Assembly: GCA_018241025.1 (NCBI GenBank) | Contig: JAFEEQ010000009.1 | Coordinates: 8,065-72,064, forward strand | Direction: 5' to 3' | DNA from: Pseudomonadota bacterium | GTDB taxonomy: Bacteria; Pseudomonadota; Alphaproteobacteria; Micropepsales; Micropepsaceae | DNA: 64,000 bases | In this document: positions 1 through 64,000 of the stretch, piece after piece | How positions within the stretch are numbered: position 1 is the stretch's first letter | Layout: each line of letters begins with the position of its first letter | Made by a program: the position numbers and the translations under genes | Notes under the pieces: model-generated | Told to the model about the DNA's origin: nothing | Database searches by the model: none | Seen by the model: only the letters and a program-made list of their open reading frames with translations

Positions 1-13
1 CGCAGAGTTCATC

Positions 14-469
14 ATGTCCGCCAACATTCCCGAAGGCTTCCGCCGCTTCGCGTTCTCGACCGGCTTCATCGACGCGGTCGGCCCGCTCTACGGCAAATGG
101 GACGGCAAGGATCTCGTCATGGGCTTCCGGGCGGAGATGCGCCACTGCAATCCCGGCCAAGTCGTGCATGGCGGCATGCTCGCTACTTTCGCCGACATGT
201 TCATCCCGATCGCAGCCCGGGTGCAGGCCAAGGCCGATGTCGGCTTCGCCCCGACGGTGAATCTCAATCTCGATTTCATCGCCCCGGCAAAAATCGGTTC
301 TTGGGTTGAAGGCAAGGCCGAATTCCTCCGCGCCGGAAAATCGCTGTTCTTCGCGCAGGGCATGGCGACGGCCGACGGCGTGCTCTGCCTGCGCGCCAAT
401 GCGATCTTCAAGGTCACCGCGCCGATGGGCTCGATCGCCGATCCCGAAACGATGTTTACCGGCGCTTGA
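14..469 (+). CDS. PaaI-family (hotdog-fold) thioesterase
   Basis: 151 aa; HCNPGQVVHGGMLATFAD motif typical of PaaI thioesterases. Confidence 0.85.
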   Translation: MSANIPEGFRRFAFSTGFIDAVGPLYGKWDGKDLVMGFRAEMRHCNPGQVVHGGMLATFADMFIPIAARVQAKADVGFAPTVNLNLDFIAPAKIGSWVEGKAEFLRAGKSLFFAQGMATADGVLCLRANAIFKVTAPMGSIADPETMFTGA

Positions 470-515
470 GCCGAAGGCGCTTCGCGGCCTAACGTCCGAC
501 CCGACTGGGGGACAT

Positions 516-1466
516 GTGAGCGTTCGCGCACCGACCAAGACCATCCGCAGCTGGACGACGGACACGCGGCGCTGGGCGGCCTACAAGCCGCGGCCCGGCG
601 ACATCATCGTCGCGACACCGGCCAAATGCGGCACGACCTGGACGATCCAGATCGCCAATCTCCTCGTCGAGCAGTCGCCCGAGCCGAAGCCGATCTGGTC
701 GCTCTCGCCCTGGTTAGATGTCCGCGACTATCCGGTAGAAGAACTCGTCGCCAATCTCGAAGGCCAGACGCGGCGGCGCGTGATCAAGACCCACACGCCG
801 TCCGACGCGATGCCGTTCTTCGACGAGGTCCGCTACATCCATGTCGCGCGCGGCGGCCTCGACGCTTTCATGTCGTGGCACAACCACGTTGCCAACTACC
901 GTCCGGCGGCGCTCGCCTTCATGGACGCAGTCGGCATGTCCGACGAAGCCATTGCACGGCCGCATCCCCGCATGCCGGACGACATCCGCGAGTTCTTTCA
1001 GGTGTGGATGACCGAAGGCCCGGAGGCACGGCTCGCCGACGACATGCCGGCGGCGCGCTATTTCGATATCGAGCGCAGCTTCTGGTCCGACCGCAAGCGG
1101 CCGAACGTCCTGCTCGTCCACTACAACGACCTGAAAGCCGATCTCGATGGCGAGATGCGGCGGATCTCGGACTTCCTGGACATCCCGGTGAACGAGGCGA
1201 TCTGGCCCGGTCTCGTCTCCGCCGCCCATATCGATGCGATGCGCGATGCCGGCGGCACGCTGATGCCGCGGGGCAATGAGGTCTGGGCGGATGGCGCCAA
1301 GACGTTCTTCAACAAAGGCACGAACGAGCGCTGGCGCAGCGTGCTGACAGAAGCTGACATCGCGCTGTACGAAGATCGCCTGGCGCGGGAGGCCTCTTCC
1401 GCGCTGGCCGCGTGGCTCGCTGGCGGGCGGCGCGGCGCGGGCGATCCGCGGCGGACGGAGGACTGA
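516..1466 (+). CDS. Sulfotransferase domain protein
   Basis: PAKCGTTW PAPS-binding loop, IKTHTP, VHYNDLK, FFNKG...W; GTG start at 516 chosen after GGGGGA RBS. Confidence 0.85.
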   Translation: MSVRAPTKTIRSWTTDTRRWAAYKPRPGDIIVATPAKCGTTWTIQIANLLVEQSPEPKPIWSLSPWLDVRDYPVEELVANLEGQTRRRVIKTHTPSDAMPFFDEVRYIHVARGGLDAFMSWHNHVANYRPAALAFMDAVGMSDEAIARPHPRMPDDIREFFQVWMTEGPEARLADDMPAARYFDIERSFWSDRKRPNVLLVHYNDLKADLDGEMRRISDFLDIPVNEAIWPGLVSAAHIDAMRDAGGTLMPRGNEVWADGAKTFFNKGTNERWRSVLTEADIALYEDRLAREASSALAAWLAGGRRGAGDPRRTED

Positions 1467-1467
1467 C

Positions 1468-2169
1468 ATGGCGTTCGAGGGTTTCCCGAAGGACTTTTTC
1501 GCCTTTTTCAAAGAGCTGAAGGCTAACAACGAGCGCGGCTGGTTCGAGTCCAACAAGCAGCGCTATCGCGACAGCGTGCAGGCGCCGATGGCGCAGTTCA
1601 TCGGAGCGATGGCGCCGGAGCTGCGCAAGATCTCGAAGAACTTCGTTGCCGATCCCAGGCCCGTCGGCGGCTCGATGTTCCGGATCTATCGCGACGTGCG
1701 CTTCTCGAAAGATAAACGTCCCTACAAGGAGCATGCTGCGTGTCATTTCCGCTATGCCGGGGCGAAGGACGTGCATGCGCCGGGCTACTACATGCATTTC
1801 GGCGATGACCGGGTCTATTTTGGCGGCGGCATGTACATGCCGGATGCGCCGGCACTCGGACATATCCGCGACGCCATCGTGAAAAGCCCGGTCAAGTGGA
1901 AGGCGGTTCTCGGCGACAAGGCCTTCGCAAAAACGTTCGGCGGTCTCGGTGGCGGCGAAGACGGCCACAAGCTCACCCGTCCGCCGCGCGGCTACGACCC
2001 GGCGCACCCCTTCATCGAAGACATCAAGCGCAAGAGCTTCTTCGCCATGCACGAAAGCGGATTGAAGCTGGCACAATCGGCCAAGCTCGTGCCGGCGGTG
2101 GCCGAGACCTTCCGCGCCGCGACGCCGCTGATGAAATTCCTCTGCGCCAGCCAGGACGTGAAATTCTAG
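1468..2169 (+). CDS. DUF2461 / TIGR02453 family protein
   Basis: FFKELKANNERGWF and FRIYRDVRFSKDKRPYK signature. Confidence 0.9.
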   Translation: MAFEGFPKDFFAFFKELKANNERGWFESNKQRYRDSVQAPMAQFIGAMAPELRKISKNFVADPRPVGGSMFRIYRDVRFSKDKRPYKEHAACHFRYAGAKDVHAPGYYMHFGDDRVYFGGGMYMPDAPALGHIRDAIVKSPVKWKAVLGDKAFAKTFGGLGGGEDGHKLTRPPRGYDPAHPFIEDIKRKSFFAMHESGLKLAQSAKLVPAVAETFRAATPLMKFLCASQDVKF

Positions 2170-2981
2170 CACCGCCGCGCGGTGTAGAGAGCCGTGCACA
2201 TGTTGCGCTCGACACGTCCGCCGAATTCGCGTTCGGCGATCCGGATAAGCTCGTCGAGAATACGTTCGCGTTCCGCCGCATCGACAACGCTGAACTGCGA
2301 ATAAGTGGCGTAGAGCGCACGTGTCTGCGCCGCATCGAGGACCAGCGTCCATTTGCGGATATCGACGTCGATGGCGTCGAACGCATTCACCGCTTGAATA
2401 TCCGCAACCCTTGCCTCGGTATCGAGCGCGAAAGGGTGTGCCTGACCGACGGTATGGCTGGGCGAACCGGGCATATGCGCGAGCACGTGCTGCGTCGCAT
2501 CGTGGAAGGCGTCCACGCGATCCGGATCGCCGAACACGTTCCACCACGCCGCCCACCAGCCGCCGGGCCGCAGCGCCCGCGCCACCTTTTCCAGCGCAGG
2601 CCGCTGGTCCATCCAGTGAAACGCCGTCGCGGACGTTCCGAGATCGTACAGTCCGTCGTCCAGCGCTACGTCCTCGAATGCCGTATTGATCACCCGCAAT
2701 GCCTGGCTGGCATATTTTCGTTCAAGAAAGGCGGCCAGCCGTGCATCCGGCTCGATCGCCGCCAGCGTCGCTGGACCGCGTGCCAGCATTTCGCCGGTGG
2801 CGAGCCCCGGTCCCGGCCCGATCTCGAACATCCGGCAACCAGGCCCAAGGCCGCAGCGTTCCGCCAGTTTGTCGTAGACCCAGGCAGGGTAGGGCGGACG
2901 GGCGGAGTCGTAGTTTGCCGCGTCCGCGCCGAAGGCGTTGCGCCCCTCCGCTGCGGTCAGATCGCGCAAGCCCTTGGTCAT
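2166..2981 (-). CDS. Class I SAM-dependent methyltransferase
   Basis: YDSARPPYP, EIGPGPGLAT motif I, ATAFHW; start could instead be 2996. Confidence 0.85.
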   Translation of the reverse strand: MTKGLRDLTAAEGRNAFGADAANYDSARPPYPAWVYDKLAERCGLGPGCRMFEIGPGPGLATGEMLARGPATLAAIEPDARLAAFLERKYASQALRVINTAFEDVALDDGLYDLGTSATAFHWMDQRPALEKVARALRPGGWWAAWWNVFGDPDRVDAFHDATQHVLAHMPGSPSHTVGQAHPFALDTEARVADIQAVNAFDAIDVDIRKWTLVLDAAQTRALYATYSQFSVVDAAERERILDELIRIAEREFGGRVERNMCTALYTARRC

Positions 2982-3028
2982 GGCGTTCTCACGCATTATC
3001 AATAGAGGGAAGCTAGCACGGTCCGGCC

Positions 3029-3532
3029 ATGAGCGATGTGACGATGACGCCGCAGCGCGATCCCAATGCCCGCTGGAAATTCGTTCGCGACGTGCTGGTC
3101 TTCGAGGCCAAGCTGGCACTCAACAACTTCCACAATTTCTTCCAGATACCGCTCACCGTCGTGGTCGCGATCTTCGACCTCATCGCCGGTGGCAAGGAAG
3201 AGGGCGAACGCTTCTACAAGCTGGTCGAGATCGGCCGCACCATCGACGACTCCATCGACATCTACTCGATCATCGAGCATCGCGAGCGCAGCCTGAACCG
3301 CGACTACACGGTCGATGCGCTGGTCAAGCGGGTCGAGGATGTCGTGGTGCGCGAATACGAAAAGGGCGGCACCGCGGCGAGCGTCAAGCAGGCGGTCGAC
3401 CGCGTCATCGACGAGATGCAGGCCAAGGCCGGCGGCGGCCTCGGCAAGGCGGGCGACGCGATGAAGGACGTCGCCGACAAGCTGCACGAGAAAATGCAGA
3501 AGATGGGCGGCGACGATCCGCCGCCGGCATGA
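3029..3532 (+). CDS. Hypothetical helical protein
   Basis: 167-aa ORF with host-like codon usage; stop overlaps the GST start (ATGA). Confidence 0.7.
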   Translation: MSDVTMTPQRDPNARWKFVRDVLVFEAKLALNNFHNFFQIPLTVVVAIFDLIAGGKEEGERFYKLVEIGRTIDDSIDIYSIIEHRERSLNRDYTVDALVKRVEDVVVREYEKGGTAASVKQAVDRVIDEMQAKAGGGLGKAGDAMKDVADKLHEKMQKMGGDDPPPA

Positions 3533-4137
3533 TCACGCTCTACCACTCGGTCGCGAGCCGGTCCTTCGTGCCGCTCTGGCTGCTGGAGGGACTGGGCATC
3601 CCGTTCGATGTCGCCGATACCGATATCCGCCACGGCCGGCACAAGGCGCCGGACTATCTGAAGATCAATCCGATGGGCAAGGTGCCGGCGCTGCGCGACG
3701 GCGACAGCATCGTCACCGAGGTTCCGGCGATCTGTCTGTATCTCGCCGACCGCTATGGCTACGGCGTGCTGGCACCGAAGATCGAGGACCCGCGGCGCGG
3801 CGCCTATCTGCGCTGGACCGTCTTCGCGACGGCGGCTTTCGAGCCCGCGGCCTATCTTGCCACCAGGGATGCGGAGCAGGCGCGTCATGTCGGCTGGGGC
3901 CTGCAATCGACAATGCTCGATACCTTCGAGCAGGCGCTGCATCCCGGCCCGTGGCTTCTGGGGGACATGTTCAGCGCGGCCGATGTCGTGCTCGGCGGCG
4001 TCTTCGCCGTCGCCTATTTCAACAAGCGCATTCCGTCGCGCGCTACATTCGACGCCTACAATGCGCGCATCACCGAGCGGCCCGCGTTCAAGCGCGCTTC
4101 TGCGCGCACCTGGCCGCCGGAATTGTTCGGCGGCTAG
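3529..4137 (+). CDS. Glutathione S-transferase family protein
   Basis: INPMGKVPAL, EVPAICLYLAD, GDMFSAADV motifs. Confidence 0.9.
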   Translation: MITLYHSVASRSFVPLWLLEGLGIPFDVADTDIRHGRHKAPDYLKINPMGKVPALRDGDSIVTEVPAICLYLADRYGYGVLAPKIEDPRRGAYLRWTVFATAAFEPAAYLATRDAEQARHVGWGLQSTMLDTFEQALHPGPWLLGDMFSAADVVLGGVFAVAYFNKRIPSRATFDAYNARITERPAFKRASARTWPPELFGG

Positions 4138-5165
4138 CGCGCCGCGAATCCTTCGAGCACGTTTGCGGTGATTGTGGGCAGCGCGTCGAGATTGTAGCCG
4201 CCCTCGAACTGGAACAGCGTCGGCAGTTTCAGCGCCGCAATCTCCTCGCCCATGCGCAGATAGTCGTCGGGCTTCAGCTTGAAGCGCGAGATCGGATCTT
4301 CCTCATAGGTGTCGAGGCCGAGCGAAACGAGCAGTACATCCGGTCCGAAAGCGCGGATGCGTGCGAGCGCCGTGGCGAGCGCCTGCGCATAGACATCCCA
4401 GCCGGAATACATCGCCAGCGGCAGATTGAGATTGGCGTCCTCGCCCGCACCTTCGCCGCGTTCGTCGGCGAAGCCGAGAAAATGCGGATAGGCGAAGACT
4501 GGGTCACCATGGATCGAGACGAAGAGCACGTCGCCGCGGCCGTAGAAGATGCTCTGCGTACCGTTGCCGTGGTGATAGTCGACATCGAGGATCGCGGGCT
4601 TGAGGCCCCGATCGGCGAACCGCTGCGCGGCGATGGCGACGTTGTTGAGATAACAATAGCCGCCGAACACGTCGGCACTGGCATGATGGCCCGGCGGGCG
4701 CGCCAGCGCGAAGGCGCTGCGTTCGCCGCTCTTGATCGCGTGCGCCGCCGACAACGAACAGTTCACCGCCGACAAGGTGGCGCCCCATGTGCCTTTCAGG
4801 ATCGGCGTCGCCGTGTCGAAAGCATAGGTGCCGAGCCGCGCCTCGACATCGCCGTCGAACCGGTTGCGCAATCCACGCGCCGGCCAGGCCGAGGGCAGGG
4901 CGGGCGGCGCGTCTTCGCCATAGCGCTTGCGCCAGAGTTCGCTCGCCTCGCCGAGAAAGCGCACCAGCCCGGCATCGTGCACCCGGGCGACGGGCGCCAT
5001 GCCGAATTCGTCGGGCGCGAGGATGGGGCCGAGATTGCGCCGCGCGATCTCCGCTTTCACATCTTCGACCCGGCGGGGCACTTCGACGGCCGGATTGAGC
5101 CTTCCGCCTTCGAACTCTTCCGGCGGCGCATGCTCCAGATGGGCGGGCGAATAAAACGTCTTCAT
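4134..5165 (-). CDS. Histone deacetylase family protein (acetylpolyamine amidohydrolase-like)
   Basis: RPPGHHA, GGYCYLNN, DVDYHHGNGTQ, EGGY Zn-deacetylase motifs. Confidence 0.9.
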   Translation of the reverse strand: MKTFYSPAHLEHAPPEEFEGGRLNPAVEVPRRVEDVKAEIARRNLGPILAPDEFGMAPVARVHDAGLVRFLGEASELWRKRYGEDAPPALPSAWPARGLRNRFDGDVEARLGTYAFDTATPILKGTWGATLSAVNCSLSAAHAIKSGERSAFALARPPGHHASADVFGGYCYLNNVAIAAQRFADRGLKPAILDVDYHHGNGTQSIFYGRGDVLFVSIHGDPVFAYPHFLGFADERGEGAGEDANLNLPLAMYSGWDVYAQALATALARIRAFGPDVLLVSLGLDTYEEDPISRFKLKPDDYLRMGEEIAALKLPTLFQFEGGYNLDALPTITANVLEGFAAR

Positions 5166-5215
5166 GTGGACCTTGTAGCACAGCCGCCGCCGCGCGGTCG
5201 CGCTAGCATGGCGCG

Positions 5216-5737
5216 ATGATATTCCGTGATGCCATTGCTGCCGATATTCCCATCCTCGCGGATTTCGCGCGCCGGACCTATGCGGCCGCATTTGGCGATT
5301 CGATGGCGGCGAGCGACCTGGAGCATCACCTCACGCATCGCCTTGGTGACACCTATTTTGCCGAAGCCCTGCGCCGGGACGTGTTTCCCCTGGCGCTCGA
5401 AGGCGGCCTTGCCGGCTACGCACAGTTCGGCCGGGCGGATGTCGAGGGCGCACAACCCGGCGACATGCAGCTGCGCCGTCTCTATGTCGATCCCGGACGC
5501 CAAAACAGCGGCATTGGATCGATTTTGATGCGGCGGGCCTTGGCGCGTATGGCAGAGGCCCCGCGCATCTTCCTCGACGTGTGGGATCGCAACACGGGCG
5601 CCGTGAAGCTCTACGAACGCTTCGGCTTTCGCGCAGTGGGCACGGTGCCCTTCGTCACGCCGTCCGGCGAGGTCACCGGGCACGACCTGCTGATGATGCT
5701 CATCCCATCTGAAGCAGCACTGCGCCCGCCGCAATAG
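5216..5737 (+). CDS. GNAT N-acetyltransferase (PaiA-like)
   Basis: LYVDPGRQNSGIGSILM, NTGAVKLYERFGF; N-terminus resembles PaiA-type enzymes. Confidence 0.85.
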   Translation: MIFRDAIAADIPILADFARRTYAAAFGDSMAASDLEHHLTHRLGDTYFAEALRRDVFPLALEGGLAGYAQFGRADVEGAQPGDMQLRRLYVDPGRQNSGIGSILMRRALARMAEAPRIFLDVWDRNTGAVKLYERFGFRAVGTVPFVTPSGEVTGHDLLMMLIPSEAALRPPQ

Positions 5738-6536
5738 CGCCGGCCGCCAGCCAGCGCCGCGGTGTGAGGTGCTCGCCGAGGAAGCTCATCGCCAGCGCGG
5801 TGCCGAACAGCACGCTGGTCTCGCGCAGCGCCGCGAGCTGTGCCGTGGCGCCGAAGGAGTAGGCGAGCATCGCCGAACCATAGGTCGTGACAGACAGCAC
5901 GCCGAGCAGGATGCCGAGCTTCCATTGCCGCCGCGCCTCCACGATCACCGCGCGGCCGCGGATGCCCGGCGCGGTCGCGAGCACCGAAATTCCGTGCGCC
6001 ACGAAGAACCACAGAACATAGGTCAGCGGCTCTTCCACCGAACGTACGCCCGTTGCGTCGATCAGCGTGTAGATGCCGATGGTGAAGCCGGTGCCGAGCG
6101 CGAAGCTGAGACCCTTGAGTGCACCTTCGCTGGCGCGATGCGACAGGCCGATGGCGATCACGCCGCCGCAGACGCAGAGGATGCCGGCAATCTCGACCAA
6201 GGGCGGCCGCTCGCCGAGCAAAAGGATCGCGCCGAGCGCCGTGAACAACGGCCCTGTCCCGCGCGCCACGGGGTAGACCGCCGAGAAGGCTGCGCTCTCG
6301 TAGGAGCGCACGAGGAGCAGCTCGTAGACCGCATGCACCAGCGCCGTCGCGGCGAGGAAGCCGAGCGCGCGGGTGTTGGGCAGCGGCAGGAAGAACAACG
6401 CCGGCGTCACCAGGATGGCCGAGAACACGCCGATCAGCAGCCGCATGGCGTATTTGTCGTCGGCCCGCTTGGTCAGCACGTTGACCACGGCATGCACGGC
6501 GGCGGAGACGAAGATGAGGAGAAGGGCGAGGGTCAC
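5700..6536 (-). CDS. EamA/DMT family transporter
   Basis: About 10 hydrophobic segments; VYPVARGTGP and ALRETSVLF motifs. Confidence 0.9.
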   Translation of the reverse strand: MTLALLLIFVSAAVHAVVNVLTKRADDKYAMRLLIGVFSAILVTPALFFLPLPNTRALGFLAATALVHAVYELLLVRSYESAAFSAVYPVARGTGPLFTALGAILLLGERPPLVEIAGILCVCGGVIAIGLSHRASEGALKGLSFALGTGFTIGIYTLIDATGVRSVEEPLTYVLWFFVAHGISVLATAPGIRGRAVIVEARRQWKLGILLGVLSVTTYGSAMLAYSFGATAQLAALRETSVLFGTALAMSFLGEHLTPRRWLAAGAIAAGAVLLQMG

Positions 6537-6711
6537 GCGCCGACCTTATCGTCCGCCGGGCCTTGCGCAATATGGGTAACCCTGTCCGCTGCGGCAGCGG
6601 AAGGCGTCTCTCCATCTCTCACCCTGTAACCTGGTTAATATAGAAATCGAGGTCTGGCGTATCGGCCGAATATTTGCTTATTCTCGACTCTTCTTAGGGT
6701 TGGGGAACCAC

Positions 6712-7164
6712 ATGAAACTCGTATCTGTTGCGGCGCTTGCCGCAAGCGTTATCGCTTTGTCCGGCTGTGCTTCGATCATCAAAGGGTCGACACAGTCTAT
6801 CGCAATCACGACTACGCCGGTCAGCGGTGCCAACTGCAATTTGACCAGCAAGGAAGGGAATTGGCCGGTGGTGACGCCCGGTGTCGTCAAGGTCGACAAG
6901 ACCAAGGAAGACATCACCATCCGCTGCACCAAGGATGGGTATAAGGACGCCATGTCGACGATCCCGTCCGACTTTCAGGGATGGACGCTGGGCAATCTCC
7001 TGCTCGGCGGCATTATCGGTGTCGGCGTCGATGCCGCAACGGGCGCGATGAACGAGTATCCGCACTCGTTCAACGTTCCGATGGAGCCGCTCGATCACTC
7101 GTCTTCGCTGCAGCCTTTGCCGAACAAGCCGATCGAGGGCGCGTCTCCGGGGATGAGCAGCTAA
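6712..7164 (+). CDS. Predicted lipoprotein (PEGA-like)
   Basis: Lipobox LSGC; GNLLLGGIIGVGVDAATGA motif. Confidence 0.75.
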   Translation: MKLVSVAALAASVIALSGCASIIKGSTQSIAITTTPVSGANCNLTSKEGNWPVVTPGVVKVDKTKEDITIRCTKDGYKDAMSTIPSDFQGWTLGNLLLGGIIGVGVDAATGAMNEYPHSFNVPMEPLDHSSSLQPLPNKPIEGASPGMSS

Positions 7165-7179
7165 GCAGGACATCTTCCA

Positions 7180-7205
7180 GGCGGCGTGACTGAAATCACG
7201 CCGCC
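7180..7205 (+). terminator. Hairpin after the lipoprotein gene
   Basis: Perfect 10-bp stem GGCGGCGTGA/TCACGCCGCC; weak U-tract. Confidence 0.5.
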
Positions 7206-7305
7206 CAGTTGTCACGCGGGGTTGCCCCGGCAAATCCGCTGTGCACTCGATAATGCAGCCGAACTTGTGCGATACATCCGCTTGCACTGCTGCTGTCGGG
7301 GAAGC

Positions 7306-7842
7306 ATGCCGAATTTCTCGCTCCCATCCGATTGCCTGACCGACAACGAAGTCCGCTGGGGCGCGGCGTTCCGGTTGCGCGAGCGGCTGCATCGCTGGGC
7401 CGAATGCCCCCCGAAACTCGTCATGTCGGCGCGCGGCGTCGTCTTCAAGAATTCGCGCGTGATGGTCGTCAGCTCGAATGACGGGCGCGGCGGCATCCTG
7501 CATCACATCATCCCGGGCGGCCGCGTTGAGAAAGGCGAGACCTTGCTCGCCACGGTGCGCCGCGAAGTCGGCGAGGAAACTGGTTGGCGCATCGCCCGGC
7601 CGCGACCGCTTGCCGTGCTGCACTATCGCCATCTCGTGCCCAGGCCCAGGGGCTACGCTTACCCCTATCCGGACTTCCTCCAGCCGATCTTTCTGGTCGA
7701 AGGTGTTCGTTACGACCGAGGCCTCGTGAAGCGGGACGACGGGGTCGAAGTCGCTTCGCGCATGCTGCCGATATCCCGTGCCCTCGAGATCCTGCCACCG
7801 ACACAGAAAATTCTGCTGCGCGAGGCGCTCGCCTTGCGCTAG
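7306..7842 (+). CDS. NUDIX hydrolase
   Basis: Canonical Nudix box GGRVEKGETLLATVRREVGEETG; start uncertain. Confidence 0.8.
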   Translation: MPNFSLPSDCLTDNEVRWGAAFRLRERLHRWAECPPKLVMSARGVVFKNSRVMVVSSNDGRGGILHHIIPGGRVEKGETLLATVRREVGEETGWRIARPRPLAVLHYRHLVPRPRGYAYPYPDFLQPIFLVEGVRYDRGLVKRDDGVEVASRMLPISRALEILPPTQKILLREALALR

Positions 7843-7851
7843 CTTCTGCGC

Positions 7852-8985
7852 ATGACCTCGCTCAACGACAATCTCATCGGCGTGCCCGGCGGCGCGGCGA
7901 AGCTGCAAACCCCGGCACTCGTCCTCGATCTCGACACCTTCGAGCGCAACATCGCGCGCATGGTCGCGCATGCGAAGCGCACCGGCGTCGGCCTCCGTCC
8001 CCATGCCAAGACCCACAAGAGCGTCGAGATCGCGAAGCGCCAGATCGCGGCCGGCGCCAACGGTGTCTGCTGCGCCAAGCTCGGCGAGGCCGAGGCGCTC
8101 GCCGCCGGCGGTATCGACTCGATCCTGCTCACCTCTCCGGTCGTGACCGAGGCCGGCATTACGCGGCTGATGGCGCTCAATGCGCGCATGGGCGATCTGA
8201 TGATCACGGTCGACAATGCCGAAGTCGCGGCGCGCATCGATGCCGCGGCACGCGCCGCGGGCAAGACGCTCAAGGTTCTCATCGACATCGATCCGGGCAT
8301 GAGCCGCACTGGCATCCGCGCCGCCGATGCACCGGCGCTGGTCGCGCAGGTCGCGCGCGCCGAAGGTCTCGAATATTGCGGCCTGCAATGCTACGCGGGC
8401 CAGGCGCAGCACATGGAATCGCCGAACGAACGCCGCGATGCGACGCTTCAGGTGATGAAAGAATTCGGCGCGCTGCGCGATGCGCTCGCCAGGGACGGCC
8501 TCGCGCCGAAGATCATGTCCGGTGGCGGCACCGGCACGCATGACATCGACACCGATGCGCATGTGCTGACCGAGTTGCAGGTCGGCTCCTACATCTTCAT
8601 GGACAAGCAGTACAACGACGTGTGGGAAAAACCCGGCGACGCGATTCCGTTCGAGGTCTCGCTGATGGTGCAGACCACAGTGGTCAGCGCCAATCGTCCC
8701 GGCCTCGCCACCACCGATGCCGGCTTCAAGTCCTTCGCCACCGATGCCGGTCCGCCGCAACTGCGTTCGGGCGCGCCCGACGGCGCATCGTATTTCTTCT
8801 TCGGCGACGAGCAGGGTGGCATCGCTTATCCGCGCGACGGTGCACTGTTGAAGCCCGGCGACGTCGTGCGCTGCGTGGTTCCGCACTGCGATCCGACGGT
8901 GAATCTATACGACCGTTATCACGTGGTGCGTGGCGATACGCTCGAAACGATCTGGAACGTCGAAGCAAGAGGCTGTTCCGCTTGA
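7852..8985 (+). CDS. DSD1/D-threonine aldolase-family PLP enzyme
   Basis: RPHAKTHKS PLP lysine, SGGGTGT, ELQVGSYIFMD, PHCDPTVNLYD. Confidence 0.9.
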   Translation: MTSLNDNLIGVPGGAAKLQTPALVLDLDTFERNIARMVAHAKRTGVGLRPHAKTHKSVEIAKRQIAAGANGVCCAKLGEAEALAAGGIDSILLTSPVVTEAGITRLMALNARMGDLMITVDNAEVAARIDAAARAAGKTLKVLIDIDPGMSRTGIRAADAPALVAQVARAEGLEYCGLQCYAGQAQHMESPNERRDATLQVMKEFGALRDALARDGLAPKIMSGGGTGTHDIDTDAHVLTELQVGSYIFMDKQYNDVWEKPGDAIPFEVSLMVQTTVVSANRPGLATTDAGFKSFATDAGPPQLRSGAPDGASYFFFGDEQGGIAYPRDGALLKPGDVVRCVVPHCDPTVNLYDRYHVVRGDTLETIWNVEARGCSA

Positions 8986-9082
8986 AGTTTCGGCTGCAGG
9001 TTTCCTGACAACCATGTTCATGTGCGGTTCAGGCGCCGACCATCATGGTCATCCTCGGCAACTGAATCACATGAGGACAGCC

Positions 9083-9694
9083 ATGAAATTCCTGACCAAG
9101 GCCGCGCTGGGTGCGCTGATGCTGGCCGGTGCGAGCGCCATGACGGCGGCACCGGCGGAAGCGCGCGTCACCGTCGGCTTCGAATTCGGCGGGCCGGGCT
9201 ATGCCGTGCCGGCCTACTGCGATCCCTACAGCCGTTACTACGATCCCTATCGTTGCGACGACTATGGCGACGACTACTACGACTACTATTACGGCCCCGT
9301 CTTCATCGACGGCATCTGGCTGAGCAATGGCTTCCGGACGCGCTGGTATCACGGGCACCGCGAATTCTATTACCACGGCGGCTGGCGCAGCGGTTCGGGC
9401 TGGCATGACAACGGCTTCCGTCGTGGCGGCTGGGGCCGCGCCGACTGGGATCGCCGCGGCGGCTGGGGCGGCGGTGACCGTCATCGCGACTGGGATCGCG
9501 GCGGTGACCATCGCGGCGGCGGATACGGCGGCGGCCACGGCGGCGGCAGCTACAGCGGTGGCGGACACGGCGGCGGCAGCTACGGCGGCAGCCATGGCGG
9601 CGGTAGCTGGAGCGGCGGCCACGGCGGCGGCCATGACGGTGGACATGGCGGTGGCGGCGACCACCACGGCGGCGGTCACGACCATCATCATTGA
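9083..9694 (+). CDS. Secreted Tyr/Asp-rich protein with Gly/His-rich tail
   Basis: Signal peptide ending APAEA; aromatic domain; GGHGGG low-complexity C-terminus. Confidence 0.75.
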   Translation: MKFLTKAALGALMLAGASAMTAAPAEARVTVGFEFGGPGYAVPAYCDPYSRYYDPYRCDDYGDDYYDYYYGPVFIDGIWLSNGFRTRWYHGHREFYYHGGWRSGSGWHDNGFRRGGWGRADWDRRGGWGGGDRHRDWDRGGDHRGGGYGGGHGGGSYSGGGHGGGSYGGSHGGGSWSGGHGGGHDGGHGGGGDHHGGGHDHHH

Positions 9695-9708
9695 GTTGAG
9701 TCAATAAG

Positions 9709-9756
9709 GCAGCGGGCGGTCTTCGTTTCTATGCGATGCGAAGATCGCCCGTTTGC
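9709..9756 (+). terminator. Long imperfect hairpin between the two Gly-rich genes
   Basis: GCAGCGGGCGGTCTTCG ... CGAAGATCGCCCGTTTGC inverted repeat. Confidence 0.5.
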
Positions 9757-9813
9757 ATGTCACATTGGCGCCGCGATCCGCGGTGAATGATCGTCAGGGA
9801 GCTGAGGAGACAG

Positions 9814-10926
9814 ATGATGAAACGATTGATGGCTACGACCGTTGCGGCCGCGGCATTGATGGGCGCGGCGCTGCTGGGATCGGCACCGGCGAAAGCCGAT
9901 ACGTTCGGCGTGCGCTGGGGTCTCGGATTTTCGTATGACAGCGGCGGCTATTGCGACAGCTTCGGATGCCCGGACGGGTTCTGGGAATATCCGATCTCGT
10001 ATTGCCCCGTGTACTACCGCGGCCAGTGGTATCGCGGACCGTTCTATTATCGCGAGCGCTATGGCCGGGTGCAGTACTGGATCCGCGGCGCATGGCGCTT
10101 CGACCAGTGGGATTCGCGGCGTCCGGAATGGGCCTGCGTGAACCGCTTCGGGCCCGCGCTCGATTTCGACTTCTACATCGGTCACGGCTTCCGTTGGCGC
10201 GACACCTGGCGCCACCGCTGGGAGCATGACTACGGCCATGGCGGTCACCGTCCCGGCCACGGCGGCGACGGGCGGCCGGGACATGGCGACCATGGCGATC
10301 ACGACGGCGGGTTCCCCGGATTTCCGGGCTTTCCCGGCATGCCTGGCGGACATAGCGATGGCGGACATGGCGGTGATGGTCACGGAGGACATGACGGTCA
10401 TGGCGGTCCGGGCTCCGGCGGAAGCTGGCCGGGCAGCGGTGGTCCAGGTGGCGGCACCGGTGGGCCCGGAAGCGGTGGCTCGGGCGGACCGGGCACGGGT
10501 GGACCCGGCGGCAGCCATAGCGGCGGGCCTGGTGGTTCCGGAAGCCGTGGCCCTGGCGGTAGCTCGGGCGGACCGGGCACGGGTGGACCCGGCGGCAGCC
10601 ATAGCGGCGGGCCTGGTGGTTCCGGAAGCGGTGGCCCTGGCGGTGGCTCGGGCGGACCGGGCACAGGTGGACCCGGCGGCGGCCATAGCGGCGGACCTGG
10701 TGGCTCCGGTAGCGGTAGCCCTGGCGGCGGATCGGGTGGACCGGGCACAGGTGGACCCGGCGGCGGCCATAGCGGTGGACATGGCGGTTCCGGAAGCGGT
10801 GGCCCCGGTGGCGGCTCGGGTGGTTCCGGCGGCAGCGGTTCGGCCGGCCATGGCCATGGTGGGTCCGACAGCGGTTCGTCCGGCGGTTCCGACGGCGACC
10901 ACGGACATCACGACCGTTCGCGCTGA
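9814..10926 (+). CDS. Secreted Cys/aromatic-domain protein with GGPG/His repeats
   Basis: RBS GAGGAGA; signal peptide ending APAKA; four 28-aa repeats. Confidence 0.75.
   Translation: MMKRLMATTVAAAALMGAALLGSAPAKADTFGVRWGLGFSYDSGGYCDSFGCPDGFWEYPISYCPVYYRGQWYRGPFYYRERYGRVQYWIRGAWRFDQWDSRRPEWACVNRFGPALDFDFYIGHGFRWRDTWRHRWEHDYGHGGHRPGHGGDGRPGHGDHGDHDGGFPGFPGFPGMPGGHSDGGHGGDGHGGHDGHGGPGSGGSWPGSGGPGGGTGGPGSGGSGGPGTGGPGGSHSGGPGGSGSRGPGGSSGGPGTGGPGGSHSGGPGGSGSGGPGGGSGGPGTGGPGGGHSGGPGGSGSGSPGGGSGGPGTGGPGGGHSGGHGGSGSGGPGGGSGGSGGSGSAGHGHGGSDSGSSGGSDGDHGHHDRSR
10483..10818 (+). repeat. Four in-frame 84-bp tandem repeats (GGPGTGGPGGSHSGGPGGSGSGGPGGGS)
   Basis: Units start at 10483, 10567, 10651 and 10735. 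Confidence 0.9.
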
Positions 10927-10940
10927 ACGCGTGTCGAACA

Positions 10941-10977
10941 CGGAAGGCTCCGCTGCGCAGGCAGCGGAGCCTTTCCG
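10941..10977 (+). terminator. Rho-independent terminator-like hairpin
   Basis: GGAAGGCTCCGCTGC / GCAGCGGAGCCTTTCC stem just after the stop codon. Confidence 0.65.
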
Positions 10978-11153
10978 ATTCCGGGATTCGCATGCGCGAC
11001 AGCGCCCGATTTCGCGGCAAAGGCGATGTCTGGCTTTCCCGTCGGACTTTCTGAAACTTTCGGTCGCCGCGCCACGCAAGCTCGCAACGCGCTTCGATTG
11101 AACCGGTCCGCGCACGCGGAGTAGTTTGCCGCGCCATTCCGAGGGTTTCCCCC

Positions 11154-12258
<1,105 letters not shown>

Positions 12259-12272
<14 letters not shown>

Positions 12273-14232
12273 TGCCGCGTGCCGTCAGCAGCTTCATCAG
12301 CGGCGCGAAGGCCGGCATCACCAAGCGTGCGCCGGCCAGCGACAGGTGATGCGTATCGCGATAGAGCGGATAACCGCCGCGCTGCGTGAGGCAGCGCTCG
12401 GCGGGGCACAGGATCGCCGCCGGATCGAGGAAGAGAACCGGCACACGCGCCGAGAAGGCGGCGAACATCTCGCTGTTGGCGGCTTCGCTTGCGCGATATT
12501 CCGCGCGCGTCGCGCCACGCACCAATTCCGCCGGCGGATTCCCTGCCGCATCGTCCAGACCGAGCGCGCGGGCCTTGGCCATGTTGGGCGCGATCAGGTC
12601 GCTCGTCTCCGGCGTGTCGCGCACGATCACGATCCTCGCCCCGCTGTCGCGCGCCAGCTGCACCAGATCGTCGAGCCCCCGGTGCATTTCCGCCAGCCAA
12701 TGTGCCGCCGTCGGATTTGAGGCTTCTTCCCGTCTTGCGACGTTCGCGGTCGTCCAGCGCTGGATGATCACGAGCGCTTTGGGACGCAGCTTCCGTATCA
12801 GCTTGTAGATTTCGACGTTGCGCCTGGCACAGTTCGTCTCGCCGCCGGCCTGCACGTCGGTGACATAGCCGCGGCAGCCGGATTCGCTGAAGATGTAGCC
12901 CGATACGCGATTGCGCCGCGCGAGTTCGTCCAGTGCGACGTCGTACATGTCGGCATGGGAGTCGCCGGAGACCACGAAGCTCGGCTTCGCGGCGGGATCT
13001 CCGACGATGCACAGCCTGCCGTCGGCGACCGATTGCGGCGATTGGGCGTAGCAGGGATTCCAGGCGTGGTTACCCTCGGCGAGGATCGCGTTCGTCGTGG
13101 CGTCGAAGCGCGCCGGCAGGCCGTGAAGACGTGCGACCGTCGCGCCGAACAGCGCGAGAGCCGCGCTGACGGCCGCCGCGCCGATAAAGACCTGGCGCCG
13201 CGACAGGATCGCGCGTGGGCTGCGAAAGGGCCGCTCGATAAAGTGCCAGGACGCGAACGCGACGGGAATGGCAGCGAGCGCCAGAACGATCTTGAGCCAT
13301 GCCGCGCTGTGCGGATCGAGCACATAATATGTGCCGAAGGCGATGATCGGCCAGTGCCAGAGATAGAGCGAGTAGGACGACTGGCCGATCAGGACTATGG
13401 GCCGAAGACCCAGTATGCGCGCGACGAGTGTGTTGCGCAGGTCCGTGCCGTAGAGGATCAGCGCGGTACCGACGCAGGCGGACAGAATTTCCAGATGCGG
13501 AAACGCCGGGGACGGATGCGCCCATGGCAGGTTTGCGAGGACAGCAATCAGTCCCAGCGCCGCAAGAACATCACCGATCCATCGGCTTGTAATTTTCGGG
13601 ACGATTCCGGTCGCCAGAAACGCCCCCAGCAGAAACTCCGCAGAACGATAGACTGGAAGGAAGAAGGCAGCGCGTGGAATCCGGTCCACGACAAGAAGCC
13701 CGACCAGGACCGCGCCGAGCGCAAGCGCCGCGATGGCGAACGCGACACCGCGTCTTCCAGATCGCGCCGAGAGCGCGACGATGACGATCGGCCAGACGAT
13801 ATAGAGCTGTTCCTCCACCGCCAGCGACCAGGTGTGAAGCAGCGGCGCATATTGCGGATCGACGCCGAAATAGCCGAGCGAGTGCCAGAAATAGAAGTTC
13901 GATGCGAAGACCGTCGCCGAGACGAGGCTGCGCGCATAGCTGGCCATGTCCGCCGGCAAGAGTATGAAGGAGAACAGCGCCGTCGCCGCCAGCATCGTCA
14001 GAAGCGCCGGCATGATGCGGCGTACGCGCCGCTCGTAGAAGCGCGCGAAAGAGAAGGCGCCGTCTTCTCGCAGTACGATGCCGCAGATCAGATAGCCCGA
14101 GATGACATAGAAGACATCGACGCCGACATATCCACCGCCGCTGATTCCGGCATGGAAGGCCAGAACCATCAGGACGGCCACTGCGCGCAGGCCGTCGATC
14201 TCGGGGCGGTAATGCGCGGGCGGCACGTTCAA
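12259..14232 (-). CDS. Acyltransferase-3 + SGNH fusion (OafA/OatA-like O-acetyltransferase)
   Basis: YRPEIDGLRAVAV, GVDVFYVISGYLI, HTWSLAVEEQ; SGNH GDSHA and DTHHLS; TTG start overlaps the upstream stop. Confidence 0.9.
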
Positions 14233-14648
14233 TCGGCGGCCTTGGCGGCGTCCTCGGTCTGGCGGCAGGACAGGTCTCCGGGCTCGCAATTCTCGGCGGC
14301 CTCGAGATCCTTGATGCGGGCTTCCGTCAGCGCCGTCAGGCAGCCGAAATGGACCATCGGCCAGATGCTTCCGCCGGCATTGCCGGAATTGCGGAAGGCG
14401 CATTCGGCGTCGCGATAGGCGATCCAGGCGCGTTCCGATTGGCGCAGCAGGGCCTGTCCCTCCGGATCGTATTTCGCCAGAACCCTTTTGTAGATCGCGT
14501 TGATCTTCGCGGTCACGGCCTTGTAGGCATCCTCGGCGCAGGTGTTGGCGAGGTTCTGGTTCGGCGCGGTGTCGCAGCCGGCGGCGAAAGCCGGCGATGC
14601 AAAGGCCAGCGAGCAAAAGGCCAGCGCGGCAATCGTTCTTTTGCTCAT
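14229..14648 (-). CDS. DUF1311 / LprI-like lysozyme inhibitor family protein
   Basis: Signal peptide; C...NTCA, LRQSERAWIAYRDAEC, GCLTALT. Confidence 0.85.
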   Translation of the reverse strand: MSKRTIAALAFCSLAFASPAFAAGCDTAPNQNLANTCAEDAYKAVTAKINAIYKRVLAKYDPEGQALLRQSERAWIAYRDAECAFRNSGNAGGSIWPMVHFGCLTALTEARIKDLEAAENCEPGDLSCRQTEDAAKAAD

Positions 14649-15034
14649 CGTCCCTGCCTGTCGTGCAGAAGCTGGAGGAGCTGCCGCGTCCGGGTTTCCG
14701 TCTGGCCGGCAAGGCAGCCGGAATACATCATCGGATAGATCGAACCGCCCTCGTTCTCGGCCGCTTCGAATGTGCATTCCTTGTCGCGGAACTGGATCCA
14801 GGCGCGCTGCGCATCGCGCAGCTTGCGAAATTCACCGGGGTCCAGATTTTTGCGCAGCCGCTGATAGGCGTCGTTCAGCTTGCGGTCCGCCTTCCGGAAG
14901 TCCTTGTTGGCGCAGACGTTCATCTCGAGCTGCGTCATCGCGTTGCGACAGTCGATGCCGTCCCAGTCGTCGGCCCGTGCCGGCGCGGCGGCGAACAGCG
15001 TCGCAAGAGCCGTGCCGGCGAGCAGCATCCTCAT
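14645..15034 (-). CDS. DUF1311 / LprI-like lysozyme inhibitor family protein (paralog)
   Basis: Signal peptide; DCRNAMTQLEMNVCA, LRDAQRAWIQFRDKEC. Confidence 0.85.
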   Translation of the reverse strand: MRMLLAGTALATLFAAAPARADDWDGIDCRNAMTQLEMNVCANKDFRKADRKLNDAYQRLRKNLDPGEFRKLRDAQRAWIQFRDKECTFEAAENEGGSIYPMMYSGCLAGQTETRTRQLLQLLHDRQGR

Positions 15035-15795
15035 GCCAGCGAACCGCCGTCGACGATCATCGACTGACCGGTCATCCACGAACCAGCCTTGCTCGCCAGG
15101 AACACGGCGGCGCCGGCGATGTCGTCCGGCTCGCCGAGGCGGCGGAGCGGTGTGCCCGAGCTGGCGCGGCGCTCGCCCTCCGGCGTATCCCACAGCGCGC
15201 GGGCGAAATCGGTCTTCACCAGGCCCGGCGCAATGCAGTTGACGCGGATATTGTTCGGTCCCTGCTCGACCGCGAGGTTGCGCGCGAGCTGCAGATCGGC
15301 CGCCTTGGTAATGGCGTAGGTGCCGAGCACCGTCGAGCCGCGATAGCCGCCGATGGATGAGACGATGATGATCGCGCCGTCTTTCTTCTCGATCATGTCG
15401 GGCAGCACCATCTGCGCGAGCCAGTGGTTCGACTTGATGTTCGCGCCGAGCGTCTTGTCGAAGGCCTCGTCGCCGATATTCGACATCGAGCCGTAATGCG
15501 GGTTGAGCGCGGCGTTGCAGACGAGGATGTCGATCTTGCCCAGCTGCTTGTGGGTCTCGTCGACCAGCATCTGCAGCTGCTCTTTGTAGTTGATGTTGCA
15601 CGGAATCGGCACGGCGACCTTGGCGCCGCGCTCCGTGTTGATGTCGTTCGCGACCTTCTCGCAGGCGTCGCCCTTGCGGCTGGAGATCACGACCTTTGCG
15701 CCATGCTCGGCCATGCGATGGGCGATGGCCTCGCCGATGCCCTTGGTCGAACCGGTGATGAGCGCCACTTTTCCCGATAGATCGAAGAGAGTCAT
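15031..15795 (-). CDS. SDR family oxidoreductase
   Basis: TGSTKGIG, NAA, YAITK catalytic motif. Confidence 0.92.
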   Translation of the reverse strand: MTLFDLSGKVALITGSTKGIGEAIAHRMAEHGAKVVISSRKGDACEKVANDINTERGAKVAVPIPCNINYKEQLQMLVDETHKQLGKIDILVCNAALNPHYGSMSNIGDEAFDKTLGANIKSNHWLAQMVLPDMIEKKDGAIIIVSSIGGYRGSTVLGTYAITKAADLQLARNLAVEQGPNNIRVNCIAPGLVKTDFARALWDTPEGERRASSGTPLRRLGEPDDIAGAAVFLASKAGSWMTGQSMIVDGGSLA

Positions 15796-15910
15796 TTTTC
15801 CGTCCCGTGCGTTATGAAATGCCGATGCGCCTGTTTAGCAGGCCCGGCGGCTTGCGGCCAAATATCTGCCACCTTTGAGGCAGCAGAATTCGTGATGGAT
15901 GGATAACGAT

Positions 15911-16525
15911 ATGCGTCTTTCTTCGCTGGCGGCCCTGGCACTCGCGGCCGTACTTTCTGCCTGCAGCACAACGCCCCGGCCTGGCGGCGACTATCCGCCC
16001 GTGCCGCCATCGCAACGCCCGGTCGCGCCGAAGCCTGCGGCACCGCCGCTCCATGGCGCCGTGATTCCGGGTCCGCCCGGTCCGCTCGCCTCGGCCCAGA
16101 TCGGCAATTACATGGACAGCCTCGAGACGACGCTCCGCCGCCATCTGCGGGGTGTCGTGGTCGCGCGCCAGGGCGACAACATCGATGTCGTCATCCCGAA
16201 CACAGCGGTATTCACGCCGGAAGGCGAGATCATATCCGGCGGGGTGTTCGATCCCCTTGCCGCGATCCTGCGCGGCTATCCGCACACCGTGTTGCAGGTC
16301 GGCGCCTACACGGACACCTGGGGTCCGGCCGATCGCAATCTCGCGCTGACCGGACAGCGCGCCCATGCCGTCGCCGATGCGCTGGTGCGCGCCGGGGTGC
16401 CGGCTTCGCATGTCTCGGCGCAGGGCTTCGGCGAGACCCATCTGCGTGTTGCCACCGCCGACGACCGCAAAGAGCCGCGCAACCGCCGCATCGAGATCGT
16501 GATCAAGGCGCGCGCCGGCGCCTGA
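15911..16525 (+). CDS. OmpA-family lipoprotein
   Basis: Lipobox LSAC; AYTDTWG...NLALTGQRA, RNRRIEI. Confidence 0.85.
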   Translation: MRLSSLAALALAAVLSACSTTPRPGGDYPPVPPSQRPVAPKPAAPPLHGAVIPGPPGPLASAQIGNYMDSLETTLRRHLRGVVVARQGDNIDVVIPNTAVFTPEGEIISGGVFDPLAAILRGYPHTVLQVGAYTDTWGPADRNLALTGQRAHAVADALVRAGVPASHVSAQGFGETHLRVATADDRKEPRNRRIEIVIKARAGA

Positions 16526-16616
16526 CCACACGCCCGTTGTGGTGAAGGATGCCGCGGCTTGCGCGCCGCCGCGGATTGGTATGGATTCGCACCCGGCTAA
16601 ACTCCGGGAAACGACC

Positions 16617-17345
16617 ATGAACATCCGTGCACTGATGGTATCCGCCGCGCTCTGCGCGATGGCGGCCGCAAGCTTCGCCGCGACGCCGCCGATGCTGGTG
16701 CGCGGCACGATCACTGCGATCGACGGCAAGACGGTCACCGTGCGCAAGGACGACGGCACGACGATCACGGGCGCGATCGCGCCGACCACCTCGTTCTCGG
16801 CAGTCGAGCCGCGGCGCTTCGACCAGATCAAATCGACGGACTTCGTCGGCATCACGTCGGTGCCGGGACCGGGCGGCGCGCTGAAGGCGGAGGAGATCCA
16901 CATCATCCCGCTCAAGGGGCTCGGCGAGGGCTCCTATCCCTGGGATCACCTTCCGGGCGGCGCCAAGGGCGCGGGCGGCAACATGACCAACGGCACCGTC
17001 GCGACGGTGCAATCGGGCCCGGCTTCGACCATGGGCAGCATGACCAACGGCACGGTGACGATGGCAGGTGCCGGCGAATGGAAGCTGCAGGTCACCTATC
17101 ACGGCTCGGCGATGGTGAACGGCAAATGCGTCGGCCTCGCCGGCGCGCCGGGCGGTACGCCGTGCACCGGCGTCGCGACCGTGCTGGTCACGCCGTCGAC
17201 CCCGGTGGTCGCCATCGTTCCGGCGAAGGATACGGATGCGAAACCGGGTCTCGCGGTCTTCGGACGTTTCACGCAAGCGCCCGACGGCAAATTCGATGCC
17301 GGCGCGCTGGTGCTCGAGAAGAACGGCGTCAAGCCGCAGATGTAA
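16617..17345 (+). CDS. Exported beta-rich hypothetical protein (DUF5666-like)
   Basis: Signal peptide ending ASFA; VRGTITAIDG OB-like start. Confidence 0.7.
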   Translation: MNIRALMVSAALCAMAAASFAATPPMLVRGTITAIDGKTVTVRKDDGTTITGAIAPTTSFSAVEPRRFDQIKSTDFVGITSVPGPGGALKAEEIHIIPLKGLGEGSYPWDHLPGGAKGAGGNMTNGTVATVQSGPASTMGSMTNGTVTMAGAGEWKLQVTYHGSAMVNGKCVGLAGAPGGTPCTGVATVLVTPSTPVVAIVPAKDTDAKPGLAVFGRFTQAPDGKFDAGALVLEKNGVKPQM

Positions 17346-17430
17346 AATCGGAAATCGGCGACACGATTTCGCGACTTGGCCGTTTCCTCATCCGAGCGGG
17401 AAGGTTCCCTCATGGATGAAGGATACGGAT

Positions 17431-17895
17431 ATGCCGCGACTGCTGATGATTGCCGCTGCCGGATTGATGCTGGCTGGCTGCGCGAGCGACTACGACTACA
17501 ACAAGTTCCCCGACCAGGAACCCTGGACGATGTCGCGCAACGGCAGTGAGATCGACTACGAGCTGCTCGACCGGGTGCTGTTCCGCAACGATTCCGCGGA
17601 CCTGTCCGATCATGCCGAGCGCGTGATCGCGGCGCTCGCCGACGAGGCGCGGCATCATCCGGGAACCGCGATCGTCGTCGACGGCTATACCGATACGGTC
17701 GGGACGCCGGAACACAACCTCGGACTCAGCAATGCCCGCGCCATCGCCGTTGCCGATGCGCTGGTCAAGGAAGGCATCAACGGCCGGAAGATCTCGACCC
17801 ATGGTTACGGCGAGACGGAACTCGCCGTTCCGACCGGCGATCAGGTTCCCGAGCGCCGCAATCGCCGCGTCGTGATCCGCCTCGTCCCCGGCTGA
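17431..17895 (+). CDS. OmpA-family lipoprotein
   Basis: Lipobox LAGC; DGYTDTVG...NLGLSNARA, RNRRVVI. Confidence 0.88.
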   Translation: MPRLLMIAAAGLMLAGCASDYDYNKFPDQEPWTMSRNGSEIDYELLDRVLFRNDSADLSDHAERVIAALADEARHHPGTAIVVDGYTDTVGTPEHNLGLSNARAIAVADALVKEGINGRKISTHGYGETELAVPTGDQVPERRNRRVVIRLVPG

Positions 17896-17904
17896 GCCGG
17901 CAGG

Positions 17905-18387
17905 CTACTTCTCCAGTGCCGCGTCGATGGCCGCGTTCATCTCGGCATCGTCCGGCGTTGTGCGCGGTCCGAACACGCCGGCGATCGAGCCGTCCTTGTT
18001 GATCAGGTATTTGTGAAAATTCCACTTGGGCGCGGCGTCCTCGCCGAGCTCGCCGGCGAGCCATTTGTACATCGGATGCGCAGAGCCTCCGATCACGTCT
18101 TCCTTCGCCGTCATCGGGAAGTCGACGCCGAAGCGCGTCTCGCAGAAGGTCTTGATCTCGCCTTCGGTGCCGGGCTCCTGTGCGCCGAAATTGTTCGCGG
18201 GCACGCCGAGCACGATGAGGCCCTTGTCCTTCTTGTCCTTCCACAGCGCCTCGAGGCCGGCATATTGCGGCGTCAGCCCGCACTGGCTGGCGACATTCAC
18301 GACAAGCACCGCCTTGCCCTTGAACTGGGACATCGGCATGTCGCCGCCGGTGATCGATTTGAAGGCGAAGTCGTGAGCTGTGGTCAT
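17905..18387 (-). CDS. Glutathione peroxidase (Cys type)
   Basis: VNVASQCGLTPQY, PANNFGAQEPG, KWNFHKYLI. Confidence 0.93.
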   Translation of the reverse strand: MTTAHDFAFKSITGGDMPMSQFKGKAVLVVNVASQCGLTPQYAGLEALWKDKKDKGLIVLGVPANNFGAQEPGTEGEIKTFCETRFGVDFPMTAKEDVIGGSAHPMYKWLAGELGEDAAPKWNFHKYLINKDGSIAGVFGPRTTPDDAEMNAAIDAALEK

Positions 18388-18498
18388 GGCGTCCTCCCGG
18401 GGTTGGCGGCACTTTAATGCCTCAATGCGATACGGACCATCCACCTCGCCGGATGGTTGGACAGAGGCGGATTTAATCCGCCGCAGTGAGGGAAAGCG

Positions 18499-19119
18499 TC
18501 AGCGCCGTTCCAGGAGCAGGCCCGCGCCGAAGGCGAGCAGTGCGCCGCCGGTGATGCCGTCGAGGATCCTTGCGCCGCGTCCGATGAAACGCGCCATCGG
18601 CCGGACGGCCAACGTGAGCAACCAGAACCAGAGCAGCGTTTCGATCACATGGATCGCGGTCAGCACGACCGCGAACAGCGCCACCGGTTCGCCGGCTGGA
18701 ATGAACAGCGGCAGGAACGTCACATAGAACACGCCGACCTTGGGATTGAGGATATTGGTCAGGAAGCCGCGCAGCAGCCATGAACGGCCGCTGGGCGCAG
18801 GCCCCGGCGCGGCACGTCCGGCCTCGTCACGCCAAGCCGCCAGCAGCAACCGGGCGCCGAGCCAGATGACATAGCCGGCACCGGCGATCCGCAGGATGTC
18901 ATAGGCGGTGTGCGACAGCGCGAGGAGCGCGCTCAGCCCGAGCGACGCGGCCGCGCCCCAGACGAACAGTCCGGCGCAGATTCCGAATCCCGCCAGCATG
19001 CCGCGCCGTGACCCTTCGACCGCGGCCGTGCGCAGCACCAGCGCGCTGTCGAGACCCGGCGTGATCGTCAGCAATCCCGCGGCGACGGCGAAGCCGGCAA
19101 CGGCCTGGAGCGGCGTCAT
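18499..19119 (-). CDS. LysE family translocator
   Basis: TPGLDSALV, GFLTNILNPKVGVFY. Confidence 0.92.
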   Translation of the reverse strand: MTPLQAVAGFAVAAGLLTITPGLDSALVLRTAAVEGSRRGMLAGFGICAGLFVWGAAASLGLSALLALSHTAYDILRIAGAGYVIWLGARLLLAAWRDEAGRAAPGPAPSGRSWLLRGFLTNILNPKVGVFYVTFLPLFIPAGEPVALFAVVLTAIHVIETLLWFWLLTLAVRPMARFIGRGARILDGITGGALLAFGAGLLLERR

Positions 19120-19231
19120 ATTTACCTCTCGTTAACCCCCGATCTCCGACTGAACCGCGAATTCGCTGGTTAAGCAATTTGAAATCCCTGGCGTGCAATT
19201 TTTGCCGGGTGACTTGCGAAAGACCGCTTTC

Positions 19232-20470
19232 ATGACTCGCGCCCTCATCGTCGCGACCTATCTCCTGGCCTGCGCCACCGTCGGCACCGCGCTGTTCATG
19301 GTGTCGGGCGTGGAGATCGGCCTGCTCACCGCGGGACTGCTCGCGCTCGTCTGCACGCAGGTTCACGCCTCCTATCGCCGCCGCCGCGAGAAGCGCGTCA
19401 CCGACCGCGAGATTTCCGGTCTGAAGCGCGTCAGCTTCCAGTTCGAGCAGGCGCTCAACGATACCCGCACGAAGATGGACGATCTCAACAAGGCGTTCGA
19501 GGCCAAGACCACGGCGCAGAACCGCAAGATCGTTTCCGAGCTCAAGGTGCTCGAGTCGCTGATGCGCGATTTCGCCAGCAAGGTTTCGAGGTCCGCCGAG
19601 AAAGTGCCGCTCGAAGACGCGATCGAGCGCCGCGTGCCGCGCCAGGGCCCGGCCTCGGCCTACACAAACGCGCTCGGCGATTCCGCCCTGCTCGAGACCA
19701 TCCGCGCCTCGCTCGAACAGAACCGCGTCGATCTCTATCTCCAGCCCATCGTCTCGCTGCCGCAGCGCAAGCTGCGTTTCTACGAAGCGTTGTCGCGGCT
19801 GCGCTCGGAAGACGGCAAGGTCATCATGCCGGAGCAGTACATCAAGGTCGCCGCGCCGGCCGGGCTGATGTCCGTGGTCGACAATCTTCTGCTCTTCCGC
19901 TGCGTCCAGATCGTCCGCCGCCTGACCCAGAAGAACCGCGAAATCGGCGTGTTCTGCAATATCTCGGGCGACACGCTGACCGATTCCGAATTCTTCCCGC
20001 AATTCCTGGAATACATGCATCACAACCGCGATCTCGCGGGCCAGATCGTGTTCGAGTTCTCGCAGGATGCGGTGACCCAGGCCGGTACGCAGGGCGAGTC
20101 CAATCTCGCCTATCTCGCGAGCCTTGGCTTCGCGCTGTCGATGGACCACATCAATTCGCTGGCGATCGATTTTGTGAAGCTGAAGAAGATCGGCTTCCGC
20201 CATCTCAAGATCCGCGCCCACACGCTCACGCACGGCATGAACGGCTCTGGCGCGGCGGTTGCGGCCGAGGACCTCAAGAAGCTGCTCGAGCGCAACGGGC
20301 TCAACCTCATCGCCGAGCGCGTCGAGGACGAGAAGACCGTGGTCCAGCTTCTCGACTACGGCGTCGACTATGCGCAGGGTTATCTCTTCGGCGAGCCGCG
20401 CGCGGTGCGCGAGGACACACTGAAGGCCGTCGACCAGACCAACGTCACGCCGCTGCGCAAGGCGGGGTGA
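19232..20470 (+). CDS. Membrane-anchored EAL domain protein (TipF-like, degenerate)
   Basis: Two N-terminal TMs, coiled coil, QPIV...YEAL; DDFGTG replaced by MDHINS. Confidence 0.85.
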   Translation: MTRALIVATYLLACATVGTALFMVSGVEIGLLTAGLLALVCTQVHASYRRRREKRVTDREISGLKRVSFQFEQALNDTRTKMDDLNKAFEAKTTAQNRKIVSELKVLESLMRDFASKVSRSAEKVPLEDAIERRVPRQGPASAYTNALGDSALLETIRASLEQNRVDLYLQPIVSLPQRKLRFYEALSRLRSEDGKVIMPEQYIKVAAPAGLMSVVDNLLLFRCVQIVRRLTQKNREIGVFCNISGDTLTDSEFFPQFLEYMHHNRDLAGQIVFEFSQDAVTQAGTQGESNLAYLASLGFALSMDHINSLAIDFVKLKKIGFRHLKIRAHTLTHGMNGSGAAVAAEDLKKLLERNGLNLIAERVEDEKTVVQLLDYGVDYAQGYLFGEPRAVREDTLKAVDQTNVTPLRKAG

Positions 20471-20483
20471 TGCGGTGCCGCCC

Positions 20484-20526
20484 GTGATATCGGCTCTGTC
20501 GATATCACTTCTGAAATGATATCATT
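20484..20526. promoter_or_regulatory. Palindromic putative operators upstream of the P450-MFS pair
   Basis: GTGATATCG-N7-CGATATCAC and AATGATATCATT. Confidence 0.5.
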
Positions 20527-20583
20527 GGAATAGCCGTTGGCCGCCGCTTATCTCAGCCCTGCAACAGGGCCGGGAGATGCCGG

Positions 20584-21753
20584 ATGGATCTCGATGAACG
20601 TCACCGCATGCTGGACGCGCTGCGGACGTCGCAGCCGATCTTCCGCGACGAGAATTCGAAGACTTTCGTTCTCAGCCGCTATGCCGATATCCGTGCGCTG
20701 CTGACCGATCCCGGCATGTTGCGCAACGCCGATCTGGCGGAGGAGGGCTCGCTCGTCCGCAGCTTCAAGCCCGCCGACATGAACCGGCCCGGCGACCGTG
20801 ATGCCGGGATGGGCTGGCTTGATGCACCCGACCATGCCCGGGTTCGCGGGCCGATCCAGCTGGCCCTCAACCGCCGCGTCGCCGCGCTGCGTCCGGCGGT
20901 CGAGGCCATCGTTGCGGCGCGGCTCGATGCGCTCGGAAACCGCTTCGACGCCGTCGAGGATTTCGCGGTGCCGATTCCGATTGCCGTCATCGGCAAGCTG
21001 CTCGGTGTCGATACCGGCGACATGGACCGCTTCCGCGCCTGGTCGGAAGCCGCCATCGGGGTCTTCGCGCCCAATCCGACCGTGCAGGAACGCGCCGCGA
21101 CCAAAGCCGCGAGCGAAGCGATCAGCGACTATCTCGACGTGTCGATGGCGCTGCGGCGCAAGGCGCCGCGCGACGACCTCGTGTCTGATCTCATCGCCGC
21201 GCAGGCGGAAGGCGTTCCGCTCAGCGATGCGGAGATCCGGGTCAACTGCATGAACCTTCTGCTCGGCGGCAACGTCACGACCGCGGATCTGATTGCCTCG
21301 GCGATCTGGCTGCTGCTCGCGCATCCGGATCAACTGGCGCGGCTCCGCAGCGATCCGGCCCTGATCGGCGGAATGGTCGAGGAGGTGCTGCGGCTGGTTC
21401 CTCCGGGCGAGGGCACGCAGCGCATCGCGCCGCGCGACATGACGATCGCCGGATGCCCGGTGCACAAATCGCAGGTCGTTGCCGGACTGGTCGATTCCGC
21501 CAACCGCGATCCCGGGATTTTTCCCGATCCACACCGGTTCGATATCGGCCGCCGGGGCGCGGCGCATCTCAGCTTCGGCGGCGGCGCACATGTCTGCATT
21601 GGCCAGCATCTCGCGCGGCTCGAGGCGCAGGTTGCCGTGGGAAGCATCGTGGCGCGCTTTCCGGAACTGCGTCTGGCCGAGCCGGATGCGCGGCCGGTTT
21701 GGCGCGAGGTTCCGTTCTTCCGCGGCCTTGCAACATTGCCGGTGCTGCGTTGA
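20584..21753 (+). CDS. Cytochrome P450
   Basis: GGNVTT I-helix, EEVLR, HLSFGGGAHVCIG heme motif. Confidence 0.95.
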   Translation: MDLDERHRMLDALRTSQPIFRDENSKTFVLSRYADIRALLTDPGMLRNADLAEEGSLVRSFKPADMNRPGDRDAGMGWLDAPDHARVRGPIQLALNRRVAALRPAVEAIVAARLDALGNRFDAVEDFAVPIPIAVIGKLLGVDTGDMDRFRAWSEAAIGVFAPNPTVQERAATKAASEAISDYLDVSMALRRKAPRDDLVSDLIAAQAEGVPLSDAEIRVNCMNLLLGGNVTTADLIASAIWLLLAHPDQLARLRSDPALIGGMVEEVLRLVPPGEGTQRIAPRDMTIAGCPVHKSQVVAGLVDSANRDPGIFPDPHRFDIGRRGAAHLSFGGGAHVCIGQHLARLEAQVAVGSIVARFPELRLAEPDARPVWREVPFFRGLATLPVLR

Positions 21754-23156
21754 GCGCCAACCTCGACCGCGCGACCAAGTTCGCCTATGGCCTCGGCGCC
21801 ATCGCCTTCGGCGCGCGCGATACCGGATTCAACGTCTTCATCCTGCTGTTCTACAACCAGGTGCTCGGTCTCGATGCGTCGCTGACCGGGCTCGCACTGA
21901 TGCTTTCACTCGTCGCCGATGCGGTGTTCGATCCGCTGATCGGGACGATCTCGGATGGCTGGCGCTCGCGCCTCGGCCGCCGCCATCCGTTCTTCTTCGC
22001 CGCCGCTGTTCCGGTTGCGGTCGCGCATGTCTTCCTCTGGATGCCGCCGGCGAGCCTCTCCGGCGCTGGGCTGTTCTTCTATCTGCTCGGCTTCTCGATC
22101 CTGGTGCGCATGCTGGCGAGCCTGTTCGAAGTGCCCTACGCCGCGCTCGCCGCCGAACTGACCAGCGACTATGACGACCGCACCGCGCTGATGTCCTGGC
22201 TCTTCGCGATCGGCTGGTGGGGCGGGTTGGCGCTGTCGGTCTTCGCTTACGCCGTGCTGTTCCGCCCCGATCCGGGCGATCCGACTGGGCTGCTCAACCG
22301 CCACGGTTTCGCGCTTTTCGGCATCACCGGATCGCTGGTGCTGCTTGCCGGCATCCTCATTCCGGCCTTCGCCACGCGGCATCTGGTGCCGTCACTTCCG
22401 CAGGCCGAGCCGCGCACGCTCGCACAGGCACTGCGCGATTTCGCCATCGTGCTGCGCCAGCCTTCGGTCGCGTCGCTGCTGCTGTCGGTCGTGCTGCTCT
22501 CGGCATCGCAGGGTTTCGGCACGGCGCTTTACAACTACATCCAGGTCTTTTTCTGGGGGCTGACCTCGCCGCAGATCTCCATCCTCGCGCTGACGCCTTT
22601 CGTCTCGGCCGGCCTTGCGATGGCGTTCAGTGGCCGCCTCACCGCGGGACGCGACAAGCGCGACGTGGCCGTCGCGCTCGTCGCCGTGGCCATCGTCGGC
22701 CAGCCGCTTCCGCTGCTGCTGCGTGTCGCCGGCCTCTTTCCGGGCAATGACAGTCCCTGGCTTCTGCCGATCCTCGCCGTGCATTCGGCTTTCGAAACCC
22801 TGGTCTGGGTCCTGTTCTCGATCGTTTCGAGCTCGATGGTCGCCGACCTGGTGGAAGAGACGCGCCGCTTCACCCTGCGCCGCACCGAAGGCGCGCTTTT
22901 CGCCCTGCGCATCTTTGCGCAGAAAGCCGTATCCGGCCTCGGCATCCTGCTTTCGGGTCTCTTGCTCCGCGCCGTCGCGTTTCCGGAAAACGCAGCGCCG
23001 GGCCACGTCCCGCCGGCGACGCTCGACCGGCTCGTACTGGCCTATGCGCCGATCTTCGTCGGCCTCGGCCTCGCATCCGCGTTTGCCCTGCGCGGTTACC
23101 ACGTCACGCGCGCCCGGCACGCGCTCAATCTGAGGGCGATGCCGGCCGGGGATTGA
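21750..23156 (+). CDS. MFS transporter, GPH (Na+/melibiose-like) family
   Basis: DPLIGTISD...SRLGRRHPF, EVPYAAL, MVADLVE; TTG start overlaps the P450 stop. Confidence 0.88.
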   Translation: MSANLDRATKFAYGLGAIAFGARDTGFNVFILLFYNQVLGLDASLTGLALMLSLVADAVFDPLIGTISDGWRSRLGRRHPFFFAAAVPVAVAHVFLWMPPASLSGAGLFFYLLGFSILVRMLASLFEVPYAALAAELTSDYDDRTALMSWLFAIGWWGGLALSVFAYAVLFRPDPGDPTGLLNRHGFALFGITGSLVLLAGILIPAFATRHLVPSLPQAEPRTLAQALRDFAIVLRQPSVASLLLSVVLLSASQGFGTALYNYIQVFFWGLTSPQISILALTPFVSAGLAMAFSGRLTAGRDKRDVAVALVAVAIVGQPLPLLLRVAGLFPGNDSPWLLPILAVHSAFETLVWVLFSIVSSSMVADLVEETRRFTLRRTEGALFALRIFAQKAVSGLGILLSGLLLRAVAFPENAAPGHVPPATLDRLVLAYAPIFVGLGLASAFALRGYHVTRARHALNLRAMPAGD

Positions 23157-23188
23157 CCGGTGCGCGGTCGCCATGCGACCGCTTCACA

Positions 23189-24025
23189 ATGACCCTGCTG
23201 CTCGAACGTTTCGGCGATTTCGCCGCCGCTTATGAGACCCTGATCTGCGATGTCTGGGGTGTCATCCACAACGGCGCGACGGCGCATCCGGCAGCCTGCG
23301 CGGCGCTGAAGACATTCCGCGACCGCGGCGGCCGGGTGGTGCTGCTGTCGAACGCGCCGCGTCCGCCATCCGACCTTGAGCCGCAATTCGAGCGCATCGG
23401 CGTGCCGCTCGACTGCTACGACACCATCGTGACCTCCGGCGGCGCCGCGCGCGAGGACCTTGCCCGCCGCGCCGGACCGGGCGGTCTTCGCATGCTGCAT
23501 CTGGGACCGGAGCGCGACCGCAATCTCTATCTCGGCCTCAACATCACGCTGAGCGATGTCGCGGATGCGCAGATCATCCTCTGCACCGGGCCTTACGACG
23601 ACGAAACCGAGACGCCGGACGACTACAAGGATCGCCTTGCGGCGTATCACGCGCGCAAGCTGACGATGCTCTGCGCCAATCCCGACCGCGTCGTGCAGCG
23701 TGGCGGCAAGCTCGTCTACTGCGCCGGTTCGCTCGCCGAGGCCTATGAGAAGATCGGCGGCAAGGTGATCTACTATGGCAAGCCGCATCTGCCGATCTAT
23801 GCCCATGTCCGTGCCGTGGCGGGCGGGGCGCCGAAGGCGCTCGCCATCGGCGACGGTCTCGCCACCGACATCCGCGGCGCCAACGCGGCCGGGATCGATG
23901 CGCTGTTCATCGCCGACGGCATCCACGGCGAGGACGTGTCCGAGTTTACCGAGGCGCAGATTGGCAAACTCTTCGCCGGTGCCGGCGTTCACGCCAAGGC
24001 GGCCATGCGCGCGCTTGTCTGGTAG
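23189..24025 (+). CDS. HAD-IIA hydrolase, TIGR01459 family
   Basis: DVWGVIHNG, LSNAPRP, CANPD, GKPH, IGDGLATDI. Confidence 0.92.
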   Translation: MTLLLERFGDFAAAYETLICDVWGVIHNGATAHPAACAALKTFRDRGGRVVLLSNAPRPPSDLEPQFERIGVPLDCYDTIVTSGGAAREDLARRAGPGGLRMLHLGPERDRNLYLGLNITLSDVADAQIILCTGPYDDETETPDDYKDRLAAYHARKLTMLCANPDRVVQRGGKLVYCAGSLAEAYEKIGGKVIYYGKPHLPIYAHVRAVAGGAPKALAIGDGLATDIRGANAAGIDALFIADGIHGEDVSEFTEAQIGKLFAGAGVHAKAAMRALVW

Positions 24026-24056
24026 ACGGGGCCGCGGCTAGAGAGTGCAGGACTGT

Positions 24057-24133
24057 CATCCTTCGACAGGCTCAGGATGAGGGATTGAGCTTGGACCTCA
24101 TCCTGAGCTTGCCGAAGGATGCGGGCTCGCGAT
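24057..24133. repeat. REP-like palindrome, family A (CATCCTTCGACAGGCTCAGGATGAGG)
   Basis: 26-bp imperfect inverted arms; same unit at 38948 and 56167. Confidence 0.9.
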
Positions 24134-24179
24134 TCCATTCGCACGCAACCTGCATTAGAAACGAAGATCGGAGACTGCC

Positions 24180-24602
24180 ATGACCTATTACATCGACGAA
24201 CTGGAGCCCGGCATGTCCGAGAGCTTCACCAAGACGGTCAGCGAGTCCGACATCCAGAAATTCGGCGAGGTCTCGGGCGACGTGAACCCGGTCCATTTCG
24301 ACGAGGAATGGGCCAAGACCACGATGTTCAAGGGTCGCATCGCCCATGGCGTCTTGAGCGCATCCTACATCTCCACCGTGCTCGGCATGAAGATGCCTGG
24401 CCCTGGCACGATCTTCATGTCGCTGACCACCCGCTTCAAGGCGCCGGTGCGTATCGGCGACACGGTGGTGGCGACCTGCACGGTGCGCGAGGTCAATGCC
24501 GAGAAGCGCCGCGTCGTCTTCGACTGCGTCTGCAAGGTCGGCGACGTCACCGTGGTCGACGGCGAGGCCATGGTCATGGCGCCTCCTAGGCCGAAGGGTT
24601 GA
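24180..24602 (+). CDS. MaoC family dehydratase ((R)-enoyl-CoA hydratase)
   Basis: SGDVNPVHFD, RIAHG, PGPGTI, FKAPVRIGD. Confidence 0.92.
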   Translation: MTYYIDELEPGMSESFTKTVSESDIQKFGEVSGDVNPVHFDEEWAKTTMFKGRIAHGVLSASYISTVLGMKMPGPGTIFMSLTTRFKAPVRIGDTVVATCTVREVNAEKRRVVFDCVCKVGDVTVVDGEAMVMAPPRPKG

Positions 24603-24639
24603 GGTCGCCATGAGCGCCCGCGCGCGCAGCGCGCAAGAT

Positions 24640-24709
24640 GTTCACGCGGAGACGCGGAGGCGCGGAGATGCGCTCCGATCCTCCGCGTCTCCGCGCCTCC
24701 GCGTGCCAA
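24640..24709 (-). mobile_element. Gene-less (MITE-like) derivative of the GxxExxY element, family B
   Basis: 25-bp (CGCGGAG)x3 arms with a 13-nt spacer; same TTGG/AAC ends as 25699-26148 but inverted. Confidence 0.75.
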
Positions 24710-24716
24710 TACTTCA

Positions 24717-25664
24717 ATGAAGATATTTCGCCACGTCTCCGATGTCACCGACGCCTATAAGGGCGCGGTCGTGGCCGTGGGCAATTTCGACGGCGTCCAT
24801 CTCGGCCACCAGGCGCTGATCGGCGAAGCCCGCCGCATGGCGGAGGAGCGCGGCGCGCCGCTCGCGGTGCTCGCCTTCGAGCCGCATCCGCAGGAATTTT
24901 TCCGCCCCTCGCCGGTGCCGTTCCGCCTCACGCCGTTCGCGGTGAAGGCACGGCTGATCGAGAGCCTCGGTGTCGATGTGCTCTACGCGCTCCACTTCGA
25001 CGCGGCGCTGGCCGAGAAGAGCGCCGAGGATTTCATCGCCGAAGATCTCGTCGGCGGCCTCGCCATTGGCGCCATCGTTGTGGGCGCGGATTTCCGGTTC
25101 GGCAAGGGCAGGGCAGGCAACGTCGCGATGCTCTCCTATATGGGCGAGATGGAAGGCTTCGGCGTCACCGTGTTCGAGCCGGTGATCGCGCATGGCGACG
25201 ACAAGGTGTCTTCGACCGAGATCCGCACCGCGCTGAAAGAGGGCCGGCCCGATGTCGCCGCACGCCTGCTCGGGCGGCCGTGGAGCATCGAAGGCAAGGT
25301 CGAGCATGGCGACAAGCGCGGCCGCACCATCGGCTATCCGACCGCGAATATGCGCCTGACGGACACGCTGTTGCCGGCCTATGGCATCTATGCCGTGCGC
25401 GCGAAGATCTTCGATGCGCAGCATGCGCTGGTTTCGACGCACGACGGCGTCGCCAATTTCGGCATCCGCCCGATGTTCGAAACCCCGACGCCGATGCTGG
25501 AGACGTTTCTGTTCGATTTCAGCGGCGATCTCTACGATAGACATCTCGCCATCGACTTCATCGCCTACATCCGCCCCGAAGCGAAATTCGACTCGATGGA
25601 CGCCCTGATCGCGCAGATGGACAAGGACAGCGAAGCGGCGCGGACAATTCTGCGACAAAGCTGA
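24717..25664 (+). CDS. ribF: Bifunctional riboflavin kinase / FAD synthetase
   Basis: GNFDGVHLGH, GADFRFG, GRTIGYPTAN, YIRPEAKF. Confidence 0.97.
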   Translation: MKIFRHVSDVTDAYKGAVVAVGNFDGVHLGHQALIGEARRMAEERGAPLAVLAFEPHPQEFFRPSPVPFRLTPFAVKARLIESLGVDVLYALHFDAALAEKSAEDFIAEDLVGGLAIGAIVVGADFRFGKGRAGNVAMLSYMGEMEGFGVTVFEPVIAHGDDKVSSTEIRTALKEGRPDVAARLLGRPWSIEGKVEHGDKRGRTIGYPTANMRLTDTLLPAYGIYAVRAKIFDAQHALVSTHDGVANFGIRPMFETPTPMLETFLFDFSGDLYDRHLAIDFIAYIRPEAKFDSMDALIAQMDKDSEAARTILRQS

Positions 25665-25692
25665 CATAAGCTCTCTCGACAGGGAGGCTGCA

Positions 25693-26169
25693 ATGGATTT
25701 GGCACGCGGAGGCGCGGAGACGCGGAGTGGGCTGGAGTCGAAGGCGCTCGACGACGTTACGGGTGCAATCGTCGATGCCGCGTACAAGTTGCACGTCGTG
25801 CTCGGTCCCGGACTTCTGGAGTCAGTCTACGAAGCGGTATTGGCGCGCGATCTCGCGCGCCAGGGATTCACCGTCGATCGGCAGCGCTCGGTGTCCTTCG
25901 AATATGATGATCTTCGCTTCGAAGACGCGTTTCGTGTCGATCTCCTGATTAACAATTCCGTGGTGGTCGAGATCAAGTCTGTCGAGCGGGATGCGCCGGT
26001 ACACGCCAAACAGCTCCTGACCTATTTGCGGCTTCTCAAACTCCCGGTGGGCCTCCTTATCAACTTCGGCCGGCCGACGCTGAAAGAAGGCCTCACGCGT
26101 GTCGTGAACCGCCTGGCGCCCTCCGCGTCTCCGCGCCTCCGCGTGAACCAACCACCGCTTGCCGGGTAG
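25693..26169 (+). CDS. GxxExxY protein (PD-(D/E)XK nuclease-like)
   Basis: LGPGLLESVY motif, RVDLLI, VVEIKS, QLLTYL, GLLINFG. Confidence 0.93.
   Translation: MDLARGGAETRSGLESKALDDVTGAIVDAAYKLHVVLGPGLLESVYEAVLARDLARQGFTVDRQRSVSFEYDDLRFEDAFRVDLLINNSVVVEIKSVERDAPVHAKQLLTYLRLLKLPVGLLINFGRPTLKEGLTRVVNRLAPSASPRLRVNQPPLAG
25699..26148 (+). mobile_element. Candidate autonomous element: GxxExxY core between perfect 25-bp inverted repeats
   Basis: CACGCGGAGGCGCGGAGACGCGGAG (25703-25727) is the exact reverse complement of 26121-26145. Confidence 0.7.
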
Positions 26170-26347
26170 ACTGGACCCGTTCCCGCCCCCCTGTTAGAAC
26201 CTCCGCACCGATTTGGCGGGTTAGAAGGCAAATGCTTGATTTCGCGCGTCTTTCGCGAATTCGTCACCCGGCTTCGCGCCGGGCGTAATGCCGCGCGCGG
26301 AGGCCGGGCCGCATGACCCATCCAACCCCGCGAAAGCCTTAAGAGAC

Positions 26348-29242
26348 ATGTCCAAGACCGAAACCACCACCGAAGGGCGCGACTACCGCGCCACCCTCTT
26401 CCTTCCCGAAACCGCCTTCCCGATGAAGGCCGGCCTGCCGCAATCCGAGCCGCAATGGCTCGCGCGCTGGGAGAAGCTCGATCTCTACGGCCGCATCCGC
26501 GCGAAGGCGAAGGGCCGCCCGCTCTTCGTGCTCCACGACGGCCCGCCCTACGCCAATGGCGAGATCCATTCCGGCACCGGCCTCAACAAGGTGCTGAAGG
26601 ACATCGTCGTGCGCTCGCGCGGCTTCCTCGGCTTCGACGCGCCCTACATTCCCGGCTGGGACTGTCACGGCCTGCCGATCGAATGGAAGATCGAGGAGAA
26701 GTACCGCAAGGACGGCAAGTCGAAGGACGACGTCCCGATCGACCAGCTGCGCAAGGATTGCCGCGAGTTCGCCAACAAGTGGATCGACATCCAGCGCACC
26801 CAGTTCAAGCGCATGGGCTGCATGGGCCAGTGGGACAAGCCCTACACCACGATGGATTACCGCGCCGAAGCGGTGATCGCCGGCGAGCTGCACAAATTCG
26901 TCGACAATGATCTGCTCTATCGCGGCTTCCGCCCCGTGATGTGGTCGCCGGTTGAGAAGACCGCGCTCGCCGAAGCCGAGGTCGAGTATCACGAGAAGAC
27001 TTCGACCTGGATCTATGTTGCCTTTCCCGTCAAGGAATCTCGTACTAGCAAAGTAGACGGCGCGAGCGTGGTGATCTGGACCACAACGCCTTGGACGATT
27101 CCGGGTAATCGCGCCATCGCATACAATGCGGAATTTGAATACTCCGTTGTCCAAGTGAAAACTTCTCACGGCATGAAGACGTATGTCGTGGCATCAGCAC
27201 TCGTCGATCAGTTCCTCAAGGAGACAAAGTTCTCTGAGTTGGAAACGAGCGTACTTTGGACGGTGATGGGACACGAACTTAGAGGAACCGTCTGCGAGCA
27301 TCCTCTCCATGGCCGCGGCTACGATTTTGACGTTCCTCTATTGTCTGGCGATCACGTCACCGCCGACACCGGCACCGGCTTCGTCCATACCGCGCCGGGC
27401 CATGGCGAGGACGACTTCAACCTGATGACGTCGCTGTTCCCTGGCTACGCCGCGAAGAACCCCGACGCCTTCAACGTCGTGAAGGAGGATGGTTCGTTCA
27501 ACGCCCATGTCCCGATGTTCGCCGGCAAGTTCATCCTCAGCCGCGACGGCAAGAAGGATGGCGATGCGAACAAGGCCGTCATCGCCGCGCTGATCGAAGC
27601 CGGCAAACTGCTCGCCCAGGGCACGCTGCGCCATTCCTATCCGCATAGCTGGCGCTCCAAGGCCCCGGTGATCTTCCGCGCCACGCCGCAATGGTTCGCG
27701 GCGATGGACAAGGATATCCCCGGCGGCGGCACACTGCGCGAGCGCGCGATGAAGGGCATTGCCGACACCAAATGGTATCCGCCTTCGGGCGAGAACCGCA
27801 TCGCCGGCATGGTGAAGGACCGTCCCGACTGGGTGCTCTCGCGCCAGCGCGCCTGGGGCGTCCCGCTCGCGATCTTCGTCGAGAAGGCGTCGGGCAAGAT
27901 CCTCAACGACGCCGACGTCAACCGCCGCATCACCGAGGCCTTCACCGCCGAAGGCGCCGATGCCTGGTTCAACTCGCCACCCTCGCGCTTCCTCGGCAAC
28001 GATCGCGATCCGAACGACTTCGAGCAGGTGAAGGACATCCTCGACGTCTGGTTCGATTCCGGTTCGACCCATGTCTTCACCGTCGAGAATCCGCTCGAGA
28101 AGGAATGGCCTAAGAAAGACCACGCCGATCTCTACCTCGAAGGCTCCGACCAACATCGCGGCTGGTTCCAGTCCTCGCTGCTCGAAAGCTGCGCCACGCG
28201 CGGCCGCGCGCCTTACGACGAGGTGCTGACCGCCGGCTTCGTGCTCGACCGCGAGGGCGACAAGATGTCGAAGTCTTCGGGCAACGGTATCCTGCCGCAG
28301 GACGTCGCCAACAAGAACGGCGCCGACATCTTCCGCCTCTGGGTCGCGTCCTCGGATTTCACGCAAGACATCCGCATGGGCAACGACATCATCCAGTCGA
28401 ATGCCGATGCCTATCGCCGGCTGCGCAACACGATCCGATTCATGCTCGCGAACCTCTCGGGCTTCGACGAGAAGGAGCGCATCGCGGCGGCCGACATGCC
28501 GGAACTCGAGCGTTATATCCTGGCCAAGCTCGCCGAGATCGACGCCGTCGTGCGCGAGGCCTATCGCGTCTACGACTTCAACCGCGTCTACAACACGGTG
28601 TTCGGCTTCTGCACCAACGAGCTGTCGGCCTTCTACTTCGACATTCGCAAGGACGCGCTCTATTGCGACGCGAAGACCGCGGCGCGCCGCCGTTCCGCGC
28701 GCACCGTGACCGACGAGGTCTTCCGCCGTGTCGTCACCTGGCTCGCGCCGATCCTCTGCTTCACCATGGAAGAGGCCTGGCTGCTGCGCTTTCCCGGCGA
28801 GGAGGAGAGCGTCCATCTCCACACCTTCCCGGAGACGCCTGCGGGCTGGAAGAACGACGCTCTCATCGCCAAGTGGGACCGCATCCGCACGCTCCGCCGC
28901 GTCGTCACCGGCGCGCTCGAAGTGAAACGCCGCGACAAGGTCATCGGCGCCAGCCTCGAAGCCCGTCCGGTGCTCTACGTCACCGATGCGAAGGATGCTG
29001 CGCTGTTCGACGGTCTCGATCTCGGGGAGATTGCGATCACCTCGAACGCCCGGGTCTCGACCCATCCGGCGCCGTCGGATGCCTTCGCGCTGCCGGACGT
29101 GCCCGGCGTGTCGGCAGAATTCCATCACGCCGAAGGCGACAAGTGCGCCCGCTGCTGGATGATCCTGCCCGAGGTCGGCAGCAACCCCGCCCATGATGAC
29201 CTCTGCAACCGCTGCAGCGAGGCGGTCGATGCGTTCGCGTGA
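26348..29242 (+). CDS. ileS: Isoleucine--tRNA ligase (type 1)
   Basis: LHDGPPYANG, PGWDCHGLP, WTTTPWT, GTGFVHTAPGHG, KMSKS, C-terminal Zn finger. Confidence 0.98.
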   Translation: MSKTETTTEGRDYRATLFLPETAFPMKAGLPQSEPQWLARWEKLDLYGRIRAKAKGRPLFVLHDGPPYANGEIHSGTGLNKVLKDIVVRSRGFLGFDAPYIPGWDCHGLPIEWKIEEKYRKDGKSKDDVPIDQLRKDCREFANKWIDIQRTQFKRMGCMGQWDKPYTTMDYRAEAVIAGELHKFVDNDLLYRGFRPVMWSPVEKTALAEAEVEYHEKTSTWIYVAFPVKESRTSKVDGASVVIWTTTPWTIPGNRAIAYNAEFEYSVVQVKTSHGMKTYVVASALVDQFLKETKFSELETSVLWTVMGHELRGTVCEHPLHGRGYDFDVPLLSGDHVTADTGTGFVHTAPGHGEDDFNLMTSLFPGYAAKNPDAFNVVKEDGSFNAHVPMFAGKFILSRDGKKDGDANKAVIAALIEAGKLLAQGTLRHSYPHSWRSKAPVIFRATPQWFAAMDKDIPGGGTLRERAMKGIADTKWYPPSGENRIAGMVKDRPDWVLSRQRAWGVPLAIFVEKASGKILNDADVNRRITEAFTAEGADAWFNSPPSRFLGNDRDPNDFEQVKDILDVWFDSGSTHVFTVENPLEKEWPKKDHADLYLEGSDQHRGWFQSSLLESCATRGRAPYDEVLTAGFVLDREGDKMSKSSGNGILPQDVANKNGADIFRLWVASSDFTQDIRMGNDIIQSNADAYRRLRNTIRFMLANLSGFDEKERIAAADMPELERYILAKLAEIDAVVREAYRVYDFNRVYNTVFGFCTNELSAFYFDIRKDALYCDAKTAARRRSARTVTDEVFRRVVTWLAPILCFTMEEAWLLRFPGEEESVHLHTFPETPAGWKNDALIAKWDRIRTLRRVVTGALEVKRRDKVIGASLEARPVLYVTDAKDAALFDGLDLGEIAITSNARVSTHPAPSDAFALPDVPGVSAEFHHAEGDKCARCWMILPEVGSNPAHDDLCNRCSEAVDAFA

Positions 29243-29246
29243 TCTT

Positions 29247-29355
29247 CACCTCCCCATCGCGGGGAGGTCGAAATGCGAAGCATTTCGGGTGGGGGAGTCA
29301 CGTCCCCACCCGACGCTCGCGTTGCTCGCGTCGACCTCCCCACGGTGGGGAGGTG
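29247..29355. repeat. Large REP-like palindrome, family C (CCTCCCC...GGGGAGG)
   Basis: Nested hairpins CACCTCCCCATCGCGGGGAGGTCG ... CGACCTCCCCACGGTGGGGAGGTG. Confidence 0.85.
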
Positions 29356-29374
29356 CGAAGCCGTGAAACTCGCC

Positions 29375-29905
29375 ATGCTTCCGCGCGACTGGGGTTTGGC
29401 CGCAGCGGCGGTCGCGCTCCTGCTTGACCAGGGGAGCAAGCTGCTTCTGCTCTATGGCTATGGCTTCAAGGCGCTGGGCGAGGCGCTGGCCCCGGCGATC
29501 TATTCGGTGCCGATATTGCCGTTCTTTAATCTGGACATGGTCTGGAACCCCGGGGTGAGCTACGGCCTCTTCCCGGCCCATAGCCGGGTGGGCTCGACCC
29601 TGCTGGTTTTCCTGTCTCTGGTCGCGATTTCCGTGCTCGGCTGGTGGCTCTGGCAGGCCAGCCGGAAGACGTTAACGATCGGCCTCGGCCTGATCATCGG
29701 CGGCGCCATCGGCAACAACCTGATCGACCGGCTGATCTATGGAAAGGTTGCCGACTTTTTCCACTTCTATGTCCTCGGCTATAGCTGGTATGTGTTCAAC
29801 GTGGCCGACGCGGCCATCACCCTCGGGGTGATCGCGCTGCTCTATGATGCGCTCATCAGGCCGGAAGAACCGGCCGGCGCCGGTACAAGTCAGGTTCGGG
29901 AGTAG
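29375..29905 (+). CDS. lspA: Signal peptidase II
   Basis: DQGSK, WNPGVSYG, GGAIGNNLIDR, VFNVADAAI. Confidence 0.95.
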   Translation: MLPRDWGLAAAAVALLLDQGSKLLLLYGYGFKALGEALAPAIYSVPILPFFNLDMVWNPGVSYGLFPAHSRVGSTLLVFLSLVAISVLGWWLWQASRKTLTIGLGLIIGGAIGNNLIDRLIYGKVADFFHFYVLGYSWYVFNVADAAITLGVIALLYDALIRPEEPAGAGTSQVRE

Positions 29906-29908
29906 TTC

Positions 29909-30511
29909 ATGCATTCGCGCCGCTTCATGCAGATTGCGCTTCTCGTCGGTGCCGCCGCGCTGCTCACCGGCTGCGAGACGATCCAGAAGGCCGCCGGCAA
30001 CGGCAAGGACTCACCCGACGAGTTCGCCGTCGTCACCAAGGCGCCGCTGGTGATCCCGCCCGACTTCAACCTGAAGCCGCCGGCCCCCGGCACCGAGCCG
30101 ACCAACCAGGTTGAGCCGACCCAGGCGGCGGAGAACGCGCTGTTCGGTTCCGATCCGGCGACCGTCGCTTCCTCGCTCCCTGCCACCATGAGCGACGGCG
30201 AGCGTTATCTCCTCGCCTATGCGCGCGTGCAGGACGCAGACCCGGCGATCCGCCAGGAACTGGCCTCCGACATCCGCGGCATGCGGGGTGCCGATGACAG
30301 CTTCACCAACGACGTCCTGTTCTGGACCGGTCCGTCGACCGGCGGGAAGCCGGTCGATGCCGATGCCGAAGCGCGCCGCATCGATGCCGAGCGCACCGGC
30401 GGTGCGCCGCCGGCAGCCGGCGCGCCTCCGGCGCCGTCCGCTCCCCCGCCGCCGGCCGACGATTCCACGTCGGACGATGGCGGCTGGCTCGACAATCTCT
30501 GGCCGTTCTGA
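29909..30511 (+). CDS. DUF3035 family lipoprotein
   Basis: Lipobox LTGC; PDEFAVVTKAPLVIPPDFNLKPP. Confidence 0.9.
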   Translation: MHSRRFMQIALLVGAAALLTGCETIQKAAGNGKDSPDEFAVVTKAPLVIPPDFNLKPPAPGTEPTNQVEPTQAAENALFGSDPATVASSLPATMSDGERYLLAYARVQDADPAIRQELASDIRGMRGADDSFTNDVLFWTGPSTGGKPVDADAEARRIDAERTGGAPPAAGAPPAPSAPPPPADDSTSDDGGWLDNLWPF

Positions 30512-30552
30512 TCCGGTCTGGTGCCACGGGCGCCGCAAAACGGAGCCCTTCC

Positions 30553-31818
30553 ATGTCTGATCTGCCCTTTTCGATTTCGCTCGACCTCGCGCTGGGCGGT
30601 TCCGGCGCCTGTCCGCGCGCCGCTTTCGACGCTGCGCTGAATGCCGGCGCGCTCGACTGGCTGCGCGGCCAGGCGCGCTCGCTCGAACTGCTCAGCATCG
30701 TTGGCGAGACCGCGGACATCGACGCCGCGCGCGGCGTGGCCGCTGCGTTCACCAAGGACACCACGGATGTCGTGGTGCTCGGCATCGGCGGCTCGAGCCT
30801 CGGCGGCAAGGCGCTGTTGGCGCTCGCCGGCCCGGCCGCGCCGCGCGTCACGTTCTGCGACAATCCCGATCCCGATAGCTGGAGCCGGGCGCTCGCGGGC
30901 TACGATCTGCGGACGACACGCTTCATCGCGATCTCGAAATCCGGCGGCACGGCCGAGACGCTGATGCAGGCGCTGACCGCGGCCGACGCGATCGAGAAGG
31001 CGGGCGGCGGCAAATATCTCAAGCATCACTTCGCGATCGTCACCGAACCGAAGCCGAGTCCGCTGAAGGCTTTCGCCGAACAGATCGGCGCGCCGGTGCT
31101 CGATCATCCGCTCGGTATCGGCGGGCGCTATTCGGTGGTCAGCATCGTCGGCTTGTTGCCGGCGCTGATACTCGGACTCGATGTCGCGGCCTTCCGCGCC
31201 GGCGCCAAAGCCGTCGTCGATGCGATGCTCGCGAGCGATGGCGCGGCCAATAGCGTCCTCGCCGGCGCCGCCCTGCATCACGCGCTCGCAGGGCAGGGCC
31301 GCATGCGCGAGACGGTGCTGTGGTGCTATGCCGACAGGCTCGCGACGCTCGGTGCCTGGTGGCGCCAGCTCTGGGCCGAGAGTCTCGGCAAGGGCGGCAA
31401 GGGCTCGTCGCCGGTAGCGGCCGTCGGCCCGGTCGATCAGCACAGCCAGCTGCAGCATTTCCGCGACGGGCCGAACGACACTTTCTACACGATCGTCACC
31501 ACCGACACGGCGGGCAAGGGCCCGGTCGCGCCGCGCGAACGGGCCGATGCACTCGGTCTCGGCTATCTCGCCGGTCGGAGCATCGGCGATCTCGTCGATG
31601 CCGAAGCGCGCGCGACCGCGCAGACCCTGTCGCGCAACGGCCGCCCGGTCCGGACCATCCATGTCCCGCGCATCGACGAACGCGCCTTCGGCGGGCTGAT
31701 GATGCATTTCATGCTCGAGACGATCCTGATGGGCCGCCTGATGGGCGTCGATCCCTTCGACCAGCCCGGCGTGGAAGAGGGAAAGGTGTTGGCCCGGGAA
31801 TATCTGGCGCAAAAATAA
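30553..31818 (+). CDS. pgi: Glucose-6-phosphate isomerase (short form)
   Basis: GIGGSSLG, ISKSGGTAET, GGRYSV, QLWAESLGK, DQHSQLQ, PFDQPGVEEGK. Confidence 0.88.
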   Translation: MSDLPFSISLDLALGGSGACPRAAFDAALNAGALDWLRGQARSLELLSIVGETADIDAARGVAAAFTKDTTDVVVLGIGGSSLGGKALLALAGPAAPRVTFCDNPDPDSWSRALAGYDLRTTRFIAISKSGGTAETLMQALTAADAIEKAGGGKYLKHHFAIVTEPKPSPLKAFAEQIGAPVLDHPLGIGGRYSVVSIVGLLPALILGLDVAAFRAGAKAVVDAMLASDGAANSVLAGAALHHALAGQGRMRETVLWCYADRLATLGAWWRQLWAESLGKGGKGSSPVAAVGPVDQHSQLQHFRDGPNDTFYTIVTTDTAGKGPVAPRERADALGLGYLAGRSIGDLVDAEARATAQTLSRNGRPVRTIHVPRIDERAFGGLMMHFMLETILMGRLMGVDPFDQPGVEEGKVLAREYLAQK

Positions 31819-31826
31819 GCGCCGAC

Positions 31827-31850
31827 CCACCTCCCATGATGGGAAGGTGG
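31827..31850 (+). terminator. Hairpin with U-rich tail after pgi
   Basis: CCACCTCCCATGATGGGAAGGTGG followed by TTTCTTT; also resembles a family C half-element. Confidence 0.5.
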
Positions 31851-31925
31851 TTTCTTTCCTATCCATCCACAGCCGCGCTTGGTCGACGGTTTTGTCCGTC
31901 CGGACCCCGCACCTAATATTCCTTC

Positions 31926-33722
31926 ATGACGATTCGCCGCCTGTCCGAGGGAACCGTGAACCGCATCGCCGCCGGCGAGGTGGTGGAGCGGCCGGCGAGC
32001 GCGGTGAAGGAGCTGGTGGAAAACGCCCTCGATGCCGGCGCCACCCGCATCGACGTCGCAACGTCCAACGGCGGCGCCGACCTGATCCTCGTCGAAGACA
32101 ACGGCAGCGGCATGGAGGCGGCCGATCTCGCCCTCGCGGTCGAGCGTCACGCGACCTCCAAGCTTCCGGAAGACGATCTTTCGCACATCGTCACGATGGG
32201 CTTTCGCGGCGAGGCCTTGCCCTCCATCGGCGCCGTCGCACGCCTCGCCATCGCCAGCCGCACGGCGTCGGGCGATGCGTATGAAATCCGCGTCGAAGGC
32301 GGCGCGGCATCGGGGCCGCATCCCGTCGGCTTCCGCGCCAATGGCCAGCACGGCACGCGCGTCGAAGTCCGCGAGCTCTTCTTCGCGACGCCGGCGCGCC
32401 TCAAATTCCTCAAGAGCGCACGCTCCGAAGACCTCGCCACGCTCGACGTGATCAAGCGCCTTGCAATGGCGCGGCCCGAAGTCGGATTCACGCTGACGAT
32501 GGACGGCCGCCGTGCGCTCGACCTGCCGGCGGAAGAGGCGACTCTCGGCGAAGACGATGCCGGCCGGTTGCGCCGGCTCTCCCGTATCATGGGCCGCGAC
32601 TTCGCCGACAATGCCGCCCCGGTGAACGTCCTGCGCGAAGGCGTTTCGATCACCGGCTTCGCCGGCCTGCCGACCTACAACCGCGCCAACGCGCAGATGC
32701 AGTTCCTGTTCGTCAACGGACGTCCGGTGCGCGACAAGCTCTTGATCGGCGCGGTGCGCGGCGCCTATGCCGATTTCCTCGCGCGCGACCGCCATCCCGC
32801 GCTGGCGCTGTTCCTCGAATGCGATCCGGTTTTCGTCGACGTCAATGTGCATCCGGCGAAGACCGAGGTGCGCTTCCGCGATGCTGGTCTGGTGCGCGGC
32901 CTGATCGTCTCCTCGCTCAAGCGCGCATTGGCGGATGCCGGCCATCGCGCTGCGACCACGGTCGCCGATGCCGCGCTTGCCGCCTTCCGCCCGCAGACAA
33001 CCGCGCCGTTCTATCAGCAGAGCTACGCCTCGCGCCCGGCCTCCGCGAATGATCCGGCGCGCAGCTTCTACGCGCCGCTTCTGCCCGCCGAAGCCGCGCC
33101 CGCCGCGCCGATGGCGGAAGCACCGATGGCCCCGCCTTCCGATCTGCCGCTCGGCGTTGCGCGCGCGCAGCTGCACGAGACCTATGTCGTCGCCCAGACC
33201 GCCGACGGCATCGTCATCGTCGATCAGCATGCGGCGCATGAGCGTCTCGTCTACGAGCGCATGAAGAAGGCGCTCGCCAATGGCGGCATCGCGCGCCAGC
33301 CACTGCTCATTCCCGAAGTCGTCGACCTCGATCCCGCCGAGGTCACGCGCCTCGCCGGCCGCGCCGCGGAACTCGCCGAACTCGGCCTCGTGCTCGAAGC
33401 TTTCGGTCCCGACGCCGTCGTGGTGCGCGAGATGCCGGCGATGCTGGAGAAGGCCGACATCAAGGGCCTCGTCCGCGACCTCGCCGACGACATCGCCGAG
33501 ACCGGCAATGCGCATTCGCTGAAAGAGCGGCTGGAAGAGGTCGCCGGCACGCTCGCTTGCCACACCTCGGTGCGCGCCGGTCGCCGCCTCAATGCCGAGG
33601 AGATGAACGCGCTGTTGCGCGAGATGGAAGCGACGCCGCATTCCGGCCAGTGCAACCATGGCCGCCCGACCTATGTCGAACTGAAACTTTCCGACATCGA
33701 GCGCCTGTTCGGCCGGCGTTGA
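31926..33722 (+). CDS. mutL: DNA mismatch repair endonuclease MutL
   Basis: [44 protein letters not shown]. Confidence 0.98.
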
Positions 33723-33828
33723 CGCCTGTTTAACGCTGTTTCGCGATGGCACTCTGTGGTCTGCCCAAGACAAGTATTTGTTCACGACTGGACGGCGATC
33801 ATACCCATGTTGGGTTTGGGAGTGCGCT

Positions 33829-34932
33829 GTGCTGAAGGCGCTCGATCGGGAGACGCGCAGGACGCTGTCGCAGCAGGAGCTGAACGGCATCCTGCTCGCG
33901 CATGAGCGCCTGCTGACCTATCAGAAGGGCGCGGCCAAGGCCGAGCTTGCGCATGCGCGGCTCGACGGCCTCAACCTCGCCAACCGCAATCTCGCCGAGG
34001 CCGATCTCTCTTTCGCATCGATGGTCGGCGCCACGGCCTTCGGCACCAGTCTGGAACGCGCAATCCTGCATTGCAGCGACATGCGCGACAGCGATTTCTC
34101 TTCCGCCCGGCTGATGCGTGCCGAAATGCGCGGCGCCTCGATCTGCGGCGCGCGCCTGTCCTATGCCAAGCTCGACGGCGCCGATCTGCGCGCGGTCACC
34201 GTCGCCTATCGCGGACCGGGCGCGGTGTCGAACGAAGAGCGCGTCCACACGGTCGATTTCTCGAACGCCTCGCTCAAGGGCGTTTCGTTCGGTCATGCCA
34301 AGCTCGAAGGCTGCAATTTCGACGGCGCGCTGCTGCAGGGCGCGAACTTCAAGAACGCGCAGCTCGCAAATGTTACCTTCCGCAATGCCGTGCTCACCGG
34401 GGCCAATCTCTCCGGCCACGCGATCCCGCCCGACGCGCTCGAAGGCTGCGTCATGGGCGTGTCCGAGGAAGCGGCGGAGCGGGTCGAGCATCTGAAGGCG
34501 AAGCTCGCCGGTCACTGCGCCTTCGTCACCAGCGGCGCGACCAAAGGTGCGCCGACGGCGCTCGATGGCGAGGATCTGCGTCCATTGGCAGAGGTCTTCG
34601 CCGGCAGCCCCCTGACGGGCCTTGTGCTGCGCCGCGCAATCGCCATCGGCATCGACTTCTCGGGTTGCCAGCTCCAGGGCGCGCGGCTCGACGGCGCCGA
34701 TCTGCGCGAGTGCGATTTCTCCGATGCCGATCTGCGGGGGGCCTCGTTCAAGGGCGCCAAGCTCGCGCATGCGAAGTTCGACAAGGCCAATCTCGGCAGT
34801 CTCAAACTGCCGAACGGTGCATCGCTGTCGCCCGATTTCAGCGGCGCCGAGGCCGATCGCGAACAGTTCCGCTATGCGATCCTCGAGGGCTCGCCGGCGG
34901 CCATCGGCATTCCGGCAAAGATCGCGGCCTGA
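33829..34932 (+). CDS. Pentapeptide repeat protein
   Basis: Long A(D/N)L/Fxx runs in two blocks; GTG start after GGGAG; C-terminus ends in AA. Confidence 0.88.
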   Translation: MLKALDRETRRTLSQQELNGILLAHERLLTYQKGAAKAELAHARLDGLNLANRNLAEADLSFASMVGATAFGTSLERAILHCSDMRDSDFSSARLMRAEMRGASICGARLSYAKLDGADLRAVTVAYRGPGAVSNEERVHTVDFSNASLKGVSFGHAKLEGCNFDGALLQGANFKNAQLANVTFRNAVLTGANLSGHAIPPDALEGCVMGVSEEAAERVEHLKAKLAGHCAFVTSGATKGAPTALDGEDLRPLAEVFAGSPLTGLVLRRAIAIGIDFSGCQLQGARLDGADLRECDFSDADLRGASFKGAKLAHAKFDKANLGSLKLPNGASLSPDFSGAEADREQFRYAILEGSPAAIGIPAKIAA

Positions 34933-34935
34933 AGA

Positions 34936-35574
34936 CTAAAGATCCCGTGCCATCCGGCGCAGGCCCGGCACGCCCATCGCCGCTTCGAATTCCTCCGCCG
35001 TCTTGTCTTCCGCAAAGACGAAACCGCAGGCGCTGTAGCAGCGCTCGGCCGGGACATTGCCGATCAGGAAGCTGATCTGCGCCCGCTTCGGACCGCTTTC
35101 GCTCATGTCGTCGAGCATGTGCCGGATCAGCGCTGCCGCCACGCCGCGGCCGCGGAATTCCGGCTTCGTCGCCACGTTCTCGATCGTCCAGCAATTCTCC
35201 TCGCCGGTCGTCGCGCTCAGGATGAAGCTGCCGCGCGGCCAGAGCTGTGCCTGTTCGGCTTTCGACAGCCCCATCGCATCGGACGCTTCGGTCATCGCCG
35301 CATTCGCAACCATGTAGGGCGCGCTGTCCGGATAGGTGCAGGCCGCTGCGGCGACGGCGCCGTCGACCTCGGCGATGGTCACGAAGGAATAATGCCACCA
35401 CGATACGGACTTCGCGATCGCCAGCTTCGCGGCGAAGGCGATGCAGAAATCCTCGTCGCGCTGGAGCACGATCTCGAACCAGCCGCGCGACAGGTGTCCG
35501 CGGGCGGCCATGACCTGGGACCGGCCGATGAAGGCGGCATCGGCGGGGGTTGCGGGGCGAAAGGTTGTCGTCAT
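34936..35574 (-). CDS. GNAT N-acetyltransferase
   Basis: NVATKPEFRGRGVA, NVPAERCYSACGF. Confidence 0.85.
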   Translation of the reverse strand: MTTTFRPATPADAAFIGRSQVMAARGHLSRGWFEIVLQRDEDFCIAFAAKLAIAKSVSWWHYSFVTIAEVDGAVAAAACTYPDSAPYMVANAAMTEASDAMGLSKAEQAQLWPRGSFILSATTGEENCWTIENVATKPEFRGRGVAAALIRHMLDDMSESGPKRAQISFLIGNVPAERCYSACGFVFAEDKTAEEFEAAMGVPGLRRMARDL

Positions 35575-35788
35575 GGCCACACCTTAGCGCAATCGCGCTG
35601 CGTGTGGTGTGCTGCCGATTGCGCGGCTGGCTGAACCGGTCTAGCGTCCGCGCCGTTCGTTTACGAGGTCTGTCCCAGCGTGTTGGTCGGTCGCCTGAAA
35701 TAACTGGCACTCCGGTGTCGTGCCCCAAGAGGCCCGCCGGATGGCGCATAGCGCCCTTTCCGATCCATCACGTTATTTCGGGACTCCC

Positions 35789-36979
35789 ATGGCCTTCTTC
35801 CACAATCGCGACGTCAATCTCGTCACCCTTCATTCCGCCATCGCCGCCGCCGCAATGGGCAGCGGCGGCGCCTTCTGGTCCGTCTACATGCTGAAAGCCG
35901 GCGTCAGCGTGCCGTCCGTCCTGCTCGTTCTAGCCGCGACCTTCCTGTCGCGTCTGGCGATGCGTGGCGCCCTCCTGCCGTTTGCCATCCGTATCGGATT
36001 GCGCCGCTCGCTCATCGTCGGAACGCTGCTGATGGCGGCGTCCTTTCCCTTCGTCGCCGAGGTGCATGGCATAGGCCCGGCGATCTACATCCTCGTCTGC
36101 GTCACGGCCTTCGCCGATACGGTCTACTGGCCGAGCTATCACGCCTATTACGCCACCATCGGCGACGAGGACCATCGCGGCCAGCAGCTCGGCCTGCGCG
36201 AGGCGATCTCGGCGTTGCTCGGCGTCGTCGCGCCGATCGCGGGCGGGTGGGTGCTCGTCACCTACGGTCCACGCGTCACCTTTGCCGTCACCGCGCTGAT
36301 CATGGCCGCGGGCGTTCTGCCGCTTCTGTGGACGCCCGACATCCCGGTGAAGAAAAGCGCGCCCGGCGCTTTCCTCTATGCATTGAAGCGCTCCGCGATC
36401 TTTGTCGGCGACGGCATCAACGCCGCCGGCTATTTCATGACCTGGCAGATCGCGCTCTTCCTCACCCTCGATCAGAGCTATCTCGCCTATGGCGGTGCGC
36501 TCGCCATCGCCTCGCTGGTCGGTGCGGTCAGCGGCCTGGCGCTCGGCCGCCTGATCGATTCCGGCAAGGGCTCGCGCGCCGTCTGGCTCGCCATCGGCCT
36601 TATCTCCTTCGTGATCGTGCTGCGCGCCTCCTCGCTCCACAGCCCGGCGCTAGCGGTGATCGCCAATGCGATGGGCTCGCTGGTCGGCTGCATCTACATC
36701 CCCACCATCGGCACGCCGATCTACAACCGCGCCAAGCGCTCGCCCTGCGTGATGCGGTTCAATCTGATCGCGGAAGGCGGCTGGGATGTCGGCAGCTCGC
36801 TCGGCCTTTCCATCGCTGCAGGCCTTGTCTGGCTCGGCGTGCCGCCCACGCGGGTTGTGTTCATTTCGCTCGCGGGGATCGCCATCGTCTTCGTCGCGCT
36901 CCGCAACTACTACGCCGAGCATGCGAATGAGCGGATCGATGCCGGTCTGACGGAGCCTCAGGACGGTGTGAAGATATGA
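35789..36979 (+). CDS. MFS-like transporter
   Basis: About 12 hydrophobic helices; GDEDHRGQQLG and GRLID loop motifs. Confidence 0.8.
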   Translation: MAFFHNRDVNLVTLHSAIAAAAMGSGGAFWSVYMLKAGVSVPSVLLVLAATFLSRLAMRGALLPFAIRIGLRRSLIVGTLLMAASFPFVAEVHGIGPAIYILVCVTAFADTVYWPSYHAYYATIGDEDHRGQQLGLREAISALLGVVAPIAGGWVLVTYGPRVTFAVTALIMAAGVLPLLWTPDIPVKKSAPGAFLYALKRSAIFVGDGINAAGYFMTWQIALFLTLDQSYLAYGGALAIASLVGAVSGLALGRLIDSGKGSRAVWLAIGLISFVIVLRASSLHSPALAVIANAMGSLVGCIYIPTIGTPIYNRAKRSPCVMRFNLIAEGGWDVGSSLGLSIAAGLVWLGVPPTRVVFISLAGIAIVFVALRNYYAEHANERIDAGLTEPQDGVKI

Positions 36980-37518
36980 ACCGCGGTCTCGCCATAGACG
37001 CGCCGGTCGAGCGGTGTGAAGCCTGATGCGTCCAGCGTCTCGTCTTCCGCCGTCTCGGCGATGACGAGTGCGCCGGGGCGCAGCCATCCGCCGCCCAGAA
37101 GGCTCGCGAGGGCAGGGGCGGTCAGGTCCTTGCGATAGGGCGCATCGAGGAAGGCGAGATCGAACGGCCCGCCGGCGCCGGTCGCCATCGGCCCCAGGTC
37201 GCGCGCATCGCGGCGCCAGATCTTGGTCACGCCGGTGAGGTTCAGCGCCTCGACATTGGCGCGGATCAGCCCGCGGCTCTCCGCGCTGTCGTCGACGAAG
37301 AGCACGAAGCCGGCGCCGCGGCTCAGCGCCTCGATGCCAAGCGATCCGGTCCCCGCGTAGAGGTCGATCACCTTCGCGCCGTCGAGCGCGAAGTCCCAGG
37401 CGTTGTGCGCCAGGATATTGAAGATCGCCTGGCGCACCTTGTCCGAGGTCGGCCGCACCCGGTTGTCCGGCGGCTCGACGAGATTGCGCCCGCGCATCGT
37501 TCCGCCGGTGACCCTCAC
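36958..37518 (-). CDS. rsmD: 16S rRNA m2G966 methyltransferase
   Basis: RVTGGTMRGR, RPTSDKVR, DLYAGTGSLGIEALSRGA, FLDAPY. Confidence 0.93.
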   Translation of the reverse strand: MRVTGGTMRGRNLVEPPDNRVRPTSDKVRQAIFNILAHNAWDFALDGAKVIDLYAGTGSLGIEALSRGAGFVLFVDDSAESRGLIRANVEALNLTGVTKIWRRDARDLGPMATGAGGPFDLAFLDAPYRKDLTAPALASLLGGGWLRPGALVIAETAEDETLDASGFTPLDRRVYGETAVHIFTPS

Positions 37519-37919
37519 AGCGTTTTCCGCATGAAATAGCGGAAATGTCCGCCTGAGACCGGCACCTCGCCGAAGCAGTCATAGCCAAGCGCTTCATAGA
37601 ACGGCCGCGCCTGCCAGCTCAGCGTATGCAGCCAGACCATCTTCGCGCCGAGGCGCCGCCCCTCCGCTTCCGCCATCTCGAGCATCGCCTTGCCGTGGCC
37701 CTTGCCGCGCAGGCTGTCGTCGATCCAGACGGTGCCGATATAGAACGAGCCCATCCACACCCGGCCGACGACGCCGCCGACAATCTTGCCGCCGTCGTCA
37801 CGCACCGAGACCTGCACCTGCTGCGGATCCGAGGTGTCGGCGATGCGCTCGTTGAACGCCTTCAGTCCGGCGTCGAGCGCCGGCGCGACGTCCTCGCCCG
37901 GATCGACGGCAATCCTCAT
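37515..37919 (-). CDS. GNAT N-acetyltransferase
   Basis: VWIDDSLRGKGHG, TLSWQARPFYEALGY. Confidence 0.88.
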   Translation of the reverse strand: MRIAVDPGEDVAPALDAGLKAFNERIADTSDPQQVQVSVRDDGGKIVGGVVGRVWMGSFYIGTVWIDDSLRGKGHGKAMLEMAEAEGRRLGAKMVWLHTLSWQARPFYEALGYDCFGEVPVSGGHFRYFMRKTL

Positions 37920-38923
37920 TTCGGCTCGTCGGAAACCTGGATCAGCAGCTTGCCGGTGTTCTTGCCGGTGAACAGCATGTCGAGCGAGGGCAGGGCGCTT
38001 TCGATCCCCTTCACGATGGTGGTGTCGTATTTGATCTTGCCCTGCATCACCCACGGCGCCATCTCGGCGATGAACTCGCCGAAGCGCGGCAGGTAGTCGA
38101 TGATGATGAAGCCCTCGATCCGCGCCCGCTTCATCAGGATATTGGTGATGTTGGTTCCCGCCATCTGCCCGGTGGCGTTGTATTGCGAGATCATCCCGCA
38201 CAGCACGATACGCGCCTTCATCGCCAGATTGTCCATCACCGCATCGAGGATCGCGCCGCCGGCATTCTCGAAATCGATGTCGATGCCGTTCGGACATTCG
38301 CGCTTCAGCGCTGCGCGCATGTCCTTCTCGGTCTTGTAGTTGATGCAGGCATCGAAGCCGAAATCCTTGACCAGATGCCTGCACTTCTCGTCCGATCCCG
38401 CGATACCGACGACGCGGCAGCCCTTCAGCTTCGCGATCTGCCCGACGATCGAGCCGACGGCGCCCGCTGCGGCGCTCACCACCACCGTCTCGCCCGGCTG
38501 CGGCTTTCCGAGATCGAGCAGGCCGAAATAGGCCGTCGCCCCCGTGGCGCCGAGAACGCTCATATAGGCGGGCAGTGGCACGCCTGGAGGCATCTTCTGC
38601 GCCATCGGCACGGCGGCATATTCCTGCCAGCCGGTGAAGGTGTTCACGACATCGCCCGGCTTGAAGTCGGGATTGTTCGACTGCTCGACCACGCTCAGCG
38701 TCCCGCCGCGCATCACCTCACCGAGCTCGACCGGCGGCATGTACTGTTCCATGTCGCTCATCCAGATGCGGTTGGTGGGATCGAGCGAGAGATAGACGGT
38801 GCGCACCAGGATCTCGCCCGGCCCCGGCACCGGGATCGGCGACTCCACGAGTTCGAGATCGCCCGGCTTGATGTCGCCGACGGGCCGCTTCTTCAGGATC
38901 CACTGCCGATTACTGTTGCGCAT
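37916..38923 (-). CDS. NADP-dependent oxidoreductase (prostaglandin reductase/CurA-like)
   Basis: YLSLDP, TAYFGL, SAAAGAVGS, CGMISQYN, GKNTGK. Confidence 0.92.
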   Translation of the reverse strand: MRNSNRQWILKKRPVGDIKPGDLELVESPIPVPGPGEILVRTVYLSLDPTNRIWMSDMEQYMPPVELGEVMRGGTLSVVEQSNNPDFKPGDVVNTFTGWQEYAAVPMAQKMPPGVPLPAYMSVLGATGATAYFGLLDLGKPQPGETVVVSAAAGAVGSIVGQIAKLKGCRVVGIAGSDEKCRHLVKDFGFDACINYKTEKDMRAALKRECPNGIDIDFENAGGAILDAVMDNLAMKARIVLCGMISQYNATGQMAGTNITNILMKRARIEGFIIIDYLPRFGEFIAEMAPWVMQGKIKYDTTIVKGIESALPSLDMLFTGKNTGKLLIQVSDEPK

Positions 38924-38947
38924 GATGTTCTCCAGGTGCGGGACGGC

Positions 38948-39067
38948 CATCCTTCGACAGGCTCAGGATGAGGTCCGTGTGGAATTCAATTCCACAACGG
39001 CCCTCATCCTGAGCCTGCCAAAAGCTCAAACCTCATCCTGAGCCTGTCGAAGGATGGGGCTCGCGAT
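38948..39067. repeat. REP-like element, family A, with three arms
   Basis: Arm 38948-38973, internal TGTGGAATT/AATTCCACA palindrome, inverted arms 39002-39024 and 39031-39056. Confidence 0.9.
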
Positions 39068-39147
39068 ATCTATCCGCACCCTATCGCCGCATTCACGGAT
39101 AGGCGAGGGCGCTGGCACCGGGACGCAGCGGCAGCTATAGCGGTCCA

Positions 39148-41205
39148 ATGACCAAATGGCTCGCCGCGTTCCTTCTTCTCCTCGGCCTGACCGGCCCCGC
39201 CGCTGCGCAGGTTGATGGCGCGCCCAAAGTCCATGCCCGGCTGATCGCTGCGAAAGACGCTGTCGCCCCCGGCGGCACGCTCACGGTCGCCTTCGAACAG
39301 GTCATCCGCCCCGGCTGGCACACCTATTGGAAGAACCCCGGCGATGTCGGCCAGCCCACGACGCTCGAATGGTCTTTGCCGGCCGGCTGGAAGGCGGGTG
39401 CGCTTCAATGGCCTTACCCGATCCGCCTCCCGGTCGGGCCGTTCATGGACTACGGCTACGAAGGCAAGGTCTGGATTCTCTCGACGCTGACCGCGCCCGC
39501 CGATGCCAAGCCCGGCGATGCGATCACGCTGACCGCCAAGGCGACTTGGCTGGTGTGCAAGGAAGTTTGCATACCGGAAGAAGCGACGCTCATCCTTCCC
39601 GTCGTCATCGGCACGCCGGCGCACGACATCGACGCCGCCGGGTTCGCCGCCGCCCGCGCGCGCATGCCTGCTCCGTCGCCCTGGCCGGCGCACTATCAGG
39701 TGAGCGGCGATACGCTCGATATCGGCCTTTCCGGTCTGACGACGCTGCCCGCCGCGGCCTCCTTCTTCCCCAACGAAGCCACCGACATCGTCAACACCGC
39801 GCCGCAGACGCTCGGCAGGAATGCCGACGGGATCGTGCTGCGCACCAAATCCGACAAGGGTCTCGCCAGGCGGACGACGCTCGGCGGCGTCCTCGTTCTC
39901 ACCTCCGGCGACGGTTCGGTGCAGGCGCTCGACATCGCTGCGACGCATGGCGTCGTCGCCGCGCCGCAGATGGAAGAACCGGCAGAGCAGGGCTCGCTCC
40001 TGCTTGCGCTCGCCTTCGCCTTCCTCGGCGGCCTCATCCTCAACCTGATGCCCTGCGTGCTTCCCGTGCTCGCGATGAAAGCCTTCGCGCTCTCCTCACA
40101 GGCCGGCCGCGACCGCGCCGAAGCGGTGCGCGAGAGTTTCGCCTATGGCATCGGCGCCGTGATCAGCTTCGTCGCGCTCGGCGGCCTGTTGCTCGCTCTG
40201 CGCGCGGGCGGCGACGCCATCGGCTGGGGTTTCCAGTTGCAGGAGCCGATCGTCGTCGCCGGCTTCGCGCTGTTGATGTTCGGCGTCGGCCTCAACCTTT
40301 CCGGTGTGTTCGAAGTGGCTGGCTTCGGCGGCGGCGAAAGCCTGACGCGACGGGGCGGCGAACTCGGCTCCTTCTTCACCGGCGTGCTCGCCGTCGCCGT
40401 CGCCGCGCCCTGCACCGCGCCCTTCATGGCCGCCGCGCTCGGTTATGCGCTGACGCAGCCGGCCGTGTCCGCGCTCGCGATCTTCCTCGTCCTTGGCCTC
40501 GGCTTCGCCGCGCCCTTCGTCGCCATCGGCATCTCGCCTTGGCTGATGCGCGCGCTGCCCAAGCCCGGTGCCTGGATGATCGTGTTCAAGCAGGCGCTCG
40601 CCTTCGCGATGTACGGCACTGCCGCCTGGCTCGTTTGGGTCCTGGCGCAGCAGGCGGGCGCGGACGCCGTCGCCGCGGTCCTCGCCGCGATGGTCGCCGC
40701 CGGCTTCGGTGCCTGGGTCTGGGGCGCGACGCGCAACGCATCGCCGCGCGGCCGCGGCATCGGCGCCTTCGTCACGCTGCTTGCCATTGTCGCCGCGCTG
40801 TCCTGCCTCGCTTTCCTGAAAACTTCGGCCGCCGCGCCCGTTCCGCTGGTCAATGTCACCGGCATCCCCGAAGAACCTTATTCTGCCGCGCGCCTCGCCA
40901 GCCTCCGCGCCGAAAACCGGCCAGTCTTCGTCAACGCCACCGCCGCCTGGTGCATCACCTGCCTGGTCAACGACAAGGTCGCGCTATCCACGAACGCGGT
41001 GCGGGATGCCTTCGCCAAGAAGCACATCGCCTATCTCGTCGCCGACTGGACCCGTCGCGATTCCGCGATCACCGCGCTATTGTCCGAACACGGACGATCC
41101 GGCGTGCCGCTCTATCTCTATTACGCACCCGGCGCACGCGATCCGGCCGTGCTGCCGCAGATCCTGACCGAAGGCATCGTGCTCGACGCACTGGAGGGCA
41201 AGTGA
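39148..41205 (+). CDS. DsbD-family protein-disulfide reductase
   Basis: WHTYWKNPGD, LMPCVLP, APCTAP, WCITC. Confidence 0.93.
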   Translation: MTKWLAAFLLLLGLTGPAAAQVDGAPKVHARLIAAKDAVAPGGTLTVAFEQVIRPGWHTYWKNPGDVGQPTTLEWSLPAGWKAGALQWPYPIRLPVGPFMDYGYEGKVWILSTLTAPADAKPGDAITLTAKATWLVCKEVCIPEEATLILPVVIGTPAHDIDAAGFAAARARMPAPSPWPAHYQVSGDTLDIGLSGLTTLPAAASFFPNEATDIVNTAPQTLGRNADGIVLRTKSDKGLARRTTLGGVLVLTSGDGSVQALDIAATHGVVAAPQMEEPAEQGSLLLALAFAFLGGLILNLMPCVLPVLAMKAFALSSQAGRDRAEAVRESFAYGIGAVISFVALGGLLLALRAGGDAIGWGFQLQEPIVVAGFALLMFGVGLNLSGVFEVAGFGGGESLTRRGGELGSFFTGVLAVAVAAPCTAPFMAAALGYALTQPAVSALAIFLVLGLGFAAPFVAIGISPWLMRALPKPGAWMIVFKQALAFAMYGTAAWLVWVLAQQAGADAVAAVLAAMVAAGFGAWVWGATRNASPRGRGIGAFVTLLAIVAALSCLAFLKTSAAAPVPLVNVTGIPEEPYSAARLASLRAENRPVFVNATAAWCITCLVNDKVALSTNAVRDAFAKKHIAYLVADWTRRDSAITALLSEHGRSGVPLYLYYAPGARDPAVLPQILTEGIVLDALEGK

Positions 41206-41963
41206 CCATCCGTCTCTTCGCCCTCGACTGTGGCCGCGTCACCGGCGCGGCGAACGGTTTCCTAGAAGGCGAGAGCGGCACGCTCACCGTTCCCGTTCCC
41301 GCCTATCTGATTGTCCATCCGCAGGGCTGCGTCGTCTTCGACACCGGCCTGAACCCCGGCCTCCGCACCGACAAGGCCGCCTTGCTTGGCAAGCTCGATG
41401 CGGATTGGCAGATCGATTTCCCGCAAGGTGCGGAGATCGACGCCCAGCTCGCCCTTGCCGGCGTGAAGCCGTCCGACATCCGCTATGTCGTCAACTCGCA
41501 TTTGCATTACGACCATTGCGGCGGCAATGCCTTCTTCCCCGACGCGACGCTGATCGTCCACGCGAAAGAATGGCGCGCGGCGCATCGCCCGAACATGCAG
41601 GCCGCCGGCATCTACAATCCGCGCGACTTCGAACATATGGCGAGCGTGCGCGAACTCGAGGGTGAGTTCGACATCTTCGGCGACGGCACAATCGTCGTCT
41701 TCCCGACTCCCGGCCATACCCCCGGCCACCAATCGCTGAAAGTCGTCACCGAGGCCGGCGCCATCGTTCTCGCCGCCGATTGCTGCTACCTGAAGCGCAC
41801 GCTCGACACGCTGCACCTGCCGGCGGCTGTCTACAAGCGCGACCAGATGCTGGAGAGCCTGCATCACATCCGCGCTCTCCAGTCCGCCGGCGCGCGCATC
41901 TTTTTTGGCCACGACAGCGAATTCTGGAACGCCATCCCCAAAGCCCCGTTACCGGTGATCTGA
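41202..41963 (+). CDS. N-acyl homoserine lactonase family MBL-fold hydrolase
   Basis: SHLHYDHCGG, TPGHTPGH, LAADCCY, FGHD; GTG start overlaps the DsbD stop. Confidence 0.88.
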   Translation: MTIRLFALDCGRVTGAANGFLEGESGTLTVPVPAYLIVHPQGCVVFDTGLNPGLRTDKAALLGKLDADWQIDFPQGAEIDAQLALAGVKPSDIRYVVNSHLHYDHCGGNAFFPDATLIVHAKEWRAAHRPNMQAAGIYNPRDFEHMASVRELEGEFDIFGDGTIVVFPTPGHTPGHQSLKVVTEAGAIVLAADCCYLKRTLDTLHLPAAVYKRDQMLESLHHIRALQSAGARIFFGHDSEFWNAIPKAPLPVI

Positions 41964-41978
41964 TCGAAGGAGCATCCC

Positions 41979-42461
41979 ATGGCCGTCGAGCTCACGCCCT
42001 TCCTCTGGTACAACAGCGAAGCCGAGGAGGCGGTGCAGTTCTATTGCGGCCTCATCCCCAATTCGCGGATCGTGAATGTCACCGCGCTGCCGTCGGACTC
42101 GCCCAGCGGACCGGCCGGCTCAGTCAAGGTCGTCGAGTTCATCCTCGCCGGCCGGCCGATGCAGGCGATGTCCGCCGGCCCGTTCGATCCCTTCAACCAT
42201 GCGGTCTCCTTCATGATCGAATGCGAGACCCAGGCCGAGATCGACCGTCTGTGGCACGGCCTCCAGGCCGATGGCGGCGAGCCCGAGCAATGCGGCTGGG
42301 TGAAGGACCGCTACGGCGTCCTCTGGCAGATCGTACCCAAGTCGCTCGCCCGCATGACCCGCGATCCCGACCAGGCCAAGGCCAAGCGCGCCCTCGACGC
42401 GATGCTGAAAATGGTCAAGCTCGACATCGCAACGCTTGAGAACGCCTATAACGGCAACTGA
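41979..42461 (+). CDS. VOC/PhnB (3-demethylubiquinone-9 3-methyltransferase-like) protein
   Basis: LTPFLWY, FNHAVSF, CGWVKDRYGVLWQI. Confidence 0.9.
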   Translation: MAVELTPFLWYNSEAEEAVQFYCGLIPNSRIVNVTALPSDSPSGPAGSVKVVEFILAGRPMQAMSAGPFDPFNHAVSFMIECETQAEIDRLWHGLQADGGEPEQCGWVKDRYGVLWQIVPKSLARMTRDPDQAKAKRALDAMLKMVKLDIATLENAYNGN

Positions 42462-42463
42462 CG

Positions 42464-43180
42464 ATGTTCGAACCGCGCATCCTGCGCAAAGGACCGTTTC
42501 ATCCCGCGGCGTTCGATCTCGTCGTCACCGGCGAGCGCTGGCAGCCCGGCGCCGAATACGACGCGCTGGTCGAGACCGCATGGCAGGGCAGAATTGAGGC
42601 TGCGGCAGCCCGCGGCCATCGCCTCTGGGACGGCACGCATTACCGCTTCACCGACATCGCGCAGGCGAGCGATGGCTTGCGCATCGATCTCGGCACGGTT
42701 CCGTTCCGCTACCTCGCGACCTATCGCCTGCTGCACAAGGAGAATGCCGCGCGCGGCCTCACCCCGACGCATCACATCTCGACGGCGTCGATGCTCCGCA
42801 CCGCCGACGGCCACTACGTCTTCGGCAAGCGCGCGATCAATGGCGCGATCGACCTGATCGGCGGCGGCTTCCAGCCGGAAGACGGCGTCCCCGTCTGCTT
42901 CGAAAACAATCTCTACAAGGAGATCGCCGAAGAACTCGGCGTCGCCCGTGCCGATCTCGGCGAGCCGCAGGGCATCGGCATCGTGCGCTCGACAACGTCC
43001 AACGTCCTCGTTATCGCAAAGATTGAGACGACGCTGACCCGCGAGGGCATCCTTGCAGCCTTCGCCCACCGCGACGACGACGAAATGGCCGAGCCGGTGT
43101 TCGTGCCTGAGTCCAATATCCGCGACTACCTGCGCAGCCTCACCGATTATCGCGTGCTGATGGCGGAACTGCTAAATTGA
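42464..43180 (+). CDS. Nudix-like hypothetical protein (NUDT22-like architecture)
   Basis: Degenerate Nudix box GGGFQPED...KEIAEELGV after an N-terminal LWDG domain. Confidence 0.6.
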   Translation: MFEPRILRKGPFHPAAFDLVVTGERWQPGAEYDALVETAWQGRIEAAAARGHRLWDGTHYRFTDIAQASDGLRIDLGTVPFRYLATYRLLHKENAARGLTPTHHISTASMLRTADGHYVFGKRAINGAIDLIGGGFQPEDGVPVCFENNLYKEIAEELGVARADLGEPQGIGIVRSTTSNVLVIAKIETTLTREGILAAFAHRDDDEMAEPVFVPESNIRDYLRSLTDYRVLMAELLN

Positions 43181-43220
43181 TCCGCGCGCGAAGGCAGACC
43201 TTTGCCCAGCGCGGGAGGGG

Positions 43221-43703
43221 GTGCGTGTGATTTCCTGTTTGGCCGTTGTTGCGCTTGTCTGCCTTCACAGCGCGAACGCAATCAAGTTCAACGATTATGG
43301 GCTGGGGCAAGATGCAGTCGTAACAACCCCTTCCGGCCGGATTACAATTGTCGTCAGCACGGATAATCTCGTCACATTTGATTGGCGGCACGCAGACGGT
43401 GTCTGTAATGCGGGACTCTGTGTCGGGTACTATAAGCGCTGCAAAAAGGCGGCAGAAAGCATCTCCTGCGACTATCAATTTTCGACGCATCTCAACACGT
43501 TGGCGCGTCGCGTCATCATATCGGCGCCAAACGCCGAAGCCCTGGCCGCAGTCGAGCGCATGGTTGGCGTACTGGATGATCGCGACAGTTTTGCCGGGGA
43601 GGTTTTGCTGAGCAAACTGACCGTGGAATCGAGGTCGATCAATCCGCCGCTTTGCGGCGGGAGAACCAATCCGTGTTGGCCGGGAGACAAACCAACGTAT
43701 TGA
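43221..43703 (+). CDS. Exported Cys-rich hypothetical protein, low GC
   Basis: RBS GGAGG; signal peptide; atypical codon usage. Confidence 0.55.
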   Translation: MRVISCLAVVALVCLHSANAIKFNDYGLGQDAVVTTPSGRITIVVSTDNLVTFDWRHADGVCNAGLCVGYYKRCKKAAESISCDYQFSTHLNTLARRVIISAPNAEALAAVERMVGVLDDRDSFAGEVLLSKLTVESRSINPPLCGGRTNPCWPGDKPTY

Positions 43704-43762
43704 GGTCGGATGCCTGATCTCGATGACCACCGTACGACTGTTAGAGACGTGCTTTGAATTCT

Positions 43763-43783
43763 CCTCCCCACGATGGGGAGGTG
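43763..43783. repeat. Half-element of REP family C
   Basis: CCTCCCCACGATGGGGAGGTG, close to 29334-29355. Confidence 0.6.
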
Positions 43784-43793
43784 AGGGATTGTG

Positions 43794-44669
43794 TTACTCC
43801 GCCGCGTGGCTCCCGCCGACGTAAGTATGCGTCCCGCGTGTCACCACGTGATCCGTTGCCAGCACATCCCCCGGCCGATAGGTCGCGCCTCCCGCCAGCT
43901 TGCAATAGAGCGCCGCGAAATCCTTGTAGGTCTCGGCGAACAGCTCGTCGAACGACCGGATGACGAAATAGCTCTCCTGGAAATCGTCGATCCGGTACTC
44001 CGTCCGCATCACGCGTTCCAGGTCGAACCCGATGCGGTTGGGCGAGGGGCTCTCGACCGCGTAGATCGACTCCGTCCGGCTCGACACGATGCCGGAGCCG
44101 TAGATCCGCACTCCGCCATCGCCGCTCGCGATCAGCCCGAACTCGACCGTGTACCAATAGAGCCGCGCCAAGTTCTTCAGCGCGTGAAACTCGTTCAGGG
44201 CCCGCATCCCGCCCTTGCCATAGGCTTCCATGTAATCGGCGAAGACCGGATGGGCGAGCATCGGCACATGGCCGAAGACGTCGTGGAAGATGTCGGGCTC
44301 TTCGAGATAGTCGAGCTGGTCGGCCCGGCGGATGAAATGCCCGGCCGGAAACCGCCGATGCGCCAGATGATCGAAGAACACCTCATCCGGCACCAGCCCC
44401 GGCACGCTCACCACGCGCCAGCCGGTCAGCTTCTCCAGCCGGTCGGACAGCCGCTCCAGATGCGGAATGCCGTCGGCTTCGAGCTTCAGATCGGCCAGCC
44501 CGCTCAGATACTCGTCGCAGGCCCGCCCTGGCAGGACCTTGGCCTGACGGTCATAGAGCGTCTTCCACACCCCATGCTCGGCCGCGCCATAGGTCTCCCA
44601 GTGCTGGTCGATGGTGAAGTCGTCCCGGATCTCCGGATGGGTGAGTCGAAGTTGGTCGAGTGTCGCCAT
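43794..44669 (-). CDS. phhA: Phenylalanine-4-hydroxylase
   Basis: YLEEPDIFHDVFGHVP, RLYWYTVEFGL, IYGSGIVSS. Confidence 0.95.
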   Translation of the reverse strand: MATLDQLRLTHPEIRDDFTIDQHWETYGAAEHGVWKTLYDRQAKVLPGRACDEYLSGLADLKLEADGIPHLERLSDRLEKLTGWRVVSVPGLVPDEVFFDHLAHRRFPAGHFIRRADQLDYLEEPDIFHDVFGHVPMLAHPVFADYMEAYGKGGMRALNEFHALKNLARLYWYTVEFGLIASGDGGVRIYGSGIVSSRTESIYAVESPSPNRIGFDLERVMRTEYRIDDFQESYFVIRSFDELFAETYKDFAALYCKLAGGATYRPGDVLATDHVVTRGTHTYVGGSHAAE

Positions 44670-44873
44670 GGCCGGAACAGACACCCCGCCCCCCGGGGCT
44701 GTAAAGCCTCGCGCCGCCACGCGATTTTTATTGCGCGCCCTGCGCCGCGCTCGCACCAGTGTTGCGAGGTCCCGGCCAAAATACGCAGCCAATTGCGATG
44801 TTTAACAGGTATGGTCGCGCAACATTCGAAAAGAGTCGCCCATCCCCATATCGGAAGGGATCAGGACCCCCGC

Positions 44874-47800
44874 ATGACCGTTATGCCCATCTCGCTGGAC
44901 GACAAGTACGAGGTCGAAACCGGCCGCGTCTTCCTCACCGGCATCCAGGCCCTGGTGCGTCTGCCCTTCATGCAGCACGAGCTCGACCGCCGCGCCGGGC
45001 TGAACACGGCGGGTTTCATCTCGGGCTATCGCGGCTCGCCGCTCGGCGGCCTCGACCAGCAACTCTGGCGCGCCAGTAAGTTCCTCGACAAGCACAACAT
45101 CACCTTCAAACCGGGCCTGAACGAAGACCTCGCAGCGACGGCGGTGTGGGGCAGCCAGCAGGCCAACCTCTATCCCGGTGCGCGCTACGACGGCGTCTTC
45201 GGCATGTGGTACGGCAAGGCGCCGGGCGTCGACCGTTCGGGCGATGCGTTCCGCCACGCCAATTCGGCGGGCACGATGCCGAATGGCGGCGTGCTCGCGA
45301 TCTGCGGCGATGACCACGCCTGCAAATCCTCGACCCTGCCGAGCCAATCCGAGCTCACGATGATGGACCTGGAGATCCCGGTCCTGAACCCGTCCGGCAT
45401 CCAGGAAGTGCTCGATTTCGGCATCTATGGCTGGGCGCTGTCGCGCTACGCCGGCACCTGGGTCTCGATGATCGCGCTTGCCGAGACGATGGACGCTTCC
45501 GCCACGGTCGAGGTCCATCCCCATCGCGTCCCGATCGTCCGTCCGCTCAACTTCCCGCTGCCCAAGGACGGTCTCCACATCCGCCTCGGCGACAATCCGC
45601 AGGCCCAGGAAAAGCGCCTGCGCGACCACAAGATCCCGGCCGTCATCGCCTTCGCCCACACCAACGTGCTGAACCGCGTGGTGATGGACAGCGAGAATCC
45701 GCGGATCGGCATCGTCACCGCCGGCAAATCTTATCTTGACCTGCGTCAAGCGCTCGACGATCTCGGCATCGGCGACAGGGAAGCCGCCGCGCTGGGCCTT
45801 CGCATCCTCAAGATCGGCATGACCTGGCCGCTCGAGCCGACGCAGATCCAGCGCTTCGCCTACGGCCTCGAAGAAGTCTTCGTCATCGAAGAGAAGCGCG
45901 ACCTGATCGAATCACAGATCAAGTCGATCCTCTTCAACATGAACCCGGAGAAGCGCCCGCGCGTCTACGGCAAGCTCGGCCGCGACGGCAAGCCGTTCGT
46001 GCGCTCGATCCTCGATCTCGACGCCGGCCGCGTCGCCGAAGCGGTGGCGAAGATCGTCGGCGAAGCGAACTGGACGCCGCGCATCCGCGCCGTCGTCGCC
46101 CGCGTCGAAGCCAAGCATCGCGAGCAGGACAACATGACCGCGCTTTACGAGCGCGCACCGTTCTATTGCTCGGGCTGTCCGCACAACACCTCGACCAAGG
46201 TGCCGGAAGGCTCGGTCGGCATGGCCGGCATCGGCTGCCACTACATGGTCACCTGGCAGCCTTCGCGTCACACCGCGCTCTTCACCCAGATGGGCGGCGA
46301 GGGCACGCCATGGATAGGCGCCTCGCCCTTCACCGACATGCCGCATGTCTTCTCGAACATGGGCGACGGCACCTATTTCCACTCCGGCATCCTCGCAATC
46401 CGCGCTGCGGTCTCGGCCGGGGTGAACATCACCTACAAGCTGCTCTACAACGACGCCGTGGCGATGACCGGCGGCCAGCATGTCGATGGCGAGTTGACGG
46501 TGGCCGAAATGGCCGCGCAGGTTTCCGCCGAAGGCATCAAGCGCCTCGTCATCATGTCCGACGAGCCGGAGAAGCACTCCGCCGCCGATTTCCCGGGCGG
46601 CACGAAGATTGCCCACCGCAACGATCTCGACACCATCCAGAAGGAGCTGCGCGAGATTCCCGGTGTCACGGTGATGATCTACGACCAGACCTGCGCCGCC
46701 GAGAAGCGCCGCCGCCGCAAGCGCGGCCTGATGGTCGATCCGCCGAAGCGCGCCTTCATCAACGAACTCGTCTGCGAAGGCTGCGGCGACTGCTCCAAGG
46801 CCTCGAACTGCGTCAGCGTCGAGCCGCTCGAGACCGAATTCGGCCGCAAGCGCAAGATCAACCAGTCCTCCTGCAACAAGGACTTCTCCTGTGTCGAAGG
46901 CTTCTGCCCGAGCTTCGTCACCGTCCATGGCGGCGGCCTCAAGACCCGCGCCAAGTCGAGCGGCCCGGCAACCATGTTCGACGCACTGCCGCAGCCCGTG
47001 CTCCCCGACATCTCGAAAGAGCCGTTCAACATCGTGATCGGCGGCATCGGCGGCACCGGCGTAACCTCGATCGGCGCCATCCTTGGCACCGCTGCGCATA
47101 TGGAAGGCCACCAGGCCGCGACGCTCGACATGATGGGCCTCGCCCAGAAGGGTGGCGCCGTCACCAGCTTCGTCCGCGTCGCCGCCGACAAGGCCCGCAT
47201 CCACGGCCCGCGCGTGCCGACCGCCCAGGCCGACGTCCTCATCGGCTGCGACATCGTCATGGCGTCCAAGCCCGACACCTACGGCTATCTGAACGGCGAG
47301 CGCACCGTCTCGGTCATCAATGACGGCCTGACCCCGACCGCCGCCTTCGTCACCGACAACACCATCGACTATGACATGGCCGCGATGCGGTCGCGCATCG
47401 CGAAAGCCAGCCGCCGCCTCGAAAGCATCGACGCCGAAGAACTCGCGCTCCGACTTCTCGGCGACACCATCTTCGCCAACATGCTGCAGACCGGCTATGC
47501 CTATCAGCTCGGCGAGATCCCGATTGGCGAGGATGCGATCCTCAAGGCCATCGAGCTCAACGGCGCGGCTGTAAAGTCGAACCAGCGCGCCTTCAAGCTC
47601 GGCCGCCTCGCGGCGCATGACCGCGCCGCGATCCTGAAGCTTGCCGGTCTCGACAAATCCGACGCGCCGAAGCTCGCGGAGACTTACGAAGAGATCGTCG
47701 CCAAGCGCGTCCAATTCCTCACCGGCTATCAGAACGCGGCCTATGCCGAACGCTATCGCACAGCGGTGGACCGCATTCACTCAGCGGAGCAGGCGAAGAC

Positions 47801-48362
47801 GCCCGGCAAGCACGGCCTCGCCGAAGCCGCAGCGCGCGCCCTCTTCAAGCTCATGGCCTACAAGGACGAATACGAGGTCGCGCGGCTCTACACGAATGGC
47901 GACTTCCACAAGAAGCTGCATGAGGAGTTCGAGGGCAACTTCACGCTCTCCTTCCACCTCGCTCCGCCGATCTTCGGCGCGACCGATCCGAACACCGGCA
48001 AGCCCCGCAAGATGGAGTTCGGTCCCTGGATGATGAGCGCCTTCCGTGTGCTCGCTGCGCTGAAGGGTTTGCGCGGCACGGTCTTCGACATCTTTGCCCG
48101 CAATCCGGAGCGCAAGCTCGAAGTGAAGATGATCGCCGACTACGAAGCCACGCTGAACGAGATCGCCGCGTCGCTTACGCCCGCGAACCACGCCACCGCC
48201 GTCGCGCTTGCCCAAGTGCCGATGGACATCAAGGGCTACGGCTACATCAAGGACGGCAATTTCGAGAAGGCGAAGGCGCGCGAAGCCGCTCTCGTCAAGC
48301 GCTTGCACATCACCGATGCCGCTCCGGTGGCGCCGATGCCGGTCACGGAGGCCGCGGAATAA
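44874..48362 (+). CDS. Indolepyruvate ferredoxin oxidoreductase (fused alpha/beta type)
   Basis: SGYRGSPLGG, CSGCPHN, GDGTYFHSG, CEGCGDC, GIGGTG, LAQKGG. Confidence 0.95.
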   Translation: MTVMPISLDDKYEVETGRVFLTGIQALVRLPFMQHELDRRAGLNTAGFISGYRGSPLGGLDQQLWRASKFLDKHNITFKPGLNEDLAATAVWGSQQANLYPGARYDGVFGMWYGKAPGVDRSGDAFRHANSAGTMPNGGVLAICGDDHACKSSTLPSQSELTMMDLEIPVLNPSGIQEVLDFGIYGWALSRYAGTWVSMIALAETMDASATVEVHPHRVPIVRPLNFPLPKDGLHIRLGDNPQAQEKRLRDHKIPAVIAFAHTNVLNRVVMDSENPRIGIVTAGKSYLDLRQALDDLGIGDREAAALGLRILKIGMTWPLEPTQIQRFAYGLEEVFVIEEKRDLIESQIKSILFNMNPEKRPRVYGKLGRDGKPFVRSILDLDAGRVAEAVAKIVGEANWTPRIRAVVARVEAKHREQDNMTALYERAPFYCSGCPHNTSTKVPEGSVGMAGIGCHYMVTWQPSRHTALFTQMGGEGTPWIGASPFTDMPHVFSNMGDGTYFHSGILAIRAAVSAGVNITYKLLYNDAVAMTGGQHVDGELTVAEMAAQVSAEGIKRLVIMSDEPEKHSAADFPGGTKIAHRNDLDTIQKELREIPGVTVMIYDQTCAAEKRRRRKRGLMVDPPKRAFINELVCEGCGDCSKASNCVSVEPLETEFGRKRKINQSSCNKDFSCVEGFCPSFVTVHGGGLKTRAKSSGPATMFDALPQPVLPDISKEPFNIVIGGIGGTGVTSIGAILGTAAHMEGHQAATLDMMGLAQKGGAVTSFVRVAADKARIHGPRVPTAQADVLIGCDIVMASKPDTYGYLNGERTVSVINDGLTPTAAFVTDNTIDYDMAAMRSRIAKASRRLESIDAEELALRLLGDTIFANMLQTGYAYQLGEIPIGEDAILKAIELNGAAVKSNQRAFKLGRLAAHDRAAILKLAGLDKSDAPKLAETYEEIVAKRVQFLTGYQNAAYAERYRTAVDRIHSAEQAKTPGKHGLAEAAARALFKLMAYKDEYEVARLYTNGDFHKKLHEEFEGNFTLSFHLAPPIFGATDPNTGKPRKMEFGPWMMSAFRVLAALKGLRGTVFDIFARNPERKLEVKMIADYEATLNEIAASLTPANHATAVALAQVPMDIKGYGYIKDGNFEKAKAREAALVKRLHITDAAPVAPMPVTEAAE

Positions 48363-49426
48363 TGAACGTCTTCGACTCGCACGATTTCGATCATCACGAG
48401 GAAGTCGCCTTCTTCGACGACAAGGCGACCGGCATGCGCGCGATCATCGCGGTGCATTCCACGGCGCTCGGCCCGGCCTGCGGCGGAACCCGCATGTATC
48501 CCTACGCCACCACCGACGCGGCGCTGACGGATGTGCTCCGTCTGTCGCGCGGCATGTCCTACAAGAATGCCATCGCCGACCTGCCGCTCGGCGGCGGCAA
48601 GGCTGTATTGCTCGGCAACCCCGCGACCGACAAGTCTGAAGCGCGCTTCGCCGCCTTCGCGCGCACCGTGAACGCGCTCGGCGGCCGCTACATCACCGCG
48701 ATGGATGTCGGCGTCGTGCCTGCCGACATGCCGGTCATCGCCCGTTACACCAAGCACGTCGCCGGTTACGACCAGCCCGGCAAGGCCGGTGGCGACAGCG
48801 GCCCGGCCACCGCGCTCGGCGTCTTTGCCGGTCTGAAGTCCGCCGTTAAGCACCGCTTCGCTACCGACACGACCAAGGGCATGCGCGTCGCGATCCAGGG
48901 CCTCGGCAAGGTCGGCATGGGCGTCGCGAAGCGTCTCCACGCCGAAGGCGCCAAGCTCATCGTCGCCGATACCAACATGGCCGCCGTGAAGGAAGCCGTC
49001 GAAACCCTCGGCGCCATCGCCGCGACGCCGGACCAGATCGTCACCTGCGACTGCGATGTGCTGTCGCCCAACGCGCTCGGCGCGATCCTGAACGACCAGT
49101 CGATCCCGCGCCTCCACGCCAAGGTCGTCGCCGGCGGCGCCAACAACCAGCTCGCCCGCGACCATCACGGCGCGATGCTGCGCGACGCCAATGTGCTCTA
49201 CGCGCCGGACTATGTGATCAATGGCGGCGGCATCATCCGCGTCGCCGCCCAGATCGAGAACTGGTCCGACGCGGAAGTCGAACGCCGCGTCCTCGCCATC
49301 GCCGACACGCTGACCGCAATCTTCCAACGCGCCGACCGCGACGGCGAAGCCACGAGCGTCATCGCCGACCGCATGGCCGAAGAACGCATCGCGCGGGGAA
49401 AGACTTCGGCGAAGGCGGCGGAGTAG
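48362..49426 (+). CDS. Glu/Leu/Phe/Val dehydrogenase
   Basis: GGTRM, MSYKNA, GGGKA, QGLGKVG, GGANNQL, PDYVINGGG. Confidence 0.93.
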   Translation: MNVFDSHDFDHHEEVAFFDDKATGMRAIIAVHSTALGPACGGTRMYPYATTDAALTDVLRLSRGMSYKNAIADLPLGGGKAVLLGNPATDKSEARFAAFARTVNALGGRYITAMDVGVVPADMPVIARYTKHVAGYDQPGKAGGDSGPATALGVFAGLKSAVKHRFATDTTKGMRVAIQGLGKVGMGVAKRLHAEGAKLIVADTNMAAVKEAVETLGAIAATPDQIVTCDCDVLSPNALGAILNDQSIPRLHAKVVAGGANNQLARDHHGAMLRDANVLYAPDYVINGGGIIRVAAQIENWSDAEVERRVLAIADTLTAIFQRADRDGEATSVIADRMAEERIARGKTSAKAAE

Positions 49427-49453
49427 GGGACTCTCCTCTCCCTCAAGCACAAC

Positions 49454-49518
49454 TGTCATCCCCGGCCGAGCGGCGAAGCCGCGAGGGGTCCCCTCGCTTC
49501 GCTCGGCCGGGGATGACA
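49454..49518. repeat. REP-like palindrome, family D (GTCATCC...GGATGAC)
   Basis: Perfect 19-bp arms TGTCATCCCCGGCCGAGCG / CGCTCGGCCGGGGATGACA. Confidence 0.85.
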
Positions 49519-49547
49519 ACATGTGCGAATTGGGCGGAGAGTCGCAT

Positions 49548-50036
49548 ATGCGTATGGCAACACTCGGCATCACAGCTCTGTTGCTGACCGTACTCCCCAC
49601 CCTTGCGGACGACGACTCCACCATCGAACGTCTCGCCACCTGCCGCGATTCCTGGCTCGACTGGCAGAAGGCGAACGATCCACGGTTGACCGCACTCGCC
49701 GCGCGCCTGCGTGCGGATTACACCCGGAAGCCGGGCGACGCTGTCATCGTGCCGAAAAAGCTCACGACACTCGCAGGCTTCCGCGTGCTCCGCGTTTTCC
49801 CGGACAGTGTCGGCATGGCTGTCGGCTTCTCGGTGATGCTCGACGCCACCTTCGACAAGGCGAAGACCGTCTTCGAGAAGAAGCTCGGCAAGACACTGAC
49901 GCACTGTGAGACCGGCGACGGGATGAAGAATTGCGAATACGACATCGCCGAAAAGCGCAGCTTCACGCTCACGTCGGGCGACAAGCCCGGCGATCATGAA
50001 ACGCTGGTCGGCTGCTACTACTTCTACGAAAAGTAG
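49548..50036 (+). CDS. Exported hypothetical protein
   Basis: Signal peptide; LATCRDSW and GCYYFYEK ends. Confidence 0.7.
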   Translation: MRMATLGITALLLTVLPTLADDDSTIERLATCRDSWLDWQKANDPRLTALAARLRADYTRKPGDAVIVPKKLTTLAGFRVLRVFPDSVGMAVGFSVMLDATFDKAKTVFEKKLGKTLTHCETGDGMKNCEYDIAEKRSFTLTSGDKPGDHETLVGCYYFYEK

Positions 50037-50039
50037 CGA

Positions 50040-50369
50040 TTACATCCGCCGCTTCTTCTTTCCCCGCGCCACTTCAAGCGCCAGCGCGTCCATCTTCGGC
50101 AGCCATTCGCCGCGGAAGCGGTCGAGCCAGGCATCGACTTCGCGCAGCGGTGCCGTCTCCACAGTATAAACGCGCCGCGTGCCCTCCGCCCGCGCGCTGG
50201 CGAAACCGCTATCGCGCAGCACGGCGAGATGCTGCGACACCGCCGGCTGCGAGATCCCGAACTCGCGCCCGATCACCGCGACGATCTCGCCCGAAGCATG
50301 CTCGCCTTTGCTCAGCAGTTCGAGAATGCGCCGCCGCACCGGATCGCCGAGGACATCGAAGGCGTGCAC
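50040..50369 (-). CDS. ArsR/SmtB family regulator
   Basis: FDVLGDPVRRRIL, ISQPAVSQHLAVL, GTRRVY. Confidence 0.9.
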   Translation of the reverse strand: MHAFDVLGDPVRRRILELLSKGEHASGEIVAVIGREFGISQPAVSQHLAVLRDSGFASARAEGTRRVYTVETAPLREVDAWLDRFRGEWLPKMDALALEVARGKKKRRM

Positions 50370-50373
50370 CACC

Positions 50374-51018
50374 CTAATCCTTGTGCTCGCCGCCGGTGTA
50401 GAACGCTGTCGTGCGATCCGCCGCGGCGCGTGCCGCATCGGGCGGTGTGCCGCTCGCAATCGACGCCGCGTACCACGCCTCGCTGCAGGCGCGATAGAAG
50501 CTCTTGCCTTCCTCGCTCATAGCCCAGGCCATGCCTTCCTCGGGCCCGCCGGCCGCGGCCGGGTTCTCGAGGTGGCGTCCGAGCCCCAGGAAGCCGCCAT
50601 CCCAGCCGACGCCCACCGCGCCCGGACCGAACTGGTCCCAGAATTCCGGCGGCACAAGCGCGGTGTGTTCGAGGCGCAGCTCGGTGCGTGCGCCCTTCGG
50701 CGTGAGGTGCAGGGTGATCCAGCTGACCTGCGGCCCCATCTCCCAGGTGACGCTCAGCCGCTGCGGCTTTTCGCACTCGGTGATCGTGCCGCCGGCATTG
50801 CCCTTGAACTGGTACTTGCCGCCCAGCTTCAGCTCGCCATCGATCGGCAGGAACCAGCGCGGGATGCGCTCGGCGCTGGTTAGCGCGTCCCACAGATCCT
50901 CGCGCCCGGTGTCGTAGATGCGCGACGCGATCACCATCTTCGCCGGCTTGCCGTCCCTCTCGACGTCGCGGACTTCGCGCACCACCGCGCCCACCACCTG
51001 CGCCACATCGACCTTCAT
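50374..51018 (-). CDS. SRPBCC (AHSA1-like) family protein
   Basis: DLWDALT..ERIPRWF, GPGAVGVGWD. Confidence 0.9.
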   Translation of the reverse strand: MKVDVAQVVGAVVREVRDVERDGKPAKMVIASRIYDTGREDLWDALTSAERIPRWFLPIDGELKLGGKYQFKGNAGGTITECEKPQRLSVTWEMGPQVSWITLHLTPKGARTELRLEHTALVPPEFWDQFGPGAVGVGWDGGFLGLGRHLENPAAAGGPEEGMAWAMSEEGKSFYRACSEAWYAASIASGTPPDAARAAADRTTAFYTGGEHKD

Positions 51019-51047
51019 ATCCGTTCCCCAATCGTATAAGTCGATAT

Positions 51048-51078
51048 TGATATAAGTACAAACTTATATTATAGTCAA
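51048..51078 (-). promoter_or_regulatory. Sigma70-like promoter with overlapping palindromic operator for SRPBCC-ArsR
   Basis: TTGACT -35 on the minus strand; ATATAAGT-N4-ACTTATAT at 51050-51069. Confidence 0.6.
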
Positions 51079-51089
51079 CGGTATGGCAC

Positions 51090-51122
51090 AAAAAAGCCTT
51101 CCCCGCGAAACGCGAGGAAGGC
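51090..51122 (-). terminator. Rho-independent terminator
   Basis: GCCTTCC.CGCG stem followed by a T-run on the minus strand. Confidence 0.7.
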
Positions 51123-51142
51123 CGACCGTCCGTCGAATGCGA

Positions 51143-51361
51143 TCAGTAGGTCTTCGGTTCGGGCGCGTCGCCCTTCTTCACCTTTTTCTCGGCATCCTTG
51201 ACCGCAGCGTTCTCGCCGGTCACGGCTTCGCTTTCGCGCTCTTTCGGCGCGCCGATGATGTGCTTTCCGCCCGAGAAGGACGGCGGGTCCGATGCCGGAA
51301 ACGAATCCTTCATCTGCCGGTCGATCTTGTCTTCGGTCTTCGCTTTGGTCGCGTCAGACAT
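51143..51361 (-). CDS. Small hypothetical protein (DSFPASDPP motif)
   Basis: 72 aa; KIDRQMKDSFPASDPPSF is a recurring small-protein motif. Confidence 0.7.
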   Translation of the reverse strand: MSDATKAKTEDKIDRQMKDSFPASDPPSFSGGKHIIGAPKERESEAVTGENAAVKDAEKKVKKGDAPEPKTY

Positions 51362-51438
51362 GGTGTTCTCCGGTTTCGCCGCATGGGCGGCTCTGTGACT
51401 TAGAAAACGTTTGGCTGCGATGTTGGTTGCGGCAACCG

Positions 51439-51600
51439 CTATGTGAGCAGCCGCGCCAGGAGGCCCGGGAACAGGCCGAAGAGACCGATCAGGATCAGAT
51501 AGATCGCGATCAGATAGTTCAGCACCTTGGGTGCAAGCAGGATCAGGATGCCGAAGATCAGTGCGATCAGGGCAGGGACGATGGCGGGGTCGAGATGCAT
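51439..51600 (-). CDS. DUF3096 family small membrane protein
   Basis: 53 aa; ALIFGILILLAPKVLNYLIAIYLILIG. Confidence 0.8.
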   Translation of the reverse strand: MHLDPAIVPALIALIFGILILLAPKVLNYLIAIYLILIGLFGLFPGLLARLLT

Positions 51601-51650
51601 GGGGTCCTCTCTGTGCGTTCCATAACGCACGAGAAGGCGCTTTCGCCGCG

Positions 51651-52439
51651 TCAGCGACGCGCCCCGATCCCGGCCGCCAGCGACTGCATCGGCGCCAGGA
51701 AGCGCCGCGCCGCTTCCGCCTCGCTGAAGGCATTCGGAAAATAACGCACAACCAGCGTCGCCAGCACGCGGTCCCCGGATTGGATCGGCACGGCGAGCCC
51801 GGTGACGCGCCGCCGGGTGTCGCGCCATTTGGGCGCCACCGGCTCGGTCATCGCGCGCAGGCGCGGGTCGGTCACCGCATATCCCTTGCGCCGCGTATCT
51901 CGCAGCACGGCGGACACCGCCCTTTCGTCCTTTGCGACTGCATCGCTTCGCCGCCGCGACCCCTTGAGCGCGGTGAGGATCTCGCGCCGCTCGCGCTCCG
52001 GACAGAAGGCGAGATAAGCGCGGCCGACCGCGCCCAGCAGCATCGGACTCGGCTGGTCGAACACACCGGGGTCCACGGCATAGGGACTGTCGCCCACCGT
52101 GCCATAGCGCACGCTCATGCGCAGCCCGTCGCGCACCGCGATGAACAGCGGCCAGGCATGCTCGCGGGTGAAGCTGCGCATCGGTTCGATCGCCGTCTCG
52201 ACGATGCGCTCTTCGGCATGCACGCCGGCCGACAAGTCGAGGGCCTTCGCCGTCACACGATAGCCGGCGCTGCGCGACAGATGCTGGGCATAGCCCGCCG
52301 CGCACAGTGCCTTGAGCAGGCGCACGGTGGTGGAGGGTGCGAGGCCGGCACCCTCGGCCACGGCGGACAGGCTCATCACCGGCCGCGCATTCAGCGCCGC
52401 GAGCACGCGCAGGGCTTTGTCGACGGGAAGGCGGGACAT
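51651..52439 (-). CDS. IclR-family transcriptional regulator
   Basis: VDKALRVLAAL wHTH, TTVRLLKAL, GAVGRAYLAF. Confidence 0.88.
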   Translation of the reverse strand: MSRLPVDKALRVLAALNARPVMSLSAVAEGAGLAPSTTVRLLKALCAAGYAQHLSRSAGYRVTAKALDLSAGVHAEERIVETAIEPMRSFTREHAWPLFIAVRDGLRMSVRYGTVGDSPYAVDPGVFDQPSPMLLGAVGRAYLAFCPERERREILTALKGSRRRSDAVAKDERAVSAVLRDTRRKGYAVTDPRLRAMTEPVAPKWRDTRRRVTGLAVPIQSGDRVLATLVVRYFPNAFSEAEAARRFLAPMQSLAAGIGARR

Positions 52440-52442
52440 TCC

Positions 52443-52465
52443 ATAATTCCGTTGAACGGAATTAT
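52443..52465. promoter_or_regulatory. Perfect palindromic operator between iclR and tauD
   Basis: ATAATTCCGTT-G-AACGGAATTAT, 11-bp arms, 4 nt from the iclR start. Confidence 0.75.
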
Positions 52466-52534
52466 AATTCGGCCCGCTGGCGTCCCGCAACGCCAGGGCG
52501 CAGGGTCCCAAAAAACAAGCCTCCGGAGGAAGCC

Positions 52535-53461
52535 ATGCAGACTCGCCATCGCGAAAAGACCGTCTTCGACACGCCGCATCTCGAATACAAGGCGATCTCC
52601 GTCGACCCGCTGAACCCCGTGATCGGTGCCGAAATCGGCGGCGTCGATCTGTCGAAGCCGCTCTCGCCGGAGCAGGAGCGTGAGCTCCGCGCCGCCCAGG
52701 CCGCGCATCATGTTCTCATCTTCCGCGACCAGGTTCTCACCGGCGAGGATCACAAGCGCTTCGCCCGCCTGTGGGGCCGTCTCCATGTCCATCCCTATCA
52801 CGTGAAGAACACCGCGCCGGAGCACGCCCGCGCCGCCGCCGACGACAAGGCGCCGTTTCCGCCCGGCGATCCCGAGGTACTCGTGGTCAAGGCAGACCAG
52901 AAATCCAGATTCGTTGCCGGCGAAGGCTGGCACACCGATGTCAGCTGCGACGCCGAGCCGCCGATGGGCTCGATGCTCTACATCACCCAGACGCCGGAGA
53001 TCGGCGGCGGCGACACGATGTATCTCTCCACCGTGCGCGCTTATGAGGCGCTGTCCGACACGATGAAGGAATTCGTTGGCAAGCTCACCGCGACCCATGA
53101 CGGCGCCAAGCCCTATACCGGCGGCTACGGCACCGCGGCGCCCGAAGGCGGCTGGCCGAAGACGGTGCATCCCGTCGTTATCACCATCCCGTGGAGCGGC
53201 AAAAAGGCGCTCTATATCAACCGCGGCTTCACCACCCGCATCAACGAGCTCGGCCGCAAAGAGAGCGACGCGATGCTCGAACTGCTCTGGAATCACATCG
53301 AGAGCAATTACGAATTCCAGTGCCGCGTGCGCTGGAAGCCGAACACGCTCGTCTTCTGGGACAATTGGTGCACCCAGCATCACGCCGTGTGGGACTACTA
53401 TCCCTATTCCCGCTACGGTCAGCGCGTCTCGATCGTGAATGGCCGGCCGGGAGCTCGATGA
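52535..53461 (+). CDS. TauD/TfdA family Fe(II)/2-oxoglutarate dioxygenase
   Basis: IGAEIGGVDL, WHTDVS, GGGDT, WDN..TQH.A, R at C-terminus. Confidence 0.93.
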   Translation: MQTRHREKTVFDTPHLEYKAISVDPLNPVIGAEIGGVDLSKPLSPEQERELRAAQAAHHVLIFRDQVLTGEDHKRFARLWGRLHVHPYHVKNTAPEHARAAADDKAPFPPGDPEVLVVKADQKSRFVAGEGWHTDVSCDAEPPMGSMLYITQTPEIGGGDTMYLSTVRAYEALSDTMKEFVGKLTATHDGAKPYTGGYGTAAPEGGWPKTVHPVVITIPWSGKKALYINRGFTTRINELGRKESDAMLELLWNHIESNYEFQCRVRWKPNTLVFWDNWCTQHHAVWDYYPYSRYGQRVSIVNGRPGAR

Positions 53462-53883
53462 GCTCGATTCCACATTTCGAAGAAACCTTCCTGGAGGAAT
53501 TGGCTACCAGCTTCCGCAAGCGTCATAAGGCTATCAGGAACAAGGTGCGGCCGGCAGAGTTCGCGAAGACCTATGACCGCCAAGGCTCTGAAAGGAGCGA
53601 GCGATTGGAAGTCCGATTGCGTCACCACAGTGATGCCTGGCTTTCATTTCATGCGTGGCCGGACCGGGCAATCTGGCTGGACGCTCGGCGACGGGCGAAA
53701 GAAGGTCCGCGTTGGAATTGGAATTTCGAGGGGCGGCTACTTGGTGAGTGTTCGGCGCAGGACGTTGTCGAAGCACTGGAAGAAACGATTGCACGTCTCT
53801 TCGAGATGGATGCCCCCCGAACGCCTATACTAAGCGAACCATGGACCCGTCTTTTGGCGCAAGGGCCGAGGCCCGTTCGATGA
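53458..53883 (+). CDS. Hypothetical protein, lower GC
   Basis: 141 aa; ATGA overlap with tauD; Trp-rich; atypical codons. Confidence 0.55.
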   Translation: MSSIPHFEETFLEELATSFRKRHKAIRNKVRPAEFAKTYDRQGSERSERLEVRLRHHSDAWLSFHAWPDRAIWLDARRRAKEGPRWNWNFEGRLLGECSAQDVVEALEETIARLFEMDAPRTPILSEPWTRLLAQGPRPVR

Positions 53884-53895
53884 CAGTGAGTTCCG

Positions 53896-54678
53896 ATGAA
53901 TAGCCGCACCGCCGCCGCGCAGCTGCTGGAAGACGGATGGTGCGTCGTACCGGGTGTCCTCGACGCAGGCGCGACCGCCGATGCGCTTCAGCGCCTCCAC
54001 GCCGCCGCTGAAGAGTATCGCCGCCGCGGCCACGACACGCATATGCCGGTGCTCGATCCCAACGCCGCGAATGTCCGTGTTTTCGATCTCCTCGATCTCG
54101 ATCCGGTCTTCCGCGAGCTGATCCGCCATCCCGCCGCGCTGGCGCTGGTTCGTGCGCTTCTCGGCCCCGATGCGATGATCTCGAACTTCACCGCGAATAT
54201 CGCGCGGCCCGGTGCGCGCTCGATGAGCCTGCACTCCGACCAGGCGCTGGTCGCGCCCGAGCCATGGCTCGCGCCCTGGTCAGTCAACATCATCTGGTGC
54301 CTGAGCGACGTCCATCGCGACAATGGCGCCACGCTCTTCATTCCGGGCAGTCACAAGGTCACGCGCCGCGCGGAGCTTGGTGCCGGCCCCATCGCGCGTC
54401 TCGTGCCCTTCGAGGCGAAGGCCGGTTCGATCGTCGCGATGGATGGCCGCGTCTGGCATACTTCCGGCGCCAACGTCACGGCGAACGAAGAGCGCGCGCT
54501 GCTCTTCGGCTATTACTCGCGAGGCTTCCTGCGCCCGCAGGTCAACTGGAACGTGGTTCTGTCCCCGGAGGTGCAGAAGAGCCTCGATCCCGAGCTGCGC
54601 TGGCTGCTCGGACTCGGCGCCGCGGCGAATTTCGCTCAAGCCGCAGAGCTTCTTGCCGCCGACATCGGGCGCACGTAG
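53896..54678 (+). CDS. Phytanoyl-CoA dioxygenase (PhyH) family protein
   Basis: LHSDQ, NGATLFIPGSH, WHTSGAN. Confidence 0.9.
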   Translation: MNSRTAAAQLLEDGWCVVPGVLDAGATADALQRLHAAAEEYRRRGHDTHMPVLDPNAANVRVFDLLDLDPVFRELIRHPAALALVRALLGPDAMISNFTANIARPGARSMSLHSDQALVAPEPWLAPWSVNIIWCLSDVHRDNGATLFIPGSHKVTRRAELGAGPIARLVPFEAKAGSIVAMDGRVWHTSGANVTANEERALLFGYYSRGFLRPQVNWNVVLSPEVQKSLDPELRWLLGLGAAANFAQAAELLAADIGRT

Positions 54679-54711
54679 GAAAGGCGCCGCACCATCTCCC
54701 GGAGTCCTGCC

Positions 54712-55821
54712 GTGAAAACCCGCGCCGCCGTCGCCTTCGAAGCCAAGAAGCCGCTCGAGATCGTCGAGCTCGATCTCGAAGGGCCGAAGCCCGGCGAGGT
54801 ACTGGTCGAGCTGAAAGCGACCGGCATCTGCCACACCGATCAGTACACGCTCTCCGGTCTCGACAGCGAAGGCCTGTTTCCCTCGATCCTCGGCCATGAA
54901 GGCGCGGGCATCGTGCGCGAGGTCGGCGCTGGTGTGACCAGCGTGAAGCCCGGCGATCACGTCATCCCGCTCTACACGCCCGAATGCCGCCAGTGTAAGT
55001 CGTGCCTCTCCGGCAAGACCAATCTGTGCACCGCAATCCGCGCCACCCAGGGCAAGGGCGTGATGCCCGACGGCACCTCGCGCTTCTCGTACAAGGGCAA
55101 GCCGATCTACCACTACATGGGCTGCTCGACCTTCTCGAACTTCACCGTGCTGCCCGAGATCGCGGTCGCGAAAATCCGCGACGACGCGCCCTTCGACAAG
55201 GCCTGTTACTGTGGCTGCGGCGTCACCACCGGCGTCGGCGCCGTGATCAACACCGCGAAGGTGAAAGCCGGCTCCAACGCCATCGTCTTCGGCCTCGGCG
55301 GCATTGGCCTTAACGTCATCCAGGGCCTGAAGCTCGTCGGCGCGCAGATGATCGTCGGCGTCGACATCAACCCGGACCGCGAAGCCTGGGGCAAGCAGTT
55401 CGGCATGACGCATTTCGTCAATCCGAAGAAAGTCGACGGCGATATCGTCGCCCATCTCGTCGCGCTCACCGATGGCGGCGCCGATTACACCTTCGATTGC
55501 ACCGGCAACGTCACCGTGATGCGCCAGGCGCTCGAAGCCTGCCACCGCGGCTGGGGCGAGAGCACCATCATCGGCGTCGCGCCCGCAGGAACCGAGATCG
55601 CGACCCGCCCCTTCCAGCTCGTCACCGGCCGGGTGTGGCGCGGCACGGCCTTCGGCGGCGCCAAGGGCCGCACCGACACGCCCAAGATCGTCGACTGGTA
55701 CATGAAGGGCATGATCCAGATCGACCCGATGATCACCCACGTCCTGCCGCTCGAAAAGATCAACGACGCCTTCACGCTGATGGAAGAGGGCAAGAGCATC
55801 CGCAGCGTTGTGGTATACTGA
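54712..55821 (+). CDS. frmA: S-(hydroxymethyl)glutathione dehydrogenase / class III alcohol dehydrogenase
   Basis: [41 protein letters not shown]. Confidence 0.95.
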
Positions 55822-55824
55822 GAA

Positions 55825-55853
55825 CTACCCTCCCCCTGAGGCAGGGTGAGTAG
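55825..55853. repeat. Degenerate family C half-element
   Basis: CTACCCTCCCCCTGAGGCAGGGTGAGTAG. Confidence 0.35.
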
Positions 55854-55868
55854 GATGGGATGGAGCCC

Positions 55869-56144
55869 ATGAGCGATACCGTCGGCCCCGGCGATCTGGT
55901 TCTCTGCGTCAACGCCGCGCCCAACCATGCCACCGGCCGCCCCGTGCCGCTGGTCGCCGGCGAGACCTATCGCGTCGTCGATATCATGGAATTCGGCTGC
56001 CCCTGCGGACGCTCCGATCACCTGCTGGATGTCGGCGTCGACTTCGCCTGGTGCCAGACCCGCTTCCGCCTCCTCCCCAAACCCAAAGCCGAGAAAAAGC
56101 CGCGCAAGGTCTCCGCCCCGAAGGAGAAGGAAACGGCGCGGTAG
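55869..56144 (+). CDS. Small hypothetical protein with Cys/His cluster and Lys-rich tail
   Basis: RBS GGAG; PGDLVLCV, GCPCGRSDH, WC. Confidence 0.6.
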   Translation: MSDTVGPGDLVLCVNAAPNHATGRPVPLVAGETYRVVDIMEFGCPCGRSDHLLDVGVDFAWCQTRFRLLPKPKAEKKPRKVSAPKEKETAR

Positions 56145-56166
56145 AATCAATTGAGCGGGGCGGCTT

Positions 56167-56257
56167 CACCCTTCGACAGGCTCAGGGTGAGGACATTGTA
56201 TTGGTGGCGCGAAACGCGGACCAATCCACAACCCTCATCCTGAGCCCGTCGAAGGAT
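56167..56257. repeat. REP-like element, family A
   Basis: CCCTTCGACAGGCTCAGGGTGAGG ... CCTCATCCTGAGCCCGTCGAAGGAT. Confidence 0.88.
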
Positions 56258-56259
56258 CG

Positions 56260-57903
56260 ATGGCGAGCACGATGCTAACCGAGAGCTACTTCAGCGCCAC
56301 CGCCGACAAGCCGCTCGTCTACGAGACTATCGGCGCCTGCTTCGACCGTATCGCGGACACATTCGGCGAGCGCGACGGCCTCATCGTCCGCCATCAGAAC
56401 ATCCGCTGGACCTACGCCCAATACCGCGCCGCAGTCGATCGCTTCGCCGCCGGTCTTCTCGCGCTCGGAATCAAAAAAGGCGACCGCGTTGGCGTCTGGG
56501 CGCCCAACTGCGCCGAATGGTCGGTCACGCAGTTCGCCACGGCCAAGCTCGGCGCAATCCTCGTCTGCATCAACCCGGCCTATCGCATCTACGAGCTCGA
56601 ATTCGCGCTCAACAAATCCGGCTGCACCGCGCTTGTCACCGCGCAGCAATACCTGACTTCGAACTACGCCGGCATGCTCGCAGAGCTGCGCGATGCCGGA
56701 AAGCTCCCGCAGCTCAAGCACATCATCGCCACCGGCGAGACCCCGCCGCCCGGCATGCTGCGCTTCGCCGACATCGCCGCCGATCCCGCCCCGCTCGCCG
56801 CCATCGCCAAGACGCTCTCGCCCGACGACCCGATCAACATCCAGTTCACCTCCGGCACCACCGGCCAGCCGAAGGGCGCGACGCTCAGCCATTTCAACAT
56901 CCTCAACAACGGCCGCATCGTCGGCGAAGGCATGCGCTTCAGCGAGCATGACCGGCTCTGCGTGCCCGTTCCGCTCTATCACTGCTTCGGCATGGTGATG
57001 AGCAATCTCGCCTGCGTCAGCCACGGCGCCGCCGCGGTCTTCCCGAATGACGGCTTCGATCCGGTGAAAACCCTCGAAGCCGTCGCCGCCGAAAAATGCA
57101 CCGCGCTGCACGGCGTGCCGACGATGTTCATCGCCGAGCTCGAACACCCGCGGTTCAGGGAATTCGATCTCTCCTCGCTCCGCACCGGCATCATGGCGGG
57201 CGCGCCGTGTCCTGTCGAAGTCATGAAGCGTGTGCAGGGCGAGATGCACATGAAGGAAGTGCTCATCGCCTACGGTCAGACCGAGACCTCGCCGGTCAAC
57301 CACCAGACGACCAAGGACGATCCGCTCGACAAGCAGGTCGAAACCGTCGGGCGTCCCGGCCCGCATCTGGAGATCAAGCTGATCGACGAGCATGGCGCGG
57401 TCGTGCCCATCGGCACGCCGGGCGAGATCTGCTGCCGCGGCTATTCCGTCATGCAGGGTTATTGGGACGAGCCGGGCCGTACCGCCGAGACCATCGACCG
57501 CGCCGGCTGGCTCCACTCCGGCGATCTCGGCGTGATGGATGGTGAGGGCTACACCGCCATCGTCGGGCGCTTGAAAGACATGATCATCCGCGGCGGCGAG
57601 AACGTCTATCCGCGCGAGGTCGAGGAATTCCTCTTCACCCACGACGCGGTCGAGCAGGTCCAGGTCTTCGGCGTCCCCGACCGGAAGTACGGCGAGCAGG
57701 TCTGCGCCTGGATCAAGCTCCGCCACGGCCACAGCCTCGACGAAGACGCCGTGCGCGCCTACTGCAAGGACCGCATCGCGCATTTCAAAGTGCCGCGCTA
57801 CGTCCGCTTTGTCGACGACATCCCGATGACCGTCACCGGCAAGCCGCAGAAGTTCAAGATGCGGGAGGCGATGGTGACAGAGTTGGGCGCTGTGAGCGGT
57901 TAG
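56260..57903 (+). CDS. AMP-binding acyl-CoA synthetase
   Basis: [43 protein letters not shown]. Confidence 0.93.
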
Positions 57904-57941
57904 CACTGGCGTTTTTTGCCACGCCATGCAGCCAACCACCT

Positions 57942-58156
57942 TCACCATGGCCGGCCTCCGAGCCGGCCACCCAGCAGGCGCGCGTCCGCGCGCCAATGAC
58001 TCGGCGTTAGCGGAACGGTAAATGTTCACGCGGAGACGCGGAGCCGCGGAGGTTCGAGTTCAACTCCGCGGCTCCGCGTGAGTCCTTTAGTGGCGCTTCG
58101 CGCCTGCTGGGTGGCCGGGGTCGCAGCAACAGTATGGCGACGCCCGGCCACGGTGA
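57942..58156. repeat. REP-like element, family E (CATGGCCGG...CCGGCCA), with a nested family B element
   Basis: Perfect 20-bp IR 57963-57982 / 58099-58118; outer IR TCACCATGGCCGG / CCGGCCACGGTGA. Confidence 0.85.
58024..58080. mobile_element. Gene-less family B (GxxExxY-type) element with a truncated arm
   Basis: ATGTTCACGCGGAGACGCGGAG is identical to 24638-24659; right arm CTCCGCGGCTCCGCGTG. Confidence 0.7.
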
Positions 58157-58348
58157 TTGTTTGGTCGGCTTGAAGTTGCACGGGGACACGACCACTTCTC
58201 TTCTAGGGTTCCGCGAAACAGGGCGGGGCGGCGGCGGGTACGAGACCTCGAAAACAGTACGATGTATTCGAACTGCTATCGATCCACTACATATAGTAGG
58301 TCTCGCTTAAGTCATCCCCCGTTGACATCTGTCCCGGACCCCGGCACC

Positions 58349-58368
58349 TTGTCATCCACGGATGACAA
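58349..58368. promoter_or_regulatory. Perfect palindrome over the TetR start codon (putative operator)
   Basis: TTGTCATCC-AC-GGATGACAA; TTGACA at 58322; no SD sequence. Confidence 0.6.
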
Positions 58369-58952
58369 ACACTGCGACCCTCGCCCCCGAGCGGTCCGCG
58401 CCTCGCAAGCGGGACGCGGAGGCGACTAAGCGCGCCATCCTCGACGCCGCCAAAATCCACTTCGCCCGCTCCGGCTATGACGGCGCCTATCTGCGCGACA
58501 TCGCCGCCGATGCCGGCGCCGACGCCGCGCTGATCAATCGCTATTTCGGCGGCAAGGATGGGCTGTTCCAGGCCGCGCTGAAGGACTCCATCGCCCCCGA
58601 TGCGATCTCGCACTGGAGCCGGGCCAGCTTCGGCCTCGACGTCGCCACCATGATGGCCGGCCACGCCCATCAGCAGGTCGAGCGCACCCACGCCTTCGAA
58701 TTCCTGCTCCAGGCCGCGACCAATCCCGCCACCGCGAAGCTGCTGAACGTCGCCGTGCAGGAGCGCTTCCTCGGTCCGATCCGCGCTTGGATCGGCGGCA
58801 AGGATGCCGAGCCGCGTGCCCGCGTGCTGGCTTCGGTCTTCATCGGCCTTCTGGTCGAACGTCTCATCCGCGACGAGGCGCTCGAAGGCGCCGAACGCGA
58901 CATCTTCATCAAACGCACCGCGACCGTGTTGCAGTCGCTGGTGGAAAACTAA
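58362..58952 (+). CDS. TetR/AcrR family regulator
   Basis: ILDAAKIHFARSGY, IAADAGADAALINRYFGGKDGLF. Confidence 0.93.
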   Translation: MTNTATLAPERSAPRKRDAEATKRAILDAAKIHFARSGYDGAYLRDIAADAGADAALINRYFGGKDGLFQAALKDSIAPDAISHWSRASFGLDVATMMAGHAHQQVERTHAFEFLLQAATNPATAKLLNVAVQERFLGPIRAWIGGKDAEPRARVLASVFIGLLVERLIRDEALEGAERDIFIKRTATVLQSLVEN

Positions 58953-58975
58953 AGCAACGCCTTGGAGGAGTGGAC

Positions 58976-60106
58976 ATGACGGACGGGAATATCACCAAAG
59001 ACATCGTCTACGAAGCGGTTGCGCCGGACGATTTCGAATCGATGATCGAGCTGGACCGCTATGAGAAGCGCTCCACCGCCTTCGACAAGATCATCTCCGC
59101 CACCCACGACCACTTCTGGGATCCGCTCGACAAGAAGTACATCGACTTCGACGAGCCCTTCGACATCGAGCATGTCCAGATGATGCCGGACGACCAGATC
59201 TTCCAGCTCCAGATCCCCTACGTCCGCGATCATCTCGAGAAGACCGGCCAGAAGGTCCGCTTCGCCAACGAGATGCAGCTCTGGTCGTTCTCGTCCATCC
59301 TGCATGGCGAGCAGGGCGCGCTGAACCTCTCGGCCTCGCTCTGCCACGTGCTGAAGGATCAGGGCGCGCAGGAATACGCCGCCAACCAGACCCGTGAGGA
59401 AGCCCGCCACGTCACCGCCTTCGCCAAGTACATCAAGTCGCGCTGGGGCCGTCCGCGGCCCTGCGGCACGGTGCTGAAGGCCCTGCTCGTCGACATCATC
59501 TCGGCGCCCGAGGTCTACAAGAAGATCATCGGCATGCAGATGCTGGTCGAGGGCCTCGCCATGGGTGCCTTCGCCACCGGCTACAAATACAACCAGGACC
59601 CGCTCGCCAAAAAGCTGTTCCAGCTCGTGATGACCGACGAGGCGTTCCATCACAAATTCGGAAAGATCTGGGCCGACCGCACCATCCCGCGCATGTCGGA
59701 AGACGAGCGCAACGTGGTCGAGGACTGGGCGGCGCATTGCTTCCAGTCGCTGGTGATGAACCTCGGCAGCCCGCAGCAGCAGGCGGAGATGTATGCCTCC
59801 TTCGGCCTCGACCCGGAGAAGGTGGTCGCCGGCCTGATGGAGATACGCTCGGAAGCCCGCACCCGCGAGCGCCTGCGCGAGTCGACCAACATTTTCCGCG
59901 TGCTGATCAAGACGCTGCTGAAGGCCGGCCTGATCTCCGATCGCACCAAGGCGTTCTACGGCAACTACGTCGACATGGACGAACTGAAGAGCGAGGGCGA
60001 CCGCATGGTCGGCGACGACATCGCCGAGGAAGGCATCGCCTACCTCCAGACGATCAACTTCAAGGATCGCAGCAACGCAGCGGCGATCAGGATCGCAGCG
60101 GAGTAA
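58976..60106 (+). CDS. Ferritin-like diiron protein (AurF/N-oxygenase-like fold)
   Basis: HGEQGA, EEARH, VEG, DEAFH carboxylate/His ligand pattern; RBS GGAGGAG. Confidence 0.85.
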   Translation: MTDGNITKDIVYEAVAPDDFESMIELDRYEKRSTAFDKIISATHDHFWDPLDKKYIDFDEPFDIEHVQMMPDDQIFQLQIPYVRDHLEKTGQKVRFANEMQLWSFSSILHGEQGALNLSASLCHVLKDQGAQEYAANQTREEARHVTAFAKYIKSRWGRPRPCGTVLKALLVDIISAPEVYKKIIGMQMLVEGLAMGAFATGYKYNQDPLAKKLFQLVMTDEAFHHKFGKIWADRTIPRMSEDERNVVEDWAAHCFQSLVMNLGSPQQQAEMYASFGLDPEKVVAGLMEIRSEARTRERLRESTNIFRVLIKTLLKAGLISDRTKAFYGNYVDMDELKSEGDRMVGDDIAEEGIAYLQTINFKDRSNAAAIRIAAE

Positions 60107-60107
60107 C

Positions 60108-60228
60108 CATCCTTCGGGGCTCCGCTGCGCGGAGCGCCTCAGGATGACGAATGCAACACCATGACTCTCAGGATGACGGCATCCGCACCGTCATCCTGAG
60201 GTGCGAGCAAAGCGAGCCCCGAAGGATG
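60108..60228. repeat. REP-like element (GTCATCCTGAGG type) ending in the ferredoxin ATG
   Basis: CATCCTTCGGGGCT...CCTCAGGATGACG / CGTCATCCTGAGG...AGCCCCGAAGGATG. Confidence 0.85.
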
Positions 60229-60546
60229 CCCAAAGTCACCTACATCGAACACAACGGCAAAGAGCACACTGTCGACGTCCCCGAAGGGTGGTCGGTCATG
60301 GAAGGCGCCGTGAAGAACCTTATCCCCGGCATCGACGCCGATTGTGGCGGTGCCTGCGCCTGCGCCACCTGCCACGTCTTCGTCGATGCGAAGTTCGAGG
60401 CGAAGATCCCTCCCAAATCCGACATGGAGGAAACCATGCTCGACTTCGCGCCGGAGATTCAGCCGAACAGCCGTCTCAGTTGCCAGATCAAGGTGACGCC
60501 GGAGCTCGATGGCCTCGTCGTCCGCATGCCCCAAAGCCAACACTGA
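60226..60546 (+). CDS. 2Fe-2S ferredoxin (putidaredoxin/adrenodoxin type)
   Basis: [18 protein letters not shown]. Confidence 0.95.
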
Positions 60547-60601
60547 AAATGCGTCAGCACTAGGGAACGCGCAACAGAACAGACAATACGGGAGGAAGGC
60601 C

Positions 60602-61885
60602 ATGAACGTCGCAGTGGGAAGTCTGGAACAGGCGCGCAACGATGCCTGGTCGCTGCCGTTGGAGAAGATCGATCCGGCCAATGCCGATCGCTTCCAGAAC
60701 GACACCATCTGGCCCTACTTCGAGCGTCTGCGCCGCGAGGACCCCGTTCACTACACCGCCGACAGCGCCTACGGTCCCTACTGGTCGGTGACCAGGTGGA
60801 ACGACATCATGGCGGTCGACACCAACCACGAGGTGTTCTCCTCCGCCGACGGCATCGTGCTGTCGACGCTGGAATCGATCGCCGAGAACGAGAAGATCCG
60901 TGGTCCGCGCGACCGCAATGCCGGCGGCTTCATCTCGATGGACCCGCCGCATCATGGTCCGAAGCGCAAGACGGTCACGCCCGTCGTCGCGCCCGACAAT
61001 CTCGCCCGCATGGCGCCGCAGGTGCGCGAGCGTGCCGGCATCATCCTCGACTCCCTGCCCATCGGCCAGGAGTTCGACTGGGTCGACAAAGTCTCGAAGG
61101 AGCTGACGGCGATGACGCTCGCCACGCTCTTCGATTTCCCCTTCGAGGACCGGCGCAAACTGACCTACTGGTCCGACATGTTCACCAACGCGCCCGGCCA
61201 TGGCCCGGCGAAGAGCTGGCTGCACAAGAAGGAAGCGGCCGACGAGTGCTTCGGCGCCTTCGCCCATCTCTGGAACCAGCGGGTGAATGCCGAGCCGAGC
61301 TTTGACATGATCTCGATGCTGGCGCACAGCCCGGCGACGCGGAACATGGATCCGCGCGAGTATCAGGGCCATGTCGTGCTTCTGATCATCGGCGGCAACG
61401 ACACCACCCGCAACACGATCAGCGGCAGCCTCTATGCGCTCAACAAATATCCCGAGCAATATGCCAAGCTGCGCGCCAATCCCGGCCTGATCACCTCTAT
61501 GGTGTCGGAGACGATCCGCTGGCAGACGCCGCTCGCCCATATGCGCCGCACCGCGCTGCGCGACTTCGAGCTCGGCGGCAAGCAGATCAAGGAAGGCGAC
61601 AAGGTCGTCATGTGGTACGTCTCGGGCAACCGCGACGAAAGCATGATCGCCGATCCCAACGCCTACCTCATCGATCGCGAGCGCCCGCGCCAGCACCTGT
61701 CCTTCGGATTCGGCATCCACCGCTGCGTCGGCAACCGCGTCGCCGAGCTTCAGCTCCAGATCATCTGGGAAGAGATCGTGAAGCGCTTCCCCGACATCCG
61801 CGTCGTCGGCGAGCCGACCCGCACCCATTCGTCTTTCGTCAAAGGCTATGAAACGCTGCCGGTCGTGATTCCGGCGCGCAACTGA
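60602..61885 (+). CDS. Cytochrome P450, CYP153-like (divergent copy)
   Basis: GGNDTTRN, ETIRWQTP, HLSFGFGIHRCVG. Confidence 0.93.
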   Translation: MNVAVGSLEQARNDAWSLPLEKIDPANADRFQNDTIWPYFERLRREDPVHYTADSAYGPYWSVTRWNDIMAVDTNHEVFSSADGIVLSTLESIAENEKIRGPRDRNAGGFISMDPPHHGPKRKTVTPVVAPDNLARMAPQVRERAGIILDSLPIGQEFDWVDKVSKELTAMTLATLFDFPFEDRRKLTYWSDMFTNAPGHGPAKSWLHKKEAADECFGAFAHLWNQRVNAEPSFDMISMLAHSPATRNMDPREYQGHVVLLIIGGNDTTRNTISGSLYALNKYPEQYAKLRANPGLITSMVSETIRWQTPLAHMRRTALRDFELGGKQIKEGDKVVMWYVSGNRDESMIADPNAYLIDRERPRQHLSFGFGIHRCVGNRVAELQLQIIWEEIVKRFPDIRVVGEPTRTHSSFVKGYETLPVVIPARN

Positions 61886-61901
61886 GGTCAAGGAGTCTCC
61901 G

Positions 61902-63173
61902 ATGAACGTCGCGCTCAAGAAAGATGACATCAACGCCGCGCGCGACGCGGCCTATGCGGTTCCGCTCGACAAGCTCGACGTCGCCCAGCCGCTGCTCTTC
62001 CAGCAGAACGCGATGTGGCCGTATTTCGAGCGCCTGCGCCGCGAAGACCCGGTGCACTTCTGCGCCGAGAGCGAGTTCGGCCCCTATTGGTCGATCACCA
62101 AATACAACGACATCATGGCGGTCGACACGAACCACAATGTGTTCTCGTCCGACTTCCTTGCCGGCGGTATCACCATCGGCGGCGGCCAGGCCAATGTCGA
62201 TCCGCTGCCGATGTTCATCGCGATGGATCCGCCGAAGCACGACATCCAGCGCAAGGTCGTCACTCCCGTCGTCAGCCCCGCCAATCTGCAATATCTCGCG
62301 CCGCTGATCCGCGAGCGTGCCGGCAAGATCCTCGACAGCCTGCCGATCGGCGAGCCCTTCGACTGGGTCGACAAGGTCTCGATCGAACTCACTGCCATGA
62401 CGCTCGCCACGCTGTTCGACCTGCCGCAGGAGGAGCGCCGCCAACTCGCGCGCTGGTCCGACATCGTCACCGCGGCGCCCGGACACGGCATCATCGACAC
62501 GCTCGAAGAGAAGATGATGGAGTTCCAGCGCTTCCACGCCCGCTTCACCGAGCTGTGGAACGACCGCGTCAACGCTACCGAAGTGAAGGGCGATCTCATC
62601 TCGATGCTCGCCCACAATCCGGCGACCCGGAACATGGAGCCGCGCGAGTATTTCGGCAACATCGTGCTCCTCACCGTCGGCGGCAACGACACCACGCGCA
62701 ACACGATCTCCGGCTCCATCCTGGCGCTCAACCAGAACCCGGACCAGTACGACAAGCTGCGCGCCGATCCGTCGCTGATCACCTCGATGGTGTCGGAGAC
62801 GATCCGCTGGCAGACCCCGCTCGCCCATATGCGCCGCACCGCCAAGGAAGACATCGAGTTCCAGGGCAAGACGATCAAGAAGGGCGACAAGGTCGTGATG
62901 TGGTACGTCTCGGGCAACCGCGACGACGAGGTGATCGAACGTCCCAACGACTACATCATCGACCGCGAAAATCCGCGCCGCCACATCTCCTTCGGCTTCG
63001 GCATCCATCGTTGCGTCGGCAACCGCCTGGCCGAGCTCCAGCTCCAGATCATCTGGGAAGAGATCCTGAAGCGCTTCCCGCACATCGAAGTTGTCGAAGA
63101 GCCGCGCCGCAGCTACTCGACCTTCGTGAAGGGCTACGAACGCATGATGGTGGTCATCCCGAAGCGGGTCTAA
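61902..63173 (+). CDS. Cytochrome P450, CYP153-like
   Basis: MFIAMDPP, GGNDTTRN, HISFGFGIHRCVGNRLAELQL. Confidence 0.95.
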   Translation: MNVALKKDDINAARDAAYAVPLDKLDVAQPLLFQQNAMWPYFERLRREDPVHFCAESEFGPYWSITKYNDIMAVDTNHNVFSSDFLAGGITIGGGQANVDPLPMFIAMDPPKHDIQRKVVTPVVSPANLQYLAPLIRERAGKILDSLPIGEPFDWVDKVSIELTAMTLATLFDLPQEERRQLARWSDIVTAAPGHGIIDTLEEKMMEFQRFHARFTELWNDRVNATEVKGDLISMLAHNPATRNMEPREYFGNIVLLTVGGNDTTRNTISGSILALNQNPDQYDKLRADPSLITSMVSETIRWQTPLAHMRRTAKEDIEFQGKTIKKGDKVVMWYVSGNRDDEVIERPNDYIIDRENPRRHISFGFGIHRCVGNRLAELQLQIIWEEILKRFPHIEVVEEPRRSYSTFVKGYERMMVVIPKRV

Positions 63174-63187
63174 GTTCCGCTCCTGTT

Positions 63188-63243
63188 CCTCCCCCGTCGT
63201 AACGGGGGAGGGGGACCATCGCGCAGCGATGGTGGAAGGGGCG
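63188..63243. repeat. REP-like element, family C variant
   Basis: CCTCCCCCGT/ACGGGGGAGG 10-bp stem plus ACCATCGC/GCGATGGT stem. Confidence 0.75.
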
Positions 63244-63274
63244 ACCGCCCCGCACTGACCATCGGGCGTGTGCC

Positions 63275-64000
63275 ATGAAACCCATCGACCTCACCTCCGT
63301 CGAACACCTCCTCGAAGGCCATATCGACATCCGCCGCCGCCCCGGCTCGATCCAGCCGCTGCGCTATCCCGCCGCCGAGCACGAGTACTACGACGTCTTC
63401 ACCCGCTGGGTCGCCTCTGCGCCCGCCGGGGTGCGCCTGCGCCTGCGCACCGATTCCGACATCCTCGAACTGAAAGTCCGCCAGCGCGTCGCTGCGCTCG
63501 ACGGCACGGCGCGCAACGCCGTCTGGAAAGTCTTCGTCGACGGCGACTCGTACGGCTTCGGCGAGGTTACCGGCGGCGCCCAGCTTCTCGCCGACGGATC
63601 GCTCAAGGGCGACGAGCACGCCACCGTCCGTATCGAGCTTCCGCACAGAGACAACGAAGTAGAGATCTGGCTACCCCAGACCGCGACCGTTTCCATCGAT
63701 TCCGTCGCCATCGCCGACGGCGCGCATTGGGCGCCCTGGCCGGACCGGCGCAAGCGCGTCGTCTTCCACGGCTCTTCGATCACCCATTGCATGGAAGCCG
63801 ACAGCGCTGCGGGCGCCTGGTCCGCCGTTGCTGCGCGCCTCGCCGATGTGAACCCGCTCAATCTCGGCTGGGCCGGTTCGTGCATCCTCTCCGGCCTCGC
63901 TGCCCGCATCATCCGCGATCAACCGGCCGACGCCATCGTCCTCAAGCTCGGCATCAACGTGCACGGCGAGGGGTTGCTCAAGGAACGCACCTTCCTCGAC
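63275..64000 (+). CDS. SGNH/GDSL hydrolase with N-terminal beta domain (truncated by the window end)
   Basis: In-frame read MKPIDLTSVEHLLEGH...VVFHGSSITHC...NLGWAG...KLGINV; absent from the ORF track because it has no stop in the window. Confidence 0.85.
   Translation, partial: MKPIDLTSVEHLLEGHIDIRRRPGSIQPLRYPAAEHEYYDVFTRWVASAPAGVRLRLRTDSDILELKVRQRVAALDGTARNAVWKVFVDGDSYGFGEVTGGAQLLADGSLKGDEHATVRIELPHRDNEVEIWLPQTATVSIDSVAIADGAHWAPWPDRRKRVVFHGSSITHCMEADSAAGAWSAVAARLADVNPLNLGWAGSCILSGLAARIIRDQPADAIVLKLGINVHGEGLLKERTFLD

Follow-up and report, generated by a model that had tools for sequence, protein, structure and literature searches.

The interval between the ribF and ileS genes of this alphaproteobacterium contains a small gene encoding a protein of the GxxExxY family, bracketed by sequences that are inverted copies of one another. 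What is the relationship between this protein and the repeat in which its gene is embedded? An earlier note, made from the sequence alone, proposed that the protein recognises or mobilises the repeat, and that gene-bearing and gene-less copies constitute a new system of mobile elements. We have examined this computationally. The window is the whole stretch of 64,000 nucleotides that was analysed (C34:8065-72064 of the source genome, here called G000, a 4.12-Mb assembly with 64% G+C). Comparisons within the genus used a set of 61 genomes, one per species, denoted by G numbers; some of these assemblies are fragmentary, with breaks possible at the repeats under study. The features of the locus are given below in window positions.

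25693..26169, + strand: GxxExxY / PDDEXK_3 nuclease gene, 158 aa, with matches to PF13366 and TIGR04256
25681..25686, + strand: predicted Shine-Dalgarno sequence GGGAGG, read from the sequence, 6 nt 5' of the ATG at 25693
25699..25727, + strand: left arm, TTGG + CA + CGCGGAG(G) CGCGGAG(A) CGCGGAG, part of the N-terminal extension
26121..26148, + strand: right arm, the exact reverse complement of 25703-27 followed by AAC, encoding the C-terminal tail
25652..25658, + strand: GCGACAA motif in the last ribF codons, recurring in cassettes of the genus
26171..26200, + strand: conserved ileS promoter-like sequence CTGGAC-N15-TGTTAGAAC, the right limit of the inserted DNA
24640..24709, unstranded: gene-less hairpin between a MaoC-like dehydratase gene and ribF, with arms at 24643-24667 and 24681-24705 and a 13-nt spacer
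58024..58080, unstranded: gene-less hairpin, 3 left-hand and 2 right-hand units, at the centre of a mosaic of palindromic modules (57940-58140)

The core of the gene is bracketed by a perfect 25-nt inverted repeat, CACGCGGAGGCGCGGAGACGCGGAG, at 25703-25727 with its exact reverse complement at 26121-26145, just as the earlier note had read it, and the repeat extends to 30 nt when 2 mismatches are allowed. Each arm comprises three CGCGGAG words with one variable base after each, so that the words recur in 8-bp steps. The ATG is located 10 nt 5' of the left arm and the stop codon 21 nt 3' of the right arm. The open reading frame therefore runs past both arm ends, and translation of the two arms contributes ARGGAETR and SASPRLRV to the 158-aa product, again as originally noted. 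In several relatives the start codon lies 3' of the left arm, and there the purine-rich units serve as a predicted Shine-Dalgarno sequence. The outer ends had been described as asymmetric. The consensus over the copies in this genome, (G/A)(T/A)TT-CACGCGG ... CCGCGTG-AA(T/G)C, indicates instead that they are variants of a slightly longer inverted end. None of the 15 copies has a direct repeat at its borders, and the absence of a target-site duplication is thus upheld; the flanks carry on the inverted symmetry. Nor is there an excision scar.

The limits of the inserted DNA are less sharply defined than the arms. The GCGACAA motif occurs ~100 nt 5' of the nuclease core in 9 of the 25 cassettes of the genus, at unrelated sites, an enrichment of ~15-fold. 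It may be the true left boundary of the cassette or part of a promoter. It is not seen beyond the genus, and was rejected as a general boundary, being enriched in the genus and not across phyla. Where occupied sites in congeners were compared with the corresponding empty sites in G000, the intergenic DNA proved too diverged to place the exact boundaries of insertion.

The 158-aa open reading frame has a single Pfam match, to PF13366, covering profile positions 2-117 of 117 with E = 4e-36 and 124 bits (cut-off 22). It also matches TIGR04256 (GxxExxY protein) with E = 1e-36 and 126 bits (cut-off 35). This is a very large family, with members in bacteria, archaea and viruses. The conserved core corresponds to approximately residues 20-139, and the predicted catalytic-type residues are intact, i.e. 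the E of GLLESVYE, the D of RVDLL and the E-x-K of VEIK. In an alignment of 10 genus sequences E24, E74 and K76 are invariant, and D64 is present in at least 90% of rows. From the ten genus sequences AlphaFold gave a model with a pLDDT of 92, the top neighbours of which among solved structures are Cas4 SSO0001 (PDB 4ic1) and lambda exonuclease (E = 2e-3, TM 0.5-0.6). A sequence search of the PDB with the nuclease gave no match, and the likeness of the model to Cas4 is weak, at the level of the fold. Unlike the Cas4/RecB-type nucleases to which the predicted core is structurally closest, the protein has no Fe-S cluster domain and is about half the size, and unlike Cas4 its gene has no CRISPR context. 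A search with defence-system profiles returned only a weak, marginal match, to Cas4, and membership of a defence system was rejected. The best explanation of the modelled structure and the intact motif residues is that the gene encodes a predicted minimal Cas4/RecB-like PD-(D/E)XK nuclease of the GxxExxY family, a family that has been listed with function unknown and with multiple transfers (PMC3424549).

The G000 assembly contains exactly one PF13366 gene. Counting copies genome-wide, as the earlier note suggested, gives this one gene-bearing copy against 14 gene-less CGCGGAG palindromes, plus one degenerate solo arm. The gene-less copies have the form (G/A)(T/A)TT-CA-CGCGGAG(n)CGCGGAG(n)CGCGGAG, a loop of 3-13 nt, and then the mirror image. 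All copies in the genome are intergenic, often between co-directional genes. Within the window there are 11 CGCGGAGnCGCGGAG doublets where 0.48 are expected. The earlier descriptions of the two gene-less copies in the window were accurate. That at 24640-24709 has the same two ends as the gene-bearing copy, in the opposite orientation and with a 13-nt spacer; it has 29 nt in common with the gene-bearing arms at its TTGG end, and 28 nt with 2 mismatches at its GTTC end. Its predicted DNA fold has a free energy of -32 kcal/mol (z = -7), and its orthologue in the nearest species, G055, has partly decayed. The copy at 58024-58080 is truncated in its right arm.

The gene-less copies have only the arms in common with the cassette. 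Their loops are semi-conserved, of the GTTGAGTTCAA type, and have no counterpart in the gene-bearing copy. One of them (C9:106658-106826) carries a 122-nt block of another palindromic repeat family within its loop, and 5 of the 14 are flanked by further inverted modules, compared with <1% of random sites. The free eighth base is complementary between the arms in some copies and not in others, which points to conservation of the words rather than of perfect pairing. Two known classes were considered and rejected. A RAYT is not the mobiliser, since no Y1/RAYT gene (PF01797) was found in G000, nor in G051, G055, G020 and G056, all of which are rich in the repeat. Nor is the repeat a known RNA family, there being no match to it in Rfam.

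Is the framing of the gene by word arrays a peculiarity of this one locus? PF13366 genes are present in 15 of the 61 congeners, and nearly all the intact ones are located between inverted arrays of two to five steps of 8-9 nt. Every genus protein at least 61% identical to that of the window has C[GA]C[GA]GAG arms, and these proteins form a clade with support of 100/100. Proteins that are ~40% identical have arms of CACTGAG, GCAGTGGAC, CACAAAG or CCACGACG. Word type follows protein clade. In G051 a protein only 75% identical to that of the window is encoded between 25-nt arms that are letter-identical. Cassettes of the CGCGGAG clade occupy at least seven unrelated loci in the genus, including ribF-ileS and nrdR-ribD.

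The same architecture extends far beyond the genus. A cross-phylum scan, taking one genome per species, gave 592 relatives. We continued with the best 80, which are spread over Verrucomicrobiota, Chloroflexota, Gemmatimonadota, Planctomycetota, Acidobacteriota, Bacteroidota, Cyanobacteria, Deltaproteobacteria and others. Among the 75 of them for which both flanks were available, 67% score at least 16 for an inverted repeat of their own, compared with 6.8% for mispaired flanks, a control that is itself inflated by shared words. A strict convergent layout of words on either side of the gene was found in 33 of the best 80, and throughout these 80 relatives the words conform to C[GA]C[N][N]AG, with TCACGC as the end. 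Thus GxxExxY genes are generally flanked by inverted repeats, in most cases within the genus and in 67% of the 75 across phyla, which was one of the points on which the earlier proposal depended. Proteins 65-78% identical to the alphaproteobacterial ones, with the same TCACGCGGAG (CGCGGAG) arms, are found in Verrucomicrobiota, Chloroflexota and Gemmatimonadota. Close proteins in other phyla thus carry the same arms, and the gene and its arms are therefore transferred together. Within the protein, core residues 4-5 ([ST]G or AK) track position 5 of the word (G or A) with a mutual information of 0.8 bit; since there are only two well-supported independent contrasts, this covariation stays a lead. 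Physical linkage alone would also make arms and protein clade co-vary.

The dispersed repeats of each genome provide a second comparison. At least six CGCGGAGnCGCGGAG doublets are found in 11 of the 12 genomes that have a gene of the CGCGGAG clade, but in 9 of the 49 that do not (Fisher p = 4e-6 over 61 genomes, with phylogeny only partly corrected for). The sequence TGAGGCRGTGAG is present in 28 copies in G002, 11 in G008 and 13 in G011, and in 0-2 copies in the other 58 genomes. These three are exactly the genomes out of the 61 whose GxxExxY genes carry the TGAGGCRGTGAG word type (Fisher p = 2.8e-5 over 61 genomes, again with phylogeny only partly corrected for). Their sisters in the ribF tree are without TGAGGCRGTGAG, so shared ancestry does not explain the match. 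The arm sequence therefore co-varies both with the protein clade and with the dispersed hairpins of each genome, as had been suggested.

The match is not complete. The earlier note had said that abundance of the repeat in genomes without a GxxExxY gene would refute its proposal, and there are some such genomes: G020, G056 and G018 have 69, 22 and 18 CGCGGAG doublets respectively and no PF13366 gene of any kind. G056 and G018 are near-complete (50 and 20 contigs), and G020 is 91% complete in 300 contigs. The repeat can therefore persist where the gene is lacking. G011 has 58 CGCGGAG doublets, yet its three GxxExxY genes carry other arms.

The best explanation of these data is that the GxxExxY nuclease and the word palindromes form a cognate partnership of nuclease and repeat, comparable in its logic to REPIN-RAYT and to Ssn with its NTS repeats, and evolving as one unit, within which mobilisation is an inferred step. 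We hold this view with about as much confidence as doubt. The evidence for a partnership fits equally well with a different role for the enzyme, as a host nuclease resembling Ssn. The Ssn proteins are GIY-YIG site-specific ssDNA nucleases of demonstrated activity, associated with NTS/SRM repeats; the published family has the same layout, cuts its own repeat variant, and has hundreds of genomic copies of the repeat (PMC11893778). By analogy the GxxExxY protein would be site-specific and possibly single-strand-specific, with the word hairpins as its sites and the repeats spread by other means. Its cellular role would be to limit recombination or transformation, or to process intermediates of replication or repair, and the sites flanking its own gene would reflect autoregulation or history. 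We consider this unlikely. The transfer of gene and arms between phyla as a unit, and the occupation of at least seven loci in one genus, are against it. The fate of the cassette at ribF-ileS and the turnover of the hairpins also bear on the question.

The cassette is present between ribF and ileS in G000, G055 and G023, and as two tandem copies in G004. The empty junctions that the earlier note had proposed to look for in relatives exist in at least 16 cassette-free congeners, where the ribF stop codon is followed directly by CTGGAC...TGTTAGAAC, or by unrelated inserts. In a tree of ribF sequences the carriers fall into three lineages, each of which has cassette-free sisters. Four of the five copies at this site are broken, and only that of G000 is intact. 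The copies in G055 and G023 are frameshifted, as is one of the two in G004, while the other has its catalytic D changed to G. In G023 the right arm has decayed by C-to-T changes. Gene and arms decay together, such that the broken genes of G023 and G004 lie between decayed arms, and the intact gene of G000 between perfect ones. Such free decay fits selfish DNA better than a host function.

Both the cassette and the hairpin at 24640-24709 are common to G000 and G055, and the G000 cassette is therefore old and inherited. It is a vertically inherited insertion that is still intact, and not a recent jump. Its age, and the single copy of the gene, are points in favour of a host nuclease. Searches for near-identical strains with the exact nuclease and RibF proteins gave no other assembly, and the comparison between species revealed no recent move of the cassette or of the neighbouring hairpin. 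The sister of the window protein in the gene tree is the product of a second G055 copy, which is intact and located elsewhere (site A; support of 96/86), and not the syntenic pseudogene. Replacement of the ribF-site copy from another locus is therefore suggested by the grouping, but the separation of the syntenic copies in the gene tree is insignificant (AU p = 0.14), and we have not adopted it. A single clade of all ribF-site copies is rejected with p = 0.005, in a post hoc test that involves a long branch.

The empty junctions are informative on a further possibility, that of a homing-type passenger. Here the hairpins would be independent of the nuclease, moved by something else or generated by errors of replication, and a selfish nuclease gene would cut the centre of a palindrome and be copied into the loop, so that every such nuclease is found with a half of its target on each side. 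The gene is indeed exactly in the position of the loop, the cassettes of one clade occur in different sites, and several genomes have hairpins but not the gene. If the gene had entered pre-existing hairpins, an empty hairpin might be expected at some of the ribF-ileS junctions. None was found among the at least 16 cassette-free junctions in congeners, indicating that the arms arrived with the gene. Moreover, arms of 25 nt provide little homology for repair-mediated copying, and gene and arms have been transferred together across phyla. We therefore regard a homing-type passenger as quite improbable.

The gene-less hairpins have also turned over at orthologous sites. Presence/absence polymorphism between species is seen at ribF-ileS, at ffh-rpsP and at ilvI-ilvH. 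At the ffh-rpsP junction G000 has a CGCGGAG hairpin that is absent from its four closest relatives (RpsP 90-96% identical), while G004, G048 and G021 have CGCGGAG hairpins with different interiors. The same junction in G010 has a CACAAAG hairpin, and the GxxExxY gene of G010 itself has CACAAAG arms; in G002 the junction is occupied by yet another word family. The ancestral TGATG overlap of ilvI and ilvH is kept in G049 and G068. In G000 it is replaced by a mosaic of 190 nt with a CGCGGAG hairpin at its centre, and a similar mosaic in G006 and G069 is free of the hairpin.

Hairpins are also nested with one another. In G011 10 of the 11 CGCGGAG palindromes sampled enclose a complete inner repeat. 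Nine of these contain a word palindrome from a different family (CACAGAG, CAGTGAG or CGCCAAG), and eight of the nine also enclose a GC-rich mini-hairpin; the tenth palindrome has the mini-hairpin alone. Of the inner families, CACAGAG and CAGTGAG are similar to the arms of the GxxExxY genes of G011 itself. The same mini-hairpin is found between the gene and the right arm in five cassettes. It is kept by the short copies of the CAGTGAG family (in G011, G002 and G008), and also occurs alone elsewhere. This is a hint that the short CAGTGAG-family elements may be deletion derivatives of cassettes. Taken together, the turnover at the junctions and the nesting require that insertion has occurred repeatedly, favouring the ends of genes and the centres of palindromes. 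A host nuclease of the Ssn kind is difficult to reconcile with this, because a mechanism of insertion is needed for hairpins to nest in palindrome centres and to colonise the same junctions more than once. That elements of other kinds too land in hairpin centres, both in G011 and in the copy at C9:106658-106826 of G000, would be compatible with homing.

A role at the level of RNA seems highly improbable. In the transcript the two arms would form a 25-bp stem that closes the open reading frame, similar to the intervening sequences of 23S rRNA that bear an open reading frame, and the stem would lead to processing by RNase III or to translational control, with the gene-less hairpins acting as stabilisers or terminators of mRNA. 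The predicted stems are strong, the GGAG units are purine-rich and Shine-Dalgarno-like with an anti-Shine-Dalgarno-like opposite arm, and several relatives have GGAG or GAGG units immediately before the start codon; the cassette is co-directional with ribF and ileS on either side, and there are hairpins within operons (ffh-rpsP, ilvI-ilvH). Yet the other word families (CGCAAAG, CACTGAG, CGCCAAG) are not Shine-Dalgarno-like, the often non-complementary eighth base argues against selection for perfect pairing, the repeat has no Rfam match, and the clade-specific words, dispersal and nesting are left unexplained; in addition the cassette lies between protein-coding genes, and not in an rRNA helix as the 23S elements do.

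We therefore return to the partnership of nuclease and repeat. Most likely the protein recognises the phased words. The GxxExxY protein, probably as a multimer, would read the phased words of its own arm type, and would cut at or near the palindrome, either at a duplex end or in an extruded or single-stranded hairpin. Cutting would let palindromes, with or without the gene, be copied to new places, favouring the DNA just beyond gene ends and the centres of other palindromes. We infer that the protein binds the words and cleaves them, and that the repeats move by means of this activity. On the best reading the palindromes behave as slow, persistent intragenomic replicators, and the gene-bearing cassette is their autonomous form. 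A bolder version can be put forward tentatively, and is in our view rather doubtful: the GxxExxY proteins might be the sole enzymes of a pan-prokaryotic and hitherto unrecognised class of very small (~0.45 kb) mobile elements. Each lineage would read its own 7-nt word, phased in both arms, and mobilise itself, together with gene-less palindromes, into gene ends and palindrome centres, building the nested intergenic mosaics of many bacteria, and the specificity for the word could be programmed through a few residues.

How does such a partnership compare with known elements? As in a MITE and its parent insertion sequence, what lies between the terminal inverted repeats is either a gene or a minimal interior, and short copies outnumber the gene-bearing one. 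Insertion sequences that target palindromic units exist, e.g. IS1397, which inserts into the palindromic units of BIMEs, and insertion into the centres of other palindromes is a likeness to these. Unlike insertion sequences and MITEs, however, the cassette has no target-site duplication and no known transposase family, and the enzyme is only ~120 aa. An interior derived from the long copy, as in a MITE, is not apparent in the short CGCGGAG copies, which have only the arms in common with it.

The parallels with REPIN-RAYT systems (PMC3116915, PMC3337134, 10.1101/2021.07.10.451892) are more extensive. Both have a single-copy enzyme gene flanked by inverted copies of a dispersed hairpin repeat, with a separate repeat family for each enzyme lineage. 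Both are long-lived, with largely vertical inheritance and low activity, and in both the repeats outlast loss of the enzyme. The differences lie in the enzyme, which is a PD-(D/E)XK nuclease (PF13366) and not a Y1/HUH (IS200-like) transposase, and in the arms, which comprise 2-4 phased 7-nt words and not a REP tagged with GTAG/CGTC. Unlike a RAYT gene, the GxxExxY gene is enclosed by a single palindrome, with translation often continuing through the arms, and the cassette is often transferred between phyla and often decays. With Ssn (PMC11893778) the system has in common a small stand-alone nuclease gene with its own hairpin-forming repeat on both sides, many genomic copies of the repeat, and repeat variants that track enzyme variants. 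The fold is PF13366 PD-(D/E)XK as opposed to GIY-YIG (cd10448), cleavage is predicted where for Ssn it is demonstrated, and a word array replaces the single hairpin motif; nesting and the gene-in-loop geometry are not reported for Ssn.

The logic of a partnership between an enzyme and its repeat is thus already known from the published REPIN-RAYT and Ssn systems. The earlier note was not aware of any description of this case, and our search of the searchable literature likewise found none of a repeat partnership for PF13366, the family having incidental mentions only. The general design of a small nuclease gene between copies of its own dispersed hairpin has been published for Ssn, with another fold (PMC11893778). 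New here, as far as the literature could be searched, are the fold of the enzyme, arms built as word arrays, the position of the gene within a palindrome, and the nesting.

The pairing with clade-specific word palindromes provides a first testable function for PF13366, namely that the protein recognises phased heptamers by their sequence. After RAYT and Ssn this would be a third case, with a different mechanism, of an enzyme that lives with its own intragenomic population of repeats. It may account for part of the nested intergenic mosaic repeats in Alphaproteobacteria and in other phyla. If the specificity is modular, the family could yield small programmable DNA-recognition nucleases.

The cassette, a GxxExxY nuclease gene lying between inverted arms built from a 7-nt word, is flanked at the ribF-ileS junction by several further elements. 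Their window coordinates are as follows.

24681-24709 and 25699-25727: perfect 29-nt inverted repeat bracketing the whole of ribF
25652-25658: GCGACA(A/T)A motif
26171-26340: region 5' of ileS, kept across the genus, containing the conserved motif CTGGAC-N15-TGTTAGAAC followed by a conserved leader stem (TTCGCGAATTCG..CCCGGCT.CGCGCCGGG)

The 29-nt repeat is formed by the right arm of the gene-less CGCGGAG hairpin upstream of ribF together with the left arm of the cassette. As such it could serve as a substrate for inverting ribF, an essential gene. On the other side of the cassette, an Rfam search of the region upstream of ileS returned no match. This region is possibly a promoter together with an uncharacterised leader or attenuator.

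Cassettes that differ in word family and lie at unrelated sites carry the GCGACA(A/T)A motif ~100 nt 5' of the nuclease core (in addition to the window, loci L002, L005, L007, L011, L018, L019, L057, L058 and L060), and the motif is specific to the genus. At the ribF site it encodes the final ribF codons (…LRQ), solely in those species that have the cassette. The motif may mark where the inserted DNA truly begins on the left, or may instead be a promoter element.

The ribF-ileS and ffh-rpsP junctions act as hot spots for palindromic repeats in general. In other species both harbor a separate family of dispersed palindromes, CCTCCCC..GGGGAGG enclosing a GGTGGGGGG segment (L028, L037, L046, L169, L173, L175 and L177, in various congeners). 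The ribF-ileS junction of congener G004 (contig C5, L027) has two GxxExxY copies in tandem, one with the catalytic Asp changed to Gly and degenerate arms, and the other frameshifted. Additional half-arms and mini-hairpins lie beyond them.

In the genome from which the window is taken, CGCGGAG hairpins are usually held centrally within larger mosaics of other palindromic modules in mirror order (57940-58140 of the window; contigs C12:53400-53700, C14:1650-1950 and C2:77380-77590). The modules that surround them comprise CCATGGCCGGCC..GGCCGGCCACCC hairpins together with GCGCGCG-N3-4-CGCGCGC mini-hairpins, an arrangement similar to that of BIME/RIME-like intergenic mosaics. The loop of one CGCGGAG hairpin (C9:106658-106826) is interrupted by 122 inserted nucleotides that belong to the module family of GGCCGGCC type, and therefore nesting between the families runs both ways. 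At ilvI-ilvH (C2:77449-77592) a 190-nt repeat mosaic splits the ancestral overlapping stop/start TGATG, which is retained in congeners G049 and G068, and ilvH starts at a new ATG 3' of the mosaic.

Onion-like nested palindromes are present in congener G011 (L153-L163). Two of the three inner families, CACAGAG and CAGTGAG, resemble the arms of resident GxxExxY genes. The third, CGCCAAG, matches none of the GxxExxY genes of G011, and the outer CGCGGAG family has no corresponding GxxExxY gene in that assembly. For the 11 loci sampled in this fragmented assembly, the nesting fits a scheme in which the innermost palindrome is the youngest and active.

The word type differs between GxxExxY genes, and was compared with the protein sequence in an alignment of 69 cassettes, using statistics that take no account of phylogeny. 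On that basis [ST]G at core residues 4-5 accompanies the word ....GAG, and AK the word ....AAG, while residue 70 (R versus K/L) follows word position 4. Residues 4-5 and 70 are candidate specificity residues of the GxxExxY nuclease.

Follow-up and report, generated by a model that had tools for sequence, protein, structure and literature searches.

Class I CYP153A operons, such as those of CYP153A7 of Sphingopyxis macrogoltabida HXN-200 and of CYP153A of Acinetobacter, Alcanivorax and Marinobacter, carry genes for a ferredoxin reductase (FdR) and a ferredoxin (Fdx). Several diiron enzymes serve for comparison. Cyanobacterial aldehyde-deformylating oxygenase (ADO; PF11266 / TIGR04059) is soluble and ferredoxin-dependent and binds long fatty chains; both ADO and the R2-like ligand-binding oxidases (R2lox) bind long acyl chains. 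Acyl-ACP desaturases (PF03405) and the CoA-ester epoxidases PaaA and BoxB are ferredoxin- or reductase-fed diiron enzymes working on thioester-activated chains, while CylC-type enzymes, among the CylC/NocO dimetal-carboxylate halogenases, act on FAAL/ACP-activated fatty chains. The R2lox proteins, dimetal members of the ferritin-like group that hold a fatty-acid-like ligand, include GkR2loxI, reported as an alkane monooxygenase (PMC10867098); it sets a precedent for alkane hydroxylation claimed for a soluble protein of the ferritin-like type. No description of diiron genes bracketing a CYP153 operon was found in the literature.

The locus analyzed here lies at the end of the window, i.e., the whole 64,000-nucleotide stretch of DNA under study, and continues past it. 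Like class I CYP153A operons it holds two bona fide CYP153A genes beside a putidaredoxin-type [2Fe-2S] ferredoxin, with an alcohol dehydrogenase and an acyl-CoA synthetase close by. Unlike these operons it has no reductase, its regulator is of the TetR type, and the cassette is bracketed by two diiron genes, DI1 and DI2. Positions beyond 64000 are window-equivalent.

53896-54678, + strand: PhyH-family (phytanoyl-CoA dioxygenase-like) Fe/2OG oxygenase, upstream context (Pfam PhyH 102.7 bits)
54712-55821, + strand: Zn-dependent alcohol dehydrogenase, upstream of and conserved with the cluster (ADH_N 79 bits, ADH_zinc_N 88 bits)
56260-57903, + strand: acyl-CoA synthetase (AMP-binding), upstream of and conserved with the cluster (AMP-binding 336 bits)
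58349-58368, no strand: operator-like palindrome TTGTCATCC-AC-GGATGACAA, overlapping the TetR start codon (unique, conserved in relatives)
58362-58952, + strand: TetR-family regulator (TetR_N 44.6 bits, TetR_C_16 48.7 bits)
58976-60106, + strand: DI1, ferritin-like diiron-carboxylate protein, 376 aa (conserved ligands, AF2 model, profile)
60108-60228, no strand: nested REP-like palindrome that takes up the gap between DI1 and Fdx (RNA fold -78.5 kcal/mol)
60226-60546, + strand: putidaredoxin/adrenodoxin-type [2Fe-2S] ferredoxin, 106 aa (Fer2 42.6 bits; fdx_isc 60.7 bits, under cut-off)
60605-61885, + strand: CYP153A P450 "a", variable cluster member (551 bits to CYP153A7, PDB 3RWL; 575 bits to 6HQG)
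61902-63173, + strand: CYP153A P450 "b", conserved cluster member (588 bits to CYP153A7, PDB 3RWL)
63275-64000, + strand: SsfX3-like SGNH/GDSL protein with two domains, truncated at the window end, full gene to 64339 (Lipase_GDSL_2 52.7 bits)
64340-64523: REP-like hairpin past the window (-97.4 kcal/mol)
64524-65651, + strand: DI2, diiron paralogue, 375 aa (75% identical to DI1)
65766-66677, + strand: aldo-keto reductase, after DI2

The six co-oriented + strand open reading frames from the TetR gene to the SGNH gene were found exactly where the initial annotation had placed them. Its gene list was correct as far as it went, but missed DI2, which starts 184 nt past the end of the SGNH gene, and the aldo-keto reductase, both on the same strand beyond the window end. 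Intergenic gaps are short between TetR and DI1 (23 nt) and between the two P450 genes (16 nt), and no + strand terminator was predicted across the whole cluster. The co-oriented cluster described in the initial annotation agrees with these findings, but a very stable REP-like hairpin splits DI1 from the ferredoxin gene. The DI1-Fdx palindrome folds far more stably than shuffled sequences (z = -7.5), and its final three bases are the ferredoxin ATG. As a canonical terminator it was ruled out, for it has no T-tract. This hairpin and the one between the SGNH gene and DI2 could uncouple expression.

At the head of the cluster, the palindrome over the TetR start occurs once in the window plus 20 kb downstream (0 matches expected by chance) and is kept exactly, at the same position, in two related loci (L006 and L016). 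It is the candidate operator to which the TetR protein would bind. In six related loci, too, the first gene of the cluster is a TetR orthologue (65-81% identity).

The absence of a ferredoxin reductase from the cluster held up. The sole putidaredoxin-reductase-type gene of the genome lies on a separate contig (C3:90211-91419), and an FNR-type NAD_binding_1 domain was not found. The genome counts 12 P450 genes, with this one FdR to serve them. The cluster's ferredoxin shows 83% identity to the ferredoxin adjoining this lone FdR and is probably a duplicate of that ferredoxin. Electrons from NAD(P)H would pass from the FdR on the distant contig via the cluster ferredoxin to both P450s and the diiron enzymes. 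The association of diiron protein and ferredoxin assumed earlier gains support from relatives: a cousin subfamily (DI5, 33% identical) pairs independently with ferredoxin in two bacterial families, the DI5 gene directly following a ferredoxin gene of its own both here and in two genomes of a different family. About 20 loci of Caulobacteraceae have an FdR-Fdx pair ~4 kb upstream of the DI gene, and genome G043 combines an Fdx-FdR pair with DI without a P450. An FdR match at E <= 1e-60 was missing in 11 of the 49 DI genomes.

Assignment of both P450s to CYP153 was borne out by the scores listed above. They are 64-66% identical to each other, and the translation of "a" shows the GGNDTTRN and FGFGIHRCVGNR motifs. 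All 9 related loci have an orthologue of "b"; just 3 of them (L006, L016, L017) have one of "a". The SGNH gene likewise occurs in just 3 of the 9. The ester-releasing role suggested for it is thereby weakened, as it is by structure: among solved proteins the full 354-aa product comes nearest to an acyltransferase, SsfX3 (3SKV; 95 bits across residues 14-341). By sequence, the gene is a variable accessory, resembling an acyl-CoA-using acyltransferase as much as an esterase.

DI1 and DI2 are, as judged from sequence, members of a large, unnamed and uncharacterised alphaproteobacterial family of ferritin-like proteins, on which no paper was found. The HGE / EEARH / VEG / DEAFH pattern read from DI1 is real. 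The ligands E112, E142, H145, E192, E222 and H225 (E112, E142xxH145, E192, E222xxH225; 2 His / 4 carboxylates) are invariant or nearly so across 25 diverse homologues, and align one-to-one with the six ADO ligand positions, including the DExxHxxFG stretch. Using the family profile against the PDB, ADO was the best match (E 1e-6, spanning all four ligand helices), followed by R2lox. The AF2 model of DI1 (pLDDT 90.4, pTM 0.90) yielded distant ferritin-like Foldseek matches only. In this structure comparison, which the initial annotation had proposed, AurF reached the top TM-score (0.50/0.58). In Pfam, DI1 matched AurF and Ald_deCOase alone, both weakly. Acyl-ACP desaturases, PaaA and BoxB gave no family match to DI1 at E <= 0.01; their mode of action, as a functional analogy only, fits the acyl-CoA synthetase, ECH and ACAD neighbourhoods of the DI family. 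The likeness to R2lox, second tier in both profile and Foldseek searches, is remote (E 2e-5, TM about 0.4-0.55). The view of DI1 as a ferritin-like diiron enzyme was borne out by its intact ligand site, with lipid-handling, ferredoxin-dependent ADO as the closest match, but N-oxygenation, one of the reactions suggested, is unlikely, as the third His of AurF is absent.

The conserved core TetR-DI1-Fdx-CYP153-DI2 is limited to a narrow Rhizomicrobium-like subclade of 9 related loci. Neighbourhood conservation of the diiron family with CYP153, which the initial annotation had proposed to check, was seen in part: adjacency holds for 9 of 80 related loci and, more loosely, for another 2, but not for two genomes of the same genus or for Caulobacteraceae orthologues (71-83% identical). 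At the genome level, core DI was present in 49, CYP153 in 46 and both in 34 of 401 alphaproteobacterial genomes, an odds ratio of 64 (p 1e-27) from raw genome counts with kinship ignored; for CYP153 versus FdR it was 12.5. CYP153 was also found in 18 of 23 DI-positive bacterial families, and the co-occurrence includes genomes of 1.4-1.7 Mb. It could stem from a common "lipid degrader" lifestyle. As the DI family resides in nearly the same genomes as CYP153 across Alphaproteobacteria, it is a good candidate enzyme for a step still missing from hydrocarbon or lipid oxidation. Four genomes carry the family without any P450; it is therefore not tied to P450 chemistry and probably has a function of its own for which a P450 is not required, and it was probably in a single lineage that it came to flank the CYP153 cassette.

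We assign a probability of about 0.5 to the reading that this is a TetR-controlled cluster oxidising long aliphatic chains, with DI1 and DI2 bracketing a ferredoxin and CYP153A cassette. The best reading of the diiron enzymes is that they are predicted ferredoxin-fed oxygenases of such chains, co-regulated here with CYP153. Substrates would be alkanes, fatty alcohols, aldehydes or acids, or their thioesters. The diiron enzymes would activate O2 and act on a fatty chain by hydroxylation, desaturation or deformylation, either before it enters the route through CYP153, alcohol dehydrogenase and acyl-CoA synthetase or after it leaves. Binding of a lipid effector may make TetR let go of the palindrome at its own start codon.

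A possible, though less probable, account has no common pathway at all. TetR and the diiron paralogues would form an older self-sufficient unit, e.g., for membrane-lipid or fatty-acyl modification, into which a mobile Fdx-CYP153(-CYP153-SGNH) cassette was inserted between the diiron genes in one lineage, joint regulation and ferredoxin being incidental. DI1 and DI2 are indeed ancient sister paralogue clades, each with Caulobacteraceae orthologues without adjacent CYP153. Tandem DI arrays are common, and in one locus (L020) a 51% TetR homologue heads a TetR-DI-DI unit without P450. Moreover, REP-like palindromes sit exactly at both cassette junctions, and the gain and loss of P450 "a" and the SGNH gene, the P450-less DI genomes and the two same-genus genomes lacking the cluster point the same way. 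However, DI and CYP153 go together with a higher odds ratio than CYP153 and the reductase class belonging to it, and in a second lineage (L019) an Fdx-CYP153 pair lies 3-4 kb from a DI gene. The arrangement is retained in at least 9 diverged genomes (DI1 85-94%, DI2 84-95% identity), and upstream orthologues are conserved for the alcohol dehydrogenase (89-95% identity; L003, L004, L006, L007, L016) and the acyl-CoA synthetase (79-88%; L003, L004, L006, L007).

Far less probable is a catabolic ADO-type reaction, in which fatty aldehydes derived from CYP153 and alcohol dehydrogenase are shortened by one carbon to a Cn-1 alkane and formate, as an alpha-oxidation-like bypass for branched chains. 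Besides the ligand alignment and the ferredoxin dependence of ADO, the presence of the alcohol dehydrogenase, aldo-keto reductase and PhyH-family genes without an aldehyde dehydrogenase in the cluster (the nearest lies ~28 kb off) speaks for it. However, scores fall far under the ADO family cut-offs (18.4 versus 28 bits for Ald_deCOase; 20.1 versus 222.65 bits), and DI1 is ~150 aa longer than ADO (~230 aa), both of its ends carrying conserved extensions (HFWDP...PFD at the N terminus). DI has no acyl-ACP reductase partner, and its setting is catabolic and alphaproteobacterial. The reaction would be energetically costly for catabolism, and neither the aldo-keto reductase nor the PhyH gene is conserved with the cluster among related loci.

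That the diiron proteins serve in iron storage, as ferroxidases or in peroxide detoxification, protecting or supplying the P450s rather than oxygenating a substrate, is very improbable. They belong to the ferritin-like superfamily and stand beside heme enzymes here, and one marine orthologue adjoins a heme O synthase gene and a cytochrome oxidase operon. In the related genome G117, however, this oxidase neighbourhood is not kept, the gyrB-recF side alone being in common. The 376 aa with large conserved extensions contrast with ferritins or Dps of 160-180 aa, the ligand sphere is of the oxygenase type, and the family occurs in P450-less genomes.

An AurF/CmlI-type (PF11583) arylamine N-oxygenase or CylC-type halogenase of secondary metabolism is hardly credible despite the shared four-helix-bundle ferritin-like diiron fold, the Foldseek result, a weak Pfam AurF match (27.4 bits, under the cut-off of 29.6) and the fusion of some family members to a fatty-acyl-AMP-ligase (FAAL) or TubC docking domain, as in natural-product pathways: four residues ahead of E222 stands a Val, which leaves DI1 without the third His of AurF (HxxxExxH; AurF has 3 His / 4 carboxylates) and without the HxxDExxH of CylC (predicted 3 His / 3 Glu), its first motif reads EExxH and not QExxH, and no biosynthetic genes lie in the vicinity.

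Outside the subclade, most DI genes look monocistronic and their neighbours are heterogeneous. Across 38 loci in 20 genomes, recurrent neighbours were enoyl-CoA hydratase (7 genomes), acyl-CoA synthetase (6), acyl-CoA dehydrogenase (4) and MMPL/RND (4), a modest beta-oxidation enrichment judged without a formal background. Two further paralogues reside in the same genome as DI1 and DI2, one adjoining an alpha/beta-hydrolase gene and the other SDR and ECH genes.

The analyzed gene cluster is a CYP153 system combined with a predicted ferritin-like diiron oxygenase. It lies on contig C34 (the window being C34:8065-72064) of a 4.1 Mb genome in 34 contigs, the nearest relatives of which carry the label Rhizomicrobium (Micropepsaceae, Alphaproteobacteria). 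The initial annotation had described a co-oriented cluster of TetR, diiron protein, ferredoxin, two CYP153 and SGNH genes lacking a ferredoxin reductase. All of these genes were found on the plus strand, no reductase gene accompanied them, and reading further along the contig extended the cluster by a second diiron gene and an aldo-keto reductase gene. The most likely reading, with a probability of about 0.5, is that TetR controls a cluster whose diiron oxygenases, similar to aldehyde-deformylating oxygenase (ADO) and fed by ferredoxin, act beside CYP153A on aliphatic substrates with long chains. The diiron reaction would be a hydroxylation, a desaturation or a deformylation. The genes are as follows.

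Upstream of the cluster, plus strand: PhyH-family dioxygenase, Zn alcohol dehydrogenase and acyl-CoA synthetase
58362-58952, plus strand: TetR regulator (TetR_N 44.6 bits, TetR_C_16 48.7 bits)
58976-60106, plus strand: DI1, ferritin-like diiron protein of 376 aa (ligand alignment, AlphaFold2 model, profile match)
60226-60546, plus strand: [2Fe-2S] ferredoxin of 106 aa (Fer2 42.6 bits, cut-off 21)
60605-61885, plus strand: P450 "a" (551 bits to CYP153A7, PDB 3RWL)
61902-63173, plus strand: P450 "b" (588 bits to CYP153A7, PDB 3RWL)
From 63275, plus strand, cut by the window end: SGNH protein (full product 354 aa)
Beyond the window, 184 nt past the SGNH gene, plus strand: DI2, diiron protein of 375 aa (75% identity to DI1)
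Beyond the window, after DI2, plus strand: aldo-keto reductase

The regulator carries both the helix-turn-helix and the C-terminal ligand domain of the TetR family. Both P450s were assigned to CYP153 by full-length scores (575 and 594 bits to PDB 6HQG, about 410 residues) and by the heme-thiolate motif FxxGxHxCxG and an I-helix stretch GGNDTTRN, both translations containing FGFGIHRCVGNR and GGNDTTRNTISG. The I-helix stretch is typical of CYP153. A Cx5Cx2C...C cluster-binding pattern (...LSCQ in the translation) places the ferredoxin in the putidaredoxin/adrenodoxin type. The full SGNH gene product belongs to the SGNH/GDSL proteins (Lipase_GDSL_2 52.7 bits at a cut-off of 32.9, Lipase_GDSL_3 49.6 bits) with visible GSS, GxN and DxxH blocks. 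It shares its two-domain architecture with SsfX3, a GDSL-type acyltransferase and its closest solved relative, which it resembles over nearly its full length (PDB 3SKV, 95 bits over residues 14-341).

The genome's single putidaredoxin-reductase-type gene was located on another contig (C3:90211-91419), directly followed by a ferredoxin gene whose product is 83% identical to the cluster ferredoxin. No FNR-type NAD_binding_1 domain was detected. This one reductase stands against 12 P450 genes (5 CYP153-like, 7 others) and 4 ferredoxins of the putidaredoxin type, so a single reductase feeding many oxygenases via duplicated ferredoxins appears as a genome-wide rule, and the lack of a reductase is thus no peculiarity of the cluster.

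Gene order was compared among 80 related loci. The CYP153 cluster was carried by 9 of them, all from Rhizomicrobium-like metagenome-assembled genomes (MAGs), with TetR-DI1-ferredoxin-CYP153b-DI2 as conserved core. CYP153a and the SGNH gene were each found in 3 of the 9, the upstream alcohol dehydrogenase in 5 and the acyl-CoA synthetase in 4, while the aldo-keto reductase was not conserved. Beyond these 9, CYP153 lies within 3-8 kb of a diiron gene in loci L013 and L019. On the other side, about 65 loci of Caulobacter, Phenylobacterium and other Caulobacteraceae encode orthologues of 71-83% identity with no CYP153 nearby, and the cluster is missing from two genomes of the same genus. The neighbourhood of diiron protein and CYP153, the conservation of which the initial annotation had proposed to check, is kept within the Rhizomicrobium-like loci and, outside them, only in the looser form of L013 and L019. 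The main rival explanation, which we rate at clearly less than even odds, is that the ferredoxin-CYP153 cassette merely landed inside an older TetR/diiron unit of unrelated function. Caulobacteraceae diiron loci are often tandem arrays, one of them (L020) being a TetR-diiron-diiron unit. In a maximum-likelihood tree DI1 and DI2 formed ancient sister paralogue clades, each with Caulobacteraceae orthologues. Very stable REP-like nested hairpins were predicted in the gap between DI1 and the ferredoxin gene (60108-60228, -78.5 kcal/mol) and between the SGNH gene and DI2 (positions 6404-6587 of locus L002, -97.4 kcal/mol), exactly at the junctions of the diiron genes with the ferredoxin-CYP153-SGNH block. 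A tandem DI1-DI2 pair split by insertion was rejected: A-type (DI1) and B-type (DI2) genes were never adjacent in the Caulobacteraceae loci examined, where neighbouring diiron genes were other paralogue combinations only. The insertion idea was therefore retained as a rival only. In a Phenylobacterium MAG (locus L044) three diiron paralogues stand in a row with plsY (glycerol-3-phosphate acyltransferase) interposed, followed by a Blc-like lipocalin gene and with a reductase-ferredoxin pair 4 kb upstream.

Genome content, unlike gene order, points the other way and argues for a link between the diiron family and CYP153. For this comparison, the core family was defined by more than about 50% identity. 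Among 401 alphaproteobacterial genomes, 49 carried the core family, 46 carried CYP153 and 34 both (odds ratio 64, Fisher p 1e-27, kinship ignored). CYP153 occurred in 18 of the 23 diiron-positive bacterial families, and the genomes with both ranged from 1.4 to 5.8 Mb. With an odds ratio of 12.5 for CYP153 and its own reductase class (kinship likewise ignored), presence of the diiron family predicts CYP153 better than that reductase class does. P450s were absent altogether from 4 diiron-bearing genomes, which indicates that the family also has a P450-independent function.

The active site of DI1 was analyzed by alignment with 25 diverse homologues. E112, E142, H145, E192, E222 and H225 were invariant or nearly so, bearing out the full diiron ligand pattern first read from the gene, and an N-terminal HFWDP...PFD segment was strongly conserved. 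The AlphaFold2 model (pLDDT 90.4, pTM 0.90) shows a four-helix bundle which, together with the ligand set, fits the ferritin-like diiron-carboxylate oxygenase superfamily with a predicted iron site. A comparison with AurF, ADO and desaturases had been proposed. Searching the PDB by Foldseek with this model, ferritin-like diiron proteins only were found, all of them distant (E > 5e-3), with AurF giving the top TM-score (0.50/0.58). In a profile search with the family, cyanobacterial ADO was the top solved match (E 1e-6), followed by the R2-like ligand-binding oxidase (R2lox). All six ligands were in register, GE, EExRH, vEG and DExxH lying opposite EGE, MEQRH, IEC and DEYLH of ADO. Soluble acyl-ACP desaturase (PF03405) was absent from the Pfam matches of DI1 at E <= 0.01. 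DI1 shares the ligand order E, ExxH, E, ExxH with ADO (PF11266/TIGR04059) and yet scores below its cut-offs (18.4 versus 28 bits for Pfam, 20.1 versus 222.65 for NCBIfam). ADO is a single domain of about 230 aa, whereas DI1, with its 376 aa, has extra conserved N- and C-terminal regions. The Pfam AurF model (PF11583) gave 27.4 bits at a gathering cut-off of 29.6, and the NCBIfam search with DI1 yielded no meaningful match.

Readings of DI1 as N-oxygenase, halogenase or iron-storage protein are unlikely. AurF-type N-oxygenases use 3 His and 4 carboxylates, with the third His four residues before the glutamate of the last ExxH, while a site of 2 His and 4 carboxylates is typical of diiron hydroxylases (PMC12101540). 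The last motif of DI1 reads L-V-M-T-D-E222-A-F-H225 with Val218 at position -4 from E222, and its site is by ligand signature of the predicted 2 His/4 carboxylate type. Membership of the AurF/CmlI N-oxygenases, N-oxygenation being one of the reactions considered at the outset, was rejected on this signature. CylC-type dimetal-carboxylate halogenases carry QExxH and HxxDExxH motifs (PMC12101540). The first DI1 motif, R-E-E142-A-R-H, is EExxH, and in V-M-T-D-E222-A-F-H a Val takes the place of the first His of HxxDExxH; membership of this class was rejected by comparison with the reported motifs.

As substrate of the diiron family, long aliphatic chains are suggested by indirect evidence. ADO and R2lox, its nearest relatives of solved structure, both bind chains of C16-C18. 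Neighbours of the diiron genes were surveyed at 38 loci of 20 genomes, and those that recurred were genes for enoyl-CoA hydratase (7 genomes), acyl-CoA synthetase (6) and acyl-CoA dehydrogenase (4), as well as MMPL/RND and HlyD transporters (4 genomes each); the other neighbours are synteny. Two further paralogues of the source genome adjoin an alpha/beta-hydrolase gene, and an SDR plus an enoyl-CoA hydratase gene. Among metagenomic proteins, a fatty-acyl-AMP-ligase (AMP-binding plus DIP2-like) is fused to the diiron domain in P0139 (1034 aa) and a TubC_N docking domain in P0128 (425 aa). In three others (P0131, P0152, P0153) the N-terminus is extended by about 200 aa that have no annotation; the P0152 gene is followed in locus L085 by a sulfotransferase gene and a type I secretion set (C39-ABC, OEP, HlyD-like).

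For the electron donor, a cousin subfamily (DI5) of the source genome was informative. It is encoded on contig C28.

C28:368418-370790, minus strand: Flavodoxin_2/FMN-reductase-like protein (196 aa), putidaredoxin-type ferredoxin and DI5

DI5 is 33% identical to DI1, matches Pfam AurF with 58 bits and lies directly downstream of its own ferredoxin gene, whose product is 60% identical to the cluster ferredoxin. This adjacency was kept in two genomes of another family (G010, locus L133; G195, locus L131). Judged by gene adjacency, we consider the pairing the strongest new datum on the probable electron donor of the diiron family. A reductase-ferredoxin pair was also observed about 4 kb upstream of the diiron gene in about 20 Caulobacteraceae loci, and one genome (G043) combines such a pair with a diiron gene in the absence of P450. 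An independent CYP153 link via the DI5 cousins was rejected, as the genes are 6-13 kb apart and not operonic in G195, G326 and G004, with unrelated genes (DSBA, MatE, CoA-transferase, OMP, PAS) between them. In G195 a membrane FA_desaturase/AlkB-superfamily gene (L131:15607-16506) and a TetR gene stand just past the ferredoxin-DI5 pair, with CYP153 6 kb off.

Proximity to heme and oxidase genes was treated as synteny, not function. In marine metagenome contigs of an OCS116-like lineage (L088-L090), a 66%-identical diiron orthologue stands two genes before SCO1/SenC and near gyrB-recF-dnaN-dnaA. It directly follows a gene of the UbiA family (heme O synthase-like), from which an oxidase operon, COX2-COX1-COX3-COX4_pro, is transcribed divergently. 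DI5 on C28 is near hemN and ccoNOP. A heme-related role was rejected, since the related genome G117 keeps the gyrB-recF side only and the family also occurs in P450-less genomes.

At least 5,894 proteins among 8,000 candidates scored matched the diiron family at E <= 1e-5, and the exhaustive search gave 1,212 clusters of 50% identity at E <= 1e-3 and 130 at E <= 1e-30. In a phylum-wide sample the core family was found in 5 of 381 genomes, all Alphaproteobacteria. Usually 2-4 core copies are present per genome (4 plus one cousin in the source genome), and between alphaproteobacterial families the paralogues share 55-68% identity. Database names are "ferritin-like domain-containing protein", "hypothetical protein" or, loosely, "Long-chain fatty aldehyde decarbonylase" or "Ferritin". 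Literature searches in CYP153, Caulobacter/Phenylobacterium and acyl-CoA contexts found no paper on the family; Caulobacter papers on "ferritin-like" proteins deal with Bfr and Dps. The family is intact and highly conserved, and is without a name, a dedicated Pfam/NCBIfam model, a solved structure or a paper found.

CYP153 and AlkB are usually treated as the main aerobic bacterial alkane hydroxylases. The value of the cluster is that it exposes a large, conserved, unstudied diiron family strongly tied to alkane hydroxylases at the genomic level, which one lineage wires into the same probably TetR-controlled, ferredoxin-containing cluster as CYP153, and that it offers an obvious path to reconstitution, with DI1 or DI2, the ferredoxin of the cluster and the reductase encoded on C3 as a concrete set. 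Doubtful, and put forward as a tentative proposal, is the wider reading that the family constitutes an unrecognised class of soluble ferredoxin-dependent, ADO-like oxygenases of long-chain hydrocarbons or fatty aldehydes, forming with CYP153 a conserved alphaproteobacterial hydrocarbon-oxidation toolkit that extends to streamlined marine genomes of 1.4-1.7 Mb. Its members would then be a second alkane hydroxylase type or a catabolic one-carbon-shortening aldehyde deformylase. Should they act on hydrocarbons or on products of their oxidation, models of how alkanes and lipids are turned over in soil and ocean would gain an enzyme class, and a soluble diiron enzyme would become available for biocatalysis, its redox partner already at hand.

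Concerning regulation, a perfect 9+9 palindrome (TTGTCATCC-AC-GGATGACAA, 58349-58368) overlaps the TetR start codon as a putative operator. It occurs as a single copy in 84 kb and at the same position in two relatives. Only 23 nt separate the TetR stop from the DI1 start, and no intrinsic terminator was predicted on the plus strand of the cluster, although the two REP-like hairpins occupy the gaps before the ferredoxin gene and before DI2. Related REP copies of the CATCCTTCGACAGGCTCAGGATGAGG type were found in the window at 24045, 38936 and 56155. Between the alcohol dehydrogenase gene and a REP copy that precedes the acyl-CoA synthetase gene lies a 94-aa open reading frame (55860-56144) with no Pfam match. 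Further upstream in the window (9360-10890) there are long coding repeats rich in Gly and His. A 168-nt unit recurs five times at 84-nt spacing and a GGCGGC-rich 44-nt unit fifteen times, which suggests a Gly-His-rich protein of highly repetitive sequence.
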